From contig JBGAOA010000002.1 of the NCBI GenBank assembly GCA_044222065.1, positions 32,001 to 96,000 on the forward strand: a stretch of DNA of 64,000 nt. Direction: 5' to 3'. The stretch comes from Candidatus Eiseniibacteriota bacterium (GTDB taxonomy: Bacteria; Eisenbacteria; RBG-16-71-46). This document shows positions 1-64,000 of this stretch, one piece after another. Below the pieces are notes generated by a model. The model was not told the DNA's origin and did no database searches. It saw only the letters and a list, made by a program, of their open reading frames with translations. Made by a program: the position numbers and the translations under genes. Position 1 is the first letter of the stretch; each line of letters begins with the position of its first letter.

Positions 1-2
1 AT

Positions 3-707
3 GTGGGGTACGAGGAGGGCGGGCAGCTCACCGAGAAGGTCCGTCGCAAGCCCTATTCGGTCGTGCTCCTCGACGAGATTGAAAAAGCGCACCCGGATGT
101 GTTCAATGTGCTGCTTCAGGTGCTGGACGACGGCGTCCTCACCGACAGTTCGCGCCGCCGCGTGGACTTCAAGAACACCGTCATCATCATGACGTCCAAT
201 TTGGGCGGACGTCAGATCGTGAGCGGCGGACGCAACCTGGGATTCAAACAGGCGGACGGCTCCGCCCAGCAATTCCAGGCCATCAAGAGCACGGTTCAGG
301 ACGAACTCAAGCGGGCGTTCAATCCCGAGTTCCTGAACCGGATCGACGACGTCATCGTGTTCCACGCGCTCACGCGCGACAACATGCGCGACATCGTCGG
401 AATCCTGCTCGGACAGGTCAAGGAGCGACTGAGTGCCCAAGAAATCACCCTCGACATCTCTGCCGAGGCCGTGGAACTGCTCATCGAGCGCGGATTCGAT
501 CCGTCGCTCGGAGCGCGACCGCTCAAGCGGGCGATCCAGCGGCTGCTGGAAGATCCGCTTTCCGAGTTCATCCTTCGAGGCCAGCTCAAGGGCGGGGGCG
601 CGATCCACGTCTCCCGTGACAACGAAGGCCTGCACTTCGAACCGGCCGCTGCCGGCAGCGCCGCCCCGGCCGCCGAGGCTCCGGAGGCTCCCGCGACTCG
701 CGGCTAG
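3..707 (+). CDS. clpC: ATP-dependent Clp protease ATPase subunit ClpC, C-terminal part (5' end outside window)
   Basis: GYEEGGQLTEKVRRKPYSVVLLDEIEKAHPDVFN and FNPEFLNRID..GARPLKRAI motifs of the second AAA+ domain; LGF loop (ClpP docking) favours ClpC over ClpB. Confidence 0.9.
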   Translation: MGYEEGGQLTEKVRRKPYSVVLLDEIEKAHPDVFNVLLQVLDDGVLTDSSRRRVDFKNTVIIMTSNLGGRQIVSGGRNLGFKQADGSAQQFQAIKSTVQDELKRAFNPEFLNRIDDVIVFHALTRDNMRDIVGILLGQVKERLSAQEITLDISAEAVELLIERGFDPSLGARPLKRAIQRLLEDPLSEFILRGQLKGGGAIHVSRDNEGLHFEPAAAGSAAPAAEAPEAPATRG

Positions 708-3090
708 CGCCGCGTTCCTCGCCCTGCTGTCGTTCACGACGCCGGCGGCGGCCCAGCCGCCGGCGTCCGCGTCTTCGGACACGCTGCGCGTCCCGACGAT
801 CGAGGTGCCCTCGATCGTGCGCGTGGGCCGCGTCTCGGTGCGCGGCAATTCCTACACGGACAGCGCGCGAGTCCTGCGCACGTTCGAGATCCCGTCGGGA
901 AGCGAGTACACCGACGAGGCGGTGCGCCGCGGCATCCGGAAGCTCTACGCGCTGGGCTTGTTCGACGACATCCACGTCGAACAGGTGGACCGCGGGGACG
1001 GCGTTCGCGACCTCGTCGTGCACGTGAAGGAGCGCCCGCGCATCGCGAAGATCGAGTTCGCGGGCAACCAGAAGCGCGAGACGAGCGAGCTCGAGAAGAA
1101 ACTGTTCCTGCGCGCGGGCGAGACGTACAGCGCGACGTCGGTCTCGAGCCAGGTCGACTCGCTGCTCCAGTACTACCGTGACGAAGGCTTCGCGCAGGCG
1201 CAGATCGAGGCCGTGCGCGACACGACCGACGGCGGCATCGCGATCCGCTTCCAGGTCGCCGAGGGCCAGAAGGTCCGCATCGAGCGCGTCGAGTTCACGG
1301 GCGCGACGGCGTTCCCCGACGCGAAGCTGCGCAAGAAGATGAAGACGAAGGCGCACGGCTTCCTCGGCGGCGGCGAGATCAAGAGCGAGAACGAGACCGA
1401 GGACCGCGAGAAGCTCGAGATGTGGTACCGGAGCCGCGGCTACCGCGACATGCGTTACGTCGGGCAGACGCTCAAGCCCGGTTCGCGGCCCGACCGGCTC
1501 GTGCTGTCCGTCGAGGTGGATGAGGGCCCGCGCTACCGGCTCGGCGACGTGCGGTGGGAGGGCAACAAGATCGTGTCCTCCGCCGACCTGCAGAAGATGT
1601 GGCCGAAGGCGAAAAACGACCTCTACGACCTGTCGCGGATCGAGAAGGCGCAGGGACTCGCGTACGCCGAGTACGCCGAGCGCGGCTACCTCTACCTGTC
1701 GGTCGAGCCGCGCGAGACGGTGCGCGATTCCGTCGTGGACCTGACCTACGCCATCACCGAAGGGCAGCCCTCGCACGTCCGCTTCATCGAGATCAAGGGC
1801 AACAAGGGCACGCGCGAGAAGGTGATCCGGCGCGAGATCGCGATCCACGAAGGCGACCTGTTCCGTCGTTCGGCGCTGATGCGCTCGCGCGACGACATCA
1901 TGCGGCTCGGCATCTTCGAAGAAGCGATGCCCGACTTCACGCCGGCCGACAGCACCGACGTGGACCTCGTGTTCAAGATCAAGGAGAAGCAGGTCGGCAC
2001 CGCATCGGCGGGCGCGGGGTACACGGAGCAGGCGGGACTCACGGGCTTCCTCGATCTCGGGCACAACAACGTGCTCGGGAACGGGCAGGCGCTGCAGCTC
2101 CATCTCGAGCGCGGCTCGAAGCGCGAGGACTACTCGCTGAGCTTCACGGAGCCGTGGTTCCGCGACACGCCGACGCTGCTCGGCTTCTCGCTGTTCAACA
2201 GCCAGCGCGATCTCGACCTGTACGAAGAGAAGCGCGTCGGCGCCTCCGGACGCATCGGACGGCCGCTGCCCTGGCCCGACTACTCGCGCGGTTCGATCTC
2301 GTACCGCATCGAGGACGTGACGATCACGTCGCTCGGGGCGACGCTCAGCGCGGCGGATTCCGCCGTGCTCGCCGGCGTGCGCGTCGGCGACGCGGTCCGG
2401 ACGAGCAGCCTCGAGATCAACTTCCTGCGCAACTCGACGGACAATCCGTTCTATCCGACGAAGGGCACGCGCCTCACCTGGAACACCGAACTCGCGGGCG
2501 GTCCGTTCGGCGGCTCGGTCAACTTCCACAAGCACCGCGTCGAGGGCCGCATCTACCTGCCGTCGGTGCGCAAGAGCCTCACGACGATGATCCGCGCGCG
2601 CTTCGGAATGGTGGGGGAGTACGCCGACCAGAACCGCTCCGTGCCGCCCTACGAGCGCTTCCGGCTCGGCGGCGGCACGACCGTGGATCCGCTGCGCGGC
2701 TACGACGACTACCAGGTGGTCCCGAGCAAGTACATCCGCGACGTCGTCGTCGGCTACGACACGACCTCGACCGGCCCCGACAGCGGCAAAGTGACGCCGC
2801 TCACGGTGAAGGTGCGCTACCCGGGCGGACGGTTCCTCTCGCTGCTCACGATCGAGCAGCAGTTTCCGATTGTTCATCCGCTCCACGGTGTGCTTTTCTT
2901 CGACGCTGGTAACACGTGGGACCGGTGGGGCGAGATCCGGCCCTTCGATCTGCGCAAGAGCGTCGGCGCCGGCCTGCGCATGGAGATTCCGCTGCTCGGC
3001 AACATCGGCTTCGATTACGGCTACGGCTTCGATCGAGACGACGGACCCAAAGCGATGGGGCACTTCCTCATCGGAAACGTGAGTTTCTAG
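616..3090 (+). CDS. bamA: Outer membrane protein assembly factor BamA (start uncertain; GTG 616 chosen within ORF 433..3090)
   Basis: Signal peptide AFLALLSFTTPAAAQ, POTRA repeats (GNKGTREKVIRRE), NVLGNGQ, FTEPW, LRGY motif, C-terminal Phe; followed by skp-lpxD. Confidence 0.92.
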   Translation: MTTKACTSNRPLPAAPPRPPRLRRLPRLAASAAFLALLSFTTPAAAQPPASASSDTLRVPTIEVPSIVRVGRVSVRGNSYTDSARVLRTFEIPSGSEYTDEAVRRGIRKLYALGLFDDIHVEQVDRGDGVRDLVVHVKERPRIAKIEFAGNQKRETSELEKKLFLRAGETYSATSVSSQVDSLLQYYRDEGFAQAQIEAVRDTTDGGIAIRFQVAEGQKVRIERVEFTGATAFPDAKLRKKMKTKAHGFLGGGEIKSENETEDREKLEMWYRSRGYRDMRYVGQTLKPGSRPDRLVLSVEVDEGPRYRLGDVRWEGNKIVSSADLQKMWPKAKNDLYDLSRIEKAQGLAYAEYAERGYLYLSVEPRETVRDSVVDLTYAITEGQPSHVRFIEIKGNKGTREKVIRREIAIHEGDLFRRSALMRSRDDIMRLGIFEEAMPDFTPADSTDVDLVFKIKEKQVGTASAGAGYTEQAGLTGFLDLGHNNVLGNGQALQLHLERGSKREDYSLSFTEPWFRDTPTLLGFSLFNSQRDLDLYEEKRVGASGRIGRPLPWPDYSRGSISYRIEDVTITSLGATLSAADSAVLAGVRVGDAVRTSSLEINFLRNSTDNPFYPTKGTRLTWNTELAGGPFGGSVNFHKHRVEGRIYLPSVRKSLTTMIRARFGMVGEYADQNRSVPPYERFRLGGGTTVDPLRGYDDYQVVPSKYIRDVVVGYDTTSTGPDSGKVTPLTVKVRYPGGRFLSLLTIEQQFPIVHPLHGVLFFDAGNTWDRWGEIRPFDLRKSVGAGLRMEIPLLGNIGFDYGYGFDRDDGPKAMGHFLIGNVSF

Positions 3091-3092
3091 CC

Positions 3093-3653
3093 ATGTTCCC
3101 CTCGACGCATCGCCGGGCACGCTTCGCCCCGCTCGCCGTGCTCGCGCTCGCGCTCGCGGTCGCTCCGGCGAGCGCGCTGGATGCGAAGCTCGGCTACGTG
3201 GACTCCGCGCGCATCTTCCAGGAGTTCAAGCTCGCGCAGGAGGCGCAGCAGCAGTTCGACCGCCAGGTGCAGAGCTGGCGCGCCGAGTCCGGCGAGAAGG
3301 AGAAGCTCGTCACGCAGTTGCGCACCGAGATGCGCGACCAGGGCCCCATGCTGTCCGCCGCGCGGCGCCAGGAGAAGGAAGAGGCGCTGCAGCGCGCGAT
3401 CAGCGATTACGAGCGGTTCGTCCAGGACATCTGGGGACCGCAGGGGCGCGCGGTTCAGGAGAACGAGCGCGCGACCGCCGAAGTCGTTTCGCAGATCCGC
3501 GGCGCGGTCGAGAAGGTCGCGAGCGACAAGGGGCTCGACCTCGTGCTCGACGCCGCCGGCGGCTACCTCGTGTACGCGAGCAAGACGCTCGACCTCACGG
3601 ACGACGTCCTCACCGAACTCGTCAATCGCACGCAGTCCTCCACGCCGCACTAG
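3093..3653 (+). CDS. skp: OmpH/Skp periplasmic chaperone
   Basis: Signal peptide then KLGYVDSARIF; coiled coil; GLDLVLD..DLTDDVL end; between bamA and lpxD. Confidence 0.9.
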   Translation: MFPSTHRRARFAPLAVLALALAVAPASALDAKLGYVDSARIFQEFKLAQEAQQQFDRQVQSWRAESGEKEKLVTQLRTEMRDQGPMLSAARRQEKEEALQRAISDYERFVQDIWGPQGRAVQENERATAEVVSQIRGAVEKVASDKGLDLVLDAAGGYLVYASKTLDLTDDVLTELVNRTQSSTPH

Positions 3654-3721
3654 GACGGCGCCGGCGGCGCGGCGCGATCGGTTCCGCGGCGCCGGAGGCA
3701 GGCAGGGAAGGCGGTGACGTC

Positions 3722-4768
3722 ATGATCAGGACTCTCGGCGAGCTGGCCGCCGAACTCGGCGGCGTCGTGGTGGGCGATCCCGACGTTCGCATCAAGGGAG
3801 TCGCGGGAATCCGCGAGGCGCTGCCCGGCGACATCACGTTCCTCGCGAACGCGCGCTATCGCGCGTACCTGTCCGAGACGGCCGCATCGGCGGTGCTCGT
3901 CGGCCGCGACGAGACGAGCGCGCCCGTCGCGCTCGTGCAGGTGGACAATCCCTACCTCGCGTTCCAGCGCGTCGTCCGCATCTTCCGGCCGGACCCGTAC
4001 CGTCCGGAGCCGGGCGTGCATCCGACCGCCGTCGTGCATCCCGAGGCGACGCTCGGCGAGGGCGTCTCGATCGGTCCGTGGTGCGTGATCGAGCGCGGCG
4101 CGCGCGTCGGCGACCGCACGGTGATCATGGCGCACGGGTACGTCGGCGCGCTCGCGTCGGTCGGCGACGACGGACTCCTGTATCCGAACGTGGTCGTGCG
4201 CGAGGAGTGCGTGCTCGGCGCGCGCGCGATCCTGCACAGCGGCGTCGTGATCGGGAGCGACGGGTTCGGCTTCGCGCTCGACCACGGGCGCTACCACAAG
4301 GTGCCGCAGGTCGGGAACGTGATCGTCGGCGACGACGTCGAGATCGGCGCGAACACGACCGTGGATCGCGCGACGACCGACGCGACGCGCATCGGCGACG
4401 GCACGAAGATCGACAACCTCGTCCAGATCGGCCACAACGTCGTGATCGGCAAGCACTGCATCGTCGTCGCGCAGGTGGGCATCTCGGGCAGCACGCACCT
4501 CGAGGATTTCGTGACGCTCGGCGGCCAGGCGGGCCTCGTCGGGCACATCCGCGTCGGCACGCGCGCGATGGTCGGCGCGAAGACGGGCGTCAGCAAGTCC
4601 GTCGGCGCGGGCCAGGTCGTCGCCGGCTACCCGGCACTGCCGCACAACATCTGGAAGCGCGCGCAGGCGTACATCTCGAAACTGCCCCAGCTCTTCCAGC
4701 GCACGAAGTCGCTCGAGGAGCGGCTCGAGAAGCTCGAATCGCAGCGTGAACGGGAGGAAGTTCGGTGA
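3722..4768 (+). CDS. lpxD: UDP-3-O-acyl-glucosamine N-acyltransferase
   Basis: Hexapeptide repeats, IGSDGFGF, GTKIDNLVQIGHNV motifs. Confidence 0.95.
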   Translation: MIRTLGELAAELGGVVVGDPDVRIKGVAGIREALPGDITFLANARYRAYLSETAASAVLVGRDETSAPVALVQVDNPYLAFQRVVRIFRPDPYRPEPGVHPTAVVHPEATLGEGVSIGPWCVIERGARVGDRTVIMAHGYVGALASVGDDGLLYPNVVVREECVLGARAILHSGVVIGSDGFGFALDHGRYHKVPQVGNVIVGDDVEIGANTTVDRATTDATRIGDGTKIDNLVQIGHNVVIGKHCIVVAQVGISGSTHLEDFVTLGGQAGLVGHIRVGTRAMVGAKTGVSKSVGAGQVVAGYPALPHNIWKRAQAYISKLPQLFQRTKSLEERLEKLESQREREEVR

Positions 4769-6090
4769 TCGGTCGTCGTCAGAGGACGCTGTCCCGCGCG
4801 GCGGGTTTCGAAGGCGTGGGCCTCCACACGGGGGAGATCGGCACGGTGACGTTCCGGCCCGCCGAGCCCGGCACGGGCGTGCGCTTCGTGCGCACCGACC
4901 TGCCCGGGCGTCCCGAGGTGAAGGTGCGTCCCGAGAACGCGCACTTCGATCCGCGCGCCGGCCGCCGCACGATCCTCCAGGAGGGCGGCGTCCAGATCCA
5001 CACGATGGAGCACCTGCTCGCCGCGGTCGCGGGCCTCGGCATCGACAACCTGATCGTCGAGACGAGCACGATGGAGATCGCGGAGCCGGCCGACGGCAGC
5101 GCGCTGCAGATCGCGCGCGTGCTCAAGGAAGGCGGCATCGTCGAGCAGGACCGTCCGAAGCGTCACTACAAGATCGCGAAGCCGACGACGTGGAGCGAGG
5201 GCAACGTCTCGCTCACGGCCGTGCCGTACGCGGGCTTCCGCATCACGTTCACGATCGCCTACGACCACAAGCTCGTCGGGACGCAGACGGTGTCGTTCGA
5301 CATCAACGAAGACACGTTCATGAACGAGATCGCCGGCGCGCGCACGTTCGTGCTCGAGCGCGACCTCGAACTGCTGCGGCAGGCCGGCTGGATCAAGGGC
5401 GGCCGGCTCGAGAGCGCCGTCGTCGTCGGCGACGACGAGCTGCGCAACCCGGACCCGCTCCGCTGGCCGGACGAGTTCGCGCGCCACAAGGTGCTCGACC
5501 TGCTCGGCGACCTGTCGCTGCTCGGCGGTCCGCTGCTCGGCCACATCAGCGCGGTCCGCGCCGGCCACCAGAGCCACGTCGCGTTCGTGAAGCACCTGCG
5601 CGAGACGCAGCCGTTCCCGGGCCGCCGCCTCGGCGGGCCGCCCGAAGAGTGGGACATCACGGCGGTCATGGACATCATGCCGCACCGCTATCCGCTGCTG
5701 CTCGTGGACCGCATCACGAACATCGAGGAAGGCCACCGCATCGAGGGCTACAAGAACGTCACGATCAACGAGCCGTTCTTCGTCGGGCACTTCCCGGGAC
5801 ACCCGATCATGCCGGCGGTGCTGATCGTCGAAGCGATGGCGCAGGTCGGCGGACTGCTGCTGCTCAACTCCGTGGACGATCCGAACGACAAGCTGATGTA
5901 CTTCATGGGCATCGACGCCGCGAAGTTCCGCCGCCCGGTCGTTCCGGGCGACCAGCTGCGCTTCGTGCTGACGCTGCTCAAGCACAAGGGCCGGACGAGC
6001 AAGATGCGCGGCGAGGCGTACGTGGACGGCCAGCTCGTCGCCGAGGCCGAACTGCTCGCGACGGTGGTGGACCGGCGGGGGCAGGCGTGA
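4765..6090 (+). CDS. lpxC: Bifunctional LpxC deacetylase / FabZ dehydratase
   Basis: N-terminal GVGLHTG, TMEHLLAA, RHKVLDLLGDL (LpxC); C-terminal MPHRYPLLLVDRI, NEPFFVGHFPGHPIMP (FabZ); single frame. Confidence 0.95.
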   Translation: MIGRRQRTLSRAAGFEGVGLHTGEIGTVTFRPAEPGTGVRFVRTDLPGRPEVKVRPENAHFDPRAGRRTILQEGGVQIHTMEHLLAAVAGLGIDNLIVETSTMEIAEPADGSALQIARVLKEGGIVEQDRPKRHYKIAKPTTWSEGNVSLTAVPYAGFRITFTIAYDHKLVGTQTVSFDINEDTFMNEIAGARTFVLERDLELLRQAGWIKGGRLESAVVVGDDELRNPDPLRWPDEFARHKVLDLLGDLSLLGGPLLGHISAVRAGHQSHVAFVKHLRETQPFPGRRLGGPPEEWDITAVMDIMPHRYPLLLVDRITNIEEGHRIEGYKNVTINEPFFVGHFPGHPIMPAVLIVEAMAQVGGLLLLNSVDDPNDKLMYFMGIDAAKFRRPVVPGDQLRFVLTLLKHKGRTSKMRGEAYVDGQLVAEAELLATVVDRRGQA

Positions 6091-6866
6091 GCGCGACGCT
6101 CGTGCACCCGGGCGCGTTCGTGGACGAGCGCGCGCGGCTCGGGCTGCGCGTCACGATCGGGCCCGGCGCCGTCATCGGACCGGACGTCGAGATCGGCGAC
6201 GGCACGTCGGTCGGCAGCCACGCGCTCGTCACGGGCTGGACGAAGGTCGGCCGCGACTGCCGGCTGCACCACGGCGCCGTCGTCGGCAGTCCGCCGCAGG
6301 ACCTCAAGTACTCGGGCGAGCCGTCGCACCTCGAAGTCGGCGACCGCACCGAGATCCGCGAGTACGCGACGCTCAACCTCGCGACCGAGCCGGGCGCGAC
6401 GACGCGCGTCGGCAGCGACTGCCTGCTCATGGCGTACTCGCACGTCGCCCACAACTGTCAGGTCGGCGACCACGTGATCCTCGCGAACGCGGTGCAGATG
6501 GCCGGCTACGTGCAGGTCGAGGACTGGGCGATCGTCGGGGGCGGCACCGTCGTGCACCAGTTCGCGCGCATCGGCGCGCACGCGATGATCGGCGGCGGGT
6601 CGCGCATCTCGCAGGACGTCGCACCGTTCATCAAGACCGCCGGCAGCCCGCCGCGGAACGCCGGCATCAACTCGATCGGTCTCGAACGCCGCGGTTTCTC
6701 GAAGGCCGCGATCGAAGCGCTCGAGCGCGCCTACCGGGCGCTGTTCCGCGAGGGTCTGGGCGCCGCAGACGCGTGCGCCCGGATGCGCGCGGACAGCCCG
6801 GACGTGCCCGAGGTCGAGCGCCTCGCGCGCTTCGTCGAGACCTCGGCTCGCGGCATCACCCGCTAG
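6087..6866 (+). CDS. lpxA: Acyl-ACP--UDP-N-acetylglucosamine acyltransferase
   Basis: GTGA overlap with upstream stop; PQDLKY, MAYSHVAHNC, VHQF, GLERRGF motifs. Confidence 0.95.
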   Translation: MSATLVHPGAFVDERARLGLRVTIGPGAVIGPDVEIGDGTSVGSHALVTGWTKVGRDCRLHHGAVVGSPPQDLKYSGEPSHLEVGDRTEIREYATLNLATEPGATTRVGSDCLLMAYSHVAHNCQVGDHVILANAVQMAGYVQVEDWAIVGGGTVVHQFARIGAHAMIGGGSRISQDVAPFIKTAGSPPRNAGINSIGLERRGFSKAAIEALERAYRALFREGLGAADACARMRADSPDVPEVERLARFVETSARGITR

Positions 6867-6875
6867 GAGGTTCCC

Positions 6876-7874
6876 GTGCGGCCGGTTCGCGTCGGAGTCT
6901 GGGGCGTCGGAGTGTGGGGGGAGAAGCACGCGCGTGTGTACTCGTCGCTCGAGGGCGCATCGCTCGCGGGCGTCTTCGATCGCGATCGCGCGCGCGCCGA
7001 GAAGGTGGCGTCGGACTACGGCACGCGCGTGTTCGATCATCCGGATGCGCTGCTCGAGGCCGTGGAGGCGGTGTCCATCGCGGTGCCGACCGTCGCGCAC
7101 CGCGAGGCCGTCGAGCGCGCGTGCGCCGCGGGCCGTCACGCGCTCGTCGAGAAGCCGATGGCGGTCACGGTCGCCGAGGCGGATGCCATGTGCGCGGCGG
7201 CCGAGCGCGCGGGCGTCGTGCTGCAGGTCGGGCAGGTCGAGCGCTTCAATCCGGCGCTGCTCGCGGCGCGGCCGTTCGTCGAGAAGCCCAAGTTCGTCGA
7301 GGCGCACCGGCTCGCGCTGTTCCAGCCGCGTTCGCTCGACATCGACGTCGTGTTCGACCTCATGATCCACGACCTGGACGCGGTGCTGCACGTCGTCGGC
7401 AAGACGCCGACGTCGCTGTCCGCCGTCGGCGTGGCGGTGCTGTCCGAGAACGAGGACATCGCGAACGCGCGGCTCGAGTTCGACGACGGCTGCGTCGCGA
7501 ACCTCACGGCGAGCCGCGTGTCGCAGGACCGGCTGCGGCGCATCCGCTTCTTCACGGCGAACGCCTACGTGTCCGTGGACCTATTCGAGAAGTCCGGCGA
7601 GGCGTTCGTGATCCAGGATCCCGGTTCGTTCCGCCCCGGCAAGGTGGATCCGTTCGCGCTGCTGTCGGGCATCCGGCGCACGAAGATCACGCCCGACGGC
7701 GGCGAGCCGCTCGCGCTCGAACTCGCCGCCTTCCTGCGCTCGCTGCGCGACGGCGGTCCGGGCGCCGCGACCGCGGCCGAGGGACGGGAAGCGCTGCGCG
7801 TCGCGGAGGCGGTGCGCTCCGCGATGAAGCAGCGCGCGACGCAGTGGGCGCTGTCCGCGAACGCCGGTTCCTGA
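6876..7874 (+). CDS. Gfo/Idh/MocA-family NAD-dependent oxidoreductase, GnnA-like
   Basis: GVWGVGVWG Rossmann start, EKP motif, VERFNPA, DLMIHDLD; between lpxA and lpxB; AGGAGG RBS. Confidence 0.85.
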   Translation: MRPVRVGVWGVGVWGEKHARVYSSLEGASLAGVFDRDRARAEKVASDYGTRVFDHPDALLEAVEAVSIAVPTVAHREAVERACAAGRHALVEKPMAVTVAEADAMCAAAERAGVVLQVGQVERFNPALLAARPFVEKPKFVEAHRLALFQPRSLDIDVVFDLMIHDLDAVLHVVGKTPTSLSAVGVAVLSENEDIANARLEFDDGCVANLTASRVSQDRLRRIRFFTANAYVSVDLFEKSGEAFVIQDPGSFRPGKVDPFALLSGIRRTKITPDGGEPLALELAAFLRSLRDGGPGAATAAEGREALRVAEAVRSAMKQRATQWALSANAGS

Positions 7875-8980
7875 TCGTCGCCGGGGAGCCGTCGGGGGAC
7901 GCGCACGCCGCGCGTCTCGTGAAGGCGCTCCGCGAGCTCGGGAACGTCTCGGTGCGCGGCGTCGCGGGCCCCGCGATGCGCGCGGCCGGGGTCGAGTGCC
8001 TCGTGCCGATGGAGCGCCTCGCGGTGCTCGGTTTCGCCGAGATCGTCGCGAAGCTGCCCGTGCTGTTCGGGACGCGCGACACGCTGCTGCGCTCGCTCGA
8101 GCGCGAACGCCCCGACGCGGTCGTGCTCGTGGACTATCCGGGATTCAACCTGCGCTTCGGACCGCTCGCGCGCGCGCGCGGCGCGAAGGTCTTCTACTAC
8201 ATCGCGCCGCAGGTCTGGGCGTGGCATCCCGAGCGCGCCGCCGCGATGGCGCGCTGGGTGGACGCGCTCGCCGTCGTGTTCGCGTTCGAGGAGCCGCTGT
8301 TCCGGGACGCGGGCGTGAACGCGCGCTGGGTCGGGCATCCGCTGCTCGACGACCTCGCGCCGGAGTGCGACGCGGCGGCGCTGCGCGCCGAACTCGGCCT
8401 CGCGGCGGACGCTCCGCTGCTCGGCCTCTTGCCCGGGAGCCGCGCCCAGGAGATCTCGCGCCTGCTCGCGCCGCTGCTCGCGGTCGCCGCGCGGGTGAGC
8501 GCCGCGGATCCGCGCGTGACCGCGGTCGTCGCGGCCGCCGCGGGCCTCGAGCCCGGCGCGTACGCCGCGGCCGAGCGCGCGGGCGTGCGCGTCGTGCGCG
8601 GCCGGACGCACGCGGTGCAGGCGCACGCGACGGCGTGCGTCGTCGCCTCGGGCACGGCGACGCTCGAGACCGCGCTGTTCGGCACGCCGCTCGCGATCGT
8701 GTACCGCGTCGGCGCGCTCAACTACGCGATCGCCCGGCGGCTCGTCACGCTCGAGCGGATCGGGCTGCCGAACATCGTCGCGCGCGAGGACGTGGCCCCC
8801 GAGTTCGTGCAGGGCGCGTTCGATCCGGAACGCGTCGCGGCGGCAGTGGGGCCCTGGCTCGCGGACCCGGCGGCGCGCGCCGCGGCGTCCGCGAAGCTCG
8901 GCGCCGTGCGGCGCGCGCTCGGCGAGCCGGGCGCATCGCGTCGGGCGGCGGAGGCGCTGTGGGCGCTCGCGGACTCGTGA
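7844..8980 (+). CDS. lpxB: Lipid-A-disaccharide synthase
   Basis: AGEPSGD, VDYPGFN, YYIAPQVWAW, VGHPL, LLPGSR, SGTATLE, GLPNI motifs; start approximate. Confidence 0.95.
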   Translation: MGAVRERRFLIVAGEPSGDAHAARLVKALRELGNVSVRGVAGPAMRAAGVECLVPMERLAVLGFAEIVAKLPVLFGTRDTLLRSLERERPDAVVLVDYPGFNLRFGPLARARGAKVFYYIAPQVWAWHPERAAAMARWVDALAVVFAFEEPLFRDAGVNARWVGHPLLDDLAPECDAAALRAELGLAADAPLLGLLPGSRAQEISRLLAPLLAVAARVSAADPRVTAVVAAAAGLEPGAYAAAERAGVRVVRGRTHAVQAHATACVVASGTATLETALFGTPLAIVYRVGALNYAIARRLVTLERIGLPNIVAREDVAPEFVQGAFDPERVAAAVGPWLADPAARAAASAKLGAVRRALGEPGASRRAAEALWALADS

Positions 8981-9631
8981 CGCGCTATCCGTGGTGGCTC
9001 GAGCCCGCCGCGTTCCTCGGCGCGGCGCTGCTGCGGCGGCGCGACGTGGCGGCTCGCGACGTGCGGCCTCGCGGCGCTGCACGCCCGCGAGGCCAGCGGC
9101 GAACGGTTCGTGCTCGCGCTCTGGCATTCGTGCCTGCTCGCCCCGATCTACAGCCACCGCGGTCGGGGGGTGGCGATCCTGGTTTCGCGCCACCGCGACG
9201 GCGAGGTGATCACGCGCATCATCGAGCGGCTCGGCTTCGAGACGGCGCGGGGCTCGAGCACGCGCGGCGGGGTGGAGGGAGCGCGCGAGATGCTCGAGCT
9301 CGCGCGCGAGGGGCGCACGCTCGGGATCACGCCGGACGGCCCGCGCGGGCCGGCGGAGCGACTCAAGCCGGGTGTGGTCGTGATCGCGAGCCGGTCGGGA
9401 CTCCCGATCGTGCCGCTCGCGAGCGCGTCTTCGTCGTGCTGGGTGATGCGCTCGTGGGACCGATTCCGGGTCCCGAAGCCGTTCGCACGCGTCGTCGTCG
9501 CCTATGGCGAGCCGATCGCCGTGCCGCGCGACCTGAGCGACGCCGACCTGGAGTCGTGGCGGGACCGGGTCGAGCGCGCGATCGCGGAGCACTCGGCGGC
9601 GGTGCGCGAACGGGCGGGAGAGCCGTCGTGA
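8977..9631 (+). CDS. DUF374 / LpxJ-like acyltransferase; frameshift near 9035
   Basis: N-terminus MTRYPWW..LLR in one frame; GATWRL..ALWH..SRHRDGE..RGSSTRGG..TPDGPRGP..SWDRF..PKPF in the next frame. Confidence 0.85.
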
Positions 9632-10882
9632 GCCTCGCGTGGCGCGTCTACCGCGCGGTCGTCCCCGTCCTCGGCGGCGTCGCGCCTCACGCCCGCGTGT
9701 TCGCGGGGCCGAAGGAGCGCCCGCTGTGGAGCGAGCGCATGGGCGAGGTGCGGCGCGAGGGCGGCGTCCACGCGTGGTGCACGGCGCGCGTCGCTCGGCG
9801 AGGCGAACGCCGTGCTGCCGCTCGTGCGCGAGCTCGTCGCGCTGCAGCGCGACGCCGCGCTGCACCTCACCGCAACGACGCGCACGGGACGCGCGCGCCT
9901 CGCCGAGAGCGGGCATCCCGCGACGCTCGCGCCGGTCGACGCGCCGCAGGCGGTCGCGCGGTTCTTCGACGGCGTCGCGCCGCGCCGCGTGTTCATCGTC
10001 GAGACCGAGCTGTGGCCGCACTGGCTGCTCGCGGCGCGGGCGCGCGAGATCCCGGTCGCGCTCGCGAGCGCGCGGCTGTCGGAGAACTCGGTCGAGAAGT
10101 ACGAACTGTTCGGCGCGCCGTTCCGCGAACTCGTCGCGGGTCTCGCGGCGGTGCTGTGCCAGTCCCCGGAGGACGCGGGGCGCTGGGTCGCGATCGGCGC
10201 GCGTCCGGACCGGGTCGCGGTCGTCGGCAACCTGAAGAACGACGCGCTGCCCGAGCCGGCCGAGAGCCGCGAACGCGAGCGCCTCGCGCTCGGGTTCGAT
10301 CCCGCGCGGCCGCTGTTCGTCGCGGGGAGCCTTCGTCCCGGGGAGGCGCGCGTGCTCGCCCAGGCGTGGCGACGGCTGCCCGAGGCGGTGCGCGCGGCGT
10401 GGCAGGTCGTCGTCGTGCCGCGCCACGGCCGCGCGACGGCGGAATTGCGGTCGGAACTGCGCGAGGCCGGCGTCGCTTCGTCCGCATCGCCGCAGGCGGA
10501 CCCCGGCGCGTTCGGATTCGACGATCGCGCGGGCGTGCTCGTCGGCTACTATCGCGCCGCGGACGCGGCGCTCGTCGGCGGCAGCCTTCAGCCTTACGGC
10601 GGACACAATCCGCTCGAGCCCGCGGCGTGCGGGTGCGCGGTGGTCGTCGGCGTCCACACCGAGCACCAGCGCGAGGCGGTCCGGGCGCTCGAGCAGGGGG
10701 AGGGCGTGGCGATCGTGGACGGTGCGGGGGCGCTCGCGGCGGCGCTCGGTGCCCTGCTCGAGGATGCGGAAGCGCGCGAGCGCGCGGCCGCGGCGGCGCT
10801 CGCGGTGACGCGCGCGCTGCGCGGCGGTGCGAAACGCGCGGCGGTGAGGCTCGCGGCCGCCGGATTGTGGCCGGTCGCGTGA
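9628..10882 (+). CDS. waaA: Kdo transferase; frameshift near 9775-9790
   Basis: W-(V)HGA-SLGE motif split across frames, VETELWP, GNLKND, VPRH, GGHNPLEPAA. Confidence 0.9.
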
Positions 10883-11838
10883 GCGGCGCGCCCCTGGCCG
10901 CGGCGGCGGAGCGGCTGTACGAAGCCGCGTGGGAGTTCCGGCGCCTGCTCTACGCGCGCGGCGTGCGGCGGCCCGAGCGCGTCCGCGCGCGCGTCGTGAG
11001 CCTCGGCAATCTCTCGGTCGGCGGCACCGGGAAGACGACTCTCGCGCTGCACCTCGCCGCGCGCGCGAGCGAACGCGGAACGGCGTGCGCGGTCGTGTGC
11101 CGCCGCTACCGGCCGGGCCCCGGCGATGCGGGCGACGAGGAATTGCTGCTGCGCGAGCGCCTGCCCGGGACGCCGGTGTTCGCGGGCGACTCGAAGCGCG
11201 AACTCGCGCGCGCGGCCGCCGCTTCCGGCGCGGCGCTCGTGCTCGTGGACGACGCGTTCTCGCACTGGCGGCTCGCCCGCGATTGCGACCTCGTGCTCGT
11301 GGACGGCGCGGATCCGCTCGGAGGCGGCCGGCTGCTGCCCGCGGGGCGGCTGCGCGAGCCGCTGCGCGCGCTGCAGCGCGCGGACGCCGTGATCGTCACG
11401 CGCCTCGCGCCCGGCGCCGCGCCCGACGACGCGTTCGCGACGGTCGCGCCCTACGCTCCGGCGGCCCTGCTCGCCGCGGGCCGGCACGAGATCGTCGGCG
11501 CGTTCGACTCGCACGGCGCGCCGCTGCCGGCGGGCGCGCCGGTCTTCGTCGTCACCGCGACGGGCAACCCCGGCGCCGTGCGCGCATCGGCGGCCGAAGC
11601 GGGGCTCGACGTGCGTGGCGCGCGGACGTTCCGCGACCACCACTGGTTCTCGGCCGGCGAGGTTCGCGAAGTGCTCGCGGCGGCGCGGCCGCTCGGCGCG
11701 CGCGTGCTGCTGACGGCGAAGGACGCGGTGCGCTGGCCGCGCGCCGCACGGGAGGACGCGGCGGTGCTCGAAGTGCGCTGGCGCTGGGTCGCCAGCGGCG
11801 AGGCGGTGGAACGCCTCGCGTTCGGAGGGGCGGCGTGA
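10879..11838 (+). CDS. lpxK: Tetraacyldisaccharide 4'-kinase
   Basis: GNLSVGGTGKT P-loop, GDE, DDAFSH, LLPAGRLREP, F.DHH, TAKDAV. Confidence 0.93.
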   Translation: MSGAPLAAAAERLYEAAWEFRRLLYARGVRRPERVRARVVSLGNLSVGGTGKTTLALHLAARASERGTACAVVCRRYRPGPGDAGDEELLLRERLPGTPVFAGDSKRELARAAAASGAALVLVDDAFSHWRLARDCDLVLVDGADPLGGGRLLPAGRLREPLRALQRADAVIVTRLAPGAAPDDAFATVAPYAPAALLAAGRHEIVGAFDSHGAPLPAGAPVFVVTATGNPGAVRASAAEAGLDVRGARTFRDHHWFSAGEVREVLAAARPLGARVLLTAKDAVRWPRAAREDAAVLEVRWRWVASGEAVERLAFGGAA

Positions 11839-13466
11839 TGCACGCGGACGTGCTCGTGCTCGGAAGCGGCATCGCGGGGCTGTCGCTCGCGCTCGAAGCG
11901 GCGCGCGATGCGGACGTGCTCGTGCTCACGAAGAAGGCCGCGCACGAGGCGAACACGAACTACGCGCAGGGCGGGATCGCGGCCGTGTTCGACGAGGCCG
12001 ACTCGTTCGAGAACCACTACCGGGACACGCTGCGCGCGGGCGCGGGGCTGTGTCGCGAGCCGGTCGTGCGGCAGGTCGTGCAGGAGGCGCCGGAGCGCGT
12101 GCGCGCGCTCGCGGGCCTCGGCGTGCGATTCAACCGCGAGGCGCTGGGCTTCGCGCTCGGGATGGAGGGCGGACACACGCACCGGCGCATCGTGCACGCG
12201 AGCGACTTCACGGGCCGCGAGATCGAGTCGGTGCTCATCCGCCGGGTGCGGCGCCATCCGCGCATCCGCATGGTCGAGAACCGTCTCGCCGTGGACCTGC
12301 TGCTCGAGTCGCGGATCCGCGGCCGGCGCTCGGCGGCGCGCGACGCGTGCTGGGGCGCCTACGTGATGGACGAGCAGACCGGCCGCATCGAACCGCTCGT
12401 CGCGCGCGTCACCGTACTCGCGACCGGCGGCTGCGGCAAGGCCTACCTGTACACGACCAATCCCGACGTCGCGACGGGCGACGGGCTCGCGATGGCGTAC
12501 CGCGCGGGCGCGCCGGTCGCGAACCTCGAGTTCATGCAGTTCCATCCGACCTGTCTCTACCACCCGCAGGTGAAGTCCTTCCTGCTCACCGAGGCGCTGC
12601 GCGGCGAGGGCGCCGTGCTGCGCACGCTCGACGGCGCGCGCTTCATGCCGCGCTACGACCGCCGCGCCGAACTCGCGCCGCGCGACATCGTCGCGCGCGC
12701 GATCGACCGCGAGATGAAGCGGCGCGGCGAATCGCACGTCCTGCTCGACATCACGCACCGCAAGGCGGCCGACGTGCGCCGGCGCTTCCCGAACATCGTG
12801 GCGCAGCTCCTCGCGGTCGGGCTCGACCTCGCGCGCGAACCGATCCCCGTCGTGCCCGCGGCTCACTACATGTGCGGCGGCGTGCGTGCGACGCTCGGCG
12901 GCCGCACGCCGATCGCCGGGCTGCTCGCGATCGGCGAGGTCGCGTGCACGGGCCTCCACGGCGCGAACCGGCTCGCGAGCAACTCGCTGCTCGAGGCGCT
13001 CGTGTCGGCGCACCACGCGGTCGCCGAGGTGCGCGCGCGGCTCCACGACGCGGGTCGCGCGCCGCGGCCCGAGCCGTGGCACGCGGGGGAGGCGCGTCCG
13101 CCGCTCGAGACCGTGCTGTTCGACCACCACTGGGACGCCGTGCGCCGCGTCATGTGGGACCTCGTCGGAATCGTGCGCACGGACGAACGCCTCGCGCTCG
13201 CGGCGCGCCGGCTCGCGGACCTGCGCCGCGAGATCGAGCGCGACTACCGCCGCTTCCGCCTCTCGACCGACCTCGTGGAGCTGCGCAACCTGGCGCTCGT
13301 CGCGCAGCTCATCGTCGGGTGCGCGCGGCGGCGCAGGGAGAGCCGAGGGCTGCACTTCAACCTCGACCATCCGCACGCGGTCCCGGCGCTCGCGCGCCGC
13401 GACACGGTGCTGCGGCTCACGAGTGCGCGCGGCGCGGTTGCCGTGCGTTCCGGCCGCGGCCTATAG
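11838..13466 (+). CDS. nadB: L-aspartate oxidase
   Basis: GSGIAGL, YAQGGIAA, EGGH..RRIVH, EFMQFHPT, AAHYMCGG, GLHGANRLASNSLLE, RESRGLH; TGATG overlap with lpxK. Confidence 0.95.
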   Translation: MHADVLVLGSGIAGLSLALEAARDADVLVLTKKAAHEANTNYAQGGIAAVFDEADSFENHYRDTLRAGAGLCREPVVRQVVQEAPERVRALAGLGVRFNREALGFALGMEGGHTHRRIVHASDFTGREIESVLIRRVRRHPRIRMVENRLAVDLLLESRIRGRRSAARDACWGAYVMDEQTGRIEPLVARVTVLATGGCGKAYLYTTNPDVATGDGLAMAYRAGAPVANLEFMQFHPTCLYHPQVKSFLLTEALRGEGAVLRTLDGARFMPRYDRRAELAPRDIVARAIDREMKRRGESHVLLDITHRKAADVRRRFPNIVAQLLAVGLDLAREPIPVVPAAHYMCGGVRATLGGRTPIAGLLAIGEVACTGLHGANRLASNSLLEALVSAHHAVAEVRARLHDAGRAPRPEPWHAGEARPPLETVLFDHHWDAVRRVMWDLVGIVRTDERLALAARRLADLRREIERDYRRFRLSTDLVELRNLALVAQLIVGCARRRRESRGLHFNLDHPHAVPALARRDTVLRLTSARGAVAVRSGRGL

Positions 13467-13467
13467 T
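13438..13467 (+). promoter_or_regulatory. Putative sigma70 promoter for Minf_1886-msbA
   Basis: TTGCCG-N18-TATAGT; -10 overlaps the nadB stop. Confidence 0.5.
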
Positions 13468-13484
13468 CGGCGCGGCATGACCGC

Positions 13485-13895
13485 ATGACGACGCCCGAAC
13501 ACGCATTCTGGGCCACCGTGGACGCGATCCGCGAGCGCGACCCCCGCTACCGGCGGGAGGCGTACGCGTTCGTGATGCGGTCGCTCGCGGCCGTGGCGCG
13601 CACGCTACCGCCCGAACGGGCGCAGGACCCGGTCCGGCGGCACCTCTCGGGCGGCGAGCTGCTGCGCGGAGCGCTCGTGATCGCACGACAGGAGTTCGGC
13701 GTGCTCGCGCCGACCGTGCTGCGCGAGTGGGGGCTCCTCAGCGGGCTCGACTTCGGACGCATCGTCTTCCAGCTCGTCGAGGCCGGCGAGCTGAGCGCGC
13801 GGCCGGAAGACTCGCTCGACGACTTCCGCGGCATGGACGACCTGCCGACGGCGGTGAGCGCGGCGCCCGGCGCCCGCGGAACGCGGCCCCGCTGA
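13485..13895 (+). CDS. Minf_1886-family conserved protein of unknown function
   Basis: DPRY..EAY.FV, RHLSG.ELL, FG.LA..VL..WG, DFG.IVF.LV, DSLDDF pattern recalled for this family. Confidence 0.75.
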   Translation: MTTPEHAFWATVDAIRERDPRYRREAYAFVMRSLAAVARTLPPERAQDPVRRHLSGGELLRGALVIARQEFGVLAPTVLREWGLLSGLDFGRIVFQLVEAGELSARPEDSLDDFRGMDDLPTAVSAAPGARGTRPR

Positions 13896-13897
13896 TC

Positions 13898-15727
13898 GTG
13901 CGCGTCTACCTTCGACTGCTCGGATACCTGCGACCCTACCGGGGCCGCCTCGCGGCCGCGATCGCGTGCATGGTCCTGTACGCCGCGATGTCGGCGATCT
14001 CGCTCGGACTCGTCGCGCCGTTCATGAAGGTGCTGTTCGAGCGCGCCGGGAGCGCGGACCCCGCGCCCGGATCCGCCGCATCCGCGGACCGCCTCGCCGG
14101 CTGGCCGGCGCCGCTCCAGGCGATCGCCGAACGCACACTGCTCGACGCCCGGCCGATCGTCGCGCTCGAACGCCTGTGCGTGTTCATACTGATCGCGCTC
14201 CTGCTCAAGAACCTCGCGGACTACCTGCAGGCGTTCCTCATGGTGTCGGTGGAGCAGGCCGCGATCCGCGACCTGCGGAGCGCCCTCTACGCGCACCTGC
14301 AGCGGCTGTCGCTCGACTTCTATCACGCGCGCCGCGCGGGCACGCTCGTTTCGCGGCTCACGAATGACGTCGAGTACCTGCGCGCCTCGCTCGCGTCCGG
14401 CATCAGCAACCTGATCAAGGATTCGCTGACGCTCGCGGGCTGCCTCGCGTGGGTGTTCTTCGCCTCGTGGCGGCTCGCGTTGCTGTCGCTCGTCGTGCTG
14501 CCGCCGGTCGCGTTCGCGCTCGTCCAGATCGGGCGGCGCATGCGGCGGCGCTCCGAGCGCGCGCAGGAGCGCATGGGCGACGTGACGAGCATCCTGCAGG
14601 AGACGATCTTCGGCGCGCGCGTCGTGAAAGCGTTCTCGATGGAGCGCTTCGAACGCGCGCGCTTCGACGAGGCGAACCACCGCTACTACGGGGCGTTCGT
14701 CCACCTGCGGCGCATCTCGGCGGCGGCCCGCCCCGTGAGCGAATACGCGATCGTGCTCGTCGCGGTCGCGATGCTGTGGTTCGGCGGCCGCGAGATCTTC
14801 GAGCGCCACTCGCTCGAGCCGCAGCAGTTCGTGCTGTTCGTCACGGCGCTCCTCAGCATGATCTCGCCGCTCAAGAGCCTGTCCGAGGTGAACTCGAACG
14901 TGCAGCAGGGCGTCGCGGCGGCGAGCCGCGCATTCGAGCTGCTCGACACCCCGCCGAGCGTCGCCGACCGTCCCGATGCGCGCGTGCTGCCCGGCTTCCG
15001 CGAGGCGATCCGCTACGAGGGCGTGTCGTTCGCCTACGCGGGCGGCGAGCGCGTGCTCGACGGCGTGGACCTCGAGATCCGCCGCGGCGAGGTCGTCGCG
15101 ATCGTCGGCGCGAGCGGCGCGGGCAAGAGCACCACGATGGATCTGCTGCCGCGCTTCTACGATCCGACCGCGGGCCGCCTCACGATCGACGGGGTGGACC
15201 TGCGCGACGTGACGCTGGACTCGCTGCGCGCCCAGTTCGGAATCGTCACGCAGGAGACGATCCTGTTCCACGATACCGTGCGCAACAACATCGCCTACGG
15301 TGCGACCGCGACGGCCGCGGCCGACGTCGAGGCGGCGGCGCGCGCGGCGAACGCGCACGACTTCATCGCGCGCATGCCGCAGGGCTACGACACCGTCGTC
15401 GGGGACCGCGGCGTACGGCTCTCGGGCGGCGAACGCCAGCGGCTCGCGATCGCGCGCGCGCTGCTCAAGAACCCGCCGATCCTGCTGCTCGACGAGGCGA
15501 CGTCGGCGCTGGACGTCGAGAGCGAACGGCTCGTTCAGGAGGCGCTCGAGCGGCTCATGAAGGACCGCACCGTGCTCGTGATCGCGCACCGGCTCTCGAC
15601 CGTGCAGCACGCCGACCGCATCGTCGTGCTGGACGGCGGCCGCGTCGCGGGCTTCGGCACGCACGGGGAGCTGATGGCCCGCGAGGGCCCGTACCGCCGC
15701 CTGTACGAGATGCAGTTCGTCGCGTGA
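13898..15727 (+). CDS. msbA: ABC exporter (TMD+NBD), MsbA-like lipid A flippase
   Basis: Multi-TM N-half, GASGAGKST, LSGGERQR, LDEATSALD; located in lipid A cluster. Confidence 0.8.
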   Translation: MRVYLRLLGYLRPYRGRLAAAIACMVLYAAMSAISLGLVAPFMKVLFERAGSADPAPGSAASADRLAGWPAPLQAIAERTLLDARPIVALERLCVFILIALLLKNLADYLQAFLMVSVEQAAIRDLRSALYAHLQRLSLDFYHARRAGTLVSRLTNDVEYLRASLASGISNLIKDSLTLAGCLAWVFFASWRLALLSLVVLPPVAFALVQIGRRMRRRSERAQERMGDVTSILQETIFGARVVKAFSMERFERARFDEANHRYYGAFVHLRRISAAARPVSEYAIVLVAVAMLWFGGREIFERHSLEPQQFVLFVTALLSMISPLKSLSEVNSNVQQGVAAASRAFELLDTPPSVADRPDARVLPGFREAIRYEGVSFAYAGGERVLDGVDLEIRRGEVVAIVGASGAGKSTTMDLLPRFYDPTAGRLTIDGVDLRDVTLDSLRAQFGIVTQETILFHDTVRNNIAYGATATAAADVEAAARAANAHDFIARMPQGYDTVVGDRGVRLSGGERQRLAIARALLKNPPILLLDEATSALDVESERLVQEALERLMKDRTVLVIAHRLSTVQHADRIVVLDGGRVAGFGTHGELMAREGPYRRLYEMQFVA

Positions 15728-16791
15728 GTCCGCGGGCGCCGAAGCCGGTGGCCGTACCGGGCGGGGGCTTTCGCGACATCGCGGTGCTGCGGTTGTCGTC
15801 GCTCGGCGACGTGATCCTGACGCTGCCGGTCGTGCAGGCGCTGCGCGCGGCGTTCCCGTCGGCGCGAATCACGTACTGGATCAAGGAGGAGTTCGCGGAC
15901 GCGGTGCGCTTCGATCCCGCGCTCTCGCACGTGCGCGTGCTCGAACGCGACGCGCGCCGGCTCGAGGACCTCGTGTCGATGAGCGCGGAGCTCGAGGCTT
16001 GCGACCTGATTGTGGACCTGCACGCGAACGCCCGCACGCGCCTGCTCGCGTTCCGCCAGCGGGCGCCCGTGCTGCGCGTGCGTACTCACCGGATCGCGCG
16101 CGCGCGCTGGGTGCACGCGCGCTGGAGCGCGCCGCCGCGGCTCCCGGGCGCGCTCGCTCGCTACGCGTCGGCGCTCGCGCCGATCGGGCTCGAGGCCGCA
16201 GACGTCCCGCGGGTCGCCGCAGGCGAGGAGGCCGAGGCGTGGGCCGATGCGCAACTCTCGGCATGGGGGTGGGGCGAGGCCCCGCTCGTGCTCTGCCCGG
16301 CGGCGCAGCACGCGACCAAGCGCTGGCCCGAGCGGCACTGGCTCGCGCTCGACGAAGCGCTCGCTGCCGCGGGACGTGCGCGGCTCTACTTCTCGCTCGC
16401 GCGTGAGCGCGCTTCGTTCCCGGCGCTCGCGGCACGGATCGAGCGCGAGCCGCGGGCGCGCTGGATCTCGGAGCCGCTGCCGCGCATCGCGGCGCTGATG
16501 TCCCGCGGCGCCGCCGCGGTCGCGGGCGACACCGGCCTCATGCACCTCGCGGCCGCGCGCGGATTGCGCGTCGTCGCGCTCTTCGGCAGCACGTCCCCCG
16601 TGCTCGGCTTCGCGCCGGCGGGCGAGGGGCACGTCGTGCTGTGCCGCGACGAACCGTGTCAGCCTTGCACACTGCACGGTCGCGAGACCTGCCCGCTCGG
16701 ACACTTCCGCTGCATGATCGGGATCGAGCCCGGCGCCGTCCTCGCGGCGCTCGAGACGATCGCCACGCGCGCGGCGGGCGCCGGCGCTTGA
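15724..16791 (+). CDS. Glycosyltransferase family 9 (heptosyltransferase-like)
   Basis: RLSSLGDV, DLH, TKRWP, DTGLMHLAAA, FGST, Cys-rich tail CQPC..CPLGHFRCM. Confidence 0.88.
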   Translation: MSPRAPKPVAVPGGGFRDIAVLRLSSLGDVILTLPVVQALRAAFPSARITYWIKEEFADAVRFDPALSHVRVLERDARRLEDLVSMSAELEACDLIVDLHANARTRLLAFRQRAPVLRVRTHRIARARWVHARWSAPPRLPGALARYASALAPIGLEAADVPRVAAGEEAEAWADAQLSAWGWGEAPLVLCPAAQHATKRWPERHWLALDEALAAAGRARLYFSLARERASFPALAARIEREPRARWISEPLPRIAALMSRGAAAVAGDTGLMHLAAARGLRVVALFGSTSPVLGFAPAGEGHVVLCRDEPCQPCTLHGRETCPLGHFRCMIGIEPGAVLAALETIATRAAGAGA

Positions 16792-16817
16792 GGGGCCGCG
16801 CGAGCCGCCCCTATACT
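16788..16817 (+). promoter_or_regulatory. Putative sigma70 promoter for proS
   Basis: TTGAGG-N18-TATACT. Confidence 0.55.
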
Positions 16818-16879
16818 GCGCCCCCTTCACCTTCACGCCGCACGCGCGGGCCGAACCGCGACACCGCACCGGAGACGCC

Positions 16880-18303
16880 GTGAGCGAGACCCAGGAAAAG
16901 AAGCAGTTCGTCGAAGACCTGACCGACCAGTCCGACGACTTTTCGCGCTGGTACAACGAGGTCGTCCGCAAGGCGCAGCTCGCCGACTACTGGTGATCCG
17001 ACCCTACGGCTTCGGTTTGTGGGAGAACATGCAGGCGCGACTCGACCGCCGCATCAAGGACACGGGGCACCAGAACGCCTACTTCCCGCTCCTGATCCCG
17101 GAGAGCCTGCTCGCGCTCGAGGCCGAACACGTCGAAGGCTTCGCGCCGCAGGTCGCGTGGGTGACGCACGGCGGCACCGAGAAGCTCGAGGAGCGCTACT
17201 GCATCCGCCCGACGAGCGAGGCGATCATCGGCCACATGTACTCGAAGTGGATCGAGTCGTACCGCGACCTTCCGATCCTGATCAACCAGTGGGCGAACGT
17301 GATGCGCTGGGAAAAGGTCACGCGCCTGTTCCTTCGCACGGCCGAGTTCCTGTGGCAGGAGGGGCACACCGCGCACGCCGACGAGAAGGAAGCGATGGAG
17401 GAAGTGCTGCGGATGCTCGAGGTCTACCGGGACTTCGTCGAGAACGACCTCGCGCTGCCCGTGTGGCCGGGCCGGAAGAGCGACGCCGAGAAGTTCGCCG
17501 GCGCTTCCGCGACCTATTCCATCGAGGCGCTGATGCGCGACGGCAAGGCGCTGCAGGCCGGAACGTCGCACTACCTCGGCCAGCACTTCGCGAAGGTGTT
17601 CGACATCACGTTTCAGGACGAGAAGGGCGTACGCCAGCACGTCCATCAGACGTCGTGGGGCGTCTCGACGCGGCTCGTCGGCGGCATCGTCATGACGCAC
17701 GGCGACGACCACGGCCTCAAGCTGCCGCCGGTCGTGGCGCCGATCCAGGCGGTCGTCGTGCCGATCTGGCGCAAGGACGAGGATCGCGCGCAGGTGCTCG
17801 AGTTCGTGGGCAAGGTGCGCGAGGCGCTGCACGGCCGCGTGCGTCTGTTCGTGGACGACCGCGACCAGTACACGCCGGGCTGGAAGTACAACGAGTACGA
17901 ACTCCGCGGCGTTCCGGTGCGGCTCGAAGTCGGTCCGAAGGACGTCGCGAACCGCGCGGTGATGAGCGTGCGTCGCGACAGCCGCGCGAAGGAGTCCATT
18001 CCGCTCGACGCTCTCGCCACGCGGCTGCCGGCGCTGCTCGACGACCTGCAGCGTTCGCTGTTCGAGCAGGCGAAGGCGTTCCGCGACGAGAGCACCGTGT
18101 GGGCCGAGTCGCTGCCCGAGATCGAGGCGCACTTCGCCGAGAAGCGCGGCTACGTCGCGACGCCGTGGGACGGCGACGGCGGGTTCGAGGCCGAGGTGAA
18201 GGCGCGCACGATGGCGACGCTGCGCTGCGTGCCGCTCGACCAGTCCCGCTTCGCGGATCGCGCGCAGGGCCGGCCGTGGGCGCTGTTCGCGCGCGCGTAC
18301 TAG
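16880..18303 (+). CDS. proS: Prolyl-tRNA synthetase, archaeal/eukaryote type; frameshift at ~16991
   Basis: DFSRWYNEVV..ADY then VIRPYG in another frame; RPTSE, QWANVMRWE, FLWQEGHT, LQAGTSH, SWGVSTR, C-terminal FARAY. Confidence 0.93.
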
Positions 18304-18316
18304 GAGCGTTCCGGGC

Positions 18317-19330
18317 GTGATCGCGGAGCGCGCGGCGTCGCAAGTCCCGCCGCCCGCGCTCGCCCGCGTGATCGTGCGCCTGCCGAACTGGCTCGGCGAC
18401 GCGCTGCTTGCCCGGCCGCTGCTGCACGCGCTGCGCGCCGCCCAGCCCGCGGCCGAGATCCACGCGCTCGTTCCGCCCGCGGTCGCGGCGCTGCTCGCGG
18501 GAGACGGCGTGTGGACCGCGTCGCACGCGCCGAAGCCCGATCCGGCGCCGGCGGCGCTGCACGGCGCCGACCTCGCGCTCGTGCTGCCGCCGTCGTTCTC
18601 GAGCGCGTGGCAGGCGTTGCGGCTCGGCGCCCGGGTGCGCGTCGGCTACGCGCACGAAGGCCGCTCGCCGCTGCTCACGCGCGCGCTGCGCCGCCCGCGC
18701 CGCGGGGACCTGCACCTGTCGCGCGAGTACGCGGCGCTCGGGAGCTGCGCGGGCGTGCCCGCGTCGCCGCCGATCCCTCCGCCGCTCGCGTTGGACGCTT
18801 CCGTGCGCGAGCGCGCCGGGGCGTGGCTCGAGGCGCGCGGCCTCGCGGGACGCCCGCTCGCGCTGCTCGGCCCCGGCGCCGTCTACGGACCTTCGAAGCG
18901 CTGGCCCGCGGAGCGCTTCGCCGAACTCGGCCGGCGGCTCGCCGCGCGCGGCCACGCGGTGCTCGCTTGCGGCACGGCGGCCGAGCGCGAGGCGTGCGAA
19001 CGCGTCGCCTCGGCGATTCCGGGCGCTCGCAGCGGCGCGGGCGACACCGACCTCGTGCTGCAGGCGGCGCTGTGCGGCCGCGCGGCGGTCGCCGTGTGCA
19101 ACGACTCGGGACTCGCGCACCTCGCAGCGGCGGCCGGCGCGCCGACCGTCGCGATCTTCGGGTCCACGAGCAGCGCGTGGACGGCGCCCGTCGGCGGCCG
19201 CGTGCGGGTCGTGCAGCGGCCGCCGGTCTGCTCGCCGTGCTTCCGGCGCACGTGCGCGATCGGATTCGAGTGCCTGACGCGCGTCGAGGTCGAACGCGTG
19301 GACGCGGCCTGCCGGGAGCTCGCCGCGTGA
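18317..19330 (+). CDS. waaF: LPS heptosyltransferase II
   Basis: PNWLGDA, PGAVYGPSKRWP, NDSGLAHLAAA, CSPCF..C. Confidence 0.88.
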   Translation: MIAERAASQVPPPALARVIVRLPNWLGDALLARPLLHALRAAQPAAEIHALVPPAVAALLAGDGVWTASHAPKPDPAPAALHGADLALVLPPSFSSAWQALRLGARVRVGYAHEGRSPLLTRALRRPRRGDLHLSREYAALGSCAGVPASPPIPPPLALDASVRERAGAWLEARGLAGRPLALLGPGAVYGPSKRWPAERFAELGRRLAARGHAVLACGTAAEREACERVASAIPGARSGAGDTDLVLQAALCGRAAVAVCNDSGLAHLAAAAGAPTVAIFGSTSSAWTAPVGGRVRVVQRPPVCSPCFRRTCAIGFECLTRVEVERVDAACRELAA

Positions 19331-20403
19331 GGCTGCTCGTCGCCGAGGGCGCGGGGCTCGCGCCGCGACTGGAGCGCGCCGCGCTCGCGCTCGCGCGTCG
19401 CGGCCACCTCGTCCACTGGTTCGGCCGCTCGGCGGCGCGCCACGCGACGCGCGTGCCCGGCGTGCGCCCCGTCCGCCGCCGCTTCGACGTCGCCGGGCTC
19501 GACGTGGACGCCGTCGTCGCGGACGCGGCGCACCCCGCCGGCGCCGCGCTCCTCGCCTGGCTCGCGCGCGCGGGCGTCCTGATGCTCGACGTGCGCGCGG
19601 CGCGGCTCGCGCGCTGGAACGCGCTCGACCACTGGGCGTGGGGCATGGCCTACAGCGTCGCGCTCGTGACGCCGGACGATGCGGAGGCCGTGCGCGGCGG
19701 GCCGCACGGTCTGCCGCTCGATCGTTTCGGGCTCTGGCCGGACGCGGAGTCGGACGCCGAGGACCCGGCCGGGGACGACGCGGAAGTTCTCGAGCGCGCG
19801 CTCGAACGCGCGCTCGCGAGACGGCGCGGACGCGCGCCGCGGCCGGCGGCGTTCTTCGACCGTGACGGAACGCTGATCGTCGAGCGCGGCTACCTGTCCG
19901 ACCCGGCCGACGTGGAACTGGTGCCGGGTGCGGCCGAGGCGCTTCGCGAACTGCGGGCCGGCGGCTACGCGCTCGTCGTCGTCTCGAACCAGTCCGGGGT
20001 CGGCCGAGGTTACTTCACGGCCGGCGACGTCCACGCCGCGATGGCGCGGCTTCGCGAGGTGCTGCGGGCCGAGGGCGTGGAACTCGACGCGATCTACTTC
20101 TGCCCGCACGCGCCCGAGGCCGGCTGCGCGTGCCGCAAGCCCGGCACGGCGCTGCTCGAGCGCGCGTCCGAAGACCTCGTGCTCGACCTGACTCGCTCGG
20201 TCATGACGGGGGACAAGCGCATCGACGCCGAGTGCGGACAACGCGCGGGCGGCCGCGGCCTGCTGCTGCGCTCGGGGTACGGCCGCGAAGAAGAGCAGCG
20301 CGCGGCCGGGAGCGAGGGGCTCGCGCCCGACGCGGTGTGCGACGACCTCGCGGCGGCGGCGGCGTGGATGCTCGACGCGCTCGCGGCGCGTTCGCGCGAC
20401 TGA
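19327..20403 (+). CDS. gmhB: D,D-heptose 1,7-bisphosphate phosphatase (HAD IIIA) with long N-terminal extension
   Basis: FFDRDGT, SNQSGVGRG, CPH..CACRKP, GD in the C-terminal half; ~170 aa unexplained N-terminal region. Confidence 0.85.
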   Translation: MRLLVAEGAGLAPRLERAALALARRGHLVHWFGRSAARHATRVPGVRPVRRRFDVAGLDVDAVVADAAHPAGAALLAWLARAGVLMLDVRAARLARWNALDHWAWGMAYSVALVTPDDAEAVRGGPHGLPLDRFGLWPDAESDAEDPAGDDAEVLERALERALARRRGRAPRPAAFFDRDGTLIVERGYLSDPADVELVPGAAEALRELRAGGYALVVVSNQSGVGRGYFTAGDVHAAMARLREVLRAEGVELDAIYFCPHAPEAGCACRKPGTALLERASEDLVLDLTRSVMTGDKRIDAECGQRAGGRGLLLRSGYGREEEQRAAGSEGLAPDAVCDDLAAAAAWMLDALAARSRD

Positions 20404-21489
20404 CTAGCGGGCGGGCTCGAGCCGCAGCTCGAAGCCCGAGCCGTCCGCGGCGCGGTGGTACGTGAGCGCGTAGCCCGCGAGGGCGGTCTGGCGGCGTTCG
20501 ATCCAGCGCTCCTCGACGAGCTCGTCGAGGTTCCGCGGGTAGCTTCCGCGGTCGCGGCGGAACAGCTCGATCGCCGTGCGCAGGTCGCGTTCGGCCGCGA
20601 CCGCGAACACGTCGCCGGCCGGCGGCGCGAGCGAGGCGCGATCCACCGCGCCCGAGACGAGCCGCAGCGCGAGGACGATTCCGACGCACGCAGCGCCCAT
20701 GACGACCTCGCGCCACCACGGTCGCTGCTCCGCGGGGTGCAGCGCCGGCGCCTGCTCTTCCTCGACGATCTGCACGCCGGGGTCGCGGCGCCCCGTGATC
20801 TCGATCCACTGCGCTTCGAGCATGCGGTGGAGCGCTTCGTAGGTTTCGTACTCCGACATGGTCGAGTCCGCGGCGATCTGCTCGACCGTGTGCTGGCCGT
20901 CGATCAGACCGAACAGCTCGCGCTCCTCCTCGGAGAGCGGGTCGTTCGGGTCGGGGAGGTCGCGGACGCCGAGCAGCTGGTACGGGTCGCGGAAGACGGT
21001 GACGAAGCGCTTCTGTTCGTCCACGCGCCGCGCCGCTTCGATCAGCGCGCCCTCGATGCTGAGCCGCAGGAGCGGCGGATTCGGCCAGCGCGCGTTGGGA
21101 TCGAAGCGGTACGCGCCGTCCTCCCAGCGCACGATGCGCGACAGGTCGTCGAGCACCTGGCGCTCCGCGAACGCGGCGAGTTCGTCGGCCTCGAGGTAGC
21201 GTCCGTTCACGAGCAGGTCCTCGAGATCGCGACCGGATTCGCGATGGATCGTCGTGAGGCCGCGATGCTGCTCGTCCGAGAGGCGGTTGACCTTCAAGAG
21301 GAACTTGAGCAGCGGATCGTCCTTCGACATGCCCGGGTTACGAGTCGAGACGATGCGGCCTTCGATCACGTACACGACCGCGTGCTCGCTGTTCCACTCG
21401 AGCAGGAGGCAGCCGGTCTTCTTCTGCGAGCCGAGCAGCTGCAGGATTTCGGTGGCGGAGAAGTCGCGGAGATTGCCCTGGAGCGCCAT
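20404..21489 (-). CDS. DUF4388-domain protein with C-terminal TM and GspG-C-like tail
   Basis: MALQGNLRDFSATEILQLL..KKTG.L start typical of DUF4388; TM VVMGAACVGIVLAL; LRTAIELFRRDRGSYP..LDELV. Confidence 0.75.
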   Translation of the reverse strand: MALQGNLRDFSATEILQLLGSQKKTGCLLLEWNSEHAVVYVIEGRIVSTRNPGMSKDDPLLKFLLKVNRLSDEQHRGLTTIHRESGRDLEDLLVNGRYLEADELAAFAERQVLDDLSRIVRWEDGAYRFDPNARWPNPPLLRLSIEGALIEAARRVDEQKRFVTVFRDPYQLLGVRDLPDPNDPLSEEERELFGLIDGQHTVEQIAADSTMSEYETYEALHRMLEAQWIEITGRRDPGVQIVEEEQAPALHPAEQRPWWREVVMGAACVGIVLALRLVSGAVDRASLAPPAGDVFAVAAERDLRTAIELFRRDRGSYPRNLDELVEERWIERRQTALAGYALTYHRAADGSGFELRLEPAR

Positions 21490-21498
21490 CGTGAGGTC

Positions 21499-23487
21499 CT
21501 AGGCGGCGGCCGAAGGAACGTGCCGCGACGCCTGGACGGCGCGGCTGCGGGTCGGGGCCTGGAGCATCGCTTCCTGCGCGCGCTTCCGGCCGAGGCGGTG
21601 GAAGTAGCCCGTGATCGAGACGAGGTAGACGAACGCCCACAGAGCCGCGAGCACGGGCAGGGGCAGGAGGGAGTCGGCGAGCGCGAGGCGCGGTTCGTAC
21701 GCGAACGGCGCGCGGAAGCCGATCCAGCCCGCGACGAGCGTCGAGACGAGCGTCAGCAGGAACGTCGCGCCGAACACGCGTCCGAAGGACAGCAGGCCGA
21801 CGCCCGGCACGAGCGTCGCGAACGTCGTGCGAAGGAGGTGCGTGCGGCCTTCGACGCGGCGGCGGTGCTGGAGCAGGAGCACGCGCGCGAACTCGGGGCT
21901 CTCGGCGCGCGACTCGACGGCCGCGCACGCCGAGCACAACGCGATCTCGCGGCGCCGCTGCGCGCAGCGCCGGCACAGCACGGCGTCGCAGTTGCTGCAG
22001 CGCCGCAGCGGCAGCAGCTGGTGCATCCGGCGGCCGACCACGAGGCCGCCGATGGCGAGGAGCAGGGCCGCGACCGCGAACGGCCAGCCGGCGCCCTCGA
22101 TGCGCACGCGCCACCACGGCGGCAGTGCGCGCGAGGGGTCGCCGCTCGCGCGCACCTCGCCGATCGCGGACCAGAAGGTCTCGGGGGCGAGCCACTGGTC
22201 GGCGAGCGCGAGGCCGCCGTCGTCGGTGCCCTGCGACTGGTAGGTGCGGACGAGTTCGAAGTCGAGCGCGCTCGCACGCGTGAGCGCATCGCTCGCGGGC
22301 TTGTAGTCGAAGCGCTGCGTGTAGATTTGCGAGGCATTGAAGAAGGCCGCGGCATTCGCGGGGTTGATTTTCTGCGCTTTTTCGTACAGCGGCAGCGCGT
22401 CGCCGGCGCGGCCCTGCGCGGCGAGCAGGTTGCCGAGGTTGTTCAGGATCCGGTCGTCCTGCGGCCGCAGTTCGAGCGCGCGCCGATACTCCGCCTCGGC
22501 GAGCGGGAGATGTCCGCCCCGCCGGGCCGTCCAGGCGAGCCCGAAGTGCAGGTACGGGTTGTCCTCGTGCTCCCGGACGAGCTGTCGCAGCCGGGCCTCG
22601 CGCGCCTCGGAGTACGGTTCGTTCTCGACCATCGTGACGCCGTAGAAGGGACCGCGCCCCTCGTTGAGCGGCGTGACGAGCCGGTCGAGTCCGATCGCGA
22701 CGAACGGCGACGCGACGCAGGCGAGCGTGAGCACGACGAACACGAAGCGCTCGCGCGGACGCAGCTCGTGCCACAGCCATCCGAGGATGAACAGCGTGGG
22801 GAGCACGGGGCCGAGACCGGCGAAGTAGGGGAGGACGACGACGGCCCACGCCCACCAGCGCGACGTGTCCGCCCGCAGCCATCCCGAAAGGCGCTCGTGC
22901 ACGACGTGGTGGATCTCGCGTGCGTGAACGACGGCGAGAACGAACGCCGCCGCGAACAGGCCGAGGAAGATGGACTGAAGGCCGAGGTAGAGGACGTTCG
23001 CGAGCAGCGCGTGCTGCAGCGTGAAGTTGCGCCGCGCGAGTTCGATCACGTTCGCGTACTGGACGAGCGCCTGCCCGGGCTCGCTGAGGAGCGTCCACGA
23101 GGCGAGCGTCAGGTGCGGCGCGACGAACGTGGGATCGAGTTCGGCGGCGCCGCGCAGGTAACGCACGGCCTGGTCGCCCGCGCCGGCTTCGTGCGCGACG
23201 AGCCCGCGGCGGTAGTAGAGGCGCGCTTCCTGAGGAAGCGAGGCGATATGGTGCCGGACTCGGTAGTCGAGCCACGCCTCGAGGTCGCGAAGGTCCGCCG
23301 GCGGGGCGTCGGCGGGAGTCGCGCTCGCGGGCGCCGTGGCGTGCGCGGCGGTCTCGGGGGAGGCCGTTGCCTCCGACTGCGCGCGCGAAGGCGCCGGCGC
23401 GAGCGCGCACGCGAGGAGAACGGCGAGCGTCACGAGGAGGTGCGCATTCCATCTGGCGCGCACACGATCATCCTGGATTCGCGTCAT
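21499..23487 (-). CDS. TPR-containing multi-pass membrane protein with Cys-rich (possible Zn-binding) segment
   Basis: Signal peptide, TPRs ([18 protein letters not shown]), hydrophobic TMs, CSNC-x4-CRRC-x10-CSAC. Confidence 0.75.
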
Positions 23488-23501
23488 GGCGTGGCCATCC
23501 C

Positions 23502-23531
23502 TTGACAGTGCGCGGGAACGGCTCCTAACGT
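23502..23531 (+). promoter_or_regulatory. Putative sigma70 promoter for asnS
   Basis: TTGACA-N18-TAACGT. Confidence 0.6.
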
Positions 23532-23677
23532 CCCGTTCGCCCGCCGGAGTTGTCGGCCCGCCGCGCCCCGTTCTTCATCGGTTTCGCGTGCGAGGGGTCG
23601 CCTTCGGCCCGAAATCCCGGCCTTTCCGGGGGATTTCGAAGCCTCACGTACCCCGAGCCCGAGCTTCCGGAGCGCAC

Positions 23678-24985
23678 ATGACCGGTCCCGCCGTTCCCTG
23701 GATTCGCATCGCCGACGGCCCCGCGCACGTCGGTCAGTCCGTCGAGATCCGCGGTTGGATTTCGCACCGCCGGTCGAGTGGCAAGGTCGCCTTCCTCGTC
23801 GTGCGGGACGGGAGCGGCGTGATGCAGTGCGTCGCGGGGGTGAAGGATGTGCCCGCGGAGCAATGGGAGACGATCGCCGCGCTCGGTCAGGAAGCCGCGA
23901 TCATCGTGACGGGGGCGCTCCGCGCCGATGCCCGTTCGCCGGGCGGCGTCGAACTCGGCATCCAGTCGCTTCGGCTCGTCGGACCTTCGGTGGACTACCC
24001 GATCTCGCCGAAGGAGCACGGCACGGACTTCCTCATGGACCACCGCCACCTGTGGCTGCGCTCGAGCCGCCAGCACGCGATCCTGCGCGTGCGCGCGGAG
24101 ATCATCTCGGCGTTCCGGGACTTCATGGACGGCGAGGGTTTCCTGCTCGTGGACGCGCCGATCTTCACGCCGGCCGCGTGCGAGGGCACGACGACGCTGT
24201 TCGAGACGCAGTACTTCGAGGACAAGGCCTACCTGACGCAGAGCGGCCAACTCTACAGCGAGGCGGCGGCCATGGCGTTCGGCCGCGTGTACTGCTTCGG
24301 CCCCGCTTTCCGCGCCGAGAAGAGCAAGACGCGCCGGCACCTGATCGAGTTCTGGATGATGGAGCCCGAGTGGGCGTGGGCGTCGCTCGACGACGTCATC
24401 GACCTCGAGGAGCGGCTGCTGCTCTACACGATCGGGCGAGTGCTCGACCGGCGGCGGTCCGAACTCGCGACGATCGAACGCGACGTGACGAAGCTCGAGC
24501 GGATTCGCGGGCCGTTCCCGCGCATCGAGTACAACGAGGCCGTGGACTTCCTGCACTCGAAGGGCATGGCGTTCGAGTGGGGCAACGACTTCGGCGCTCC
24601 CGACGAGACCGCGATCTCGGAGCAGTACGAGACGCCGGTGTTCGTGAAGCACTACCCGGCCGCGGTGAAGGCGTTCTACATGGAGCCGCACCCCGAGGAC
24701 GAGCGGCTCTGCCTGTCGTGCGATTGCCTCGCCCCCGAGGGCTACGGGGAAATCGTCGGCGGCGGCCAGCGCATGACGTCGCTCGACCTGCTCAATCGCC
24801 GCATCGACGAGCACGGTCTGCCGCACGAGGCGTTCGAGTGGTACAAGGACCTGCGCCGTTACGGTTCCGTGCCGCACTCGGGCTTCGGCATCGGCGTCGA
24901 GCGCACACTCGCGTGGCTGTGCGGGCTCGAACACGTGCGCGAGTCGATTCCGTTCCCGCGCATGCTGTACCGCCTGCGTCCGTGA
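23678..24985 (+). CDS. asnS: Asparaginyl-tRNA synthetase
   Basis: OB-fold [55 protein letters not shown]. Confidence 0.95.
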
Positions 24986-25003
24986 TCGGCGGGCGCCGCG
25001 CGC

Positions 25004-26521
25004 TCAGCGCCGGCGCCAGATCTGCAACTCGGCTTCGCCGCCGCCGCCGCGAACGCGCTCGTACTCGCCGAGCACTTCGTCGCGCTCGGCGAGAGAGCGG
25101 AACGGCGCGCCGCGCCCCGCGAAGGCCTCGCCCGACTCGAGCACGGAGCCGCGCAGGACGAGCCAGCGCGGACGGCGTTCACGCACGACGTCCGTGTACC
25201 AGCCCGGGCCCTGCATGCGTCGCCGCGCGATCTCGGGCGTGACGAGTCCGACTTCGTCGAGCACGCGCACGGGCGCGAGCCAGCCGACGAAGCCGATCGG
25301 TTCGAGCAGCACGGCGTCGCCGGGCGTGGCGTTCGCGGCGAGGTAGCGGCCCGCGCTCGCGAACGACGAGTACTCGGCCTGGGCACGGCCGACGTAGAGC
25401 GGCACCGCCACGAACCACACGCCGAGCACGAACGCCGCGGTCGCGATGCGCAATGCGCGCGAGGAGGCGATCACGCCGAACCCGAGCGCGGCCCAGAGCG
25501 CGAGCGCCGCGAGCGGCAGCGCGAGATACCAGTAGAAGTACGCGACACCGAGCAGCGCGTAACCGAGCCACACGGCGACACCGCCTGCGATCGCGGCGGC
25601 GAGCGGGGTCGAGCGGAGCGGCAGGAGCCGCGGCAGTCCCACGACGAGCGAGGCGGCGAACGGAATCGAGAGCGAGACGAGCAGCTGAGTCTCGGCGAGC
25701 CGCGGCCAGCCGGCGAACGGGAACGGCACGATCCAGTCCCACCAGTGTCGGCCGAGCCACGGGCCCGGGGTGCCGTAGAGCTGCGACTTGGCGATGAGAC
25801 TCTGCGGCACGGGCGATCCGAACGCCCACGCGAGCCCGGCGAGGCCGACGGCGACGATCGCGAGCGCGACGAGTCGCTCGCGCCAGCCGGCCCACAGCGC
25901 CACCACGCACGCCGCCACGACGCCCTCGGGACGCCAGAGGGCGAGGAGCGCGAGCGCCGGGCCTCCCGCGGGATGCCGCGCGTGCGCGAGCAGGGCGGCG
26001 ACGAGCAGCAGGGCGATCATCGGCGAGTTCTCCATCCCCGACATCGCCACGGCGGGGAAGAGCGGCCAGGCCGCGTAGAAGAGCGTGAACGCCCAGGCGC
26101 ACCGGGCATCGACGTGGCGCTCGAGCAGCCGGCCCGCGATCAGGATCGTCGCGAAGTCCGCGATCAGCGCGGTCGCGCGCGCGAGCGCGAGCGGTGCGTG
26201 CAGGAGCGCTTCACCCGCCGCCATCCAGAGCGTCCACGGCGGCGACGTGAAGCCGAACACCGGAGCGCCGGGATTGAAGACGAATCCGTGACCTGCGGCG
26301 AGGTTCCTCGCGAATCGAAACGTGATGTACGCGTCTTCGGAGGCGTACGGCAGCACGATCCACAGCGCGACACGCGCAACCAGCGCGAGCGCCAGCGGCA
26401 GCAGGTAGGGTCCGCGCACGTCGAGCGCGCGAGTGACGGAGGGAAGCGATCCGCCGGCCGAGTTCGGGCGAGCGACGGCGGGATCGGATGAGGCGGACGA
26501 GAGGCGCGAGCGGCGGGACAT
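25004..26521 (-). CDS. Multi-pass membrane protein, GT-C-fold glycosyltransferase-like
   Basis: EDAYITFRFARNL..G.G.VFNPG..GFTSP first loop, SGME, RPEG, many TMs, D.VGLVT. Confidence 0.7.
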   Translation of the reverse strand: MSRRSRLSSASSDPAVARPNSAGGSLPSVTRALDVRGPYLLPLALALVARVALWIVLPYASEDAYITFRFARNLAAGHGFVFNPGAPVFGFTSPPWTLWMAAGEALLHAPLALARATALIADFATILIAGRLLERHVDARCAWAFTLFYAAWPLFPAVAMSGMENSPMIALLLVAALLAHARHPAGGPALALLALWRPEGVVAACVVALWAGWRERLVALAIVAVGLAGLAWAFGSPVPQSLIAKSQLYGTPGPWLGRHWWDWIVPFPFAGWPRLAETQLLVSLSIPFAASLVVGLPRLLPLRSTPLAAAIAGGVAVWLGYALLGVAYFYWYLALPLAALALWAALGFGVIASSRALRIATAAFVLGVWFVAVPLYVGRAQAEYSSFASAGRYLAANATPGDAVLLEPIGFVGWLAPVRVLDEVGLVTPEIARRRMQGPGWYTDVVRERRPRWLVLRGSVLESGEAFAGRGAPFRSLAERDEVLGEYERVRGGGGEAELQIWRRR

Positions 26522-26575
26522 GGGGCGCGGAGTCTAGGAAGAGGCTCTCGGGTCCGGCAAGCGGGATCGCGGTTC

Positions 26576-26604
26576 TTGACACCCCTTGAACCGGTCACTA
26601 ACGT
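26576..26604 (+). promoter_or_regulatory. Putative sigma70 promoter for the PstS-like/TPR/ExbBD cluster
   Basis: TTGACA-N17-TAACGT. Confidence 0.65.
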
Positions 26605-26656
26605 CGCGCCTCCGTTCGTCTCCTTGAGGCACAGGAAGCTCAGATCGGACATTGAC

Positions 26657-27622
26657 TTGAAGCTCTCGGCCTTCCTAAAATCCCAGCTCTTCGTTGCACT
26701 CCGGGCGGGCGCCGGTTCGCGGGCCCTCCAGGGCGGGGTCCTCCTGTTGCTCCTGCTGGCCGGCGGCTGCTCCTCACGGTCGGCGGCTCCGCCGAAGGAA
26801 GAATCCCTCACCAGCGGGCGTATTCGAGTCGTCTGTCCACCGGAAGTCCGGGCGCTGGTGGATCGGCAGAAGGGCGAATTCGAGCGGTTGTATCCGGACG
26901 CACAAATCGAGTTGGCGAGCGGCGAGTCGCGTGAAGCGGTTCGTGCGCTGTTCGCGGCGGAAGCCGATCTCGCGGTGCTGGCGCGGGAACTCTCCGCCGC
27001 CGAACGCGAGGCGGCGATGAAAGGCGGGCTCCCGCTCCAGGGTTACCGTTTCGCGCGCGAAGCGATCGTCGTGATCGTTCACGCGTCGAATGCTGTCGAG
27101 AACGTCACGCTCGACGATCTGCGTCGGGTGTATCAGGGCGAGTTCACGGAGTGGTCGGATTTGGGCGGAACGCGCACGTCGATCGAGCGCGTCGTCCAGG
27201 AACCCGAGAGCGACCTCATGGCCTACTGGCGAGAAGACGTGCTGAAAGACCAGCCGATCGTGGGCGCGGCGCTGACCGCGGGCTCCGATTCCGCGGTGAT
27301 CGCGGCCGTCGCCGCGCGACCCGGCGCGATCGGATTCGTCGGCTCGAGCGCTCGCCTCGACGGCGTTCGGCCGCTGCGGCTCGCCGCGATGACGGGACTC
27401 CCGTACCACTCGCCGGACGCGGAACTCGTCTACAAGGGCGACTACCCGCTGATGCGGCAGTTCAGCTTCTACGCGCGGGCCAAGGGCCCGCTGCTCGCGA
27501 ACGGACTCATCACGTTCGCGACCAGCATGGATGGACAGCGACTCGTCAGCGAGTCCGGTCTCGTGCCGACATCGGTTCCAGTTCGTTTCGTTCGGCGCTC
27601 CCCGATGCTTCAAACCCACTGA
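26657..27622 (+). CDS. PstS-like periplasmic-binding-fold lipoprotein (start uncertain)
   Basis: Lipobox LAGGC, AREAIVVIVH..N, L..LRR.Y.G...W..LGG, GAIGFV, YPL.R; TTG 26576 is more likely the -35 box. Confidence 0.75.
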   Translation: MKLSAFLKSQLFVALRAGAGSRALQGGVLLLLLLAGGCSSRSAAPPKEESLTSGRIRVVCPPEVRALVDRQKGEFERLYPDAQIELASGESREAVRALFAAEADLAVLARELSAAEREAAMKGGLPLQGYRFAREAIVVIVHASNAVENVTLDDLRRVYQGEFTEWSDLGGTRTSIERVVQEPESDLMAYWREDVLKDQPIVGAALTAGSDSAVIAAVAARPGAIGFVGSSARLDGVRPLRLAAMTGLPYHSPDAELVYKGDYPLMRQFSFYARAKGPLLANGLITFATSMDGQRLVSESGLVPTSVPVRFVRRSPMLQTH

Positions 27623-27642
27623 AGGAGATCAACGCACACGCC

Positions 27643-29412
27643 ATGATCCGACTTCCCTACCTTCGCGCACTCGGCGCCGTCGCGATCCTCATCGGTATCG
27701 CGCTCGTGGTTCCTCCGCTCCACGCGGACGATCTGAAGGATGGTCGCGCGGCGCTCGCCGCCGGTCAGTACGACCAGGCGCTTGCGTCGTTCGAGAAGGC
27801 GGCTTCACAGGGCCTCGCCGAGGGGCGCGCCGGCGTCGGGCAGGTCTGGCTCAAGCGGCGCCAGCTCGCGAAAGCGTTCGAGGCGTTCGAGACGGCGCAG
27901 AAGATGGACGGCAACCTGGCCCTGTCGCACTGGGGGCAGGGCGAGGTCTTCCGGCGCCAGGAGCAGTGGGACAAGGCGCTGCCCCTGCTGCGCCGCGCGG
28001 TCGAGCTCGACAAGAAGTTCCCCGACGCCCAGATGGCGCTCGGCGACGTGCTCGTGAAGCTCAAGCAGATTCCCGAGGCGATCGAGGTGCTCACGCAGGG
28101 CACGCGATGGGGTCCGAAGTGGCGCCCGCGCTTCCTCGTCGCGCTCGGCGACGCGGAACTCGCGCGCGATTCGCTGCGCTCGGCGAGCGTCTACTACACG
28201 CAGGCGCGTGAAGAGGCTCCGACTGATCCGCTGCCGCGCCGCGCGCTCGGCGACTTCTACCTGCTGAAGCGCGGCATCGGCGACCTCGCGGTGCCCGAGT
28301 ACGAGGCGGCGGTGGCGCTCGACTCGACCGACGTCGAGCTGCGTTACTCGTACGCCCAGGGACTCTTCTACGCGCAGCGCTACTCCGAGGCGCTGACGCA
28401 ATACCGGTGGGTGGTCGAGCGCGATCCCGAGTTCCCGGCCGGTCAGCTCGGACTCGGCAATTTGCTCTACCTGGCCGGCGCGAAGGACCCCGCGCGTTAC
28501 GCGGAAGCGCGCGCGCCGCTCGAGCGGTACACGCAGATGATGCCGAACGACGCGAAGGGTTGGAGCCTGCTCGGGCGCACCCTCTTCTACCTGAAGGAGC
28601 GCGACGCGGCGCTCGAGGCGCTGTCGAAGTCGGTCTCGATGGGCTACGAGAGCAAGGAGACCTACACGATCCTCGGCCGGCTTCACGCGGAGCGGAAGGA
28701 ATACGACAAGGCTGCCGCGGCGTTCGACAAGGGCGAACCCACCGGGCGCGATCTGCTGATCCTCGCGCAGGTCTACGTGTTCGCCGGTCAGGCGGCGCGA
28801 GCGGAGTCGCTCTACAACTCGATCATCGAGAAGGACTCGACGGCGAACGACGCGAAGTTCTCGGCGCTCCAGCTCGGGATGATCACGTACCGCGCGCGCA
28901 ACTATCCGGAGGCGGTGACCCGCTTCCAGCGACGGATCGCGCTTGACCCGGCCTGCGGTGAATGTTTTTACTATCTTGGCCTTTCTTACAAGGAATTGAA
29001 GCAGTACCCGGATGCACTCGGGGCGCTGAAGCAGTCCGCGATGCTCGAGGACGCGAAGTCGGATCGCCACTTCTGGGTCGGGATCCTGTACGCCCAGATG
29101 GACTCGATCGCGGCCGCGAAGCTCGAGCTCGGGCGCGCCCTGGATCTCGACTCCACCGGCACGTTCGCCGGCGTCGCGAATCGTCAGCTCGGCTTCTACA
29201 AGCTGCTCGACAAGGACTATTCGGAGGCGATTCGCTTCCTCGACAGCGCGGTGAAGCTGAACGACAAGGACACCCAGGCGTGGGTGTGGCTGGGACAGGC
29301 GAATCAAAACAGCGGCAATCGCACGCGGGCCATCGAGTGCTACCGCCGTGTGCTGCAACTCGATCCGAATCAGAACGACGCGATGAAGGGAATCCAGAGC
29401 CTCGGCGGCTGA
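27643..29412 (+). CDS. Exported multi-TPR protein
   Basis: Signal peptide ending LHA-DD; many TPR-like helical repeats; GAAGGAG upstream. Confidence 0.85.
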   Translation: MIRLPYLRALGAVAILIGIALVVPPLHADDLKDGRAALAAGQYDQALASFEKAASQGLAEGRAGVGQVWLKRRQLAKAFEAFETAQKMDGNLALSHWGQGEVFRRQEQWDKALPLLRRAVELDKKFPDAQMALGDVLVKLKQIPEAIEVLTQGTRWGPKWRPRFLVALGDAELARDSLRSASVYYTQAREEAPTDPLPRRALGDFYLLKRGIGDLAVPEYEAAVALDSTDVELRYSYAQGLFYAQRYSEALTQYRWVVERDPEFPAGQLGLGNLLYLAGAKDPARYAEARAPLERYTQMMPNDAKGWSLLGRTLFYLKERDAALEALSKSVSMGYESKETYTILGRLHAERKEYDKAAAAFDKGEPTGRDLLILAQVYVFAGQAARAESLYNSIIEKDSTANDAKFSALQLGMITYRARNYPEAVTRFQRRIALDPACGECFYYLGLSYKELKQYPDALGALKQSAMLEDAKSDRHFWVGILYAQMDSIAAAKLELGRALDLDSTGTFAGVANRQLGFYKLLDKDYSEAIRFLDSAVKLNDKDTQAWVWLGQANQNSGNRTRAIECYRRVLQLDPNQNDAMKGIQSLGG

Positions 29413-29435
29413 GTGCCGCTTTAGGGAGGAGCAGC

Positions 29436-29777
29436 ATGCGCGAAAGAACGGTCGGGACGATCACCATCCTGGCGCCGAAGGGCTACCTGACGGGCGGCGA
29501 CGAAACCGACGAACTCGAACAGAAGATCAAGGCGTTGAGCGAGGCGGGCAACAAGCACCTCGTCATCAACCTGTCCGAGACGCAGCATCTGAACTCGACG
29601 GCTCTGGGCGTTCTGATCTCGGCTCATTCGAACTACGTGCGCCGCGGCGGACAGATGAAGCTGTGCGCCGTCGACAAGCGCATCGAGAACATCTTCGTGA
29701 TCACGAAGCTGTCGATGGTGTTCGATTCGTACGCGACGGAGGAACTGGCGATCGCGAGCTTCGCGGAGAAGGGCTGA
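29436..29777 (+). CDS. STAS-domain protein (anti-anti-sigma factor-like)
   Basis: LVINLSETQHLNSTALGVLI..G.MKL..IF.ITKL; GGAGGA RBS. Confidence 0.85.
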   Translation: MRERTVGTITILAPKGYLTGGDETDELEQKIKALSEAGNKHLVINLSETQHLNSTALGVLISAHSNYVRRGGQMKLCAVDKRIENIFVITKLSMVFDSYATEELAIASFAEKG

Positions 29778-29794
29778 TCCCGGACGGGACCTCG

Positions 29795-30136
29795 ATGGCG
29801 ATCGCGCGGCGGCAGGAGGGAAGCGTCACGGTGCTGAGCCCGAACGGCAGCTACTTCGGGGACGGCGAAACGGACGACCTGCAGCGCGCGATTCTGGCCG
29901 AGGCGGGGGCCGGCAATCAGCGGCTCGTCTTGAATCTCACCGAGTGCGAGACGATGAATTCGATCGCGATCGGCGTCTTGATGAGAGCGTTCACGAATTA
30001 CCGGAGCCGTCAGGGCGACATCCGCCTGTGCGGAATGTCGCAGCGGCTCGTGGAACTGTTCACGATGACCAAGCTCGTGCACGTGTTTGGTCATTACGAG
30101 ACCGAAGCCGAGGCCATCGCCTCGTTCGCGTCTTAG
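29795..30136 (+). CDS. STAS-domain protein, paralog of upstream gene
   Basis: LVLNLTECETMNSIAIGVLM..LFTMTKL; shares G.ETD.L and AIASFA with the upstream STAS. Confidence 0.85.
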   Translation: MAIARRQEGSVTVLSPNGSYFGDGETDDLQRAILAEAGAGNQRLVLNLTECETMNSIAIGVLMRAFTNYRSRQGDIRLCGMSQRLVELFTMTKLVHVFGHYETEAEAIASFAS

Positions 30137-30301
30137 CAACCAACCCCGGCGACCGGGTCGGGGCAAAGGGGTCATCAGGCAGGCGCGGCGCCGAGCCCCA
30201 CCAGGGCGTGGTGGCCGGCGGCTCCGCCCGGCGGCCTCGAGGCTTCACGAACCGTTCGGTACGAGGCAGCGCCGAGGCCGGACACGGAGGACAACCTCGC
30301 A

Positions 30302-31042
30302 ATGAGCCGTTTCATCGTTCCGATTGGTTTCGTGGCTGCAGCCGTCGTGTCCTACCTGATCTGGCAGTTCCTGCCGGTGATCGGTGAGGTCGGGAAGAAC
30401 GTCCAGCAGGGCGGTCCGCTCGTCGCCGCGCTCATCATGCTGATCATCCTGCAAACCGCGTTCATCATCGAGCGCGTGTGGAGCCTCAAGAAGGCGAACG
30501 GCGCGCGCCCGATGTCGATGTTCCTCAGCGACGTGCGCAAGCGCCTCCACCAGTCCGACGTCGAAGGCGCCATCAAGGCCTGCGCCGCGCAGCGCGGCTC
30601 CGCGGCGAACGTGATCCGCGCCGGCCTCGAGCGCTACCTGCAGCTCAAGCACGAGGGTGCGACGAAGGAGAAGATCGTCGCCGAGACGCAGACCGCGATC
30701 CAGGAAGCGAACGGTCTCGAAGTGCCGCTCCTCGAGCGCAACCTGACCGCGCTGTCCACGATCGCCTCGATCTCGACGATGGTCGGCCTGCTCGGAACCG
30801 TCATCGGCATGATCCGTTCGTTCGCGGCCCTCGGCCACACGGGCGCCGTGGACGCGACGAAGCTCGCCATCGGCATCTCGGAAGCGCTCATCAACACCGC
30901 TGGCGGACTCATTTGCGCGATCGCCGGCATCGTGGCCTACAACGTGTTCGTGACGCGCGTCGACGCCTTCAACTACATGATGGACGAAGCGTCGTACGAG
31001 GCGGTCCAGCTGCTCGCGGCGTCCACGGGCGACAAGAAGTAA
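30302..31042 (+). CDS. exbB: MotA/TolQ/ExbB proton channel protein
   Basis: LSTIASISTMVGLLGTVIGMIRSF..GISEALINTA.GL. Confidence 0.92.
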   Translation: MSRFIVPIGFVAAAVVSYLIWQFLPVIGEVGKNVQQGGPLVAALIMLIILQTAFIIERVWSLKKANGARPMSMFLSDVRKRLHQSDVEGAIKACAAQRGSAANVIRAGLERYLQLKHEGATKEKIVAETQTAIQEANGLEVPLLERNLTALSTIASISTMVGLLGTVIGMIRSFAALGHTGAVDATKLAIGISEALINTAGGLICAIAGIVAYNVFVTRVDAFNYMMDEASYEAVQLLAASTGDKK

Positions 31043-31060
31043 ACGAGGGGAGCTCCCGAC

Positions 31061-31558
31061 ATGCTTAAGAAGATGCGCCGCATCGGCATCGCCATCGACA
31101 TGACGCCGATGGTCGATGTGGCGTTCCTGCTCCTCATCTTTTTCATGTGTACGACTCAGTTCAAGCCGCCCGAGGCGGACAAGATCTCGCTTCCGGAGTC
31201 GAACTCGGAGGCGAAGTCGCCCGAGTCGGACATCATCACGATCTCGGTCACGAAGCCGAAGCCCGAGAACGGGAACGTCTCGCTCGTGCACGTGATCTAC
31301 CGTCAGGCCGGACAGGAAGTGAAGCGCGAGCTGCTTCCGCCGCAGATCGCCACCGATCTCGGAACGGTCCTGAGCAACGCACGTGCGGCCAACCCGGCGG
31401 CGCGCGTCATCGTCAAAATGGACAAGGACGCGGAGTACGGCGTCATGGCCGACATGATGGGCGCGCTGCAGGAGGCGAAGGCTTCGCGTTTCAACGTGCA
31501 GACCGATCTCGAAGGTTCCGGAAACATCTTCGGGAAGAAACCTGGCGCCGAAAAGTAG
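31061..31558 (+). CDS. exbD: ExbD/TolR family protein
   Basis: IDMTPMVDVAFLLLIFFM with conserved TM Asp; D...YG. Confidence 0.92.
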   Translation: MLKKMRRIGIAIDMTPMVDVAFLLLIFFMCTTQFKPPEADKISLPESNSEAKSPESDIITISVTKPKPENGNVSLVHVIYRQAGQEVKRELLPPQIATDLGTVLSNARAANPAARVIVKMDKDAEYGVMADMMGALQEAKASRFNVQTDLEGSGNIFGKKPGAEK

Positions 31559-31574
31559 AGGGGGGTGAGACTCC

Positions 31575-32078
31575 ATGGGCGCGGTAGACACTCCACAACG
31601 AGAAAAAAAGGGCGGGAAGAAGGGCAAATCGTTCCGCCGTCCGAAGCGTCGCGTCGGTGTTCGAATCGACATGACGCCGATGGTGGACGTCGCGTTCCTC
31701 CTGCTGATCTTCTTCATGGTCACGACCGTGTTCCGCACGCCGCAGGCGTTGGAGATCAACCTCCCGCCGGACAAGGACGTCGAGATCCAGGTTGCCGAGT
31801 CCAAGGTCATGTCGCTTCGCGTCATGGGCGAGGATCTCGTGTACTGGAAGCGCGGCGGCAAGGAAGTGCCGTGGGCGCGCACGGACATCAAGGGGCTCGA
31901 GGACGTCTTCAAGCCGTTCAAGGGAAGCAAGGACCTCGTGGTCGTCGTGAAGATCGACCCGAAGGCGAAGTTCCACTGCATGGTCGACGTCATTGATGAA
32001 CTCGACCTTTCGAATCTGACCCGCTTCTCGCTCGGTACGGTGACCGACGAGGAGAGGAAGGAGGTCGAGGGACTGTGA
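31575..32078 (+). CDS. exbD: ExbD/TolR family protein (second copy)
   Basis: Basic N-terminus then IDMTPMVDVAFLLLIFFM; VDVIDEL. Confidence 0.92.
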   Translation: MGAVDTPQREKKGGKKGKSFRRPKRRVGVRIDMTPMVDVAFLLLIFFMVTTVFRTPQALEINLPPDKDVEIQVAESKVMSLRVMGEDLVYWKRGGKEVPWARTDIKGLEDVFKPFKGSKDLVVVVKIDPKAKFHCMVDVIDELDLSNLTRFSLGTVTDEERKEVEGL

Positions 32079-32794
32079 CCGCGGAACGCATTTCGCTTTA
32101 CGACTTCATGCCCTACGGGGCGCCCGAGCTGCGAGAAGTCGCCCGCAAGTACATGGTGCGGGCGGTCGCGGTGGCCTGCCTCGCGTGGCTCAGCGTGTTC
32201 CTCGTGTCGTTCGGCACGAGCGAGCTGCTGAAGCGACGTCCGCACGAGGAGAAGGTCATCATCGTTCCGTACCGCGAGCTGCAGGCGCCGCCGCCGCTCA
32301 CGGACAACGAGCCGCCGCCGCAGGTGGCGATCGCGCAGCCGACGGCGCCGCCCACGGTGGGCGTCGCGGTGCCGGTGCCCGACGCGGAAGCGCCTCCCGA
32401 GCAGACCATCGCCTCGCAGGAGGAAATCGCCGCGGCGACGCCCGGAACGAGCACGCAGGAGGGCGACAACATCGTCGTCGCGCCTCCATCCGAAGAGGAG
32501 ATGCCGAAGTTCGGCGAGTACGTCTACACGGACGAACTGCCGGAGCTGATCACGAAGGTTCAGCCCGCGTACCCCGACATCGCGCGTGAAGCGGGCGTCG
32601 AGGGCAAGGTGCTGGTGCAGGCGCTGGTCGGCAAGGACGGCAGGGTCAAGGACACGCGTGTCGTGAGCGGTCCGCCGATGCTGAAGGACAACGCCGAGGC
32701 GGCGGTCAAGCAGTACGTGTTCAAGCCAGCGCTTGCGAACAACAAGCCGGTGGCCTGCTGGGTCGCGATTCCGATCAATTTCACCCTGCACTGA
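32075..32794 (+). CDS. tonB: Energy transducer TonB
   Basis: N-terminal TM, Pro-rich linker, [18 protein letters not shown] TonB_C domain. Confidence 0.9.
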   Translation: MTAERISLYDFMPYGAPELREVARKYMVRAVAVACLAWLSVFLVSFGTSELLKRRPHEEKVIIVPYRELQAPPPLTDNEPPPQVAIAQPTAPPTVGVAVPVPDAEAPPEQTIASQEEIAAATPGTSTQEGDNIVVAPPSEEEMPKFGEYVYTDELPELITKVQPAYPDIAREAGVEGKVLVQALVGKDGRVKDTRVVSGPPMLKDNAEAAVKQYVFKPALANNKPVACWVAIPINFTLH

Positions 32795-32877
32795 GAGGCG
32801 GCACCGGGGCCGAGACATCGTCCGAACCGGGACGGAGGATGCAGTGAGGGAATCGCCGCGATGGCGCGGAGGGTTCC

Positions 32878-33498
32878 ATGCGTTCGACGTCGAAGGTTTC
32901 GCTGCACGAGTTCCTGCCCTACGGCGCGCCCGACCTGATCGCGGCGGCGCGTCCCGATCTGGCCCGGTCGCTGGCGGTTTCCGCCGGTGGCTGGGCCATC
33001 GTGTTCGTGGCGATGGTGATTGCGCTGCCGTGGATGCCGGCGCCGCGACTCGTCGGGGTGGCGCCGCCACGCGATCCCGTCGTTCCGATTCCCGTCGTGA
33101 CGCCCGTGACTCCGGTCGTGGATCCGGGGACGCCGGTCGTGGCCCCGCGAGCGCCCGGCGTCGCGGGCGGCGTTCCGGTACCCGCGCCCGAGCCGATGGA
33201 GAGTGGCGCGGGCGAGACCCCGCTCTACGAAGTGGACGAACTCCCGCAGCCCGTCACGAGCCCGGTTCCCGAGTACCCGTCGCTCGCGCGCGAGATCGGG
33301 CTCGAGGGCGTGGTCGCGATCAAGGTGCTCGTCGGGCGCGACGGTCGCGTCGAGGCCGCCGAGGTCGTGCACTCCGGCGGCACGTTCGACGGCGCGGCCC
33401 TCGAGAGCGCGCGGCGCTGGGTGTTCACCCCGGCACTCGTCCGCGGGCATCCCGTTCGGGTCTGGGTCGTGCTGCCGTTCCGCTTCAAGCTCCGCTGA
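32878..33498 (+). CDS. tonB: Energy transducer TonB (second copy)
   Basis: TM, Pro-rich linker, YPSLAREIGLEGVV..WVFTPA..F.L. Confidence 0.88.
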   Translation: MRSTSKVSLHEFLPYGAPDLIAAARPDLARSLAVSAGGWAIVFVAMVIALPWMPAPRLVGVAPPRDPVVPIPVVTPVTPVVDPGTPVVAPRAPGVAGGVPVPAPEPMESGAGETPLYEVDELPQPVTSPVPEYPSLAREIGLEGVVAIKVLVGRDGRVEAAEVVHSGGTFDGAALESARRWVFTPALVRGHPVRVWVVLPFRFKLR

Positions 33499-33590
33499 AG
33501 CGGGAGCGCTGAAGTCGGCGTGCGGGCGCAGGCTGCCTCTTCGTCGCGCCCGCGCCCGGGGGGGTATTGTCCGCGCCGGTAGGGGGCCGG

Positions 33591-33619
33591 TTGACCGTCC
33601 TGAACGCGCTCCATAACCT
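33591..33619 (+). promoter_or_regulatory. Putative sigma70 promoter for the YIP1/TolC exporter cluster
   Basis: TTGACC-N17-TAACCT. Confidence 0.6.
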
Positions 33620-33668
33620 GCGTTCCGCAGTCCGCGCACACCTGTCCCCGCACGTCAGGAGTGACCCC

Positions 33669-34427
33669 ATGTCCAGCGAATTCCCCTCCGCCCCGGCGGC
33701 CGACGCCACCGGTCCGTCGCTCTCGCTCCTGCAACGCTCGATCGCCGTGTTCGCCCGTCCGTCGCAGGCCTGGGGCGGATTGCGCGAACGGACGCAGTGG
33801 TGGTTCCCGCTCGTCGTCCTGCTCCTCGTTCACGCACTCAGCGCCGCGGTGCTGTTCCGCACCGCGATGATCCCGATGCTGCACGATCAGTGGGAGGAAC
33901 AGATCGCCGCCGGGAACATGACGACGGAGCAGATGGACAAGGCGAGTGCGTTCATGGATAGCAACTTCGGCCTCGTCGCGACGATCGTGCCGCAGGTCGT
34001 CATGCTCGTGCTGCTGACGCTCCTCGAGGCCCTGCTCCTGTGGTTCGGGGCCGGCTTCGTCCTCGGCACGGGGATGAAATTCCGGTGGGCGCTCGAGGTC
34101 GTCTCGTGGTCCGGTCTCGTGACCATCCCGGGCGCCATTCTGATGTCGGTGCTCGCGTGGACGAACGGCACGATGAAGAACCTCCACATCGGCTTCGGGA
34201 TCCTGCTGCCCTCGAATGATCCGCCGACTCGGATTCTGACCGCGCTCGGGGCGTTCCTCGACGGCATCGGGCCGCTCGCGATCTGGTTCCTGATCGTCGC
34301 GATCCTCGGCGCCTCGGCGCTCTCCGGGGCCCCCGTTCGCCGCATCGCCGGCGTGCTCGTCGGCATTTACCTCGCGGTGCTCCTCTTTGGCGCCGGCCTC
34401 GCGGCCGTGATGGTCCCGGCGTCCTGA
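33669..34427 (+). CDS. YIP1-family membrane protein
   Basis: VFARPSQAW..L..W..PL N-terminus and about five TMs; first gene of exporter cluster. Confidence 0.75.
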   Translation: MSSEFPSAPAADATGPSLSLLQRSIAVFARPSQAWGGLRERTQWWFPLVVLLLVHALSAAVLFRTAMIPMLHDQWEEQIAAGNMTTEQMDKASAFMDSNFGLVATIVPQVVMLVLLTLLEALLLWFGAGFVLGTGMKFRWALEVVSWSGLVTIPGAILMSVLAWTNGTMKNLHIGFGILLPSNDPPTRILTALGAFLDGIGPLAIWFLIVAILGASALSGAPVRRIAGVLVGIYLAVLLFGAGLAAVMVPAS

Positions 34428-34512
34428 CGAAGCTGAAACACAATTCAACCTTCTGCGTAGAAGCGCTCATGCGACGGATTGCGTCCGTCGTCGGGACGTC
34501 AGGGAGGCAGGA

Positions 34513-35868
34513 ATGATGAGATTGGGACGCTGGGCGATGGCCGCGATGCTCGCGAGCACGACCCTGACCGGAGTGGCGTCCGCCGCCGTCTTGACGGTGG
34601 ACGACGCCGTGAAGCTCGCGCTGCAGAACGGCCCCGGCGCTCACGAGGCCGAAGCCAACGTTCTCGGCTCGAAGGGGCAGCTGTGGAACGCGTACTCGGG
34701 CGTGCTGCCGCGAGTTTCCGGGTCGCTGTCGCGCTTCCAGAACGAGACGATCGGCGCGCAGCAGAACGGCACCGCGGTGTTCCTCGGCACCGAATTCCCG
34801 TTCTCGCAGACGAGCGACAGCGAGTCGCACGGCACGACTCCGGGGCTCAGCGCGTCCTGGACGCTCCTCAGCCTGTCGTCCTGGTCGAACCTGTCGGCCG
34901 CGCGAACCGGGTTCCGCGCGGCGCGCCACTCGCGGTCGTCGGCGCGCAACGACGTCGTCCTCGACGTGAAGCAGAAGTACTACGGCGTCGTGAAGGCGGT
35001 ACGGCTCGCGGACGTGTCGAGCGGCGCGCTCAAACTCGCGCGCGACGACGAGCGGCGCGTTCGCGCCCTGTTCGAGGTCGGCTCGGTGTCCCGCAGCGAT
35101 CTCCTCAAGGCGCAGGTGCGCACAGCTCAGAGCCAGCTCGATTCGCTCACGAAGCATCATCAGGTGACGGTGCAGCGCATCGCGCTCGCGACTTCGGTCG
35201 GCGTGTCCGAATCGGCGCTCGGCGAAGTCGACACGACGCTGACGGCCGCCCCGGTGGAGTACGACGAGTCCTCGCTCGTTTCGGAAGCGGCGAAGGCTCG
35301 TCCGGACCTGCTGGCGTCGGAAGCGGGCGTTCGGGCCGCGCAGGCGTCGCTCAATTCGGCGCGCTTCCGCCGGCTCCCGTACCTGACCGCGGGCGGGTCG
35401 GTGGACCTGAACTCCAAGTCGCGTTCGACGACCACGCAGTCCGGCGTCACGCCGCGTTCGACGAACAGCGAGACCGAGCGTTCGCTCCAGGCGTCGCTCG
35501 CCCTGAACTGGGATCTCTTCGACGGCTTCGCCACCGACGGCGCGATCGCGTCGGCGCGTGCGAACCTGATCCGTTCGCGCGATCAGCGCGACGTCCTGCG
35601 CCGCAACCTCGAGAGCGAGGTGCACCAGGCGCTGCTCACGTACCGCGAAGCGCTCGAGCGCTCGAACGTGTCGCAGCGGGCGCTCGAGTCGGCGACCGAG
35701 AACCTCAAGCTCACGCAGCAGAAGTACAACGTCGGTTCGGCGACGATCCTGGACTTGATCGACGCCCAGGTGCAGCTGCAGACCGCGCAGAGCGACATCG
35801 TCTCGGCGATGGCGGACATCCGCCTCGCGGAGGCGGCGGTGGATCGCGTCCGCGGTCGCGGCGAGTGA
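34513..35868 (+). CDS. TolC-family outer membrane protein
   Basis: Signal peptide, LTVDDAVKLAL, two OEP repeats (FEVGSVSRSDLL; YNVGSATILDLIDAQ). Confidence 0.9.
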   Translation: MMRLGRWAMAAMLASTTLTGVASAAVLTVDDAVKLALQNGPGAHEAEANVLGSKGQLWNAYSGVLPRVSGSLSRFQNETIGAQQNGTAVFLGTEFPFSQTSDSESHGTTPGLSASWTLLSLSSWSNLSAARTGFRAARHSRSSARNDVVLDVKQKYYGVVKAVRLADVSSGALKLARDDERRVRALFEVGSVSRSDLLKAQVRTAQSQLDSLTKHHQVTVQRIALATSVGVSESALGEVDTTLTAAPVEYDESSLVSEAAKARPDLLASEAGVRAAQASLNSARFRRLPYLTAGGSVDLNSKSRSTTTQSGVTPRSTNSETERSLQASLALNWDLFDGFATDGAIASARANLIRSRDQRDVLRRNLESEVHQALLTYREALERSNVSQRALESATENLKLTQQKYNVGSATILDLIDAQVQLQTAQSDIVSAMADIRLAEAAVDRVRGRGE

Positions 35869-35890
35869 AGTTCGGACCACAGGGGACGCC

Positions 35891-37195
35891 ATGAAGAAGA
35901 AGTGGTTGTGGATCGGCCTCGGCGCGTTGCTGCTCGTCCTCATCGTCGTCGCCGGTATCGCGAAGAACTCCGGGAGCAAGGTCACCGCGGTTCAGTTCGC
36001 GCGCGTCCGCAAGGAGATCATCACCTCCACCGTGCGCGCCCCCGGCAAGATCGAACCGAAGACCCAGGTGAAGATCAGCGCCGACATCGCGGCCAAGGTC
36101 ATCGACCTGCGCGTGAAGGAAGGCGATGCCGTGAAGCGCGGCCAGCTCATGCTGCAGCTCGACGACACGCAGTACCGGACCTTCTTCGAGCAGTCGAAGG
36201 CGGCGTACGCGTCCGCCCAGGCGCGGCTCCGCGAGGCGACTCACAGCCAGGGGGTCGTGAACGCGAACTACGAACGCCAGTCCTCGCTCTTCAAGCAGGG
36301 TCTGCTGTCGCAGGCCGAGTGGGACCAGGCGACGAGCACGCACGAGTCGGCGAACGTCGCGGCCGCGATGGCCGCCGAGGAAGTCACGCGTTCGCGCTCG
36401 GCGATGGAAGCCGCTCGCGACAATCTCGACAAGACCCGGTTCATCGCGCCGTTCGACGGCGTCGTGAGCGCGCTCAACGTCGAGGAAGGCGAGATCGTCA
36501 TCACGGGCACGATGAACAACCCCGGCACGCAGATCATGGTCGTGTCCGACCTGTCGCGCATGCTCGTGCGCGCCGACGTGGATGAGACCGACGTCGTGGA
36601 CATGAAGATCGGGCAGAAGGCGAAGATCTCGGTGGACGCGCTCCCGGACACGACGTTCCCCGGCACGGTCGTCGAGATCGGGAACACGGCGAAGCGCTCC
36701 ATCACGTCCACGGTGGAAGGACAGACGAACTTCGAAGTGAAGGTCGTGTTCGACGACAACGTCGCCGCGGTTCGGCCGGGCATGACCGCCGACGTCGAGA
36801 TCGAGACGGCGTCGCGCGACGGCGCGCTCGGCGTGCCGATCCAGGCCGTGGTCGTGCGCACGCAGCGCGAACTGGACCGTGCCGCGAAGCCCGGCGCGGG
36901 CAAGCAGGCGCGCAAGCCGAAGCCGCGCGCCGGAGACGCGATCGCCGCCGAGGACGACACGGTCGGCCGCAAGGACAAGGAGATCACCGGCGTGTTCGTG
37001 GCGAAGGACGGCGTTGCGTCGTTCGTTCCCGTGCGGACCGGCATTGCGAGCGAGACCACGATCGAGGTGCTCGGCGAGGTGAAGGAAGGCGAGACGATCG
37101 TCGCGGGTCCCTACAAGGCGCTGCGCGAGCTGAAGCCCGGCAACAGGGTGAAGGCAGAGGCGGCGGGCAAGGGAGGAAGCGGTGGCCGGAAGTAA
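35891..37195 (+). CDS. Efflux membrane fusion protein (MacA/HlyD family)
   Basis: N-terminal [33 protein letters not shown]. Confidence 0.9.
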
Positions 37196-37904
37196 CGGCG
37201 AGAGCCTGATCCAGATCCGCGACCTCTACCGGATCTACCAGGTCGGCACCGAGGAAGTGCACGCTCTGAACGGCGTGGACCTCGACATCCGGACGAACGA
37301 ATATGTCGCGATCATGGGGCCGTCGGGGTCGGGCAAGAGCACGCTCATGAACCTGCTCGGCTGTCTCGACACTCCGACGCGCGGCTCGTACCAGCTGAAG
37401 GGGCAGGAGATCGGTTCGATGACGGACGACGATCTTGCGCGCATCCGAAATCGCGAGATCGGCTTCGTCTTCCAGACCTTCAATCTGCTGCCGCGTGCCG
37501 ACGCGCTACACAACGTGGAACTGCCGCTCGTGTATGCGGGCATGCGTCACGAGGAGCGCCGTCAGCGCGCGCGCGAGGCGCTCGTGACCGTGGGACTCGC
37601 CGACCGCATGAAGCACCGGCCGAACGAGCTGTCGGGCGGCCAGCGGCAGCGCGTCGCGATCGCGCGCGCGCTGGTGAATCGGCCGAGCATCATCCTCGCG
37701 GACGAGCCGACCGGAAATCTCGACACGGCGACGGGTGTGGAGATCATGAATGCGTTCGAGCGCATCTGGGAGCAGGGCAACACCGTGATCCTGGTGACGC
37801 ACGAGGCCGACATCGCACAGCACGCGCGCCGCATCGTGCGCATGCGCGACGGCAAGATCGAGAGCGACGTCGTGAATTCCATGTCCCCGAAGGCACACGC
37901 GTGA
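37182..37904 (+). CDS. ABC transporter ATP-binding protein (LolD/MacB-type)
   Basis: [30 protein letters not shown]. Confidence 0.93.
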
Positions 37905-39118
37905 TCCTGCGGGAGAGCGTGGGCATCGCGCTCGGAGCGTTGCGGGCGAACAAGCTGCGGTCCTTCCTGACGCTGCTCGGCACGATCATCGGCGTGATGT
38001 CCGTGATCGCCGTCGTGTCGTTCGTCGAAGGCATGAACCGCTACGTGTCCGACAAGCTGATCGACGCCGGTTCGAACACGTTCGAGGTCGACAAGTTCGG
38101 ACTGATCATGAGCCAGGAGGCGTACGACGAGGCGCGCAAGCGCCCCGACGTGACGGTGGCGGAAGGCGACATGCTGCGGGAGCGCCTGCGCACCGCGTCG
38201 CAGGTCGTCATCGCCCAGGCCACGTCGCTGAACGTCCGCTACCGCTCGAAGCTCGTCGCGAACGTCCGCGTGCGCGGCCGCAGCGCGGGCTACGAGATCA
38301 TCGACGACCTCGCGATCGACGCCGGGCGGCACCTGAACGACTTCGACGACCAGCGCCGGCAGCTCACGTGCGTGATCGGGCCCGAAGTCGCCGAGGAGCT
38401 GTTCGAGAACCTGGACCCGGTCGGGCGGCGAATCCGGGTCGGCGATCACCTGTACGAGATCGTCGGCGTGGGGAAGGCGAAAGGACGAGTGCTGGGCGAG
38501 AGCCAGGATCGCTACGTCATCGTTCCGATCCGCACGTTCGTGAAGTACGAGATGGAGCGCGGATCGGTGAGCGTGCTCGTGAAGAGCCGCGATCAGGCTT
38601 CGTTGCCGGCGACGCAGCAGGAAGTGCGGAACCTGCTTCGCGCGCGGCGCCACCTCGGACCGGGAAAGCCCGACAACTTCGCGATCACGACCTCCGACGC
38701 GTACATGGACCTCTATCGCAACCTCACCGGCGGCATCTTCGTCGTGAGCATCGGCGTGGCGGCGATCTCGCTGCTCGTCGGCGGCATCGTGATCATGAAC
38801 ATCATGCTCGTGTCGGTGACCGAGCGAACGCGCGAGATCGGCGTGCGCAAGGCGCTCGGCGCGCGGCGCCGCGACATCCTCACGCAGTTCCTCGTGGAGT
38901 CCATCACGCTTTCGCTCGCGGGGGGCATGACGGGCATCGTTCTCGGGGTCGCGATCGCGCTCCTGGTCGGGGCGATCAGCCCGCTGCCGGCGGCCGTCAA
39001 CGTGCCCGCGTTGTTTCTCGGCATCCTGATGTCCACGGGGGTCGGCGTGTTCTTCGGTTCCTATCCCGCCGTGCGTGCGGCGCGCCTCGATCCGATCGAA
39101 GCGCTGAGGTACGAGTAG
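37901..39118 (+). CDS. MacB/FtsX-family ABC permease (type A, copy 1)
   Basis: [47 protein letters not shown]. Confidence 0.92.
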
Positions 39119-39121
39119 CCC

Positions 39122-40390
39122 GTGGACCTCTTCCTCCTGCGGGAGACCCTGGGCATGGCGGGCCGTGCGCTCGTCGCGAACCGGCTGCGTTCGCTCCTCG
39201 CGCTGCTCGGCATCGTCATCGGCGTCGCGACCGTCATCGGGATGGTGTCCCTGATCAACGGCTTCCAGCGCTCGTTCCAGCAGAGCATCCAGTCCATCGG
39301 GAACAACACGATCTACGTGCGCCGGATCCGGCCCGGCATCCAACTCAACGGGCAGATCCCCGACAGCCTCCGACAGCGCAAAGCCTTCACGATGGACGAT
39401 GCGCGCGCGATCCTCGATCAGTGCCCGAGCGTCGCGGCGGTGTCGCCGTTCAAGTTCCCCTGGGACGACCTGCGACTCGGGCATCGTGGCAAGCAGACGC
39501 GCACGACGTTCGTCTTCGGCACGAACCAGGACTACCTGCGGACGCACGGATACGACCTCGCGCGCGGCCGTTTCTTCACCGAGGAAGAGGTGCGGCGCCG
39601 AGCGCACGTCGTCGTGATCGGCAAGGACACGCGCGAGGCGCTGTTCGGCGACCGCGCGGGGATCGGACAGACCGTGCGCATCGGCACGATCCCGTTCACC
39701 GTGATCGGGGAGTTCGAGTCGAAGGGCAAGTTCCTCGGCAACAACTTCGACGAGGTCGCGGTCGTGCCGTACATGCTGATCGACAAGTACTGGTCGGCGC
39801 CGAATGACGCGCCGCCGTGGTTCCCGCGCAAGGGCGAACTGTTCCTCGACGCGCTGCCGACGTCTCCCGAGGTCAGCGAAGAGGCGCAGCGGCAGATCAC
39901 CGAGGTGCTGCGGGTCCGCCGCCACGTGCCGAGCAACAAGCTGAACGACTTCGCGATCTTCACGGACGAAGCTTTCATGCAGCTCTACCAGCAGATCACC
40001 GGGGCGATCGTCGCACTGATGACGCTCATCTCCTCGATCTCGCTCTTCGTCGGCGGCATCGGCGTCATGAACATCATGCTCGTCGCGGTCACCGAACGGA
40101 CGCGGGAGATCGGCGTGCGCAAGGCGCTCGGCGCGCCGCGACGCGCGATCCTGAGCCAGTTCCTCGTGGAGTCGGTGCTGCTCACGGCTTCGGGCGGCGT
40201 GCTCGGCATCGTGATCGGCGCCGGGATCTCCGCCTTCATCCACGCCGTGAGTCCGCTGCCGACCTACGTCTCGCTGTGGTCGGTCGCGCTCGGAGTGCTT
40301 TTTTCGGCGGCCGTGGGGGTGTTCTTCGGCCTCTATCCCGCGATGCGCGCGTCGCGCCTCGATCCTGTAGATTCCCTGCGTTACGAATGA
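39122..40390 (+). CDS. MacB/FtsX-family ABC permease (type B, copy 1)
   Basis: [34 protein letters not shown]. Confidence 0.92.
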   Translation: MDLFLLRETLGMAGRALVANRLRSLLALLGIVIGVATVIGMVSLINGFQRSFQQSIQSIGNNTIYVRRIRPGIQLNGQIPDSLRQRKAFTMDDARAILDQCPSVAAVSPFKFPWDDLRLGHRGKQTRTTFVFGTNQDYLRTHGYDLARGRFFTEEEVRRRAHVVVIGKDTREALFGDRAGIGQTVRIGTIPFTVIGEFESKGKFLGNNFDEVAVVPYMLIDKYWSAPNDAPPWFPRKGELFLDALPTSPEVSEEAQRQITEVLRVRRHVPSNKLNDFAIFTDEAFMQLYQQITGAIVALMTLISSISLFVGGIGVMNIMLVAVTERTREIGVRKALGAPRRAILSQFLVESVLLTASGGVLGIVIGAGISAFIHAVSPLPTYVSLWSVALGVLFSAAVGVFFGLYPAMRASRLDPVDSLRYE

Positions 40391-40452
40391 CGGGCGGGCG
40401 CGCCGCCGGAGGGCGGGGCGCACCGGACGTCCACCGGGGGAGTCGCCGGTCG

Positions 40453-41670
40453 ATGAACCTCCGCGAGAGCGCGGGGATCGCGCTCACCGCACTGCGCGCG
40501 CACAAGCTGCGCTCGTTCCTGACGCTGCTCGGCGTGATCATCGGCGTGAGTTCCGTCATCGCCGTGATTTCCCTCGTTCAGGGACTGAATCAGTACGTCT
40601 CGAGCAAATTGATTTCGTCGGGGTCCAACGTCTTCACGGTGGACCGCGTCGGGCTCGCATTCGACGACCTGACGTTCAACGACCGACTGCGACGCCCGAA
40701 TCTGACCCGGGCGCACGCACGGCTCGTCGCCACGACCGCGCGCCACGTGCTGGCGGCCACCGCCGCGCGCGGAGCCCTGGCGACCCTGCGCCGCGGCTCG
40801 CGCTCGCTACGCGCCGTCGGCGTCCAGGGCGTGGAGTCCGGCTACATGGAGGTCAGCGACCTGCCGGTCGCACGGGGGCGGCCGCTCGGCGACTCGGACG
40901 ACCTCGGTCGCGCCGACGTGTGCGTGATCGGCGCCGATGTCGCCGACGAACTGTTCGGTTCGCTGGACCCGCTGGACCGGGACATTCGAATCGGACCGCA
41001 CCGGCTGCTGGTCGTCGGCATCGGCGCCCGCAAGGGCTCGTCGTTCGGTCAAAGCCAGGACCAGTACGTGCTCGTTCCGCTCGGGACGTTCGACCGCATG
41101 TACGGTCGAATCGGCAGCGTGGACATTCAGGTGCGGAGCCGCTCGCAGGACGAATTCACGCAGGCGCAGGACGAGACGCGCAGCATCCTGCGGGCCGCGC
41201 GCCACCTGCGACCCGGCCAGCCCGACGACTTCGAGATTACGACGCCCGAGATGCTCCTGAGCCTGTGGCAGAACATCTCGGGCGCGATCTTCGTCGTGAT
41301 CATCGGCGTGTCGCTCATCTCGCTCGTCGTCGGCGGCATCGTGATCATGAACATCATGCTCGTGTCGGTGACGGAGCGCACGCGCGAGATCGGCGTACGG
41401 AAGGCGCTCGGCGCACGCCGCCGCGACATCCTCTTCCAGTTCCTCATCGAGGCCGTGACGCTGTCGGGGGTCGGCGGAGTCGTCGGCCTCCTGCTAGGTG
41501 TGGCGTTCGCGCTGCTCATCGGACTCGTCTCACCATTGCCGGTGTACGTGAGCCCGTTCGCGATCGTGCTGGGGCTCGTCACGGCGACGCTCGTCGGCGT
41601 GTTCTTCGGGTCCTACCCCGCGTCGCGGGCCGCGAAGCAGGACCCGATCGAAGCGCTGAGGTACGAGTGA
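40453..41670 (+). CDS. MacB/FtsX-family ABC permease (type A, copy 2)
   Basis: [14 protein letters not shown], same FtsX C-terminal motif, DPIEALRYE. Confidence 0.92.
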   Translation: MNLRESAGIALTALRAHKLRSFLTLLGVIIGVSSVIAVISLVQGLNQYVSSKLISSGSNVFTVDRVGLAFDDLTFNDRLRRPNLTRAHARLVATTARHVLAATAARGALATLRRGSRSLRAVGVQGVESGYMEVSDLPVARGRPLGDSDDLGRADVCVIGADVADELFGSLDPLDRDIRIGPHRLLVVGIGARKGSSFGQSQDQYVLVPLGTFDRMYGRIGSVDIQVRSRSQDEFTQAQDETRSILRAARHLRPGQPDDFEITTPEMLLSLWQNISGAIFVVIIGVSLISLVVGGIVIMNIMLVSVTERTREIGVRKALGARRRDILFQFLIEAVTLSGVGGVVGLLLGVAFALLIGLVSPLPVYVSPFAIVLGLVTATLVGVFFGSYPASRAAKQDPIEALRYE

Positions 41671-42971
41671 GCGGGGGCGGGCGGCCGCCTGAGGCGCGCG
41701 AGGTGAGGACGCGCGACCTCGTCGCGGACGTGTTCGCGATGTCGTTCCAGTCGCTGCGCGCGCACGGACTGCGTTCGCTGCTGACGACGCTCGGCGTCGT
41801 CATCGGCGTGGCGACGGTGGTCGCGATGGCGAGCATCATCGAGGGCTTCAACCAGACCGTCGAGCGTTCGATCTCGGCCTTCGGCTCCCACACGATCTAC
41901 ATCCGCTCGTTCAAGCCGGGCTTCTTCGTCGGCGGCTTCCCGGACAGCCTTCGCCACCGGAAGGCGTTCACGGAGGGGGACGCGCGGGCGATCCGGGAGC
42001 GTTGCCCGAGCGTCGGAAAGGTGTCGATCATCGGATTCGTCGAGAACGCCGCCGTCTCGCGCGCCGGGCACACGTCCCGCGGGCTGCAGCTCATCGGCGC
42101 CGATCCCGACATCCAGGAGGTCATGCGCTACGACCCCGGGTACGGCCGCTTCTTCACCGAGGAGGAGTTGCGCCGGCGCGCGCAGGTGATCGTCATCGGC
42201 AAGGACATCCGCGAGGGGTTGTTCCCCGAAGGCGGCGACCCGCTCGGCAAGACGATCCACCTGAACGGCCTGCCGTTCCGCGTCGTGGGCGAACTCGAGC
42301 CCAAGGGCCGGAGCCTCTTCGGGAATCCCGACGAGTTCATCACGATCCCCTACACGACGCTTTCGAAGTACTTCCCGCCTCCACCGGACGCGCCGTTCTA
42401 CGTGCCGAAGCGCGGCTACTACTACCTGAACGCCGTGGCGGTGACGCCCGAGCGCACCGCGGCCGCAGTCGACGAGATCCGCGAAGTGTTGCGCGTCCGC
42501 CGCGGACTCCGGCCGCGAGAGTCCGACAATTTCGCCGTCATGACCGAGGACACGCTCGCCGACCTGTACAAGCAGCTCACCGGCGCGACGTACGCGGTCA
42601 TGCTGCTGATTTCGTCCATCGCCCTCGTGGTCGGCGGCATCGGCGTCATGAACATCATGCTCGTGGCGGTGACCGAGCGGACGCGCGAGATCGGGTTGCG
42701 CAAGGCGATCGGCGCGCCACGCGTCACCGTGCTGCTGCAGTTCCTCGTCGAAGCGGCGACGCTCACGGGCATCGGCGGCGTGATCGGTGTCGCACTCGGG
42801 GCGGGCGTGGGGCAGCTCGTGCGCGCCGTGAGTCCGCTCCCCGCGCACACGCCGCTGTGGGCCGTGCTCGTCGCGTTCGTGTTCTCGGTCGCGGTCGGCG
42901 TGTTCTTCGGCTTCTATCCCGCGATGCGCGCCTCCCGGCTCGACCCCGTCGAGGCGCTGCGCTTCGAATGA
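41667..42971 (+). CDS. MacB/FtsX-family ABC permease (type B, copy 2; alternative start 41703)
   Basis: LRSLLTTLGVVIGV, GRFFTEEE, GGIGVMNIML, DPVEALRFE. Confidence 0.92.
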   Translation: MSGGGRPPEAREVRTRDLVADVFAMSFQSLRAHGLRSLLTTLGVVIGVATVVAMASIIEGFNQTVERSISAFGSHTIYIRSFKPGFFVGGFPDSLRHRKAFTEGDARAIRERCPSVGKVSIIGFVENAAVSRAGHTSRGLQLIGADPDIQEVMRYDPGYGRFFTEEELRRRAQVIVIGKDIREGLFPEGGDPLGKTIHLNGLPFRVVGELEPKGRSLFGNPDEFITIPYTTLSKYFPPPPDAPFYVPKRGYYYLNAVAVTPERTAAAVDEIREVLRVRRGLRPRESDNFAVMTEDTLADLYKQLTGATYAVMLLISSIALVVGGIGVMNIMLVAVTERTREIGLRKAIGAPRVTVLLQFLVEAATLTGIGGVIGVALGAGVGQLVRAVSPLPAHTPLWAVLVAFVFSVAVGVFFGFYPAMRASRLDPVEALRFE

Positions 42972-42995
42972 GCCGCGCCCCGGCGCGCATGCCGA

Positions 42996-43004
42996 TGCTA
43001 TAGT
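42996..43004 (+). promoter_or_regulatory. Putative extended -10 promoter for uvrA
   Basis: TGCTATAGT ending 9 nt before ATG 43014. Confidence 0.55.
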
Positions 43005-43013
43005 CGCCGCCCC

Positions 43014-45902
<2,889 letters not shown>

Positions 45903-45950
45903 GCGCGTCGCTCGCCGCGGCGTGCGGGAGCGGATGGAGCGCGGCCTTCC

Positions 45951-45959
45951 TGCTATAGT
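45951..45959 (+). promoter_or_regulatory. Putative extended -10 promoter for tdh-kbl
   Basis: TGCTATAGT in the uvrA-tdh intergenic region. Confidence 0.55.
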
Positions 45960-46022
45960 CGCGCCGTCGTTCGTTCCCAATCACCTTCGCGCCTCGCGCG
46001 CGACTTCATAGGGATGCGTGCC

Positions 46023-47126
46023 ATGACGCCTACGACGCCTGCGGTCACGGAGCAGCCCCGGACGTTCACTCGAACGTCCACGATGAAGGCGGTCGTCAAG
46101 ACGACCGCCGGCCCCGGTCTCGAGATTCGCGACGTCCCGGTCCCCACGGTGGGGCCGGGACAAATTCTTTTGCGCGTGCTGCGCGCCGGGGTGTGCGGCA
46201 CGGACCTTCACATCTTCGAGTGGGACCAGTGGTCGCAGAGTCGCATCAAGCCGCCGGTCACCGTGGGACACGAATTCGTCGGAGAGATCGTCGAGATCGG
46301 CGCGAGCGTGACCGAGTTCAAGCTCGGCGAGCGCGTCTCGTGCGAGAGCCACATCGTGTGCGAGCACTGCATCGCGTGCCGCACCGGCAACGGCCACGTG
46401 TGCGAGAACACGAAGATCCTCGGCGTGGACGTGAACGGCGGCTGGGCCGAGTACGTCGCGGTGCCCGCGGCGAACGCGTGGCGCGCGCCGACGAACATCC
46501 CGATCGAAGTGCAGGGCATCATGGAGCCGCTCGGCAACGCGGTGCACACGGCGTTCGCGGGCGATCTGAGCGCGTGCCGCATCGCGGTCACGGGCTGCGG
46601 CCCGATCGGCCTGTTCGCCGTCGGCGTCGCGAAGGCGGCCGGCGCGGCTCAGGTCATCGCGAGCGACGTGTCGTCCTACCGGCTCGACCTCGCGAAGAAG
46701 ATGAACGCCGACGCCGTGATCGATCCGTCGAAGGAGAATTTCGTCGAGCGCGTGCGCGATCTGACGCAGGGCCGCATGCTCGACGGCGTGCTCGAGATGT
46801 CGGGCAACCCGGTCGCGATCCGCGACGGGCTCGCGGGGCTGCGCATGGGTGGGCGGCTGTCGCTGCTCGGACTCCCGCGCGAGCAGTTCGGGCTCGACTG
46901 GAACAAGCTGCTCATCTTCAAGGGCATCACGCTGCACGGCATCATCGGCCGCCGCATGTACCAGACGTGGTACCAGATGGACGGTCTGCTGCGCTCCGGC
47001 CGGCTCGACCTGAAGCCCGCGATCACGCACGTCATGCCGATGGAGAAGGTCGTGGACGCGATCGGGCTCCTGCGTTCCGGGCAGGCGGGCAAGGTCGTGC
47101 TCGTGCCGTGGGGGCAGAGCGCATGA
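46023..47126 (+). CDS. tdh: L-threonine 3-dehydrogenase (alternative starts 46014 or 46083)
   Basis: CGTDLHI, GHEFVG, structural Zn cysteines, EPLGNAVHT, GCGPIG, GRRMYQTW; near kbl. Confidence 0.93.
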   Translation: MTPTTPAVTEQPRTFTRTSTMKAVVKTTAGPGLEIRDVPVPTVGPGQILLRVLRAGVCGTDLHIFEWDQWSQSRIKPPVTVGHEFVGEIVEIGASVTEFKLGERVSCESHIVCEHCIACRTGNGHVCENTKILGVDVNGGWAEYVAVPAANAWRAPTNIPIEVQGIMEPLGNAVHTAFAGDLSACRIAVTGCGPIGLFAVGVAKAAGAAQVIASDVSSYRLDLAKKMNADAVIDPSKENFVERVRDLTQGRMLDGVLEMSGNPVAIRDGLAGLRMGGRLSLLGLPREQFGLDWNKLLIFKGITLHGIIGRRMYQTWYQMDGLLRSGRLDLKPAITHVMPMEKVVDAIGLLRSGQAGKVVLVPWGQSA

Positions 47127-47563
47127 ACGCGCGCGGCTGGGCGCTCGCGCTCGGCCTCGCGACGCTCGCGGGCTGCTCGGCGCCGTTCAAGGGCATGCCA
47201 CCGGCGCGGACGGCGGGGTCGGAGTTCGCGCGACCGACGGCTGGCTGTCCCGAGTCGACTCACGTCGCGCGAACCGATTCGCTGCTCGCGACCGCTCCGC
47301 TCGAAGAACCGGTGGTGCGGACGAAGGTGGATCCCGTGTACCCGAACATCGCGCGGGAAGCGGGAGTCGAGGGAGTCGTCGTCGTGCGCGCGCTCGTGTG
47401 CGAGCACGGGCGTGTCATCGAGACCCGGGTGCTGCGAGGTCCGCCGATGCTGAAGGACAACGCCGAGTCGGCCGTGAAGCTCTGGCGTTTCGACCCCGCC
47501 CGCTCGAACGACGCTCCGATCCCCGCATGGACCGAAGTGGAAGTGCCCTTCACGCTCCATTGA
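47123..47563 (+). CDS. Small lipoprotein carrying a TonB C-terminal domain
   Basis: Lipobox [32 protein letters not shown] overlap with tdh stop. Confidence 0.8.
47438..47467 (+). repeat. 30-bp exact repeat shared with tonB (32669-32698)
   Basis: ggtccgccgatgctgaaggacaacgccgag at both sites, encoding [10 protein letters not shown]. Confidence 0.9.
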
Positions 47564-47579
47564 GCGAAGGATCCGACGC

Positions 47580-48788
47580 ATGTACGAAACGCTGAAGCCT
47601 CAGCTCGAGAAGGAACTCCAGGCGATCAAGGACGCGGGACTGTGGAAGGACGAGCGCGTGCTCGCCTCGCCGCAGGGGCCCGAGGTGACGCTCGCCGACG
47701 GACGCAAGGTGCTCGTGTTCTGCGCCAACAACTACCTCGGGCTCTCGAGCGACGCGCGCGTGATCGCCGCGGCGCACGCCGCAATCGACAGCCACGGCTA
47801 CGGCCTCTCGTCCGTGCGCTTCATCTGCGGCACGCAGGACGCGCACAAGACGCTCGAGCGGAAGATCTCGGCATTCCTCGGAACCGAGGACACGATCCTG
47901 TACGCGGCGTGCTTCGACGCGAACGGCGGCGTGTTCGAGCCGCTGCTCGGCGAGGAAGACGCGATCATTTCGGACTCGCTGAACCACGCCTCGATCATCG
48001 ACGGCGTGCGGCTCTGCAAGGCACAGCGCTGGCGCTACGCGGCGAACGACATGGTGGACCTCGAGCGCTGTCTCGAGGAGGCGGTCGCGAAGGGCACGCG
48101 TCACCGCCTGATCGCGACCGACGGCGTCTTCTCGATGGACGGCACGATCGCGAACCTGAAGGCGATCTGCGACCTCGCCGACGAGTACAGGGCGCTCGTC
48201 ATGGTGGACGAGTGCCACGCGATGGGGTTCCTCGGGAAGACCGGCCGCGGTACGCCCGAGATGACGGGCACGGCGGGCCGCATCGACATCGTCACGGGCA
48301 CGCTCGGCAAGGCGCTCGGCGGCGCGCTCGGCGGCTTCACGAGCGGGCGCAAGGAGATCATCCAGCTGCTGCGGCAGCGCTCGCGGCCGTACCTGTTCTC
48401 GAACACGCTGCCGCCGTCGGTCGTCGGCGCGTCGATCGCCGTGTTCGACCTGTTGTCGAGCACGACGGAGCTGCGCGACCGGCTCGAGGCGAACACGCGC
48501 TGGTTCCGCGACGCGATGACCGCGGCGGGCTTCGAGATCAAGCCCGGCGTGCACCCGATCGTCCCGATCATGCTGTACGACGAGAAGCTCGCGCACGACA
48601 TGGCGCGCCGCCTGCTCGACGAGGGCATCTACGTGATCGGATTCTCTTTCCCGGTGGTGCCGAAGGGACAGGCGCGCATCCGCGTTCAGATCTCGGCGGC
48701 GCACGAGCGCGCGCACCTCGAGCGCGCGGTGCGGGCGTTCACGCGCGTGGGGCAGGAGCTCGGCGTGCTGAAGGGGGCCGCGCGCTGA
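47580..48788 (+). CDS. kbl: 2-amino-3-ketobutyrate CoA ligase (glycine C-acetyltransferase)
   Basis: [61 protein letters not shown]. Confidence 0.95.
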
Positions 48789-48858
48789 CCGCCGTCGTCG
48801 CGCCGCGCCCGGGCTCGAGCGCGACGCGCACTTCGAGTGTTTTGCGAGCCGCCAACGC

Positions 48859-48888
48859 TTGACCCCTTTCGAGCACGTCGGATACCTT
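48859..48888 (+). promoter_or_regulatory. Putative sigma70 promoter for the gcv operon
   Basis: TTGACC-N18-TACCTT, 30 nt before gcvT. Confidence 0.55.
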
Positions 48889-48918
48889 GCGAGCGAAACT
48901 GCTCAGGGAGAGAGACCC

Positions 48919-50025
48919 TTGTCACCCGCTTCCACCGTCAAGAAGACGCCGTTCCACGAGTTCCACGCCGCCCTCGGCGGCAAGCTCGTGGACTTCGCCG
49001 GTTTCGAGATGCCCGTCCGCTATTCGGGGGACGTGCGCGAGCACCAGGCGGTACGCAACGCCGCCGGGCTGTTCGACATCTCCCACATGGGCGAGTTCAT
49101 CGTCCGGGGCGAGGGGGCGCTCGCGTTCCTCAACCGCGCCGTGACGAACGACGTCGGGGGACTGGCGGTCGGCCAGGCGCTCTACTCGCCGATGTGCCGG
49201 CCCGACGGCGGCATCGTGGACGACCTGCTCGTCTATCGCGCGGCCGACCGCTACATGGTGGTCGTGAACGCGAGCAACATCGCGAAGGACTTCGAGTGGC
49301 TGTCGTCGCTCAAACCCGCCGACGCGACGCTCGAGAACCACTCCGACCGCACCGCGCTGCTCGCCGTGCAGGGCCCGCGCGCGGCCGACGTCGTGCGCGC
49401 CGGAGTTCCGGCCGCGGCGCTCGACCTCGGCTACTACCGCTTCGTCGAGGGTGACATCTTCGGCGCCCCCGGCATCGTCTCGCGCACGGGGTACACGGGC
49501 GAGGACGGTTTCGAGCTGTACTTCGACGTCGCGCACGCGTCCGCCGTGTGGCGCGCGCTGTGGGACGCCGGGAAGCCGTACGGGCTCGAGCCGATCGGGC
49601 TCGGCGCGCGCGACACGCTGCGCCTCGAGATGGCGTACATGCTCTACGGCAACGACATCACGGACACGACGAGCCCGCTCGAGGCGGGACTCGGCTGGAC
49701 CGTGAAGCTGAAGAAGCCCGATTTCGTCGGGCGTGACGTGCTCGTGCGGCAGAAGGAGCAGGGACTCGCGCGCAAGCTCGTCGGCATCGAGCTGGACGGC
49801 CGCCGCGTGCCGCGTCACGGCATGCCGATCGAGACGGGCGGCCGCGTGATCGGCGAGGTGACGAGCGGCACGTTCGCGCCGAGCCTCGAGAAGCCGATCG
49901 GCATGGGGTACGTCACGTCCGAACATTCCGCGATCGGAACGGCGCTCGAGGTGCGCGCCGGTTCGACCGTGCTGCCGGCGCGCGTCGTCGCCCGGCCCTT
50001 CTACACGCGCGGCTCGCATCGCTGA
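48919..50025 (+). CDS. gcvT: Glycine cleavage aminomethyltransferase T
   Basis: FDISHMGE, SRTGYTGEDGFE, GLGARDTLRLE; TTG start after GGGAG. Confidence 0.95.
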   Translation: MSPASTVKKTPFHEFHAALGGKLVDFAGFEMPVRYSGDVREHQAVRNAAGLFDISHMGEFIVRGEGALAFLNRAVTNDVGGLAVGQALYSPMCRPDGGIVDDLLVYRAADRYMVVVNASNIAKDFEWLSSLKPADATLENHSDRTALLAVQGPRAADVVRAGVPAAALDLGYYRFVEGDIFGAPGIVSRTGYTGEDGFELYFDVAHASAVWRALWDAGKPYGLEPIGLGARDTLRLEMAYMLYGNDITDTTSPLEAGLGWTVKLKKPDFVGRDVLVRQKEQGLARKLVGIELDGRRVPRHGMPIETGGRVIGEVTSGTFAPSLEKPIGMGYVTSEHSAIGTALEVRAGSTVLPARVVARPFYTRGSHR

Positions 50026-50045
50026 GCCCTGAGGGGGAGGCTGCT

Positions 50046-50435
50046 TTGGGTTATCCGGAAGACGTCCGCTACACCCGCGATCACGAGTGGGCCCGGCTCG
50101 AGAACGGGGTCGTCACGGTGGGGATCACGAACTACGCGACCGACCAGCTCGGAGACGTCGTGTTCGTGGAACTGCCCGAAGTCGGTCGGGCGCTCGAGGC
50201 CGGCAAGGCGTTCGGCGTCGTCGAGGCCGTGAAGACGGTGAGCGATCTCTACGCGCCGCTCGCGGGCGAGGTCGTCGAGGTGAACGGGGCGCTGACCGAC
50301 AATCCGGCGACCGTGAACGGCGATCCGTACGGGGACGGCTGGATGATCCGGATCCGCGTGAAGGATGCGGGCGAGTACCAGAAGCTGCTCTCGAGCGCGG
50401 ACTACGAGAAGCACCTCGAGGAAGAGCACGCATGA
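50046..50435 (+). CDS. gcvH: Glycine cleavage H protein
   Basis: HEW, GITNYA..LGDVVFVELP, lipoyl Lys in VEAVKTV, DPYG.GW. Confidence 0.96.
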   Translation: MGYPEDVRYTRDHEWARLENGVVTVGITNYATDQLGDVVFVELPEVGRALEAGKAFGVVEAVKTVSDLYAPLAGEVVEVNGALTDNPATVNGDPYGDGWMIRIRVKDAGEYQKLLSSADYEKHLEEEHA

Positions 50436-51772
50436 GCCAGATCGGTCTCTCGCCGTCCGAAGAGCGGCGGATGCTGGAGACGATCGGGGTGGACTCGTTC
50501 GAGCGGCTGATCGACGCGATTCCCGCCGCCGTGCGGCTGCAGAAGCCGCTCCCGATCGCCGGGCCCCTGTCCGAGATCGAGCTCCGGCGCCGCTTCGGCG
50601 CGTGGGCGAACGAGAACGCGGCCGCGAACGCCGTCTCGTTCATGGGCGGCGGTCTGTACGACCACTTCATTCCCGCGGCGCTGAACGCGGTCGCGTCGCG
50701 TTCGGAATTCGTCACCGCCTACACGCCGTACCAGCCGGAAGTCGCGCAGGGCACGCTCACCGCGATCTTCGAGTTCCAGAGCATGATCTGCGAGCTCACG
50801 GGGCTCGACGTCGCGAACGCGTCGCTGTACGACGGCGCCACGGCGGCGGTCGAAGGCGTGCTGCTCGCCCGCGCGCAGACCGGCCGCACGAAGGTCGTCG
50901 TCGCGGGCGCCGTGCACCCGCACGTCGTCGGCGTGCTTCGCACCTACCTCGGCGACGAGCACGTCGCCGTCGTCGCGGACCGCGGCGGACAGTGCGCACC
51001 CGAGGACCTGCAGTCGGCGCTGTCGAAGGACGTTGCCGCCGTGCTCTACCAGCACCCGAACTTCTTCGGCCTGCTCGAATCGCCCGCCGCGCTGCACGCG
51101 CTCGCGCACGAGTGCGGCGCGCTCGCGATCGCCTCGTGCGATCCGATCGCGCTCGCGCTGCTCGAGCCGCCGGGGCACTCGGGGGCCGACATCGTCGTGG
51201 GCGAGGGGCAGTCGCTCGGCAATCCGATCGGATTCGGCGGACCGTCGCTCGGCTTCTTCGCGTGCAAGAGCGCGCTCGTCCGGCGCATGCCGGGCCGCAT
51301 CGTCGCCGAGACCGTCGATCGCGACGGCGAACGGGGCTTCGTGCTCACGCTGCAGACGCGGGAGCAGCACATCCGGCGCGAGAAGGCGACGTCGAACATC
51401 TGCACGAACCAGGGGCTGCTCGCGCTCCGCTCGACGGTCTTCATGGGGCTCCTCGGGCGGCAGGGCATGCGCGAACTCGCCGAGCTGTGCGTCCAGAAGT
51501 CGCATCACGCCGCGACGCTCGCGGCGCGAATCCCGGGATACCGGCTCGTTCACGGCGGCCCGTTCTTCCGCGAGTTCGTGCTCGAGTGCCCGGTCGAGGC
51601 GTGGACCGTCGCGCGCGAAGCGCTCGCCGACGGCATCCTGGCCGGGGTGTACCTCGGCCGCTTCCGGCCGGAATGGAAGCGCTGGCTGCTCGTCGCCGTG
51701 ACCGAACAGCGCAGCATCGAAGAGATCGAGCGCTGGGCCGCGGCCCTGCGCCGCGCGGGAGGCGGACGATGA
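50432..51772 (+). CDS. gcvPA: Glycine dehydrogenase subunit 1
   Basis: TAYTPYQPE..QG, NASLYDG, LQTREQHIRREKATSNICTNQ. Confidence 0.96.
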   Translation: MSQIGLSPSEERRMLETIGVDSFERLIDAIPAAVRLQKPLPIAGPLSEIELRRRFGAWANENAAANAVSFMGGGLYDHFIPAALNAVASRSEFVTAYTPYQPEVAQGTLTAIFEFQSMICELTGLDVANASLYDGATAAVEGVLLARAQTGRTKVVVAGAVHPHVVGVLRTYLGDEHVAVVADRGGQCAPEDLQSALSKDVAAVLYQHPNFFGLLESPAALHALAHECGALAIASCDPIALALLEPPGHSGADIVVGEGQSLGNPIGFGGPSLGFFACKSALVRRMPGRIVAETVDRDGERGFVLTLQTREQHIRREKATSNICTNQGLLALRSTVFMGLLGRQGMRELAELCVQKSHHAATLAARIPGYRLVHGGPFFREFVLECPVEAWTVAREALADGILAGVYLGRFRPEWKRWLLVAVTEQRSIEEIERWAAALRRAGGGR

Positions 51773-53274
51773 AGCTCGAACGCCGGCTGCTGATCGAACA
51801 GGGCGGCGAGGGCCACCGCGGTCCCGAACTGCCGCCGTGCGACGTGCCGCAGCGCCCGCTCGCGGAACTGCTGCCGGGCGCGAAGCTGCGCGAGTCGCTC
51901 GCGTTCCCCGAGGTGAGCGAGCCCGAGGTCGTGCGCCACTTCCTCGAGCTTTCGACGTTGAATCACCACGTGGACAAGGGCTTCTACCCGCTCGGCTCGT
52001 GCACGATGAAGCACAATCCGAAGATCAACGACGAGATCGCATCGCTGCCCGGGTTCGCGCTTGCGCACCCGCTCGCGAGTGACGACGTGAGCCAGGGCGC
52101 GCTGCGCGTGATCTGGGAGCTGCAGAACGCGCTCGCCGCGATCACCGGTTTCGCCGCCGTGACGGCGCAGCCCGCCGCGGGCGCGCACGGCGAGATGACG
52201 GGGCTCATGCTGATCCGCGCGTGGCACCGCTCGCGCGGCGAGGGGGAGAAGCGCCGCCGCGTGCTCGTGCCCGATTCGGCGCACGGCACGAACCCGGCGA
52301 GCGTGAACCTGCTCGGCTGGGAGACGCAGACGGTCGCTTCCGACGAGCACGGCCACGTGAACCTGGACGCGCTCGAGCGTGCGCTCGACGACACGGTCGC
52401 CGCCGTCATGTTCACGGTGCCGAACACGCTCGGCGTGTTCGAGCGCGAGATCGTGGACGTGACCCGGCTCGCGCACGCGGCCGGCGCGCAGTGCTACATG
52501 GACGGCGCGAACCTGAACGCGCTCGTCGGCCTGCTGCGGCCGGGCGACCTCGGCTTCGACGTCATGCACATCAACGTGCACAAGACGTTCTCGACTCCGC
52601 ACGGCGGCGGCGGGCCCGGCGCCGGACCGGTCGCGGTCGCGAAGCACCTCGAGCCGTTCCTGCCGATCCCGGTCGTCGAGGAGTCCGGCGGTCTGCTGCG
52701 CCGCGTCTGGGACCGCGAGCGTTCGATCGGACGCGTGCACGGATGGCACGGCAACTTCGGCATCCTCGTGCGCGCGCTCGCCTACATCCTGTCGAACGGC
52801 GCGCCGGGGCTCGCGAACGTGAGCCGCACGGCGATCCTGAACGCGAACTACCTCATGCGGCGCCTCGCCGGGACTTACGAACTCCCGCACGCCGAACACT
52901 GCATGCACGAGTGCGTGCTGTCCGGGCGGCCGCTCAAGAAGCACGGCATCAAGACGCTCGACGTGGCGAAGCGGCTGCTCGACTTCGGCGTCCACGCGCC
53001 GACGGTGTACTTCCCGCTCATCGTGGAAGAGGCGCTCATGATCGAGCCGACCGAGACGGAGACGCTGGATCGGCTGGACCACTTCGCCGAGACGATGGAG
53101 CAGATCGCGCGCGAGGCCGCCGAGAATCCCCAGCTCCTCAAGGACGCGCCGCACACGACGCCGAACCGCCGGCTCGACGAGGGCCGCGCGGCGCGCGAGC
53201 TCAAGCTCCGCTGGAGCGCGGACGCCGCGCGCCCGAGCGGCAGCGCCGCGAACGCGGAACCGACGCTGAAGTGA
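51769..53274 (+). CDS. gcvPB: Glycine dehydrogenase subunit 2
   Basis: YPLGSCTMK, SAHGTNPAS, HKTFSTPHGGGGPG (PLP Lys), EPTETE. Confidence 0.96.
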   Translation: MKLERRLLIEQGGEGHRGPELPPCDVPQRPLAELLPGAKLRESLAFPEVSEPEVVRHFLELSTLNHHVDKGFYPLGSCTMKHNPKINDEIASLPGFALAHPLASDDVSQGALRVIWELQNALAAITGFAAVTAQPAAGAHGEMTGLMLIRAWHRSRGEGEKRRRVLVPDSAHGTNPASVNLLGWETQTVASDEHGHVNLDALERALDDTVAAVMFTVPNTLGVFEREIVDVTRLAHAAGAQCYMDGANLNALVGLLRPGDLGFDVMHINVHKTFSTPHGGGGPGAGPVAVAKHLEPFLPIPVVEESGGLLRRVWDRERSIGRVHGWHGNFGILVRALAYILSNGAPGLANVSRTAILNANYLMRRLAGTYELPHAEHCMHECVLSGRPLKKHGIKTLDVAKRLLDFGVHAPTVYFPLIVEEALMIEPTETETLDRLDHFAETMEQIAREAAENPQLLKDAPHTTPNRRLDEGRAARELKLRWSADAARPSGSAANAEPTLK

Positions 53275-53723
53275 AGGGCCCGGAAGTGGACGCCGGCGCA
53301 ACCGGGGCCGACGCCGCTCTCGAGTGGCGCGTCGTGCCGTGGCGCGAGCGCCCCGCGCGCGCCGCCGTCGGCGTGCTGCTCGCGGCCGGGTTGTGCGCGG
53401 CGGTCGCGTCGCAGCGGCTCGGATTCGTGCCGACGCTCGCGCTCTCCGTCGCGTCGGTCGCCGCCGTCGCGCCGCTGTTCGCTTCCGCGCGCTGCCGGAT
53501 CGACGGCGACGGGCCGGGCCGGCGCGGCGCGCTCGGCTGGGAGCGGCGCCGGTGGACGGACGTGCGCCGCGCGCGGCTCACCGCGCGCGCGCTCGTGCTC
53601 TCGCCCTACGCGCGCCCCCACTGGCTCGACGCCTACCGCGCGCTCGTGCTGCCGCTGCCCGCCGGCGCCGACGCGGGCTGGCGCGACCGGCTGCGCGCGA
53701 CGCTGGAGCGACATGGCCTCTGA
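53271..53723 (+). CDS. Hypothetical membrane protein (2 TM + small soluble domain)
   Basis: GTGA overlap with gcvPB stop; two hydrophobic segments; stop overlaps next start. Confidence 0.65.
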   Translation: MKGPEVDAGATGADAALEWRVVPWRERPARAAVGVLLAAGLCAAVASQRLGFVPTLALSVASVAAVAPLFASARCRIDGDGPGRRGALGWERRRWTDVRRARLTARALVLSPYARPHWLDAYRALVLPLPAGADAGWRDRLRATLERHGL

Positions 53724-54022
53724 CGCACGGACGCTCGCGGCCGACGACCGCGCGCTGATCGAGCGCGTGGCTGCCCGGATCGCGGAGCTGCGCCTCGAGG
53801 TGCCGGCGCTCCTCACGATCGAGAGCGGGCGCCCGCTGTCGCTGCTCGCGAGCCAGACGATGCTGTTCTTCGAGCCGATCGTGCTCGCGCTGCTCCGGCT
53901 CGACTACCGCTTCGCGCGCCTCGTCGAGGACCGTGGCGCGCTCGAGGCGCTGTCGTGCGCGATCGAGGCCGCCGTCGAGGCGCGAGGCGGCGCGGCGCGC
54001 CGCGCGGGGGGGACGGGCGTGA
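53713..54022 (+). CDS. Small hypothetical protein; as sequenced it reads in-frame into the GlmL-like gene
   Basis: LIERVA..I...RLEVPALL.IES.RPLS.LASQ..LFFEP; would end at TGA 54020-54022 if the G7 run at 54006-54012 were G6. Confidence 0.6.
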
Positions 54023-55830
54023 GCCTCGATCCGAACGCGATCCGCTCGATCCTCGCGACCGACTGCGGCTCGACGACGACCAAGGCGATCCTGATCGAGC
54101 GCGGCGACGACGGTTACCGTCTCGTCGTACGCGGCGAGGCGCCCACGACGGTCGAGGCCCCGCACGAGGACGTGACGCGCGGCGTGCTCAATGCGATTCG
54201 CGAGATCGAGGAGCTGGCGGGGCGGCGGATCCTCGACGGTGAGCGCATCGTGTCGCCCGCGAACGGCGACGTGGGCGTGGACCTGTACCTCTCGACCTCG
54301 AGCGCGGGCGGCGGGCTCCAGATGATGGTGTCGGGCCTCGTGCTGCAGATGACCGGCGAGAGCGCGCAGCGTGCCGCGCTCGGCGCCGGCGCGATCGTGA
54401 TGGACGTGATCGCCCTCAACGACGGCCGTCGGCCGCACGAGAAGATCCGCCGGCTGCGGCAGCTGCGTCCCGACATGATTCTCATGTCCGGCGGCACGGA
54501 CGGCGGCGACGTGAAGCGCGTGGCCGAGATGGCCGAACTGCTCGTGGCCGCCGATCCGCGCGCCCGGCTCGGCGCCGGCTACGAGATGCCCCTGATCTAC
54601 GCGGGCAACCGCGACGCCGCGCCGGTCGTGAGCGACAATCTCGCGCGCCGGACGGCGCTCAGCGTCGTGCCGAACCTGCGGCCGTCGCTCGAGCGCGAGA
54701 ACCTGAAGCCCGCGCGCGACGCGATCCACGACCTCTTCATGGAGCACGTGATGGCGCACGCGCCGGGCTACCGGCGGCTGCGCGAGTGGTCGCCCGTGCC
54801 GATCATGCCGACGCCGGGCGCGGTCGGCCTGCTGATCGAGAAGGTCGCGCGGCGCGACGGCCTCGCGGTCGTCGGCGTGGACATCGGCGGCGCGACGACG
54901 GACGTGTTCTCGGTGTTCCAGGGCGTGTTCAACCGCACGGTGTCCGCGAACCTCGGAATGAGCTACTCGGTGTCGAACGTCATGGCGGAGGCCGGCATCG
55001 AGAACATCCTGCGCTGGGTGCCGTTCGCCGTGGACGAGGCGGAACTGCGGAACCGGATCAAGAACAAGATGATCCGCCCGACGACGATCCCGCACACGCT
55101 CGAGGACCTCGTGATCGAGCAGGCGATCTCGCGCGAGGCGCTGCGACTCGCGCTCGAACAGCACAAGGCGCTCGCGGTCGGGCTCAAGGGCGTGCAGACC
55201 GAGCGCACGATCTCGGACATCGTGGCGCAGGAAGAGAGCGGCGCCTCGCTCGTGAACCTGCTCGACCTCGGGCTCGTCGTGGGTTCGGGCGGCGTGCTGT
55301 CGCACGCCCCGCGGCGGGCGCAGGCCGCGGCGATGATGGTGGACGCGTTCCTGCCCGAGGGGCTGACGCAGCTCGCCGTGGACAGCATCTTCATGATGCC
55401 GCAGCTCGGCGTGCTCTCGACCGTGCACGAGGAGGCGGCGGCGCAGGTGTTCGAGAAGGACTGCCTGATCCGGCTGGGCGCCGTGCTCGCGCCGATCGGG
55501 ACGTCGCGACCCGGCCAGCCGTGCGTGTCGGTCGAGGTCGCCGTGCCGGGGCACGTCGCGACCGAACGCAAGGTCGCGTTCGGCGAGATGGCGCTGCTGC
55601 CGCTGCCGCCGACCGGCACCGCGCGCGTCACCGCCGTGCCCGACCGCGCGTTCGACCTCGGTCTCGGGCGCGGTCGCCCGCTCACGGCCGACGTTCCGGG
55701 CGGCGTCGTCGGCCTGATCGTGGACGCCCGCGGCCGCCGGCCGTTCACGCTCCCGGACGCGCCCGCCGCGCGGATCGCGAAGCTGCGCGAGTGGAATCGC
55801 GCGCTCGGCCTCTACCCGCGGGAGGTGTGA
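54019..55830 (+). CDS. GlmL/MutL-like ('glutamate mutase L') ASKHA-fold ATPase
   Basis: Actin-like motifs ATDCGSTTTKA and VDIGGATTDVFS; SSAGGGL; GGTDGG; YAGN; GSGGVLSHAP; DARGR. Confidence 0.85.
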   Translation: MSLDPNAIRSILATDCGSTTTKAILIERGDDGYRLVVRGEAPTTVEAPHEDVTRGVLNAIREIEELAGRRILDGERIVSPANGDVGVDLYLSTSSAGGGLQMMVSGLVLQMTGESAQRAALGAGAIVMDVIALNDGRRPHEKIRRLRQLRPDMILMSGGTDGGDVKRVAEMAELLVAADPRARLGAGYEMPLIYAGNRDAAPVVSDNLARRTALSVVPNLRPSLERENLKPARDAIHDLFMEHVMAHAPGYRRLREWSPVPIMPTPGAVGLLIEKVARRDGLAVVGVDIGGATTDVFSVFQGVFNRTVSANLGMSYSVSNVMAEAGIENILRWVPFAVDEAELRNRIKNKMIRPTTIPHTLEDLVIEQAISREALRLALEQHKALAVGLKGVQTERTISDIVAQEESGASLVNLLDLGLVVGSGGVLSHAPRRAQAAAMMVDAFLPEGLTQLAVDSIFMMPQLGVLSTVHEEAAAQVFEKDCLIRLGAVLAPIGTSRPGQPCVSVEVAVPGHVATERKVAFGEMALLPLPPTGTARVTAVPDRAFDLGLGRGRPLTADVPGGVVGLIVDARGRRPFTLPDAPAARIAKLREWNRALGLYPREV

Positions 55831-55831
55831 C

Positions 55832-56956
55832 GTGTCCGCCACCTACACGCCGGGCCTGCGCGTCACCGCCTCCGCACTCCTGCGTCGCGAGCGGCGGCTG
55901 CCGCTCAAGGGCGAAGTCCTCGTGAGCGCGGGGCAGGGCGTCGAGGCCGGAACGGTCGTCGCGCGCACCGACCTGCCGGGCAACGTGCAGACGGTGAACC
56001 TCGCGTCGCGGTTGTCGCTGGATCCGGCACGCGTCGAGAGCGCGCTCACGAAGCGCGTCGGCGAGTCGGTGCGGAAGGGCGAGACGCTCGCGGAGTCGAA
56101 GAGCCTGTTCGGGCTCGTCAAGAACTCGGTCGCCGCTCCCGCGGACGGCGTCATCGAGAGCGCCTCGCACGTCACGGGGCAGCTGATCCTGCGCGAGCCG
56201 CCGATCCCGGTCGAGGTCAACGCCTACGTGCGCGGCGTCGTCGTCGAGGTGCTGCCCGGGGAAGGCGTCGTCGTCGAGACGCACGGCGCGTTCCTGCAGG
56301 GAATCTTCGGCGTGGGCGGCGAGGCGTGCGGCCCGGTGAAGATCGCGGTGGACGATCCCGGGACCGATCTCACCCCCGACCGCATCACCGGCGAGCACCG
56401 CGGCGCCGTCGTCGTCGGCGGCGCGAAGATCTCGTTCGACGCGATCGCACGCGCGCGCGACGTCGGCGCGGCCGCGATCGTCGCCGGCGGACTCGACGAT
56501 GCCGATCTCAAGCGGCTGCTCGGCCGCGACCTCGGCGTCGCGATCACCGGGTCCGAGGACCTGGGCGTGACCGTGATCGTCACCGAGGGCTTCGGCCGCA
56601 TCCCGATGGCGGCCCGCGCCTGGAAGCTGCTGCGCGGCTGCGAGGGCCGCGACGCGTCCGTGAGCGGCGCGACGCAGATCCGAGCGGGCGTGATGCGCCC
56701 CGAGCTCGTGATTCCGGATCCGGCCACGAGCGCGCCCTCGGGCGAGACGGACGCGATCCCGGGCCTCGCGATCGGCGCCCAGCTGCGCGTCATCCGCGAG
56801 CCGTACTTCGGGCGAATCGGCACGGTCGTCGCGCTGCCGGCGGAGCTCCAGCCGCTCGAGACGGAGGCGCACGTGCGCGTGCTCGTGGTGGAGTTCGCCG
56901 ACGGCGGCGGCCGCGTCGTCGTGCCGCGGGCGAACGTCGAACTCATCTCGTCGTGA
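55832..56956 (+). CDS. Conserved hypothetical protein with biotinyl/lipoyl-like hybrid motifs and KOW-like C-terminus
   Basis: VSAGQGVEAGTVVA and VGESVRKGETLA..AAPADGVI half-motifs; QGIFGVGGE; TEGFG; IGAQLRVIREPYFGRIGTV. Confidence 0.75.
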   Translation: MSATYTPGLRVTASALLRRERRLPLKGEVLVSAGQGVEAGTVVARTDLPGNVQTVNLASRLSLDPARVESALTKRVGESVRKGETLAESKSLFGLVKNSVAAPADGVIESASHVTGQLILREPPIPVEVNAYVRGVVVEVLPGEGVVVETHGAFLQGIFGVGGEACGPVKIAVDDPGTDLTPDRITGEHRGAVVVGGAKISFDAIARARDVGAAAIVAGGLDDADLKRLLGRDLGVAITGSEDLGVTVIVTEGFGRIPMAARAWKLLRGCEGRDASVSGATQIRAGVMRPELVIPDPATSAPSGETDAIPGLAIGAQLRVIREPYFGRIGTVVALPAELQPLETEAHVRVLVVEFADGGGRVVVPRANVELISS

Positions 56957-56979
56957 GCGCCGCGGCGGACGCATTGTCG

Positions 56980-57009
56980 TTGACTTCGATTCCGAGCGGT
57001 TGCTAGCTT
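56980..57009 (+). promoter_or_regulatory. Putative sigma70 promoter for the four-membrane-protein unit
   Basis: TTGACT-N18-TAGCTT with TG extension. Confidence 0.5.
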
Positions 57010-57083
57010 CGCCGCGATTCGCGCGGTCGCAAAGGAGTGCGGACGGGGCCTCGGCCCCGGAAAGTGAGGTGCCGTTGCGAGGG

Positions 57084-58313
57084 ATGGCGACGCGAAGGCC
57101 CGTCGGCCGCTGCATCCTCGCCGTGCTCGCGGCCGTCGTCGCGACGTGCGCCGCGGGTCCCGTCGGCGCCGAGGAGGCCCCGCCCGACGGCGGTGCGTTC
57201 TCTCCCGCACCCGCGGTCGCCGATACGACCCCCGCCGCTCCGCGCCCGGCCTCGGGACTCGTCGCGACCGACGTGCCGAACGACGCAGGCCGCGGCATCG
57301 CGCTGCGCTGGCGGCTCTCGCCGGACGACTCGCTCGGGCTGGTCGTGCGCTACGACGTCGAGCGCTCGGAGGCGCCGAGCGGCCCGTGGGCGCTCGTGGA
57401 CTCGGTGGACGCCGGCGCGAACGAGCGCGTGGACCAGTCGGTGCGGCGGAACACGGAGTACTTCTATCGCATCACGACGATCGGTCCCGGCGGGCGCGCG
57501 CCCGGACGCAGCGTGACTGGGCCCGTTCGCGCGCGCTCGTCCTGGATCAACACGACGCGCTGGAGCGTTCTCGCCCTGATGGTCGCGTTCTTCGCCTTCG
57601 TCCTCTACTACATCGCGAGCGCCCAGGCGGGGAAGAAGCCGTTCGTGCGGCGCATTCCCGGAGTGGACGCGATCGAGGAGGCGATCGGGCGCGCGACCGA
57701 GATGGGGCGCCCGGTGCTCTACGTGCCGGGCATCCTCGACATCGACGACATCCAGACCGTCGCGGGCCTCGTCATCCTGGAGTCGGTCGCGCGGCTCACG
57801 GCCAAGTACGAGACCCCGATCACCGTGCCCGTCAGCTACCCGATCCCGTTCACGATCGCCGAAGAGATGGTGAAGGGCGGCTACCTGCACGCGGGCCGTC
57901 CCGACGCGTATCCGGGCGACAGCGTACGCTTCGTCTCGCCGGAGCAGTTCGCGTACGTCGCCGCCGTCACGGGCATCATGCTGCGCGACCGTCCCGCCGC
58001 CCACATCTTCATGGGTGCGTTCTACGGCGAGTCCCTGATGCTCGCCGAGACCGGGTTCTCGACCGGCGCGATCCAGGTCGCGGGCACCGCGAACGTTCAC
58101 CAGCTGCCGTTCTTCGTCGTGGCCTGCGACTACACGCTCATCGGCGAAGAGCTGTTCGCCGCGAGCGCGTACCTGTCGGGCGAGCCTAAGCTCGTCGGCG
58201 GCCTCAAGGGCGCCGACCTCATGAAGCTCGTCGTCATCGCCATCATCGTCATCGGCTGCATCCTCGAGACGCTGCACGTCCACGGTCTCACGACGTGGAT
58301 GGCGACCCAGTAG
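57084..58313 (+). CDS. Exported FN3-like domain + TM + conserved domain (recalled as DUF6754); start uncertain (57069-57084)
   Basis: Signal peptide, DVPND.G..I.L.W..Y.VERS..Y.YRI FN3-like pattern, TM, RRIPG.DAIEEAIGRATEMGRP, DYTLIGEELFAASAYLS. Confidence 0.75.
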   Translation: MATRRPVGRCILAVLAAVVATCAAGPVGAEEAPPDGGAFSPAPAVADTTPAAPRPASGLVATDVPNDAGRGIALRWRLSPDDSLGLVVRYDVERSEAPSGPWALVDSVDAGANERVDQSVRRNTEYFYRITTIGPGGRAPGRSVTGPVRARSSWINTTRWSVLALMVAFFAFVLYYIASAQAGKKPFVRRIPGVDAIEEAIGRATEMGRPVLYVPGILDIDDIQTVAGLVILESVARLTAKYETPITVPVSYPIPFTIAEEMVKGGYLHAGRPDAYPGDSVRFVSPEQFAYVAAVTGIMLRDRPAAHIFMGAFYGESLMLAETGFSTGAIQVAGTANVHQLPFFVVACDYTLIGEELFAASAYLSGEPKLVGGLKGADLMKLVVIAIIVIGCILETLHVHGLTTWMATQ

Positions 58314-58323
58314 GAGCGCGCGC

Positions 58324-58974
58324 GTGAAACGGGAAGTGCCGCTGTTCATCACCGCCGTGATCGGGCTGTTCATGATCCTGTCGTTCTTCGTGCCGCACGA
58401 GTGGGTGAGCGTGCCCGCGGACTTCCTGCAGCTGTGCGCGGTGATCGCGGTCGCGTTCGGCTACGTGCTCGGCGGCGCGAACGTGCTGCGCGTGAACTTC
58501 GACGGCATCTCGAAGCGCGAGCCCGGCTGGCCCTTCAAGCTCGTGCTCGTGCTCGCGCTCCTCACGACGGTCGCGGTCGGTGCGATGGAGGGCGAGGGGT
58601 TCCTGAATCCCGGCACGCGCAGCAAGTGGATCTACGACAACGTCTATTCGCCGATGAGCGCGACGATGTTCGCGCTGCTCGCGTTCTTCATCGCCTCGGC
58701 CGCGTTCCGCGCGTTCCGCATCCGCACGCTCGAGGCCGGCTTCCTCGCCGCGGCCGCGCTGATCGTGATGCTGGGGCGCGTGCCGATCGGGAACGTCATG
58801 ACGTCGTGGCTGCCCGAGCCGCTGCGGCTCCCCGTCGTGCAGGAGTGGATCATGGAGATCCCGCAGAACGCCTCGAAGCGCGCGATCCTCATGGGCGCGG
58901 CGCTCGGCGTCATGGCGACGGGGCTGCGCGTGATCCTCGGCATCGAGCGTTCCTACCTGAGCGGGGAGGACTGA
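58324..58974 (+). CDS. Hypothetical multi-pass membrane protein
   Basis: About 6 hydrophobic segments; TMFALLAFFIASAAFRAFR; LRVILGIERSYL. Confidence 0.8.
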   Translation: MKREVPLFITAVIGLFMILSFFVPHEWVSVPADFLQLCAVIAVAFGYVLGGANVLRVNFDGISKREPGWPFKLVLVLALLTTVAVGAMEGEGFLNPGTRSKWIYDNVYSPMSATMFALLAFFIASAAFRAFRIRTLEAGFLAAAALIVMLGRVPIGNVMTSWLPEPLRLPVVQEWIMEIPQNASKRAILMGAALGVMATGLRVILGIERSYLSGED

Positions 58975-58975
58975 C

Positions 58976-59818
58976 GTGAAGCTGCTGCACTCGCTCGAGC
59001 GCGTGGACCGGCGCTGGCTGTTCCTGCTGATGGGACTGCTCGTACTGCTGCCGCTGCTCTTCCCGCTCAGCCTGCCGATCTTCGTCTCGCAGCCGACGCA
59101 GGGCTTCTACGACGCGATCGCGAAGATCCCCGACGGCTCCACGGTGCTGTTCTCGTGCGACTACGATCCCGGCTCGATCCCCGAGATGGTGCCGATGACG
59201 CGCTCGGCGCTGCGCCAGATGATGCGCAAACGCTGCAAGCTCGTCGTCACGGTGCTGTGGCCCGGCGGGCCGGGGCTCGTGGACCTCGTGATCCGCGACC
59301 TGCTCGCCGAGGAGTTCCCGGACCGGACGTACGGCGTGGACTGGGTGAACCTCGGCTACAAGTCGGGCAACGAGGCCGTGATGGTGCTCATGGGGCAGGG
59401 CATCGCGAACGCGTTCCCGAAGGACTACCGCGGCAACGACGTCAACGCGCTGCCGCTCATGCGCACGGTGCGCGACTACTCGAGCTTCCCGATCCTCGTG
59501 AACATCTCGTCGGGCTACCCGGGCACGAAGGAGTGGGTCCAGCAGGTGCAGGCGCGATTCCACCTGCCGATGGTCGCGGGCGTCACCGCCGTGAGCGCGC
59601 CGGAGTTCTATCCGTACCTCCAGTCGGGCCAGCTGCTCGGACTGCTCGGCGGCATGGCGGGCGCGGCCGAGTACGAGAAGCTCGTGGGCGACCTGCCCGG
59701 CCCCGGCACGGCGCAGCGCGGCATGGACGCGCAGTCGCTCGCGCACGTGTTCGTGGCGCTCTGCATCCTGCTCGGCAACGTCGTTCAGTGGTCGAGGCGG
59801 CGGGGGGCCGGCTCGTGA
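58976..59818 (+). CDS. Hypothetical membrane-anchored protein (N- and C-terminal TM, central alpha/beta domain)
   Basis: DYDPGS.PE, DWVNLGYK.G, YPYLQSGQ..GLLGG..GAAEYE, MDAQS.AH. Confidence 0.8.
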   Translation: MKLLHSLERVDRRWLFLLMGLLVLLPLLFPLSLPIFVSQPTQGFYDAIAKIPDGSTVLFSCDYDPGSIPEMVPMTRSALRQMMRKRCKLVVTVLWPGGPGLVDLVIRDLLAEEFPDRTYGVDWVNLGYKSGNEAVMVLMGQGIANAFPKDYRGNDVNALPLMRTVRDYSSFPILVNISSGYPGTKEWVQQVQARFHLPMVAGVTAVSAPEFYPYLQSGQLLGLLGGMAGAAEYEKLVGDLPGPGTAQRGMDAQSLAHVFVALCILLGNVVQWSRRRGAGS

Positions 59819-60501
59819 GTCTGCACGTCTCGGCCGACCTCGGCATCTGGTGCGGCGCGCTGCTGACGCTGTGCGTGTTCAGCTTCCTCTACAAGGACAA
59901 TCCGCTCTACAAATTCGCCGAGCACCTGTTCGTGGGCGTGTCGGCCGGCTACTACATCATCCTGAACTTCTGGACCGTGATCTGGCCGAACCTGCTGCAG
60001 CCGCTCGCAAGGTCGTTCGCGGGCCGCGGCGACACGGCGCGCACGGGCATGTTCGCCGCCGAACTCGGCGACTACCGCGGACTGCTGCTCGTGCCGGCGC
60101 TGCTCGGACTGCTGCTGCTCACGCGGCTGTTCGGGAAGATCGGGTGGCTCTCGCGCTGGTCGCTCGCCGTCATCATCGGCGTGTACGCCGGCATCAAGAC
60201 GACGGGCTTCGCGCAGGGCGACTTCGTCGCGCAGCTGCAGGCGAGCCTGCAGCCGCTCTGGACCGGACAGCTCGGCTCGAGCGTGAGCGCGATCCTGTTC
60301 ACGATCGGGCTCATCACGTCGCTGCTGTTCTTCTTCTTCAGCCGCGAGCACCGGGGCGGCCTCGGCGTGCTGTCGCGCGTCGGCATGCTGTTCCTCATGG
60401 TGGGCTTCGGCGCGGGGTACGGCTACACCGTGATGTCGCGGGTGTCGCTGCTGATCGGCCGGTTCCAGTTCCTGATCGAGCAGTGGCTCGGCCTGCGCTG
60501 A
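59815..60501 (+). CDS. Hypothetical multi-pass membrane protein
   Basis: GTGA overlap; FSFLYKDNPLYKFAEHLFVG; FFFFSREH; FLMVGFGA.YG.TVMSR.SLLIGR. Confidence 0.8.
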   Translation: MSLHVSADLGIWCGALLTLCVFSFLYKDNPLYKFAEHLFVGVSAGYYIILNFWTVIWPNLLQPLARSFAGRGDTARTGMFAAELGDYRGLLLVPALLGLLLLTRLFGKIGWLSRWSLAVIIGVYAGIKTTGFAQGDFVAQLQASLQPLWTGQLGSSVSAILFTIGLITSLLFFFFSREHRGGLGVLSRVGMLFLMVGFGAGYGYTVMSRVSLLIGRFQFLIEQWLGLR

Positions 60502-60532
60502 GCGCGGGCGCCGTACCGCCGGGGCGGACGCC

Positions 60533-61279
60533 GTGCTGAACCTGTGGTGCGACGACGGCCACCCGGCGCGCGAGAACATGCGCCGCGACGCGGCGCTGCT
60601 CGCGGCGGCCGAGGACGGCGCGGCGCCGGTGCTGCGGCTCTTCCGCTTCGATCCGCCGGGCCTCACGCTCGGGCACGCGCAGGACCCCGCGGCCGAACTC
60701 GACCTCGAGGCGTGCGAGCGCGACGGCGTCGAGTGGGCCGTCCGCCCGACGGGCGGGCGCGCGATCTTCCACGAGCACGAGTGGACGTACGCGTTCGCGT
60801 CCGCCGCCGACGACCCGGAGTGGGGCGGCGACCTCGCGGTCGCGTACGAGAAGGTGTCGCGGCTCGTGCGCGACTCGCTCGCGGATCTCGGCGTGCCGGT
60901 CGCGTTCGCGGGCGGACATCGCGGGCGGCTCGAAGGCGACCGCGCGAGCGCGGCCTGCTTCGCCTCGACCGCGCGCCACGAACTCGTCGTCGCGGGGCGC
61001 AAGCTCGCCGGGAGCGCGCAGCGACGGACGAGCCGCGCGTACCTGCAGCAGGGCAGCGTGCTGCTCGGCCCGGGGCACCTGCGGCTCGCGGAATTCCTGG
61101 CGCTGCCCGACGCGCGACGGGCAGCGGCGCGCGATGCGCTCGCGCGGTCGGCCACGGACGCCGGGGCGTGGATCCCGCCGGCGACGCCGCTCGGGCGCTG
61201 GGCCGATGCGATCGAGCGCGTGCGGCCCGGCGTTCATCGCGAGAACGGCGACGCCGGCCGACGGTGGTTGACCCTGTGA
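60533..61279 (+). CDS. Lipoate-protein ligase / octanoyltransferase (LplA/LipM family, catalytic domain only)
   Basis: NM..D.ALL, RPTGGRAIFH, CF, GRKLAGSAQ, LQQGS. Confidence 0.88.
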   Translation: MLNLWCDDGHPARENMRRDAALLAAAEDGAAPVLRLFRFDPPGLTLGHAQDPAAELDLEACERDGVEWAVRPTGGRAIFHEHEWTYAFASAADDPEWGGDLAVAYEKVSRLVRDSLADLGVPVAFAGGHRGRLEGDRASAACFASTARHELVVAGRKLAGSAQRRTSRAYLQQGSVLLGPGHLRLAEFLALPDARRAAARDALARSATDAGAWIPPATPLGRWADAIERVRPGVHRENGDAGRRWLTL

Positions 61280-61297
61280 GAACGCGATTCCTATACT
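61268..61297 (+). promoter_or_regulatory. Putative sigma70 promoter for the peptide ABC operon
   Basis: TTGACC-N18-TATACT. Confidence 0.6.
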
Positions 61298-61341
61298 GCC
61301 GCGCACTTTCGCCGCCGCACCGCTCCACGGGAGACTTCCAC

Positions 61342-63165
61342 ATGCTCCGCCTCGTGCCGGGCCGGTTCCGTCGCGCGATCCTGATTCCGCTGCTCGCCCT
61401 CGCCGGTTGCGGTGGCCCGGCGCCTTCTCGCGACGCCTGGGTGGATCCCTATCCGCTGCCGGCCGACACGATGACCGTGGCCGCGCCCGAACTCGGGGTG
61501 CACGGCGGGCGGTTCGTGATCGCGGCGACGTCGAGCCCGAAGACCTTCAACCCCGTGATGGGGAGCGAGTCGTCGACGAACGACGTCACGTCTCGGCTGT
61601 TCGTCGGACTCGCGGACTGGGACTACCGCACGCATCAGGACTACGGCGTGCTCGCGAAGTCGTGGGAGCGGAGCCCCGACGGACTGACCTACACGTTCCA
61701 CCTGCGGCGAGGCGCGGCGTTCTCGGACGGACACGCGCTGACCTCCGACGACGTGCTGTTCACCGCTGCGGTGACGCTCGACTCGACGGTCGGCGCGTCG
61801 CTGCGCGCGTCGCTCCAGTCCGCCGGACGGCCGTTCGTCTTCGAGGCGCCCGACTCGTACACCGTGGTCGTGCGGCTCGCGGGCCCGCACCGGCTCGCGA
61901 TCGCCGCGATCGGGTCGCTGCGGGTTCTGCCGAAGCACCGACTCGAGGCCGCGTGGAAGGAGGGCCGCTTCCCCTCGTCCTACGGCACCGACACGCCGCC
62001 CGAGAGTCTCGTCACGAGCGGGCCGTGGATCCTGCGCTCCTACCTGCCGCAGGAGCGCACGGTCCTCGCACGAAACCCGTACTGGCTCGGCGTGGACGCG
62101 CGCGGAAACCGGCTGCCGTACCTCGACGAGGTCGTGCTCGTCGTGGTGCCCGATCAGGCCGCGGCGGCGCTGAAGTTCCAGTCGGGCGAGGTCGACGGAC
62201 TCGACAACGTGAAGAACGAGGACTACTCGACGTACGAGCAGGGGCAGGAGAAGGGCGACTACCATCTCTACGACCTCGGCCCGGGACTCAACACGTCGTT
62301 CCTGTGGTTCAACCTGCGGCTCGCCGAGGAATCGGCACCGGGGCGGAAGGCGGGGTCGCCCTACGCCGGGGAGGTCCCGTACTCGTGGTTCTCGCGCGTC
62401 GACTTCCGGCGCGCCGTCTCGCACGCGATCGATCGCGACGCGATCATCCGCGGTCCGTACTTCGGAGACGCCGTCAAGAACTGGGCGCACATCACGCCCG
62501 GCAACCCCGTGTGGTCGCTGACCGATGTCGTGCACTACGACTACGACCCCGAGCGCGCCAGGACGCTGCTCGCCGGGCTCGGCTGGAAGGACACCGACGG
62601 CGACGGACTGCTCGAAGACGAGCACGGCCGCACGATCCGCTTCACGATCAAGACGAACGGCGACAACAAGACGCGCATGGACGTCCTGACGATGATCCAC
62701 GACGACCTGCGCAAGGTCGGCGTGGACGCGGTCCCCGCGGGCAGCGATTTCAACACGCTGACGACGAACTTCCGGACCGACTTCCAGTACGAGGCGGCGC
62801 TGCTCGGGCTCGGTTCGGCCGTGCCGCCCGATCCCGGCATCGGCATGAACTTCTGGCGCTCCTCCGGCGTCATCCACTACTGGGCCCCGAAGCAGAAGCG
62901 CCCGATGAACGCGATCGAGGCGCGGCTCGACTCGCTCGCGGACGCGCACATCGCCGCGCTCGACGACGCGACGGCGCGCGAGACGTACCGGGCGCTCCAG
63001 ACCACGGTCAACGAGAACGCGTTCGTGATCTACCTGCCGAGCCAGGTCGTGCGCATCCCGGTCCGGAACGGCTTCGGGAACCTCTCGCCGAACGTGGTGC
63101 CGCACCGCCTGCTCTGGAACATCGACCAGGTGTTCGTGAAGCCGGGCGGCCGCCGCCGGTCCTGA
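61342..63165 (+). CDS. Peptide/nickel ABC transporter family-5 substrate-binding lipoprotein
   Basis: Lipobox LAGC; PKTFNP; LAKSWE.SPDGLTYTFHLR..FSDG; RNPYW; FRRAVSHAIDR; YDPERA. Confidence 0.9.
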   Translation: MLRLVPGRFRRAILIPLLALAGCGGPAPSRDAWVDPYPLPADTMTVAAPELGVHGGRFVIAATSSPKTFNPVMGSESSTNDVTSRLFVGLADWDYRTHQDYGVLAKSWERSPDGLTYTFHLRRGAAFSDGHALTSDDVLFTAAVTLDSTVGASLRASLQSAGRPFVFEAPDSYTVVVRLAGPHRLAIAAIGSLRVLPKHRLEAAWKEGRFPSSYGTDTPPESLVTSGPWILRSYLPQERTVLARNPYWLGVDARGNRLPYLDEVVLVVVPDQAAAALKFQSGEVDGLDNVKNEDYSTYEQGQEKGDYHLYDLGPGLNTSFLWFNLRLAEESAPGRKAGSPYAGEVPYSWFSRVDFRRAVSHAIDRDAIIRGPYFGDAVKNWAHITPGNPVWSLTDVVHYDYDPERARTLLAGLGWKDTDGDGLLEDEHGRTIRFTIKTNGDNKTRMDVLTMIHDDLRKVGVDAVPAGSDFNTLTTNFRTDFQYEAALLGLGSAVPPDPGIGMNFWRSSGVIHYWAPKQKRPMNAIEARLDSLADAHIAALDDATARETYRALQTTVNENAFVIYLPSQVVRIPVRNGFGNLSPNVVPHRLLWNIDQVFVKPGGRRRS

Positions 63166-63177
63166 GACGCGGCGCGC

Positions 63178-64000
63178 ATGCGCACGTTCGTCCTGCGCCG
63201 TGTCCTCCAGGTCGTACCCCTGCTGTTCGGACTCACCGCGATCACCTTCCTGCTCGTCGCGCTCGCGCCCGGTGACTTCCTGAACACGCTCGCCGAGAAC
63301 CCGGCGATCACGCCGCAGGTGCTCGAGTCCATGCGCCGCAATTTCGGTCTCGACCGGCCGGTGTGGGTGCAGTACGGGCTCTACCTGTGGAATCTGCTGC
63401 ACGGCGACTTCGGTCAGTCGTTCTCGCGTCACCAGCCGGTGTTCGCGGTGCTGCGCGAGGGGCTCGCGAATACGCTGCTGCTCGCGGGCGCGGCCGCGAT
63501 CGTGACGTGGGGGCTCGCGATCCCGCTCGGAGTGATCGCCGCCGTGCGGCAGAACACGGTCGTGGACCGCTCGCTCGGCGTTCTCGCCTACGTCTGGCTG
63601 TCCGTGCCCGAGGTCCTGTCCGGGCTGCTGCTGCTGTTGTTCGCGGCGCGAACCGGCTGGTTCCCGACCGGCGGCATGCACTCGCTCGACTTCGAGCGGC
63701 TCGGGCCGCTCGCGCGCGCGGGGGACCTGCTCCACCATCTCGCGCTGCCGGCGATCGCCGTGGGGCTCGTGCCGCTCGCGAGCCGCATGCGCCAAACGCG
63801 CGCGAACCTGCTCGACGTGCTGCTCGACTACGTGACGACGGCGCGCGCGAAGGGGCTCGATGAGCGGACCGTGGTCGTCAGCACGCGCTCCGCAACGCGC
63901 TCAACCCGCTCGTCACGATGTTCGGGTTCACGCTCGGCTCGCTCGTCTCGGGTTCGCTCGTCGCCGAGATCGTGTTCTCGTGGCCCGGCCTCGGTCGCAT
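63178..64000 (+). CDS. Peptide ABC permease DppB/OppB-type; runs off the window; frameshift at ~63880
   Basis: FVLRR, GLDRP..QY, GDFGQS, TARAKG, then [16 protein letters not shown] in a shifted frame. Confidence 0.88.

Follow-up and report, generated by a model that had tools for sequence, protein, structure and literature searches.

Two small genes, an ATPase of the GlmL/MutL type, its partner protein Hyb, and four membrane proteins form, by sequence comparison, one conserved unit, which was found in a 64,000-nucleotide stretch of DNA (the window) from a Candidatus Eiseniibacteriota bacterium (Table 1). The unit may be a novel type of ATP-driven importer, with a single actin-fold motor that would power several interchangeable four-protein modules, a proposal whose chances are considered about even. 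A sequence-only reading of the window had suggested a multi-subunit membrane system, not yet described, with an ATPase of the GlmL type, and the analysis supports this; the layout of one ATPase for many modules, which is the main architectural point, was absent from that reading. A literature search of main texts, few of them from subscription journals, found nothing on the system, DUF6754, PF13941, TIGR01319, NF040745, or PF20539.

Table 1. Features of the locus, in positions of the window.
Feature	Positions	Strand	Length	Description
Gene A	53271..53723	+	150 aa	
Gene B	53713..54022	+	about 105 aa	soluble; family: none
GlmL/MutL-type ASKHA (actin-fold) ATPase	54019..55830	+	603 aa	Pfam MutL PF13941
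Partner protein Hyb	55832..56956	+	374 aa	
Sigma-70-type promoter (predicted)	56980..57009	+		motif conservation
DUF6754 protein	57084..58313	+	409 aa	start codon chosen by the analyst; 374 bits
M2	58324..58974	+	216 aa	six membrane helices (hydropathy)
M3	58976..59818	+	280 aa	no Pfam family
M4	59815..60501	+	228 aa	polytopic membrane protein; family: none
Lipoate-ligase/octanoyltransferase-family gene	60533..61279	+		PF21948

The open reading frames (ORFs) lie where the sequence-only reading had placed them, all on the same strand, and have a GC3 of 0.93–0.97. The span from 53271 to 61279 is real, although it holds nine ORFs and not the eight that had been counted. Spacing between them ranges from −11 to +31 nt, except for a 127-nt gap before the DUF6754 gene, and the putative promoter proposed for this gap is borne out by a conserved motif, although a strict scan had missed it. 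The predicted promoter consists of TTGACT, a spacer of 18 nt, and TAGCTT preceded by TG, and the pattern TTGAC-N16-18-TAnnnT recurs in 45 of 49 orthologous gaps, compared with a mean of 0.5 after shuffling and 0/49 in coding controls. The four tightly packed membrane proteins behind it are DUF6754 and three proteins without a family in Pfam or NCBIfam, all of which contain membrane segments by hydropathy, and the last gene matches the lipoate ligase family, as had been proposed. In one metatranscriptome, contigs of 164–352 nt with 0–2 differences cover Hyb, DUF6754, M2, M3, and M4; a silent-stretch control is lacking, so they are not counted as expression evidence.

The ATPase and DUF6754 are co-inherited, the co-occurrence for which the sequence-only reading had proposed a check: of 121 genomes from the phylum, 119 have either both or neither (108 and 11, respectively), and 2 are discordant. 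Since it is cleanly absent from 11 of these genomes, the system is not essential. The genome G007, in which the ATPase is detected without DUF6754, is 88% complete and split into 250 contigs; it is not counted as a genuine exception. Both proteins are present in all 61 Zixibacteria genomes searched, where the ATPase gives one match in 59 genomes and DUF6754 gives two to six matches per genome, with five in 43 genomes. Because one ATPase mostly stands against five DUF6754 copies in this group, it looks, by these gene counts, like an energiser shared by several membrane modules. Within the phylum, one ATPase pair accompanies up to nine DUF6754 matches per genome, and the number ranges from 1 to 9 between families. 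All four genes stand in the order DUF6754-M2-M3-M4 in 68 of 73 module loci, and contig ends interrupt the remaining five. Named records also point to Fidelibacterota, Cloacimonetes, Armatimonadetes, Myxococcota, and Planctomycetota.

The ATPase matches Pfam MutL over residues 11–482 with 417 bits, against a cut-off of 27. Its phosphate-1, phosphate-2, and adenosine motifs (DCGSTTTK, DIGGATTD, and GSGG) are invariant across 57 aligned sequences; the nucleotide-binding motifs are intact, and ATP hydrolysis is predicted. A match to Hydantoinase_A (PF01968) reaches 22.4 bits, under the cut-off of 22.9, and covers 40 residues only. Neither the ATPase nor M3 had a match in a search of solved structures by sequence, in which Hyb gave one chance-level match and DUF6754 matched only fibronectin III (FN3).

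Hyb had been described as a hybrid-motif protein from its sequence, in which matches are weak (E 0.008–0.055), yet the predicted model agrees, and consists of a barrel-sandwich hybrid (about 49–123), a swivelling beta/beta/alpha domain (about 135–299), and a KOW/SH3 domain (about 308–374). In the swivelling domain, D222, D223, D225, and D233 are 96–99% conserved across 74 rows, among which only H3 (93%) and H189 (74%) stand out as histidines, the latter falling short of a conserved phospho-accepting residue in this domain. A conserved lipoyl or biotinyl carrier lysine was likewise not found at the hairpin tip (K90 64%, K26 72%), where F93-G94 is conserved. The highest-scoring structural match to this middle domain is the phosphohistidine domain from phosphotransferase system (PTS) enzyme I (Z 9.0, rmsd 3.0, 110 aligned), a match that shows a common fold only, because its score ties with that of RraA (Z 8.9); rifampin phosphotransferase follows at Z 8.2. 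The DDR-type swivelling domain PF18427 does not match Hyb and is absent among the 50 listed structural matches. With the Hyb model, Foldseek returned NusG alone at E 0.001 or better, and a plasmid collection contained no match to Hyb or DUF6754. A second paralog type is a natural ATPase-Hyb fusion, found as a single ORF of 855–1011 aa in six of six translated genes, most of which have lost the aspartate cluster.

The topology of the four membrane proteins is predicted from hydropathy and the positive-inside rule only, with two membrane segments in DUF6754, six in M2, two in M3, and at least four in M4. DUF6754 would begin with a likely signal peptide, a fibronectin-III-like domain, and a membrane helix, followed by a predicted cytoplasmic domain (181–378) and a C-terminal membrane helix. 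The cytoplasmic domain carries a near-invariant GRATEMG motif at 202–208, kept as GRxTE[ML]G in 167 of 169 locus sequences and as a GRATE[ML]G-type motif in 118 of the 119 other best homologs listed, being partly changed in one. Both ends of M2 are predicted inside, and all 39 longer M2 homologs found have an insertion near residues 89–97, in a predicted outside loop. M3 is built of a membrane helix, a Rossmann/flavodoxin-like alpha/beta domain predicted outside, and a second membrane helix; it matches 5316 clusters at 50% identity, yet has no Pfam family. Its model is most similar to a generic Rossmann-like protein whose function is not known (Z 10.2, rmsd 3.4, 140 aligned); solute-binding proteins score Z 7.6–8.2, a range in which dehydrogenases and RCK domains tie. 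Foldseek gave no match to M3 at E 0.001 or better, and the ESM Atlas returned unnamed clusters only for M3 and nothing usable for the DUF6754 domain. No known transporter fold was found with the M3 model or by family search on any component. In two database proteins, P0328 and P0347, M4 is fused behind M3. Large variable domains (FN3, CARDB, HEAT, TPR) occur at predicted outside positions of the module proteins. Homology of M3 with DUF6754, and of M2 with M4 as an inverted duplication, had seemed plausible on visual inspection but found no support, with hhalign probabilities of 2.4% and 0.3%. Retests reached P 0.039 over 128 columns when rows were added and P 0.078 when the M3 alignment was deepened, and signals of internal repeats in M4 and M2 were likewise weak (P 0.03–0.1).

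One genome, G107, which is 98% complete, has its module locus on a 1.16-Mb contig with four intact membrane ORFs, and no match to the ATPase or Hyb. Compared with 47 kin loci and the window, where the leave-one-out background is about 1% and at most 6%, its conserved columns are changed at 28 of 133 positions in DUF6754 and 14 of 92 in M2, against 0 of 89 in M3 and 3 of 92 in M4. By the analyst's count, the predicted cytoplasmic domain holds 27 of the 28 changes in DUF6754, and about 11 of the 14 in M2 lie on the predicted inner face. Erosion at the inner face of DUF6754 and M2, with M3 and M4 spared, points to the coupling surface, a result from one genome with no close relative; its genus comprises two genomes, and no second ATPase-less lineage was found.

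Within this phylum, gene A accompanies the ATPase-Hyb pair. By hydropathy, its product has membrane helices at 30–48 and 53–71, followed by a soluble C-terminal part, for which one homolog gives a weak hint of a bacterial PH domain (E 0.028). One point about the two small genes seen by the sequence-only reading needs correction: in this assembly, gene B lacks a stop in frame and continues into the ATPase as a 705-aa ORF (53713–55830). The earlier reading of gene B and the ATPase as two genes is very probably the biological one, because all 15 relatives examined have a stop between gene B and the ATPase, and a contig from a public run of the same organism (depth 5.9) restores the frame. This contig has eight additional bases at four places inside gene B, which put the TGA at 54020–54022 in frame. 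On this one contig, the assembly probably misses bases, which would leave the stop out of frame. A genuine fusion is rejected on the same evidence, and an error in the G7 run at 54006–54012 was rejected as the cause, as a contig spanning that run shows no gap.

The genes had also been read as an energy-coupling or transport complex for threonine and glycine catabolism, which would work together with GcvH and the lipoate ligase. In this phylum, A-B-ATPase-Hyb does usually stand after gcvT-gcvH(-gcvP), with overlapping start and stop codons. Against this, 10 of the 11 phylum genomes that have neither the ATPase nor DUF6754 still encode GcvH, and in five of these 11, gcvH or gcvPB directly adjoins the lipoate ligase, which is not a component, as it stays with gcv after the system is lost. 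Many relatives keep the system though gcvPA/PB are missing at the locus, a gcv match occurs in only 8 of the 22 long metagenome loci that surround the Hyb gene (one weak; none in the other 14), and the Zixibacteria loci read are surrounded by housekeeping genes, with no gcv linkage. Because the gcv operon persists alone and the system genes lie elsewhere in other lineages, the system is not bound to glycine cleavage. The module's own predicted promoter and the absence of a conserved lipoyl lysine from Hyb also speak against such a complex, which as a general rule is largely refuted and considered very improbable.

Even less credible is a role of the ATPase as a chaperone that reactivates a B12 enzyme encoded at another site, with the membrane genes as unrelated neighbours. 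Its family would suit such a role, as a figure legend (PMC4682846, Fig 4 legend) presents the GlmL/MutL protein as a chaperone that reactivates glutamate mutase, and the window's genome encodes two methylmalonyl-CoA-mutase-family large subunits. GlmL/MutL (NF040745, TIGR01319) and Or-4 of ornithine degradation (NF040744) belong to the same PF13941 ASKHA family, whose nucleotide motifs are intact here, but the ATPase scores below all three equivalog cut-offs (217 against 475 for NF040745, 207 against 600 for NF040744, 159 against 204 for TIGR01319) and has about 120 additional C-terminal residues. It differs further in its pairing or fusion with Hyb and in the co-inheritance of the membrane module. 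GlmE exceeds its cut-off in none of the 121 phylum genomes, and glmE is missing from G000 (94% complete), in agreement with the earlier view that the ATPase is not a B12-mutase reactivase. The lysine-aminomutase family PF09043 also gave 0/121, a negative that is unvalidated because no control genome matched. Methylmalonyl-CoA mutase is present in five of five genomes without the ATPase, and DUF6754 erodes upon ATPase loss; the reactivase role is close to refuted.

In the preferred importer, the ATPase and Hyb would form one cytoplasmic motor unit that docks on the inner face of any of several modules, through the DUF6754 cytoplasmic domain with its GRATEMG helix and the inner ends of M2. ATP hydrolysis would move the module, M3 and M4 would make up the outer half, which contacts the substrate and could still work without the motor, and A and B probably serve as accessory anchors or adaptors. 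The case for transport, with a predicted inward direction, draws on the 119/121 co-occurrence, the module order, the many modules per ATPase, the intact nucleotide-binding motifs, the fusions, the G107 erosion, and the outside-domain inserts. The substrate, the weakest step, may be amino acids or small peptides. Near scattered modules, peptidases, aminotransferases, and members of amino-acid symporter families are found repeatedly, but nucleotidyltransferases, S1 proteins, TPR proteins, Met-tRNA synthetase, and methyltransferases are equally common in these counts, which have no background control and in which many neighbours repeat within a single lineage. Several metagenome loci have the system genes scattered among housekeeping genes, and the generic best match of M3, the single eroded genome, and the hydropathy-based topology also weaken the case for import. 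The steady five copies in Zixibacteria also fit a structural or housekeeping role, and with the 61/61 presence and the housekeeping neighbourhoods they favour an ATP-driven envelope machine with the same docking and no import, acting in export, lipid or glycan handling, membrane remodelling, or outside-sensor signalling. All the coupling evidence fits such a machine equally, and PilM, FtsA, and MreB are actin-fold proteins that bind membrane partners. It is nevertheless held to be rather unlikely, given that 11 of 121 phylum genomes lack the system, that copies vary from 1 to 9 between families as for substrate-specific modules, and that M3 and M4 remain conserved without the motor.

Several known systems resemble parts of this arrangement. 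The mannose-family PTS with enzyme I, in which many multi-gene permease modules, including four-gene ones, share one cytoplasmic energiser, suggests group translocation or substrate activation, with the ATPase as an oxoprolinase/hydantoinase-type kinase, a phosphorylated Hyb aspartate, and modules that modify the entering solute. The enzyme I and rifampin phosphotransferase matches, the conserved aspartates, and the sub-threshold Hydantoinase_A match agree with this, whereas the tie with RraA, the swivel domain without a conserved histidine, and the loss of the aspartates in most fused paralogs make it improbable; moreover, the energiser is an ATPase here and a PEP enzyme there, and PTS families in Pfam and NCBIfam are unmatched. 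In group II ECF transporters, an EcfA/A'/T module is common to many S components. The likeness, in working only, lies in one energiser, many dispersed modules, and a substrate-side half conserved without the motor, but the ECF ATPase is of the ABC type and the multiplied unit here has four genes, including the likely coupling subunit. ABC_tran had no Pfam match on any of the eight proteins, nor did EcfT, S-component, or ABC permease families in Pfam or NCBIfam. The large subunit of diol/glycerol dehydratase reactivase is an ASKHA ATPase with a swivelling domain, the two fold types that the ATPase and Hyb combine; here PF18427 is unmatched, hybrid and KOW domains are added, and the partner is a membrane module.

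A few classes of ATPase, such as ABC, P-type, and rotary ATPases, are known to drive primary active transport of small solutes, and an actin-fold ATPase is not known to drive a permease. The importer would be a new class of primary active transporter, a claim that could as readily prove wrong as right, in which an actin-fold ATPase serves up to about nine modules via the GRATEMG helix and a module may persist as a passive carrier after its motor is lost. The residues changed in the ATPase-less genome are ready targets for mutation, so that the proposed coupling is open to direct test. Labelled as Pfam/GlmL, the ATPase could imply a B12 glutamate pathway that is missing from these genomes. The system is common in little-cultured groups, with about 90% of the sampled phylum genomes and all the Zixibacteria searched, and the more than 5000 protein clusters that match M3 alone are all without a Pfam family.

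Downstream of gcvT-gcvH-gcvPA-gcvPB, nine ORFs follow in the window, a stretch that is present in public runs from activated sludge, bioreactors, wastewater and biofilm. All ORFs of the layout proposed in the sequence-only reading were found, and B and the ATPase, a GlmL/MutL-type protein of the actin-like ASKHA fold (PF13941), are separated by a stop in 15/15 relatives checked; the layout fails at one point, where B lacks a stop in the window assembly and continues into the ATPase. Because of the stop in relatives, and since 8 additional bases within B in one contig of a public run restore a GTGA overlap, this read-through probably reflects a mistake in the assembly. The oligopeptide-type permease at 63178-63999, in which only positions 1-99 of 184 of PF00528 match before an off-frame-like tail, likely carries another indel error. 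The putative promoter proposed ahead of the membrane genes was borne out, being kept in 45 of 49 orthologous gaps before DUF6754 (0.5 on average after shuffling; none in the coding control). A small ORF (47119-47563) separates the tdh-like gene from the kbl-like gene; it was not seen at the corresponding position of the mapped relatives, has no Pfam match at 1e-4 and resembles a TonB C-terminal lipoprotein.

Coordinates of the nine ORFs in the window
Feature	Position
A	53271-53723
B	53713-about 54022
ATPase	54019-55830
Hyb	55832-56956
DUF6754	57084-58313
M2	58324-58974
M3	58976-59818
M4	59815-60501
lipoate-ligase-family gene	60533-61279

In profile searches of 121 genomes, an even sample of the phylum whose members are kin and hence not independent, PF13941 and DUF6754 each match 109; both are absent from the same 11 genomes, spread over six families, and the markers disagree only in G007 and G107. 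The order DUF6754-M2-M3-M4 (the module) is whole in 68 of 73 module loci, the remaining five being cut at a contig edge, and the complete string from A to M4 was found again in the close relatives fetched. Given this co-occurrence and constant order, the eight genes form one real, conserved system, as had been proposed; it is apparently undescribed, no account having been found in the literature searched. In one genome (G074, L284:6437-6778), an N-terminal remnant of the DUF6754 gene alone remains between gcvH and the lipoate ligase, a separate loss of the system.

The proposed tie to threonine/glycine catabolism was not supported. GcvH is found in 10 of the 11 genomes without both markers, many relatives without gcvP at the locus still have the system, and among 22 long-flank metagenome loci around Hyb, the ATPase and DUF6754 are each found in 15, a glycine-cleavage (gcv) match in only 8 and the ligase in 3. 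The system is thus not tied to glycine cleavage, and the ligase, once counted as a component, belongs with gcv, the eight genes being lost as a block, because gcvH (G082, G084 and G061, of one genus) or gcvPB (G038, G088) adjoins the ligase in genomes without the markers. The gcv link is widespread within this phylum, where shared regulation is possible. At several loci (L007, L018, L043, L055, L068 and others), A directly follows gcvT-gcvH, and gcvPA/PB are absent.

That the ATPase is not a reactivase of B12 mutases, as had been argued from the window, was upheld. GlmL has a reactivase role for glutamate mutase according to one figure legend (PMC4682846, Fig 4 legend), and PMC5167688 treats a true glutamate mutase, with no bearing on the system here. 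The ATPase scores 417 bits to the Pfam MutL family and well under the GlmL, Or-4 and TIGR01319 cut-offs; GlmE exceeds its cut-off in 0/121 genomes, and the lysine-aminomutase family is found in 0/121, a negative that no control validated. The window genome holds two methylmalonyl-CoA-mutase-family subunits, which also occur in 5/5 genomes without the ATPase. On these grounds the ATPase is very probably not a mutase reactivase. Its nucleotide-binding motifs are invariant, with a mean column identity of 74% (57 rows).

At four metagenome loci (L241, L243, L250, L260) the ATPase and the Hyb gene are each present twice, with B flanked by both paralog pairs in one string, which hints at a dimeric motor. 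A second type of ATPase is joined to a Hyb-like part: Hyb matches in 9 of 10 such loci fetched (the tenth is cut off by the end of its contig), and 6/6 translated genes are single ORFs. This fused type is seen without the KOW domain and remote from any module at L124, L125, L128, L129, L131 and L133, and coexists with the standard type in several families.

The Hyb model (pLDDT 88) combines a hybrid domain resembling RnfC (Z 7.7) and NqrA (Z 7.2), a swivelling domain resembling the PTS enzyme I His domain (Z 9.0) and RraA (Z 8.9), and a KOW domain resembling Spt5 (Z 8.6), with four conserved aspartates and neither a conserved lysine nor a conserved swivel-domain histidine. Together, ATPase and Hyb recall the ASKHA plus swivel-fold pair of diol dehydratase reactivase, the Pfam domain of which has no match on Hyb. 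DUF6754 has a predicted cytoplasmic domain flanked by two membrane helices, preceded in the window genome by an FN3-like domain. The M3 model (pLDDT 95) contains a Rossmann-like domain, predicted outside, with MT0777 as best structural match (Z 10.2), ahead of a tie between solute-binding proteins, RCK domains and dehydrogenases. Natural M3-M4 fusions occur, and large insertions lie at predicted outside positions of M2 (39/39) and within the M3 domain.

The window genome has one ATPase and one DUF6754 match, and in other families the DUF6754 matches reach nine alongside one or two ATPases. In the phylum Zixibacteria, both markers occur in 61/61 genomes, with a single ATPase match in 59; the DUF6754 matches per genome are five (43 genomes), four (9), six (5), three (3) or two (1), although match count is not exactly module count, as some matches are tandem genes within one module. 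Such a tandem pair precedes a single M2-M3-M4 set at L295:7542-9318 and L296:9887-11561, and could indicate that each complex contains two chains of DUF6754.

Genome G107 (98% complete, 20 contigs) has neither ATPase nor Hyb and retains gcvPB-B-DUF6754-M2-M3-M4-ligase, A being lost from the locus and both B and all four membrane ORFs intact. At this locus (L285, G107:C10:68000-87900), the module's promoter region is also lost, and the stop of B overlaps the start of DUF6754. At columns 95% conserved across 47 ATPase-linked kin loci and the window (loci below 55% identity to the window or with broken genes left out), G107 differs in DUF6754 at 28/133, M2 14/92, M3 0/89 and M4 3/92, against a leave-one-out median near 1% and maximum of 6% for other loci (Fisher P 7e-9, DUF6754 versus M3 plus M4, columns taken as independent). 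The near-invariant GRATEMG motif of DUF6754 has become ARAAARR. As the changes concentrate on the predicted inner face while M3 and M4 are kept, we read this one genome, on predicted topology, as having lost a motor-docking surface with its outward half still under selection. No sister lineage was found.

Among 138 neighbour proteins of scattered modules scanned, from 171 candidates and a few chosen by eye, were M29 peptidases (3), M16 (3), TldD/PmbA (3), M28, S11 and S66 proteins, amidases (2), enolase-superfamily epimerase-like proteins (2), class I/II aminotransferases (8), SDF symporters (5), 11 nucleotidyltransferases, S1 proteins (3), proteins with TPRs, methyltransferases and many that match no family, counts that have no background control and in which many neighbours recur within one lineage. 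For these reasons amino-acid or peptide uptake is a tentative lead, put below even odds, rather than a result. Downstream of the window module lies an oligopeptide-type ABC binding protein with its own promoter-like site. At five loci (L169, L177, L178, L192, L200), an SDF symporter stands right before the module, with a nucleotidyltransferase ahead and often an aminotransferase behind the module. A Zixibacteria module (L113, L117) is surrounded by an amidase, an enolase-superfamily epimerase-like gene, LD-/DD-carboxypeptidases, DUF1611 and an ABC transporter, a setting that looks like peptidoglycan recycling.

The logic of the system resembles the layout of group II ECF transporters and mannose-type PTS, but defining parts of each were looked for here and not found. 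The ATPase pair is very probably coupled functionally to the membrane modules, and the chances that the whole system, earlier put as a transporter or energy-coupling machine, is an importer appear evenly balanced.
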